Origin: Candidatus Sigynarchaeum calidifontis
GTDB taxonomy: Archaea; Asgardarchaeota; Lokiarchaeia; Sigyniarchaeales; Sigyniarchaeaceae
Assembly (NCBI GenBank): GCA_030587475.2
Contig: JAUQYZ020000247.1
Location: 1-15,718 of the forward strand
Length of the DNA stretch: 15,718 nucleotides
Reading direction: 5' to 3'
Below, one piece after another: positions 1 through 15,718 of this stretch. The position numbers and the translations under genes were made by a program. The notes beneath the pieces were generated by a model. That model saw nothing but the letters and a program-made list of their open reading frames with translations. It searched no databases and was not told the origin of the DNA. Positions within the stretch are counted from its first letter, which is position 1; each line of letters opens with the position of its first letter.

Positions 1-87
1 GCGCTTGTCCATGGCCTCGAAGCGCTTGTCCATGGCCTCGAAGCGCTTGTCCATCTGCTGCTGCATGGCCTCGAAGCGCTTGTCCAT
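1..87 (-). repeat. 21-bp coding tandem repeat (MDKRFEA heptad)
   Basis: GGCCTCGAAGCGCTTGTCCAT at 13-33, 34-54 and 67-87, with a partial copy at 1-12 and a 12-bp (MQQQ) interruption at 55-66. Confidence 0.95.
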
Positions 88-252
88 CTCTGCGATCAAC
101 GCCTTGATGTCGTCTTTCGTGGCCACGACACCGGATAACGCGCTGATGATTGCCCCTTTCACGGCATCGTTCTCGCGGATGAGCCTGGGCAAGATATCGA
201 TGAGCTTTTGCAAGTCGATGTCTATCGGGCTCTTTTTACCTTGTGCAGTCAT
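1..252 (-). CDS. Coiled-coil heptad-repeat protein, N-terminal part (runs off window start); DUF3782/DUF1626-like, often followed by a PD-(D/E)XK domain
   Basis: Manual translation from ATG at 252: MTAQGKKSPIDIDLQKLIDILPRLIRENDAVKGAIISALSGVVATKDDIKALIAEMDKRFEAMQQQMDKRFEAMDKRFEAMDKR..., open to base 1. GGTGA RBS just upstream. Not in the ORF track because the stop is outside the window. Family assignment is inference. Confidence 0.85.
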   Translation of the reverse strand, partial: MTAQGKKSPIDIDLQKLIDILPRLIRENDAVKGAIISALSGVVATKDDIKALIAEMDKRFEAMQQQMDKRFEAMDKRFEAMDKR

Positions 253-325
253 CGAGAGTCACCTTCGTCCCGGTGCTAGTTTTATGCGAATGCATCTTTA
301 AAAACGTCGAGATCTAGCACTAAAA

Positions 326-641
326 AATGAAAATGACCCGTGCACGTGCGGGAGCGGGAAAAAGGTCGTGCTCCAATGCTCACGGCTTCTGCATCTCCCC
401 GTGCACGTGCGGGAGCGGGAAAAAGTGCAAACCCGGTGTCATGATCGTGGACGTGACTGCCTTCGACTTGTTGACCGCCCCGTGGCCGCTGTTCTTGTGC
501 ATCTTGCAAACCGGTCCCCGGGATTCGAAGATTGCCTGGAGCAAGGAAAAGATGAAAGTCAAGTGCGTTGAAGTCAAGGATGCCAAGGACTACGCAAAAA
601 AGGGGCCCAAGATTCCCATCTTGACACCGGACAAGGCTTGA
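326..641 (+). pseudogene. Degenerate SEC-C (PCxCGSGKK) motif-containing remnant
   Basis: NENDPCTCGSGKKV is encoded in one frame (326-367; stop at 299-301 and no start codon before it). SPCTCGSGKKCK is encoded in another frame, within ORF 327..641. Confidence 0.45.
337..425 (+). repeat. Perfect 28-bp direct repeat, two copies
   Basis: CCCGTGCACGTGCGGGAGCGGGAAAAAG at 337-364 and 398-425, separated by 33 bp. Confidence 0.95.
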
Positions 642-993
642 AATCGCGATCCAATGCCGCCCGGAATTACCTTTTGTGATCTGCTACCCACGAGTCAAGC
701 AATTCCGACCCGTTCCTCTTCAAAAGCACGAGATTGCTCGCGCGTATCGACCGGGCAGCCATTTTGTCGGCCAAGCGGCGATTGCCGTTGTAATTTTTTT
801 TAACCTTAAAACCGATGTTAGACCATGATAAACCACGTTGAATCTAGCGTGGAATAACGATCATGACCGAGCTGCTCTTAAATTATACGTGAGACTTGTA
901 AAAAAGTTAGCCGGATTCGGAGATGGTGACTCCATCATGGCCATTAATGACATGTATTTTCATTGGAAATGAATGGCATTGGAGTGTTAAAGG

Positions 994-1986
994 ATGAGTA
1001 GAGATCTGACTTTTTACATGAAAAAAGAGGAAAGAATGCTATTTCAAACGAATCCACTCAAGATCAAGAAAGAAATGTTTTTTAGAAAATACCGGAGCCA
1101 GAACTCGAAAAGCATAAACAAATACAAGCGCGTCGTTTTGTCCCCGATTCGATATGCCGGCGGAAAAAGCCTCGCTGTCGGTCATGTTATCGAATTGCTG
1201 CCAGATAACATCACCCGGGTGGTTTCTCCTTTTTTAGGGGGCGGTTCTGTTGAAATTGCCATGAGCAAACTCCTTGATCTAGAGGTCATTGCATTCGATA
1301 TTTTTGATATCTTGATCAACTATTGGAAATTTCAAATAGAACAACCGGGATTACTTTATGAGAAATTAAAAGAATTAAAGCCCGACCAGGAGACATTCGA
1401 CAAGATCCGGTTGATCTTGAAAGATCACTGGGAGAAAAAGAAAACATTAGAACCTTTGACGCTGGCTGCGTACTTTTTTTATAATTTCAACCTGTCGTAT
1501 GGGCCGGGCTTTTTAGGGTGGACATCGCAAATTTACTTGAATGAAAAACGGTATCAAGGCATGATTGAAAAAGTTCGGGATTTTCGACCCAAAAACTTGA
1601 AAGTTGGATGTGCATCGTTCGAAGAAGTGTTTGAGAAATATCCCGATGACTTTTTCTATTGCGACCCGCCTTATTATATCGGCCCGGATTCAAAGATGTT
1701 CAAGGGCATTTATCCCATGAGAAATATCCCGGTTCACCATGCCGGGTTCAAGCACGAGCTTTTACGAGACTTGTTGTTGAAGCACAAGGGCGGGTTCATT
1801 TTATCCTACAATGATTGCCCCACGATCAGGGGTTTTTATAAAGGCTTCAAGCAAACGTTCCCGAGCTGGCAATATTCGATGGGGCAAGGGGAGACGAGGA
1901 TTGGAAAATATCGAAAAGGCAGGGGCACGGATGAATACATCAAAGAATCTCACGAGATAATTATATTCGGACCTCCAACGTCATGA
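994..1986 (+). CDS. DNA adenine methyltransferase, Dam/D12 family (alpha class)
   Basis: RYAGGKS (motif X), SPFLGGGS (motif I, SAM binding) and FFYCDPPYY (motif IV) in alpha-group order. AT-rich codon usage. Confidence 0.93.
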   Translation: MSRDLTFYMKKEERMLFQTNPLKIKKEMFFRKYRSQNSKSINKYKRVVLSPIRYAGGKSLAVGHVIELLPDNITRVVSPFLGGGSVEIAMSKLLDLEVIAFDIFDILINYWKFQIEQPGLLYEKLKELKPDQETFDKIRLILKDHWEKKKTLEPLTLAAYFFYNFNLSYGPGFLGWTSQIYLNEKRYQGMIEKVRDFRPKNLKVGCASFEEVFEKYPDDFFYCDPPYYIGPDSKMFKGIYPMRNIPVHHAGFKHELLRDLLLKHKGGFILSYNDCPTIRGFYKGFKQTFPSWQYSMGQGETRIGKYRKGRGTDEYIKESHEIIIFGPPTS

Positions 1987-2202
1987 TCTCTTAAACCTTT
2001 CAAAGGGCAATCATGTCTACTTGCTTTTCCATGTGAAAGAAACCTGGTTTTATTGCTTGACTTGGATTTTTTACTTGTTTTAGAGCGATTAATTGCTGCT
2101 TTCAGCAGGTTCGCTTTCCTCGATAAGCTATGTAATAAATTGCCAAAAAGAACGATGGATATTCGAAAAAAATGAATCGCCAGCAGCATCGTGCTTGAAT
2201 GT

Positions 2203-2286
2203 TTATTTCCGCAGCCGGGCGAGTTCGTTCTCGATGCGGTCGGCACGCGCCTTTTCCTGGTCGGCACGCGCAAAGTTCCAGATCAT
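2203..2286 (-). pseudogene. 27-aa coiled-coil tail remnant (MIWNFARADQEKARADRIENELARLRK)
   Basis: GC-rich patch inside AT-rich DNA. GGTCGGCACGCGC is repeated at 2238-2250 and 2259-2271 (21-bp period). Resembles the 'EKARADR...L' C-terminal tails of Uma2/Rpn-type proteins (inference). Confidence 0.4.
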
Positions 2287-2346
2287 TCTCCACGATACCT
2301 TCCATATCGATCATAATGGTTTAGACATCCTTTTTGGTACTATAGG

Positions 2347-2373
2347 TGTATAAATACAAAGATATACATGTAT
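2347..2373 (+). promoter_or_regulatory. TATA box with overlapping palindromic operator for the TA operon
   Basis: TATAAATA at 2349-2356, 21 nt before ATG 2378 (leaderless spacing). Palindromes TGTAT-AA-ATACA (2347-2358) and ATACATGTAT (2364-2373). Confidence 0.6.
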
Positions 2374-2377
2374 TCAC

Positions 2378-2626
2378 ATGACTACACAGAAATTCAATTT
2401 CAAGTGGTACAGGCAAAATGGAAAGGTACATAATCACGCGTGGGACAGAATGATAGAACGAGGAATTGGCGTCGACACGATCAAGGATGCAATCATCAAG
2501 GGGTTGAAGCAAGTGAGAAAGGACGGCAAGATAAATGGTTTTTACGAGGGCATCAAGGTCGTCTATAAGGCCATCCAGTATCCAGAGTTCAAAAAATATG
2601 AAGTCGTCACCGCGTATTTCACGTGA
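2378..2626 (+). CDS. DUF4258-like putative toxin (RelE-like RNase fold)
   Basis: 82 aa, basic. HAWDRMIERGI at the N-terminus and VVTAY at the C-terminus are typical of DUF4258. 4-nt GTGA overlap with the next gene. Confidence 0.8.
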   Translation: MTTQKFNFKWYRQNGKVHNHAWDRMIERGIGVDTIKDAIIKGLKQVRKDGKINGFYEGIKVVYKAIQYPEFKKYEVVTAYFT

Positions 2627-2970
2627 TCAAGATGTTGAACATGCTAAAATGCCCCGAATGTAGCGGGGACCTGGAGAAGACCGACAAGGACGTCGAGGTT
2701 CTTGGCAAGATCATCGGCCAATTCACATGCGAGGTCTGCAAGGTCTGCGGTTCTACCTTCTTGGACGAGGAAATCATGAAAAAGGTCGAGGAAAAAACAA
2801 AAGAGGTGGGATTATTTGGCCTGGAGAAGACCACGAAGGTTTCAATATCGGGTAACTCCTTGATCATCCGCATTAACAAGGCCCTGGCAGATTTTTTGCA
2901 ATTAACAGCGAATTCAAGTGTCCGGATTTATCCTATCGATAAAAGACGGTTTGTTGTTGAAAAAACTTGA
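2623..2970 (+). CDS. YgiT/MqsA-type zinc finger + AbrB/MazE-like domain, putative antitoxin
   Basis: KCPECSG...EVCKVCGSTFLD zinc ribbon, then TKVSISGNSLIIRINKALADFLQL...VRIYP (AbrB swapped-hairpin pattern). Confidence 0.85.
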   Translation: MIKMLNMLKCPECSGDLEKTDKDVEVLGKIIGQFTCEVCKVCGSTFLDEEIMKKVEEKTKEVGLFGLEKTTKVSISGNSLIIRINKALADFLQLTANSSVRIYPIDKRRFVVEKT

Positions 2971-3234
2971 TCGCCTGGCGTGCTGCATGCCCCAAATAGC
3001 CCGGCGTGGTTGTATCATGAATATAATCACCCCCCGGCGAGGATTGCCCATAGCAAGACATGAAACCGTGGGACGCCTGACCCCGAAACCTTCCCATTTC
3101 CCACCGTGTGCCACGTGACCTGGCGCCTCGACTGTAAGGACCCGCTACTTCAGATGATCTCGTCCGAGGCAACCGACGCGCTCGGATTTTTAATTGGATC
3201 CAGTAAAAAGCGGGAAATAAACAATTCCTTGGTA

Positions 3235-4293
3235 TCATCGTGCACCGGGCTCACGCGTGATGGCTTCCGTGGCAGTAGATTGGATGCCCTTGTACCCCGA
3301 GTCAGTGAACTGCAAGATGAGCCCGGCGACGTGGCCGGCCACGAAAACGAACGCCGGCGAGCCAGGCAGGATCCGGTCCAGCACGATGCTCCAGTACAAG
3401 AGGATTCCCGAGACCAGGAGCGGTACGAAGACCAGCAGCGCCGCCCCGACGACGCGAGCCGGTCGCCGTGCCGCGAGCAAGCAAGCCTTCGCGGACATTC
3501 CGCCCGTGATGCAGCCGCCGAGCCCAGCCAGCATGGCACAAGCATTGATGAGCACATCCGGGACGAGGATATAATCGAGCCGTCTACCGAAAAGCTCGTG
3601 ATTGATCCAGTCGAGCTCGAACGATGCGAGCATAAACACGACGATGGCAAGCCCGAGCATGTGCCCCCGCAGGATGCCGAGCAGCGGGTGCTGGAGCGGC
3701 GCGATGGCACGGCTCTCGACCTCGCGGCGCGAGAGCACGGCGACCAGCAAGCCAGCCACGCCCGTGCCGCCGATGATCGCCGCCGGCACGATCCATGCCT
3801 TTTCGACGAGCGGCGACGAGACGAACGTGAGGCTGGCGAACGTGCCCGCGACGACGACGATCGCGAATATCGCACCGTCATCGACCAAGCCACCCCGCCG
3901 GTTCTCGGCATATCGGCCGGCAGGGAATGCATCCAGCAACGACAAGCTCGAGGCGAACAACCCGGTCAAGGCGGCCGCGACGGCGAACTTGCTTTCAGCC
4001 GTGGTGGCGAGCATCTTGATCATGATGTAGAAACCAAGACACGCGAATGCCACGGGAGCGGACACGAGCTCCACGAGGAACCGCCGGCCCCGCAGCACGT
4101 GGCCGGCGACGAGCCCGGCAACCATCGCGGCAATGATGGTACCTATCCAACCGACATCCTCGATCCCGACCTGGTTCACGCTCCCGATGGCCCCGAGCAC
4201 CGCGTCGGTGGCCATTGCGCCCGCGCATGTTACCAGCAACAGCTGGATGCCCCCGCGAGCCTCGGGCGATTTCAATCCGTGTACCACGTTCAT
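3235..4293 (-). CDS. Polytopic membrane protein (352 aa, about 11-12 hydrophobic segments; MFS-like)
   Basis: ATG at 4293 overlaps the upstream TGA (ATGA). Alternating hydrophobic helices throughout. The ORF-track extension to 4533 overlaps the upstream gene and is ignored. Confidence 0.75.
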   Translation of the reverse strand: MNVVHGLKSPEARGGIQLLLVTCAGAMATDAVLGAIGSVNQVGIEDVGWIGTIIAAMVAGLVAGHVLRGRRFLVELVSAPVAFACLGFYIMIKMLATTAESKFAVAAALTGLFASSLSLLDAFPAGRYAENRRGGLVDDGAIFAIVVVAGTFASLTFVSSPLVEKAWIVPAAIIGGTGVAGLLVAVLSRREVESRAIAPLQHPLLGILRGHMLGLAIVVFMLASFELDWINHELFGRRLDYILVPDVLINACAMLAGLGGCITGGMSAKACLLAARRPARVVGAALLVFVPLLVSGILLYWSIVLDRILPGSPAFVFVAGHVAGLILQFTDSGYKGIQSTATEAITREPGAR

Positions 4294-6110
4294 GGCAACG
4301 CACCCCCCGCCCGCGATGCCTTTTTCTGCCTGGCACCTGACGCGACGTGCACGAGCAGCGGGATCCCCCAGATCCCCGCGATGGCGAGCACGATGCCGCC
4401 CGTGGTCATCGCGCCCACGGCCGACCTGGAAATCAAGGATGACATTTGCGCGACGGTCACGAACACGACGTCGCCGCCCGCCTCCAGCGTGTTCGCGAAC
4501 TCCGCCCACAAGGCATAGGGCGCGTCCCAGCAAATCAAGTGGTAGCAGACGAACACCGGCGCAGATGGTACTTGTGCCCGCAGCTCGGCGATGTCGTCGT
4601 AGAACCCTTGCAGATCCCCGCTGTTGTGCGCGGTCCAGCCGTGCATGTAAACGACCGGCACCCCGTTTATTTCCGCTGGTGCCGTGTAGCTGCCGCCACC
4701 ATAGCCTTCATAGATGCCGTCGCATTGCGGGGGGATGCCAGGGGCGCCGTTCATCGCGGCGACGATCTTGCCAAAGTTTCCCGTCCACGACCTGACCTCC
4801 CGCTGGTCCAGCCGTGCCATGAGTTCCCGCGTCGTGCGCCAGTAGATCTCCGTGTATTCCGCCGTCATGTACTCTGCCTTCGTGTATCCCTTGCCGCCGA
4901 CGCCGGTTACAAAATAATCGTTCATCGACGCGTTGTCGTAATAGAACCTGGCAATGGCGGGCGCGATCTTGAGCACGGATGGCGACATTTCCCACGAGCA
5001 CGGCACCGGGCTCGTCTTGTGGGCTGCAGACTCCCATAAATTCCACCGCATGAAATTGGCCACGTACTGCATGTTGTCCCCGTCCGAATAGATCCCGGCG
5101 ATGTAGACCTTGTTCTCGAGCGGGATGCTGTCCGCTTCCGCCCTGGCTTTTTGCCGGAACGTGTACCCGTCGGGCAGCGGCAGGTTTTGCAAGAACGGCG
5201 CATTGCGCAGCCAGTCCGATGGCGTCAAGGCCTTTCCGTTGGCCGACAGCCGTGACACGACCGGGTGCTCGTTCCCGCCGTCGGGATACATGTACCCGAA
5301 CACGATCATGTCTTGCGGGGTGTTGGCGAGGATGTACTCGAAGCACTCGAAGTCCGCCGGCGCGTCGCGCTCGGCCTCGGGCGTGTAGCACACCTGCCAC
5401 ATCGTGAAAATCGCGTTGCCCGCCAGCAACGACCGGATGGCGCCGGCGTGTTGGTAGTCGTACATGCCAAGGGCACTCTGGTTACACAGGCGGAACCACG
5501 TGTCAAATGCCCATCGATAAATGTCCCCCTTCGGCGTGGCGCTCGTGAAACCCCGTGCCGCGTACAGCGCGGTCATGTTCGCCACGACCGGCTCGTCCTG
5601 GAGCGCCGGCCATGCCAGCGCGGTCGGGGCGAGCGCTGCCGAGACCATGACCGAGCGGTTGATCCCGCATATCGGGGTCGCGATGTTGGCACTCTCGGCC
5701 TGGTTGTCGAAGACGACGACGCCGTCGATGAATGAATCGTAATACGCCAGCAATGCCGACAAGTTGGTCACGGAAAGGTACGACGGCGTGTAATACTCGT
5801 CATCGATGCTGTTTAACCACATGGCACCGTCATTGCCCCAGATCACGTAGAGCCGGGCAGCATCGCGGTTCACGATGCCCTCCAGCGAGCTGAGCAAGTA
5901 GATCCCGTCGGTCGTGAGCCCCCAGCCCCGCACGTCGACCACCTCGAAGGAGAAAGGCGATCCCGGTGTCGGCCCGCTTGGAATGACTTGCGCGATCGCC
6001 GCCGGCGTGGTGTTCGTGGCCGCGCGGGGGGACGGCGCGCCGGCCATCCCGCAGAGGCACGCGAGCAGCAACAATAGAGCGAATCCCTTCGCATGAAATT
6101 TGGATCCCAT
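4290..6110 (-). CDS. Membrane-anchored GxGYxYP-family putative glycoside hydrolase (606 aa)
   Basis: Signal peptide MGSKFHAKGFALLLLLACLCG. Family motifs SLEGIVNR..RLY, ENKVYIAGIYSDGDN, WEMSP and NDYFVTGVGGKGY. C-terminal TM helix plus basic tail. Start re-called at 6110 instead of 6317. Confidence 0.85.
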   Translation of the reverse strand: MGSKFHAKGFALLLLLACLCGMAGAPSPRAATNTTPAAIAQVIPSGPTPGSPFSFEVVDVRGWGLTTDGIYLLSSLEGIVNRDAARLYVIWGNDGAMWLNSIDDEYYTPSYLSVTNLSALLAYYDSFIDGVVVFDNQAESANIATPICGINRSVMVSAALAPTALAWPALQDEPVVANMTALYAARGFTSATPKGDIYRWAFDTWFRLCNQSALGMYDYQHAGAIRSLLAGNAIFTMWQVCYTPEAERDAPADFECFEYILANTPQDMIVFGYMYPDGGNEHPVVSRLSANGKALTPSDWLRNAPFLQNLPLPDGYTFRQKARAEADSIPLENKVYIAGIYSDGDNMQYVANFMRWNLWESAAHKTSPVPCSWEMSPSVLKIAPAIARFYYDNASMNDYFVTGVGGKGYTKAEYMTAEYTEIYWRTTRELMARLDQREVRSWTGNFGKIVAAMNGAPGIPPQCDGIYEGYGGGSYTAPAEINGVPVVYMHGWTAHNSGDLQGFYDDIAELRAQVPSAPVFVCYHLICWDAPYALWAEFANTLEAGGDVVFVTVAQMSSLISRSAVGAMTTGGIVLAIAGIWGIPLLVHVASGARQKKASRAGGALP

Positions 6111-6185
6111 AATTCTTGGAGGCAGCGGTATTTTTTGAACATCGATGCGCGATCCTTTTAGATGATATCGACATAGGATTTCAGT

Positions 6186-6410
6186 ATGCCTCATGCCGTG
6201 AAGATAGTTTACTGCGAAACGTGAGGCGGCTCCAAGGAAGTGCGCAAGTTCATCGAAAACGATGTCCCAGGTCTCAAGGCAGAGGCAAACTTCGAGCTCG
6301 TCGTGGTACATGGCCAAGCGCCGACGATCGAGATCGACGGCCAGCGCCTCGATGTCGACGTGAAGGATTACAAGAAGGTCAAGAAGACCGTCGAGGAAAG
6401 GCTCGATTAA
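6186..6410 (+). CDS. Selenoprotein, small thioredoxin-fold (SelW/Rdx-like) protein with CxxU motif; TGA 6222-6224 = Sec
   Basis: Readthrough translation: MPHAVKIVYCETUGGSKEVRKFIENDVPGLKAEANFELVVVHGQAPTIEIDGQRLDVDVKDYKKVKKTVEERLD* (74 aa). The N-terminus parallels SelW VRVVYCGAUG. Host-like G/C-ending codons continue after the TGA. The gene fills an otherwise empty gap and has a SECIS downstream. Confidence 0.88.
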
Positions 6411-6458
6411 ACGCGATACGCACAGCCTTGAAGGGCATTCGCCCAGATATTTGATGGA

Positions 6459-6540
6459 CCACGCGGCGATGATGCCCGGGTAAAAAAGGATCGCGACGAG
6501 CCAAGCCCGGGCGGAGCGCCGGCAGCGACCGGCCGCGTGG
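6459..6540 (+). promoter_or_regulatory. Eukaryote/Asgard-type SECIS element in the 3' UTR
   Basis: AUGA 6469-6472; helix UGCCCGGGU (6473-6481) paired with GCCCGGGCG (6505-6513); unpaired A6 at 6482-6487; apical mini-stem GGAUCG/CGAGCC; GA at 6514-6515. Lower helix is CGGCG/CGCCG (6464-6468/6517-6521) or CCACGCGGC/GCCGCGUGG (6459-6467/6532-6540). Confidence 0.85.
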
Positions 6541-6559
6541 GCTCATTTCTTGCCCCGGG

Positions 6560-6566
6560 AAAAAAA
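6560..6566 (-). terminator. Oligo-U archaeal terminator candidate for the HD gene
   Basis: T7 tract on the minus strand, 6 nt after the stop at 6573. Confidence 0.4.
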
Positions 6567-6572
6567 CGGCGC

Positions 6573-7139
6573 TCATCCGAGGATCGCCCGCTTCGCGTCG
6601 TCGAAGAACTTGAGCAGCTTGGGATCCGACAAATATTGTTCCGGCGCCTCGTAGAAGTCGCCCATGTCCTTGCCCGAAGCCTTCTCGTACTGGAGGGCCT
6701 GGATCATCATGTCGAGCTTGTCGATCTGGTGCACGATGGCATGGACTGGGTCTATTTCTGGAGCGTTGCCAGCCGAGATGAAGGCCTCGATCTCGCGCTG
6801 CAAGCTTGCCATGCCCGGCACCGCACCGAAAAGTTGCTGCACCGCGTCGAGCTCCATCTTGGCCTTCCGGGCTGGCGCGACGTTGTCCGCTGGGGTGATG
6901 TCGCCGGTCACGCCTTCCACGATGTCGTGCAGAAGTGCCACGGCCAGCAGCCGTTCAGCCGGCAACGCGGCGGGCAATATCCCGGTCTCCTTGAGCAAAA
7001 GCGCGAGCAGCGCCGTCCCGAACGAGTGCGACCCGACCGACTCGACGCGGCCCGCCAGCAACCCCCGCTCGACCCACCCCTTCCGCGGCAGGTGCTTCAC
7101 CGCGTGGATCGCCTCCAGCAAGCGAATGTATGCTGACAT
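6573..7139 (-). CDS. HD-domain hydrolase, HDDC2/YfbR-like 5'-deoxynucleotidase (188 aa)
   Basis: KHLPRKGW, ESVGSHSF, ALLHDIVEGVTGDITP and DKLDMMIQALQYE motifs. Start re-called at ATG 7139 with a GGTGG RBS. Confidence 0.92.
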   Translation of the reverse strand: MSAYIRLLEAIHAVKHLPRKGWVERGLLAGRVESVGSHSFGTALLALLLKETGILPAALPAERLLAVALLHDIVEGVTGDITPADNVAPARKAKMELDAVQQLFGAVPGMASLQREIEAFISAGNAPEIDPVHAIVHQIDKLDMMIQALQYEKASGKDMGDFYEAPEQYLSDPKLLKFFDDAKRAILG

Positions 7140-7168
7140 CGGTAGATTTCCACCACCAGGCAGAATTG

Positions 7169-7196
7169 TATAAAAGATGCCAAGACGACATTTAAT
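7169..7196. promoter_or_regulatory. Divergent promoter region between the HD gene and ftr
   Basis: TTTTATA on the minus strand (7175-7169), ~30 nt before the HD ATG. TTTAAT on the plus strand (7191-7196), ~28 nt before the ftr ATG. Confidence 0.45.
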
Positions 7197-7223
7197 CAAT
7201 TACCATTTCCGGAAGAGATCCAC

Positions 7224-8171
7224 ATGCAACTCGACAACGTAGAGATCATCGACACGTACGCGGAGGCGTTCAGCAGCTACGCCGCGCGCGTGCTCATCAC
7301 CGCGAAAGACCCGTACTGGGCAAAACAAGCCGCGCTGTCGGCCATCGGCTTTGCCACGAGCACGATCCACTGCCCGTGCGAGGCCGGCATCGACGTGGAA
7401 GTTCCAGCGGACAAGACGCCGGACAAGCGTCCCGGCATCGTCGTCATGTTTTTCGCCCCGAAGGACAAGATGCCCGAGGTCCTGTTGGCCCGCATCGGCC
7501 AGTGCATCCTCACGTGCCCGACCACCGCGTGCTTCGACGCGTACCCGGCCGAGCTGGTCAACGAGAAGACCGAGGAAACCCCGACGGGCAAGAACCTCGC
7601 GTTCTTCGGCGACGGCTTCCAGTCGAAGGATGAAAAGACCTACCCCTTCGTGACGCACAAAGTGCCCGTCATGGACGGCGAGTTCGTCGTCCAGGCCGGC
7701 TTCAAGTTCGGGAAAGCGATCGCGGGGGGCAACCTGATCCTCCAGGCCAAGACGATCGACGCGGCCGCCGACGCGGCGAAGGCCGCCGTCGATGCCGCCA
7801 GCAAGGTCGAGCGCGTGATCATGCCATTTCCGGGCGGCGTGGTGCGCAGCGGGTCGAAGGTCGGTTCCAAGTACAAGTTCCTCAACGCGTCAACCAACGA
7901 CGCGCTCTGTCCCACGCTCAAGGGCAAGGTTGCCAAGGGCAAGGACGAGGCCGGCAACCCCTACGAGATCCCGGTCAAGAGCCAGGTGCTCGACGGGGTC
8001 GGTGCCGTCCTCGAGATCGTGTACGATGGCCTCACCGCCGACGCGATCAAGGCGGCGATGAAGGCATCCATCCACGCCGCGGTCAAGGTGCCTGGCCTGG
8101 TGGCCATCACCGCGGGCAATTACGGGGGGAAGCTGGGTAAGCACCAGTTCTTCCTTAAGGATTTGCTCTAA
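7224..8171 (+). CDS. ftr: Formylmethanofuran--tetrahydromethanopterin N-formyltransferase
   Basis: IIDTYAEAF, GFATSTIHCPCEAGID, RIGQCILTCPTTACF, AGGN, PFPGGVVRSGSKVGSKY, ASTN..CPTL and ITAGNYGGKLG motifs. Confidence 0.97.
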   Translation: MQLDNVEIIDTYAEAFSSYAARVLITAKDPYWAKQAALSAIGFATSTIHCPCEAGIDVEVPADKTPDKRPGIVVMFFAPKDKMPEVLLARIGQCILTCPTTACFDAYPAELVNEKTEETPTGKNLAFFGDGFQSKDEKTYPFVTHKVPVMDGEFVVQAGFKFGKAIAGGNLILQAKTIDAAADAAKAAVDAASKVERVIMPFPGGVVRSGSKVGSKYKFLNASTNDALCPTLKGKVAKGKDEAGNPYEIPVKSQVLDGVGAVLEIVYDGLTADAIKAAMKASIHAAVKVPGLVAITAGNYGGKLGKHQFFLKDLL

Positions 8172-8219
8172 ACATAAAGTCTTTTCTTCCATTTTTTCAA
8201 GGATCCATTCAGTCAGGAG

Positions 8220-9017
8220 ATGCTGCTCGTGGACATGCCGTACCTCATGCAAGAGCTTATCGAGACCTTGATCGTGGAGGCACACCACGTCGTGGCTCTC
8301 ACGGGGGCCGGCATCTCGACCGAGTCCGGCATTCCCGACTTCCGCTCGCCGGGCAGCGGCCTGTGGCAGAAGTATGACCAGTCGCTCATGGACATCGACA
8401 CGTTCCGGGACAACCCGGTACCCTTTTATACCATGGCCGCGGAGATCGCCGGGCCCATTTTTTCGGCGAAGCCCAACCCCGCCCACATCGCGCTCGCCAG
8501 GCTGGAGGCCGCGGGCAAGCTGGATGGCATCATCACGCAAAACATCGATGGCTTGCACCAGCAAGCGGGTTCGAAGGTCGTGATCGAGGTACATGGCAGC
8601 TTGCGGACATGTACATGCATGCGGTGCGGCGGTAACTTTGCCATCGACGTGCTCGCGAGAAAAATCGTCGCCGAGGGGGAGCTGCCACCCACGTGCGACG
8701 AGTGTAACACGGGCATTCTCAAGCCCGATGCAGTCTTCTTCGGGGAGGCCTTGCCCGGGAAAGCCATGGAAAGGGCAATCGCGATGGCAGAAGCATGCGA
8801 CTTGTTTCTCGTTCTCGGCAGCTCCCTCGAGGTCTATCCGGCCAACCGTCTCCCACGCATCGCCATGGATCACGGTGCCCAGCTCGCGATCGTGAATCGA
8901 GAGCCCACGATGCTCGATCCAAGTGCGACGGTGGTATTGCGGGCCACGCTGGGGGAGGTGCTCCCCGACATTACCGACCGCGTGCTCTACCGGATCCAGC
9001 ATAAGCGGGCTAGTTGA
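8220..9017 (+). CDS. cobB: NAD-dependent protein deacylase (sirtuin, Sir2 family)
   Basis: GAGISTESGIPDFR, TQNIDGLH, HGS, CxxC...CxxC, KPDAVFFGE and GSSLEVYPA motifs. The true start may be 8229 or 8235. Confidence 0.95.
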   Translation: MLLVDMPYLMQELIETLIVEAHHVVALTGAGISTESGIPDFRSPGSGLWQKYDQSLMDIDTFRDNPVPFYTMAAEIAGPIFSAKPNPAHIALARLEAAGKLDGIITQNIDGLHQQAGSKVVIEVHGSLRTCTCMRCGGNFAIDVLARKIVAEGELPPTCDECNTGILKPDAVFFGEALPGKAMERAIAMAEACDLFLVLGSSLEVYPANRLPRIAMDHGAQLAIVNREPTMLDPSATVVLRATLGEVLPDITDRVLYRIQHKRAS

Positions 9018-9040
9018 CAGGCATGCTATCAAGATAATGG

Positions 9041-9049
9041 AAAAAAAAA
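9041..9049 (-). terminator. Oligo-U terminator candidate for the surface-protein operon
   Basis: T9 on the minus strand, 24 nt after the stop at 9074, in the convergent gap. Confidence 0.5.
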
Positions 9050-9073
9050 TGAACCGGGGAAATCCGCGCGATA

Positions 9074-11026
9074 TTATTTCGATTTCGGCTTGCTCCCGTC
9101 TTGTTTTTTCTCGGGAGCGGGTTGCTTGCCTTTCGTGGCCGGTGCTTGCGTGCCAGTGAACGAGCGGCTTGCGGCTGGCTTCTCCGCGGGCTTGGAAGAT
9201 GGCTTCGTCTCCGGTTTCGCTTCCGGCTTCGGCTCCGGCTTCATTTCCGGCTGAATCGCAGTCGATGGTTCCACGTACTTGCTGGTCGTGCCTTTCTCAC
9301 CGGGTTTTCCCTTCTTCGCGTCCAGTCCCTCCTTCGACTTGGTCTTGATGATCATGTCGCGGCGAATGGCCGAGATGCGGGCGTTGGCGTACCGCCAGAT
9401 GATCATGCCGCCGACCACGAAACCCGCGATGAGCAGCAGCACCCCGCCGATGATGTAGGCCGTCACGTCGCGCAGGTCGGGATCCACCTCGATCACGCCT
9501 GCGTTGATGGAACCGGACGACCCGCCCTCTCTATCCACGACGGTGACGAACACACCCCATGACCCCGTGGACAGGGCGGCCGTGGTTACCCGGACCTTGT
9601 ACGGGGATGGCCCGAGCGCGTAATAGGTGACATTTTCGCCGTTCGGGCCGATAAGGGAGATCTGGACGTAATCAATGTTGTCTTCTATGTCGGACGCGTT
9701 CATGATGAAATCGAGGTTGTTGTATATGGGAAATCGCAGCCCGGCCGCCAGCGATTTCCCGTTGATCGTCACGCCGTTGAGAACGGGCAAATTGTTGGTC
9801 ACGATGGTGACGTTTTTTTGCTGGGGATAATAATACCCCGTCGCCGGTCCGACGGCCGGCCCCAAGGACGGGACCGACGTTTCGTTGTCCGTTGCCTTGA
9901 TGATGATCGTCGCGTTGCCCAGGGGAAAAAGCGGGCCGACGGTCAAGTTGCCCGTAAAATTGCCGGTGACCGCGTTGTACGTGAACGGACTCGACGTGTA
10001 GTTCAATCTAGGTAGGACCGAAGAAGGCTCACGCACTTGCTGGAGAATCGCCACGACGTTGGCTCCCTTCACGTCATTGTCAGGATCAGTTACGTTCACC
10101 TCGAAATGCATGGTTTCCGTCACCCGCTTGAGATTCGAGGTGAAGTTATAGGAAGCACCGTGGATCACGGGGGGATTGTTCAAGACGGTGAATTCGGAAA
10201 CGGTCTGGGCTGAATAACCGCCTGAATCATCATATATCTCGATGAAAAACACGTACTTGCCGAGCACGTTATTGCCAGTAAACTTGTAGGTCTGGTTGAG
10301 CGTGCACGTCGCGTTCCAGGTCGCCACCCACGTCGTCGGAACTTCGGACCCGTTGAGCTTGAAGAGAGTCACGTTCCACACGAGTTTGGTAAAGGGAGTC
10401 TCCGGATCGAATATCGACATCAAGAATTCCATGGTCTCGTTCCGGTAATACGCCGACCCGTTCATGTTCAGCAACACGACCGAGCCGATCGGCGAGATGT
10501 TGACCACAGACACTTTGGTCACTGGATTGAAATCAAATCCCCCCGTGTACACGTGCGTTGCATTCCAGATATTAGCCCGAATCTCGTAGAATCCGACGGG
10601 GAGACTGACATTCGTCCTCCATGTGAATGAAAAGATCGTTGTCGTCTCGAATTTTTGAAGCAGGAAGCTTTTCGTACGATTGGGATAGGTAATATTGAGT
10701 TCGCATTTATTGATAGTCGTGCCCCACACTGCAGTGTTCCAACCCCCTGCTTGCAGCATAGCCGTGGCGTTCACACTGAATCCAATAGACCTGTTTAACC
10801 GGTCGACGACGGTATTGTTACACGTGATCCAGATCCCGCCAGATGCCGTGTTATTCGCCGTATAGAAGTACGTCGAGCTGCCAGAAGCGTTCATCGTGCC
10901 ACCAGCTAGTTCGCGTTCACCACGAGACGGGGTCGCTCGCGGACTTGCAAGGGATAGGACGAGAGAGCATGATAGGATCGCACCGATAATGATGATGGAC
11001 GCTGCTGGTTTGTATTTTTCTCTCAT
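9074..11026 (-). CDS. Type I membrane surface glycoprotein with tandem Ig/cadherin-like domains and a Lys/Pro-rich cytoplasmic tail (650 aa)
   Basis: Start re-called at ATG 11026 (GGTGAG RBS, 17 nt after the upstream stop). Signal peptide, many NxS/T sequons, beta-rich repeats, TM AYIIGGVLLLIAGFVVGGMIIW, then ~100-aa charged tail. Confidence 0.85.
   Translation of the reverse strand: MREKYKPAASIIIIGAILSCSLVLSLASPRATPSRGERELAGGTMNASGSSTYFYTANNTASGGIWITCNNTVVDRLNRSIGFSVNATAMLQAGGWNTAVWGTTINKCELNITYPNRTKSFLLQKFETTTIFSFTWRTNVSLPVGFYEIRANIWNATHVYTGGFDFNPVTKVSVVNISPIGSVVLLNMNGSAYYRNETMEFLMSIFDPETPFTKLVWNVTLFKLNGSEVPTTWVATWNATCTLNQTYKFTGNNVLGKYVFFIEIYDDSGGYSAQTVSEFTVLNNPPVIHGASYNFTSNLKRVTETMHFEVNVTDPDNDVKGANVVAILQQVREPSSVLPRLNYTSSPFTYNAVTGNFTGNLTVGPLFPLGNATIIIKATDNETSVPSLGPAVGPATGYYYPQQKNVTIVTNNLPVLNGVTINGKSLAAGLRFPIYNNLDFIMNASDIEDNIDYVQISLIGPNGENVTYYALGPSPYKVRVTTAALSTGSWGVFVTVVDREGGSSGSINAGVIEVDPDLRDVTAYIIGGVLLLIAGFVVGGMIIWRYANARISAIRRDMIIKTKSKEGLDAKKGKPGEKGTTSKYVEPSTAIQPEMKPEPKPEAKPETKPSSKPAEKPAASRSFTGTQAPATKGKQPAPEKKQDGSKPKSK
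9200..9253 (-). repeat. Degenerate 12-bp coding repeat (KPEx)
   Basis: Encodes QPEMKPEPKPEAKPETKP. Confidence 0.8.
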
Positions 11027-11043
11027 GATTTGTCTCTCACCTG

Positions 11044-14000
11044 TTATCTCCGAGCGCTCTCGAGTTGGCGTTTCTTGTTGAGGATCAAGATGAAAAGGAT
11101 ACCAAATGCCCCGAAGACCAGGACATAGCCGAAAATGACGTTTTCCACTGACATTTGCACGTTTGACGCGACGGTCTCCTTGCCAATTACCTTGTCGCCG
11201 TATTGGACGGCGATTTGGTACTCCCGCGTGCCGATATCCCACGGGTTTTCGAGAGGATCCTTGCATGACGCGATGAAGTTGTTGCTTCCCGTGGCCAGGG
11301 TGTACGAGGCATTCAAGACGACGGACGCGGCGCCGGTGGCGAGCACGCGCGTGATGGTGATCCGAACGCTCGCGGACGACGCGAGATTGTTTCGGAACGA
11401 GAATGCGAAGAGCAACGGGCCACCCTGGACAGGCTTTGCAGGGCCTGACAATGAAATCACCTCGATCGGCGCGCGGAACGGCACCAAGTATTGCAGCGTG
11501 CCCAGGGACACGTTCGCCCATGATAGGATGATCGAGAACTGGTACTGGTTGAGCTTCGCATGATCCGGCTTGAGCCTGAAGATTATCGCGACAGGTATCT
11601 CCTGGTCGGGCACGATGTTCTCGATGATGCGTGTCGCGTTGCCGCTTGCCAGCTCGATGTTCACGCTCGAGAATACCAGCTTGACGCTTTCGTTGCGGTT
11701 CTTGTTCATGTTCTTCACGTTAAAGGTCAAGCTGTAGTTTGATGTGTCCACCATATATGCAGGGTAGATGACGTTCGTGAGAACGATGGGGATATTCACG
11801 TACACGGGAATCTCTCCGGAGAGCACGGCGCTGCCGTTTTTCGAGATGGAGAAATTAATGGCTTGCATCTCGGTCGGTATCTGCCCCTTTGCCGTGAGCT
11901 CCAGCGTGTAGGTGGAATTCACGGCGGACCCGTTCACCGTCACGTTGAGCGACGCCGTTTCGATGATGTTTCCTTTGAAGGTGATGGTGAGGTTCTGGGC
12001 AGTGCTGATGGAATTGCTCATGTTGATCTTGACCGTGAATTTCTCGCCGGGGTAGATCGCCGGCACGGATTCCGGGGACGTCCGGTTCATGAAGTAGGCC
12101 GTGAACTTGCTCCCCGAAAAATCGAAACGTGCACTCGGGTTCTTGGGATCCGTCCACACGGTGATGCTGCTAGTGATGTAAAACTCCTTGAAGGCCTCCG
12201 TGGCCTCGAATCCCGTTCTATTGGCGACCACGCCGATCAAGTGCGCGGTTTGCGATTTCTTTGCGGGGTCCATGTCCGTGAATTCAGGAGGATTGGGGAG
12301 GGGGAACGTGAAGTACGCGTCGCCGAGGTTGTCCGTGACCGTGAAGATCTCGTCGTAGACGGTCTTGTTCGAGTAGCGGATCCGGAAATAGACGTCCGAG
12401 TAATTGAGCGGGATGACCGTGGTTATCGGGTTCGGTAACGAGCTGGTCATGTTCAGTTTCCACGTCGCCTTTGCCTTCACCGGCATCTTTTTCTCGTAGA
12501 CGAACGTGTTCGTGTTGCCGGTCGCGTTCGTCGACACGGTCAATGTCGTTGATCTGGACGTCGTGTACATGCCTGACAGCGCGTAGAGGAGGAGGCCGAG
12601 ATCGCCGGCGAGCGACGCCTTGTTGTTGGAAGCGGCCTTGAAGGTCTTGTTTTGCGAGTCGTACAGCACCTTCTTGACAGCGGCCCACGCGTCGCACGCC
12701 ACGTCGTAGTACGTTATGTTCTTGACCGGTGAATACGCATGGTTCGCCGCGACGAGGAGTGACAAGGATGCCGTCATTGCCCATGCGTTGTCTTCCAAGA
12801 ACTGATTGCTGTCGATCGGGTCCATGTTGAAATTCATGGCGTGGATGAAGCCCTTGTTCGTGGCGTTCCACGCCCTATCGAGAAGCCGGTTGAACGCTGC
12901 CTTCGCGCGATCCACATAAATCTTAGCTTGAGTCGTCTGGTTGTACATGTAATACGTGCTGAGCGCGTGGATGGCCAACACTGCATCGAGCACCGATTTC
13001 TGCGTGCCGACAGGCAGGCCGTTCTTGCCAATGGACGTGATGAAAAGCGAGTTGTGCAAGAAGCCGGGGAACGAGCCAGGCATCGAAAACAACGAGATGA
13101 CCCGGTATGCCTTGTCCCGGGCTTGTGCCTTCACCGTGTCGCTGCCATGGTAATTGGCAAGCCAGTTCAGGGCAAGGTAGGCGATCAAGTTGTCGTACGC
13201 GTAGAACTCGGTGTCCGACGTCGCGTTGTACCGCGCGAACGCGTAGAACCGGTACCCGGAATAGTTCCCGCTCCCGTAGTGGTAGCTAATCATGTAGTTG
13301 AACATCTCCTCCTGGAAACGAGATGCGCTGCTGCCAAGGGTAGTGCTCCCGATGATGGCCCACGCAGCATCCGTCACCGTCTTCACGCCATCGACGACCG
13401 TACCCGCGGCATTCATCGACCGGTAAAAGCCGCCCTTTTGCACGTCCCGGAGCCTGCTCGCGTTGACTTCCGAGAAGAGCGTGGCGAGTGGTGTTCCCAG
13501 CGCGGAGTTATAACCCAGCATGATCTTAAAGGTGTCGGACGCGAGCTTCGTGGAATTCGAGGGCGTCGCTGCGCCACCGATCGCCGCGTGGTGGAAAAGC
13601 GAGCGGTTTGTGTCGTTCAGTGCAGAGTTGGCGAGGTATCGTGTGACATCGTACATTCCATCCGAGAACGTGTTCCGTGGCGACGGGGTGGGCGTGCCGA
13701 AGTCGATGTTCGTATCGACCAGGTTGAACTCCAACTGGTGGAAAAAGATTGGAACTGTGTTATTGATTTTGTTGTCAACGTACATAACGGCCTTGATCAA
13801 TGCCCCCGTGTAGACGTCGATGTAGAGGTTATCTTGCCATTTGTATATAGAGCCGTTTATGACATTACGCACGATCTTGACCGCGGAACGCGTGCCCATG
13901 TACGTAGCAATGCTCGCGGTGCCGTCTATTGTGAATCCAGGGATTGGTGTGAAGAGGGCTTTCGGGGATCGGTATAACGTGCTTAACGACTTATAATATG

Positions 14001-14646
14001 AAAGGATCGTGCGATAGTAACCATAGTATAAGCCCCGCGCGGGCGAGCCGATAGTGAGCATTGAATCAACGACGACCTGGTTGGTACCGTTCCCTGAAGC
14101 CCCCCGGAAGGTGCCGTTGGAGGTGTACATGTCCAGCGTGGTCGTGAAGGTGTAATTGGTAGCGAAGTTCGTGCTATTCGAGACCGATGCCTTGATCGGG
14201 CCTGCCGAGTAACCACGGTATTGCTCCGCGAGCAAGGTTGCATTTGCCACGCTCGTGTTATAGAAGCCAATAACCGGTCCAGGAAGGGTGAAACCGTAAT
14301 ACACGTGTAAATTCGTCGTCTGCTCGTTGATCGAGTAATTTTGGCCCGAGATGGAGTTGAACGTGTACCGGAGATTTGCAGTCAAGTTCGTCGTCGTCTC
14401 TTCAGGAGCCCCTGGAATGAGTCCATAATTGACAGAATATTCCAAGTAATTGCCAGGGACGAGAAAACTGGGACGGCCGATATCCGCGTAGGAATCCGCG
14501 GGTGTTCCACCCATTTTCGATGACGGACAATTGGCAAGAGTTGAAATCGACGGAATGCCGGGCATCACAATTCCAGAAAGCAGCACGGCGGAAAGAACTG
14601 CCCACGCTTTCACTTTCCTGAAAATCTCGGGGGATCCTCTAACCAT
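11044..14646 (-). CDS. 1200-aa secreted, membrane-anchored glycoprotein with a central (alpha/alpha)-barrel-like region and C-terminal Ig-like domains
   Basis: Signal peptide; very many NxS/T sequons. Repeated helical-hairpin motifs (KTVTDAAWAII, FYAYDNLIAYLAL, KSVLDAVLAIHAL, QFLEDNAWAMTASL; WNATNKGF, LYDSQNKTF). Beta-rich C-terminal half; terminal TM plus KKR. Confidence 0.85.
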   Translation of the reverse strand: MVRGSPEIFRKVKAWAVLSAVLLSGIVMPGIPSISTLANCPSSKMGGTPADSYADIGRPSFLVPGNYLEYSVNYGLIPGAPEETTTNLTANLRYTFNSISGQNYSINEQTTNLHVYYGFTLPGPVIGFYNTSVANATLLAEQYRGYSAGPIKASVSNSTNFATNYTFTTTLDMYTSNGTFRGASGNGTNQVVVDSMLTIGSPARGLYYGYYRTILSYYKSLSTLYRSPKALFTPIPGFTIDGTASIATYMGTRSAVKIVRNVINGSIYKWQDNLYIDVYTGALIKAVMYVDNKINNTVPIFFHQLEFNLVDTNIDFGTPTPSPRNTFSDGMYDVTRYLANSALNDTNRSLFHHAAIGGAATPSNSTKLASDTFKIMLGYNSALGTPLATLFSEVNASRLRDVQKGGFYRSMNAAGTVVDGVKTVTDAAWAIIGSTTLGSSASRFQEEMFNYMISYHYGSGNYSGYRFYAFARYNATSDTEFYAYDNLIAYLALNWLANYHGSDTVKAQARDKAYRVISLFSMPGSFPGFLHNSLFITSIGKNGLPVGTQKSVLDAVLAIHALSTYYMYNQTTQAKIYVDRAKAAFNRLLDRAWNATNKGFIHAMNFNMDPIDSNQFLEDNAWAMTASLSLLVAANHAYSPVKNITYYDVACDAWAAVKKVLYDSQNKTFKAASNNKASLAGDLGLLLYALSGMYTTSRSTTLTVSTNATGNTNTFVYEKKMPVKAKATWKLNMTSSLPNPITTVIPLNYSDVYFRIRYSNKTVYDEIFTVTDNLGDAYFTFPLPNPPEFTDMDPAKKSQTAHLIGVVANRTGFEATEAFKEFYITSSITVWTDPKNPSARFDFSGSKFTAYFMNRTSPESVPAIYPGEKFTVKINMSNSISTAQNLTITFKGNIIETASLNVTVNGSAVNSTYTLELTAKGQIPTEMQAINFSISKNGSAVLSGEIPVYVNIPIVLTNVIYPAYMVDTSNYSLTFNVKNMNKNRNESVKLVFSSVNIELASGNATRIIENIVPDQEIPVAIIFRLKPDHAKLNQYQFSIILSWANVSLGTLQYLVPFRAPIEVISLSGPAKPVQGGPLLFAFSFRNNLASSASVRITITRVLATGAASVVLNASYTLATGSNNFIASCKDPLENPWDIGTREYQIAVQYGDKVIGKETVASNVQMSVENVIFGYVLVFGAFGILFILILNKKRQLESARR

Positions 14647-14813
14647 AATGGTCTCACGTCAGTGATGATGAAGCGCATATGAACTGTCGCTACACGTATG
14701 GATACCAGAAGCATACGTTTCTATTAATACAATTGGTACGAACACCAACCACGGAGGGATGCTTGACCGACGGCACGTGCCGGGAAAATTAGTGGAAGTG
14801 GGAGGGCGCGTGC

Positions 14814-15718
14814 CTACCATACGAATCGCGCGCCGGACTTCTTTGCTTCACCAACGATGTTGATGCTCGTACCACACGAAATACATTTATTATCCTTGTC
14901 AAGTCGCAAGTCCGTGATGCTAAAACCTCGCCGTGCCACCACGACTGCTTTGCAATTGGGGCACCGCGTGTCTTCCCCGCCTTGCACGCGCGCATTCCCC
15001 ACGTAGACGTTCACGAGCCCGATATCCATCGCGATCTTGCGCGCCGCGAGCAGCGTTTCCACGGGGGTCGGAGGCAGGTCGAGCTCGTAATCCGGGTGAT
15101 ATGCAGAGAAGTGCAGCGGGATATCCTTCCCGACGTTGGCGACGAGCCACTCGCAGAGTTTCTGGATCATCCCGGGCGAATCGTTCAACGTGGGGATGAC
15201 GAGGTTCGTGATCTCCACGGCTTTTCCGTTCTCATGCATTGTTTTCACGCAATCGAGGACGGGCTTGAAGTCCGGCGCCTTGCAGACTTTCTTGTAGAAG
15301 GCCACGTCGAACGCCTTGATGTCGACGTTCGCCCCGTCAACGTGGGGGAGAAGGAGGGCGAGCGCTTGTGGTGTCGTGTAGCCGTTCGTGACCAAGACGG
15401 TCTTTATGCCCCTCTCGTGCGCGATCTTGCCCACATCGAGGATATACTCGAGCCAGATCATGGGCTCGTTGTAAGTGAATGCGAGCAGCTTGCAGCCCGA
15501 TTTTTCCACGCTGCGTACGAGCTCCGCGGGGCTCTTGTAACGCAAGTGCATGGGCATGCCACCCGTCGTGAAGGTCGGCGCATCGAGCCCATCATTCTTG
15601 ACCTGGCTGAGGTGATAGTTCTGGCAATTGAGGCACTTGAAGCTGCAACCCGCCGACGACACGGAATAAATGTCGCTACCAGGATAGAAGTGGAACATCG
15701 GCTTTTTCTCGATGGGGT
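14814..15718 (-). CDS. amrS: AmmeMemoRadiSam system radical SAM enzyme (PflA-like), 5'-partial
   Basis: PIEKKPMFHFYPGS, CSFKCLNCQN (CxxxCxxC), AFTYNEP, VTNGY, PLHFSAYHPDY, VYVGN and C-terminal CPNC...CISC. The frame stays open to the window end. Confidence 0.92.
   Translation of the reverse strand, partial: PIEKKPMFHFYPGSDIYSVSSAGCSFKCLNCQNYHLSQVKNDGLDAPTFTTGGMPMHLRYKSPAELVRSVEKSGCKLLAFTYNEPMIWLEYILDVGKIAHERGIKTVLVTNGYTTPQALALLLPHVDGANVDIKAFDVAFYKKVCKAPDFKPVLDCVKTMHENGKAVEITNLVIPTLNDSPGMIQKLCEWLVANVGKDIPLHFSAYHPDYELDLPPTPVETLLAARKIAMDIGLVNVYVGNARVQGGEDTRCPNCKAVVVARRGFSITDLRLDKDNKCISCGTSINIVGEAKKSGARFVW

Follow-up and report, generated by a model that had tools for sequence, protein, structure and literature searches.

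The window, as we call the whole stretch of 15,718 nucleotides analysed here, contains a small gene with an in-frame UGA, and shortly after the stop codon of this gene the RNA can fold into a GC-rich structure. The locus therefore raises the question whether this structure is a selenocysteine insertion sequence (SECIS) that allows the UGA to be read as selenocysteine (Sec). Considering all lines of evidence described below, it is very probable that the element at 6459-6541 is a functional SECIS of the Asgard eSECIS-like/lokiSECIS type for UGA 6222 of the gene at 6186-6410. The features of the locus are given here, with the basis of each in brackets.

6156-6163, plus strand: putative TATA-like box TTTTAGAT, upstream of the ATG by about 25 nt (read from the sequence)
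6186-6410, plus strand: selenoprotein gene of 74 codons with the motif YCETUGG (translation)
6222-6224, plus strand: in-frame UGA, candidate Sec codon (TGA at the same codon in all homologues)
6459-6465, plus strand: helix I, 5' strand CCACGCG, pairs with 6534-6540 (minimum free energy, MFE, fold)
6466-6467, plus strand: C-stem of the kink-turn, GC, pairs with 6516-6517 (MFE fold and alignment of six orthologues)
6468-6472, plus strand: 5' strand of the kink-turn, consisting of the bulge GAU (6468-6470) followed by G6471 and A6472; AUGA is 6469-6472 (alignment)
6473-6481, plus strand: stem II, 5' strand, 9 positions, the first of which is the non-Watson-Crick N.N position (fold and covariation)
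6482-6487, plus strand: unpaired AAAAAA above stem II (A-rich in all homologues)
6488-6502, plus strand: mini-stem of 5 pairs with one mismatch and a loop of 3 nt (fold)
6505-6513, plus strand: stem II, 3' strand (fold and covariation)
6514-6517, plus strand: GA at 6514-6515 for the tandem sheared pairs, followed by the C-stem GC at 6516-6517 (alignment)
6518-6533, plus strand: side hairpin GCCGG CAGCGA CCGGC, loop ending GCGA (fold and covariation)
6534-6540, plus strand: helix I, 3' strand CGCGUGG (MFE fold)
6546-6551, plus strand: T-rich tract, here TTTCTT and in several homologues a run of six or more T (conserved just behind the element)
6560-6566, minus strand: run of seven T just past the stop of the HD-domain gene, likely its terminator (sequence)
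6573-7199, minus strand: gene of an HD-domain hydrolase (HD_3 match), convergent neighbour (domain match)

The small gene encodes a CxxU protein of 74 residues and ends with a TAA stop codon at 6408-6410. Related-locus searches of the genome contigs and of the metagenome contigs gave one locus each, and the entries of homologues include one named Candidatus Sigynarchaeum and another named Lokiarchaeota. The public gene calls either start after the UGA, which yields products of 56 residues, or take the TGA as Trp. In the DNA of all 11 loci (the window and ten others, together six distinct sequences) the frame of 74 codons could be restored, with TGA at the same codon in each. An exhaustive profile-free search added two remoter homologues with 46% and 38% identity, whose contigs have 34% G+C. 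The peptide encoded by the 12 codons before the UGA is conserved as protein in the 11 loci and in these two AT-rich homologues, and none of the homologues found, even the one with 38% identity, lacks the in-frame UGA. On the AT-rich Asgard-like contigs L094, L095 and L096 the Sec codon had been called Trp using a code with TGA=W, which places a false W at the active site in the databases.

No Pfam family matched the 74-residue protein, even at E <= 10. A profile of the gene family matches thioredoxin-like domains of the mL43/NDUFA2 type with its N-terminal half (E = 3e-5 to 2e-3). The family is absent from the seven Asgard and the eleven archaeal selenoprotein families of PMC11227280 and PMC13188914. 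A core of about 40 residues of the protein recurs four to nine times in giant proteins of 2000-6200 residues (P0011, P0013, P0018 and P0021, from a library of 1.8 billion proteins), and the small selenoprotein thus resembles a repeat module of far larger proteins.

The TATA-like box, at a distance of about 25 nt from the ATG, suggests that the small gene is transcribed as a unit of its own, probably without a leader; a TTATAG is found at the matching place in the genome G001. The neighbouring HD-domain gene is convergent, so the spacer of 162 nt between the two genes is the 3' UTR of both. Upstream of the element no T-run is present in the 3' UTR of the small gene, and the T-rich tract directly behind the element is likely the archaeal terminator of the selenoprotein mRNA, as judged from its sequence and position. 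Within the 3' UTR before the element (6428-6449), blocks resembling CUUGRA and YCGCCCAGA are conserved in all six close orthologues.

The element begins 48 nt past the stop codon. Its AUGA is located 58 nt past the stop, with the UGA at 6222-6224 lying 247 nt upstream. An earlier note, made from the sequence alone, had placed this AUGA at 6469-6472 and a GA at 6514-6515, and all of these coordinates are correct. It had further described a GC-rich helix of 9 bp, an unpaired AAAAAA and an apical mini-stem; these parts are present, and the RNAfold MFE fold is the described structure both for the element alone and within the whole 3' UTR. Stem II is composed of seven G-C pairs between two U.G pairs, and the bulge beside the mini-stem comprises 6+2 nt. 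Both GA dinucleotides, which would form the proposed tandem sheared G.A pairs, are invariant in 8/8 homologues. On the 5' side the preceding positions vary (G001 has G for the first A of AUGA, and L094 has G for the U); on the 3' side GAG from 6514 is invariant in all eight, and so is the C-G pair adjoining the bulge. Judged from sequence and secondary structure, the core of the element would form a classical simple kink-turn with a GC/GC C-stem, a 3-nt GAU bulge and tandem G.A/A.G pairs. Two parts of the fold are not mentioned in the earlier note, a closing helix (6459-6467 with 6516-6517 and 6534-6540) and the side hairpin 6518-6533. With the side hairpin, the element is predicted to be a three-way junction.

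Searches using structure alone were of little help. The fold energy is ordinary for the G+C content (z = -1.3 and +0.2 compared with shuffles). The bare pattern of [AG]UGA, a 9-bp stem, an A-rich loop and GA/AA gave 60 matches in the genome vs 48-53 in Markov shuffles, a descriptor of the three-way junction gave 63 genome matches, and the pattern with the closing helix gave 15 vs 4-10 in shuffles. All three descriptors are too unspecific to carry the argument. On the same strand within the 162-nt spacer, about 0.001 matches are expected by chance. Sorting of the matches into intergenic regions and long open reading frames was uninformative, because in this G+C-rich genome spurious frames overlie even true sites. 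The reality of the element rests on conservation, covariation and model searches and not on the bare pattern.

Conservation was analysed as mean pairwise identity among the orthologues. Helix I with the 5' side of the kink-turn reaches 0.94, the GA with the side hairpin and the 3' side of helix I 0.88, and the 5' and 3' strands of stem II 0.87 and 0.79. For comparison, the value is 0.79 at third codon positions, 0.62 in the remaining UTR, 0.47 in the downstream DNA and 0.39 in the loop of the element; the flanking non-coding DNA overall ranges from 45 to 62%. Core parts are thus conserved above synonymous sites. The element is present behind the gene in all 11 loci. In several of them the downstream neighbour is a different one (GPP34 or URO-D, not HD), and still the conserved block ends after the element and the T-rich tract.

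The earlier note had made conservation behind orthologues a test of its proposal, and this holds, including the two homologues with 34% G+C and compensatory changes in their stems. These two contain the GA...GA core and a stem of 9 positions with a wholly different sequence, then a T-run; their 11-nt loops are AAAAAUAUGAG and ACAAAUCGGAG, and the loop of the side hairpin ends with GCAA in both. For the analysis of covariation, eight homologues from about three independent lineages, a small sample, were aligned using MAFFT. In this alignment 95.5% of the cells are paired vs 23-49% with slid partners, and 0/500 shuffles reached as high a value. Both sides are changed in 7/14 pairs, and for stem II in 5/8. 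The side hairpin is 95% paired in the family with two pairs changed on both sides. Covariation within the six close orthologues is uninformative, as the pairs hardly vary there; 97.6% of the cells of helix I are paired in these sequences.

The mini-stem is found in the window, in G001 and in L026, that is in 3/8 homologues, and is absent in L030, L033, L034, L094 and L096. Relative to the 11-nt loop of L033 it is a 12-nt insertion. As this insertion occurs only in the three sequences named, the 'form 2' look of the window element is recent and lineage-specific, with a type I lokiSECIS as the ancestral state. The designation 'form 2-like' in the earlier note consequently describes the window element itself, whose mini-stem, bulge and apical loop lie within the published type II limits of 2-8 bp, 4-12 nt and 2-6 nt (PMC11227280), but not most of its homologues.

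That this architecture is known from Lokiarchaeota had been noted before, and indeed the literature already describes it for Asgard archaea, Lokiarchaeia among them (PMC4989117, PMC11227280). The lokiSECIS was defined by Mariotti et al. 2016 as AUGA, a 9-bp stem, an 11-nt loop and then GA, with the first five bases of the loop mostly A, the last one G and usually an A before it; the selD form is type II-like with a shorter stem (PMC4989117). Huang et al. 2024 extended the definition to 'eSECIS-like' models of type I and type II, and of 1439 Asgard selenoprotein genes 85% were followed by such an element (PMC11227280). The window element shares with these its location in the 3' UTR near the stop, inside the limit of about 600 nt, the core [A/G]UGA...[G/A]A in the form of AUGA and GA, a stem of 9 positions (7-15 bp in the models, 9 bp in Lokiarchaeia) and the adenine-rich start of the loop, AAAAAA. 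The orthologue L033 has exactly the geometry of the lokiSECIS: AUGA, a 9-bp stem, an 11-nt loop starting with AAAAA and ending with AG, then GA. The window element differs by its mini-stem, an insertion confined to its lineage, and by the closing helix and the side hairpin, which are missing from the 'key region' models in the main texts of these papers. A literature search revealed no description of a three-way junction for Asgard SECIS in the main texts of the SECIS papers.

Rfam at gathering threshold gave no match to the element, and the eukaryotic model RF00031 (SECIS_1) gave no Infernal match even at E <= 10, a failure that has been reported alike for all Asgard SECIS (PMC4989117, PMC11227280). 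Compared with the eukaryotic type II SECIS, the 3-nt bulge of the window element abuts a paired C-stem instead of a large internal loop, the side hairpin makes it a three-way junction, and there is no SBP2. The earlier note had proposed a eukaryote-type kink-turn bound by SBP2; a eukaryote-like core was indeed found, while binding by SBP2 is not expected, since SBP2 has not been reported from Asgard archaea (PMC4989117, PMC11227280) and the genome contains only two L7Ae-domain genes, both short.

The proposed distinction from the bacterial in-frame and the methanogen GAA/A types is borne out by our searches. Right after the UGA no notable structure of the bacterial hairpin type is present (z = +0.43), and the GAA_A bulge pattern of euryarchaeal SECIS does not occur in 6401-6580, with 3+4 chance matches in the whole window. 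With the SECIS of Methanococcales and Methanopyrus the element has in common the location in an archaeal 3' UTR and machinery of the PSTK/SepSecS type, but its core is GA/GA. It also resembles the simple kink-turns bound by L7Ae (Kt-7, box C/D) in the C-stem ending with C-G, the 3-nt bulge, the tandem G.A/A.G pairs and the non-canonical stem. It differs from them in that it has no box D or guide region, occurs within the 3' UTR of an mRNA and goes together with genes that have a UGA in frame.

If the element is a SECIS, similar structures should lie behind the known selenoprotein genes, as the earlier note had also argued. The same architecture is present in the host genome (G000) behind selD, three copies of hdrA and frhD. 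The selD element consists of helix I, UGAUGA, the stem, an AAAC loop, GGAG and a side hairpin. The hdrA copies are located on the contigs C47, C63 and C153, and on C153 the stop codon is the UGA of the AUGA; the frhD stop overlaps GUGA, as described for Lokiarchaeia. A structure-blind alignment of 18 selD SECIS of the order showed 89% of cells paired vs 32-48% with slid partners (0/500 shuffles as high), with both sides changed in 17/18 pairs across four helices, the side hairpin included.

Of the searches with three models of the elements, two succeeded and one failed. The best two non-self matches of model R1, built from the six orthologues, are hdrA 3' ends in G001 and G000; the hdrA site of G005 ranks just below one match inside a coding region. 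Model R3, built from the eight homologues of the window element only, gave nine non-self matches at E <= 1e-3, of which 8/9 lie directly 3' of Sec-containing genes in five genomes, namely hdrA (G005, G001, G000 and G002), prxL (G006) and frhD (two in G006, one in G005), and the ninth lies inside a coding region. Model R2, built from the 18 selD SECIS, retrieved selD only, and the window element was not scored at E <= 10. We count this as a failed independent test and attribute it to the AT-rich bias and the fixed mini-stem of the training set.

Several further observations were made at these sites. The selD, prxL, frhD and hdrA SECIS of this Asgard order contain a small hairpin that follows the 3' GA and precedes the closing helix; its loop very often ends with GCAA or GCGA. 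The hdrA on C47 has two in-frame UGAs and a three-way-junction element that overlaps its own stop (L036:1501-1594, minus strand; G000:C47:28691-28784). The core of this element is deviant, GAUGCA ... GAAGG (CCGAG in G002), and it is kept in three genomes (also L072 in G001 and L105 in G002). The canonical SECIS, located behind the downstream frhD, is present besides this element. Behind a Sec-containing frhD in G005 (L112, G005:C129:39690-39768, minus strand) the usual stem, AAAAAA loop, GGAG and side hairpin are present, and UAUCUA replaces the UGA on the 5' side.

Another candidate for an unlisted selenoprotein was also found (L079:428-598, G000:C193:7327-7497, plus strand; L083 in G001:C91; L071 in G003:C1, near 3353800). 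It would be a single-pass membrane protein of 56 residues ending with GGGUHG* (GGGUPG* in G001, GGGGUGST* in G003). Its lokiSECIS is clear in G000 and G001, with AUGA or GUGA, a 9-bp stem, a 12-nt loop ending with AG and a side hairpin; the core in G003 is irregular. The layout of the protein, with a TM helix, a Gly-rich tail and Sec near the C-terminus, recalls the eukaryotic SelK and SelS, a likeness of layout only.

A SECIS requires a host that inserts Sec. The genome (5.0 Mb, 54% G+C, 89% complete) belongs to an Asgard archaeon (Promethearchaeota) with archaeal Sec machinery, and the composition of the contig of the window is ordinary for its bin. The archaeal marker S3Ae, a ribosomal protein, was found, and a 16S rRNA was not found in the assembly. 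A bacterial origin, at first suggested by the G+C content and a GxGYxYP gene, is rejected on account of the matches to S3Ae and SepSecS. The Sec machinery comprises a tRNA-Sec (67.5 bits), SepSecS (395 bits), selD with an in-frame TGA and a SelB-like GTPase, which with 241.7 bits scores slightly below the cut-off of the bacterial model. SelA and the bacterial SelB wing domain were not found in this 89% complete genome. TGA is an ordinary stop elsewhere in the genome, e.g. in frhD. The two L7Ae-domain genes have open frames of 123 and 125 codons and presumably are L7Ae and L30e; a long SBP2-like protein is not among them. For Asgard archaea in general, no SECIS-binding protein is known (PMC11227280).

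Three other explanations have to be weighed. A G+C-rich hairpin that arose by chance, or a terminator structure, could be expected between convergent genes, and the ordinary fold energies of z = -1.3 and +0.2 and the roughly 50 motif matches expected by chance per genome are compatible with it. We consider this very improbable, since a chance hairpin would explain neither a core conserved above synonymous sites nor the compensatory changes in the AT-rich homologues, and where another gene lies downstream, the element is still found behind the selenoprotein gene. A T-run after the main stem itself, as a terminator structure would have, is not present. Still less credible is a riboswitch-like aptamer or a box C/D small RNA. 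The best match in a permissive Rfam search was c-di-GMP-II-GCG at 6456-6543 (18.8 bits, E = 1.4), far below the gathering threshold of 47.9 bits. Its likeness to the element is confined to the kink-turn and the flanking stems, so the match was rejected, and the other permissive Rfam matches are noise. Moreover, the element is located 3' of its own gene and faces a convergent one, so that nothing downstream could be regulated. GAUGAUG resembles box C, but this heptamer is not conserved (AUGAAGC in L026, GAGGAAA in L094) and a box D (CUGA) is missing.

In the third alternative the 3' UTR contains a conserved kink-turn that serves a different purpose, for instance L7Ae-dependent control of the stability, localisation or translation of the mRNA, and UGA 6222 is read through or decoded otherwise. 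L7Ae binds simple kink-turns of this kind in many archaeal RNAs. The core of the element with its 2-bp C-stem, 3-nt bulge and tandem G.A pairs has the textbook form, and the two short L7Ae-domain genes, in a group for which the SECIS-binding protein is not known (PMC11227280), would fit such a role. Against this, the element models retrieve the 3' ends of Sec genes almost exclusively, every homologue with the element has the in-frame UGA, and TGA is a normal stop codon at other genes of the host, as at frhD. We therefore regard another role of the kink-turn as improbable and the SECIS as the preferred reading.

For a SECIS at this position we infer the following course of events. The 3' UTR of the mRNA would fold into the closing helix, the C-stem, the bulge, the sheared G.A/A.G pairs, the 9-bp stem, the A-rich loop with the mini-stem and the side hairpin. 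A kink-turn-binding factor and the archaeal Sec elongation factor would recognise this fold, and candidate binders are L7Ae or L30e, the sole L7Ae-domain proteins found. Sec-tRNA(Sec) would then be delivered to the ribosome at 6222-6224, where UGA would be read as Sec rather than as stop. Transcription would end at the T-rich tract right after the element.

Covariation of the side-hairpin module is seen in selD, and hdrA, frhD, prxL and the two small unlisted selenoprotein genes are also followed by this module. On this basis we tentatively suggest, as a possible though rather doubtful generalisation, that the SECIS of this order is a three-way junction and not a two-stem hairpin. In such a structure the C-stem of the kink-turn would abut a conserved side hairpin, with a loop usually ending GCAA or GCGA, next to the closing helix. 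The junction could serve as a platform that recruits the Sec elongation factor without SBP2, e.g. through a tertiary contact of the tetraloop type that the kink makes possible.

Taken together, the finding is a confirmation and extension rather than a surprise or a new mechanism. The class of mechanism has already been published, and what may be new are the gene and the three-way junction. As far as can be judged from the sequences, the element supports a gene that is shortened in all public annotations seen, or has its TGA taken as Trp, as a true selenoprotein gene. The few listed families of archaeal selenoproteins thereby gain one more, and it comes from the lineage that is nearest to eukaryotes. 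Within this one gene family a type I SECIS has become type II-like by a single 12-nt insertion, and the difference between the two types is here the same distinction as that between the two eukaryotic SECIS forms. For the study of Sec insertion without SBP2, concrete targets for mutation would be the canonical kink-turn geometry and the recurring side hairpin.
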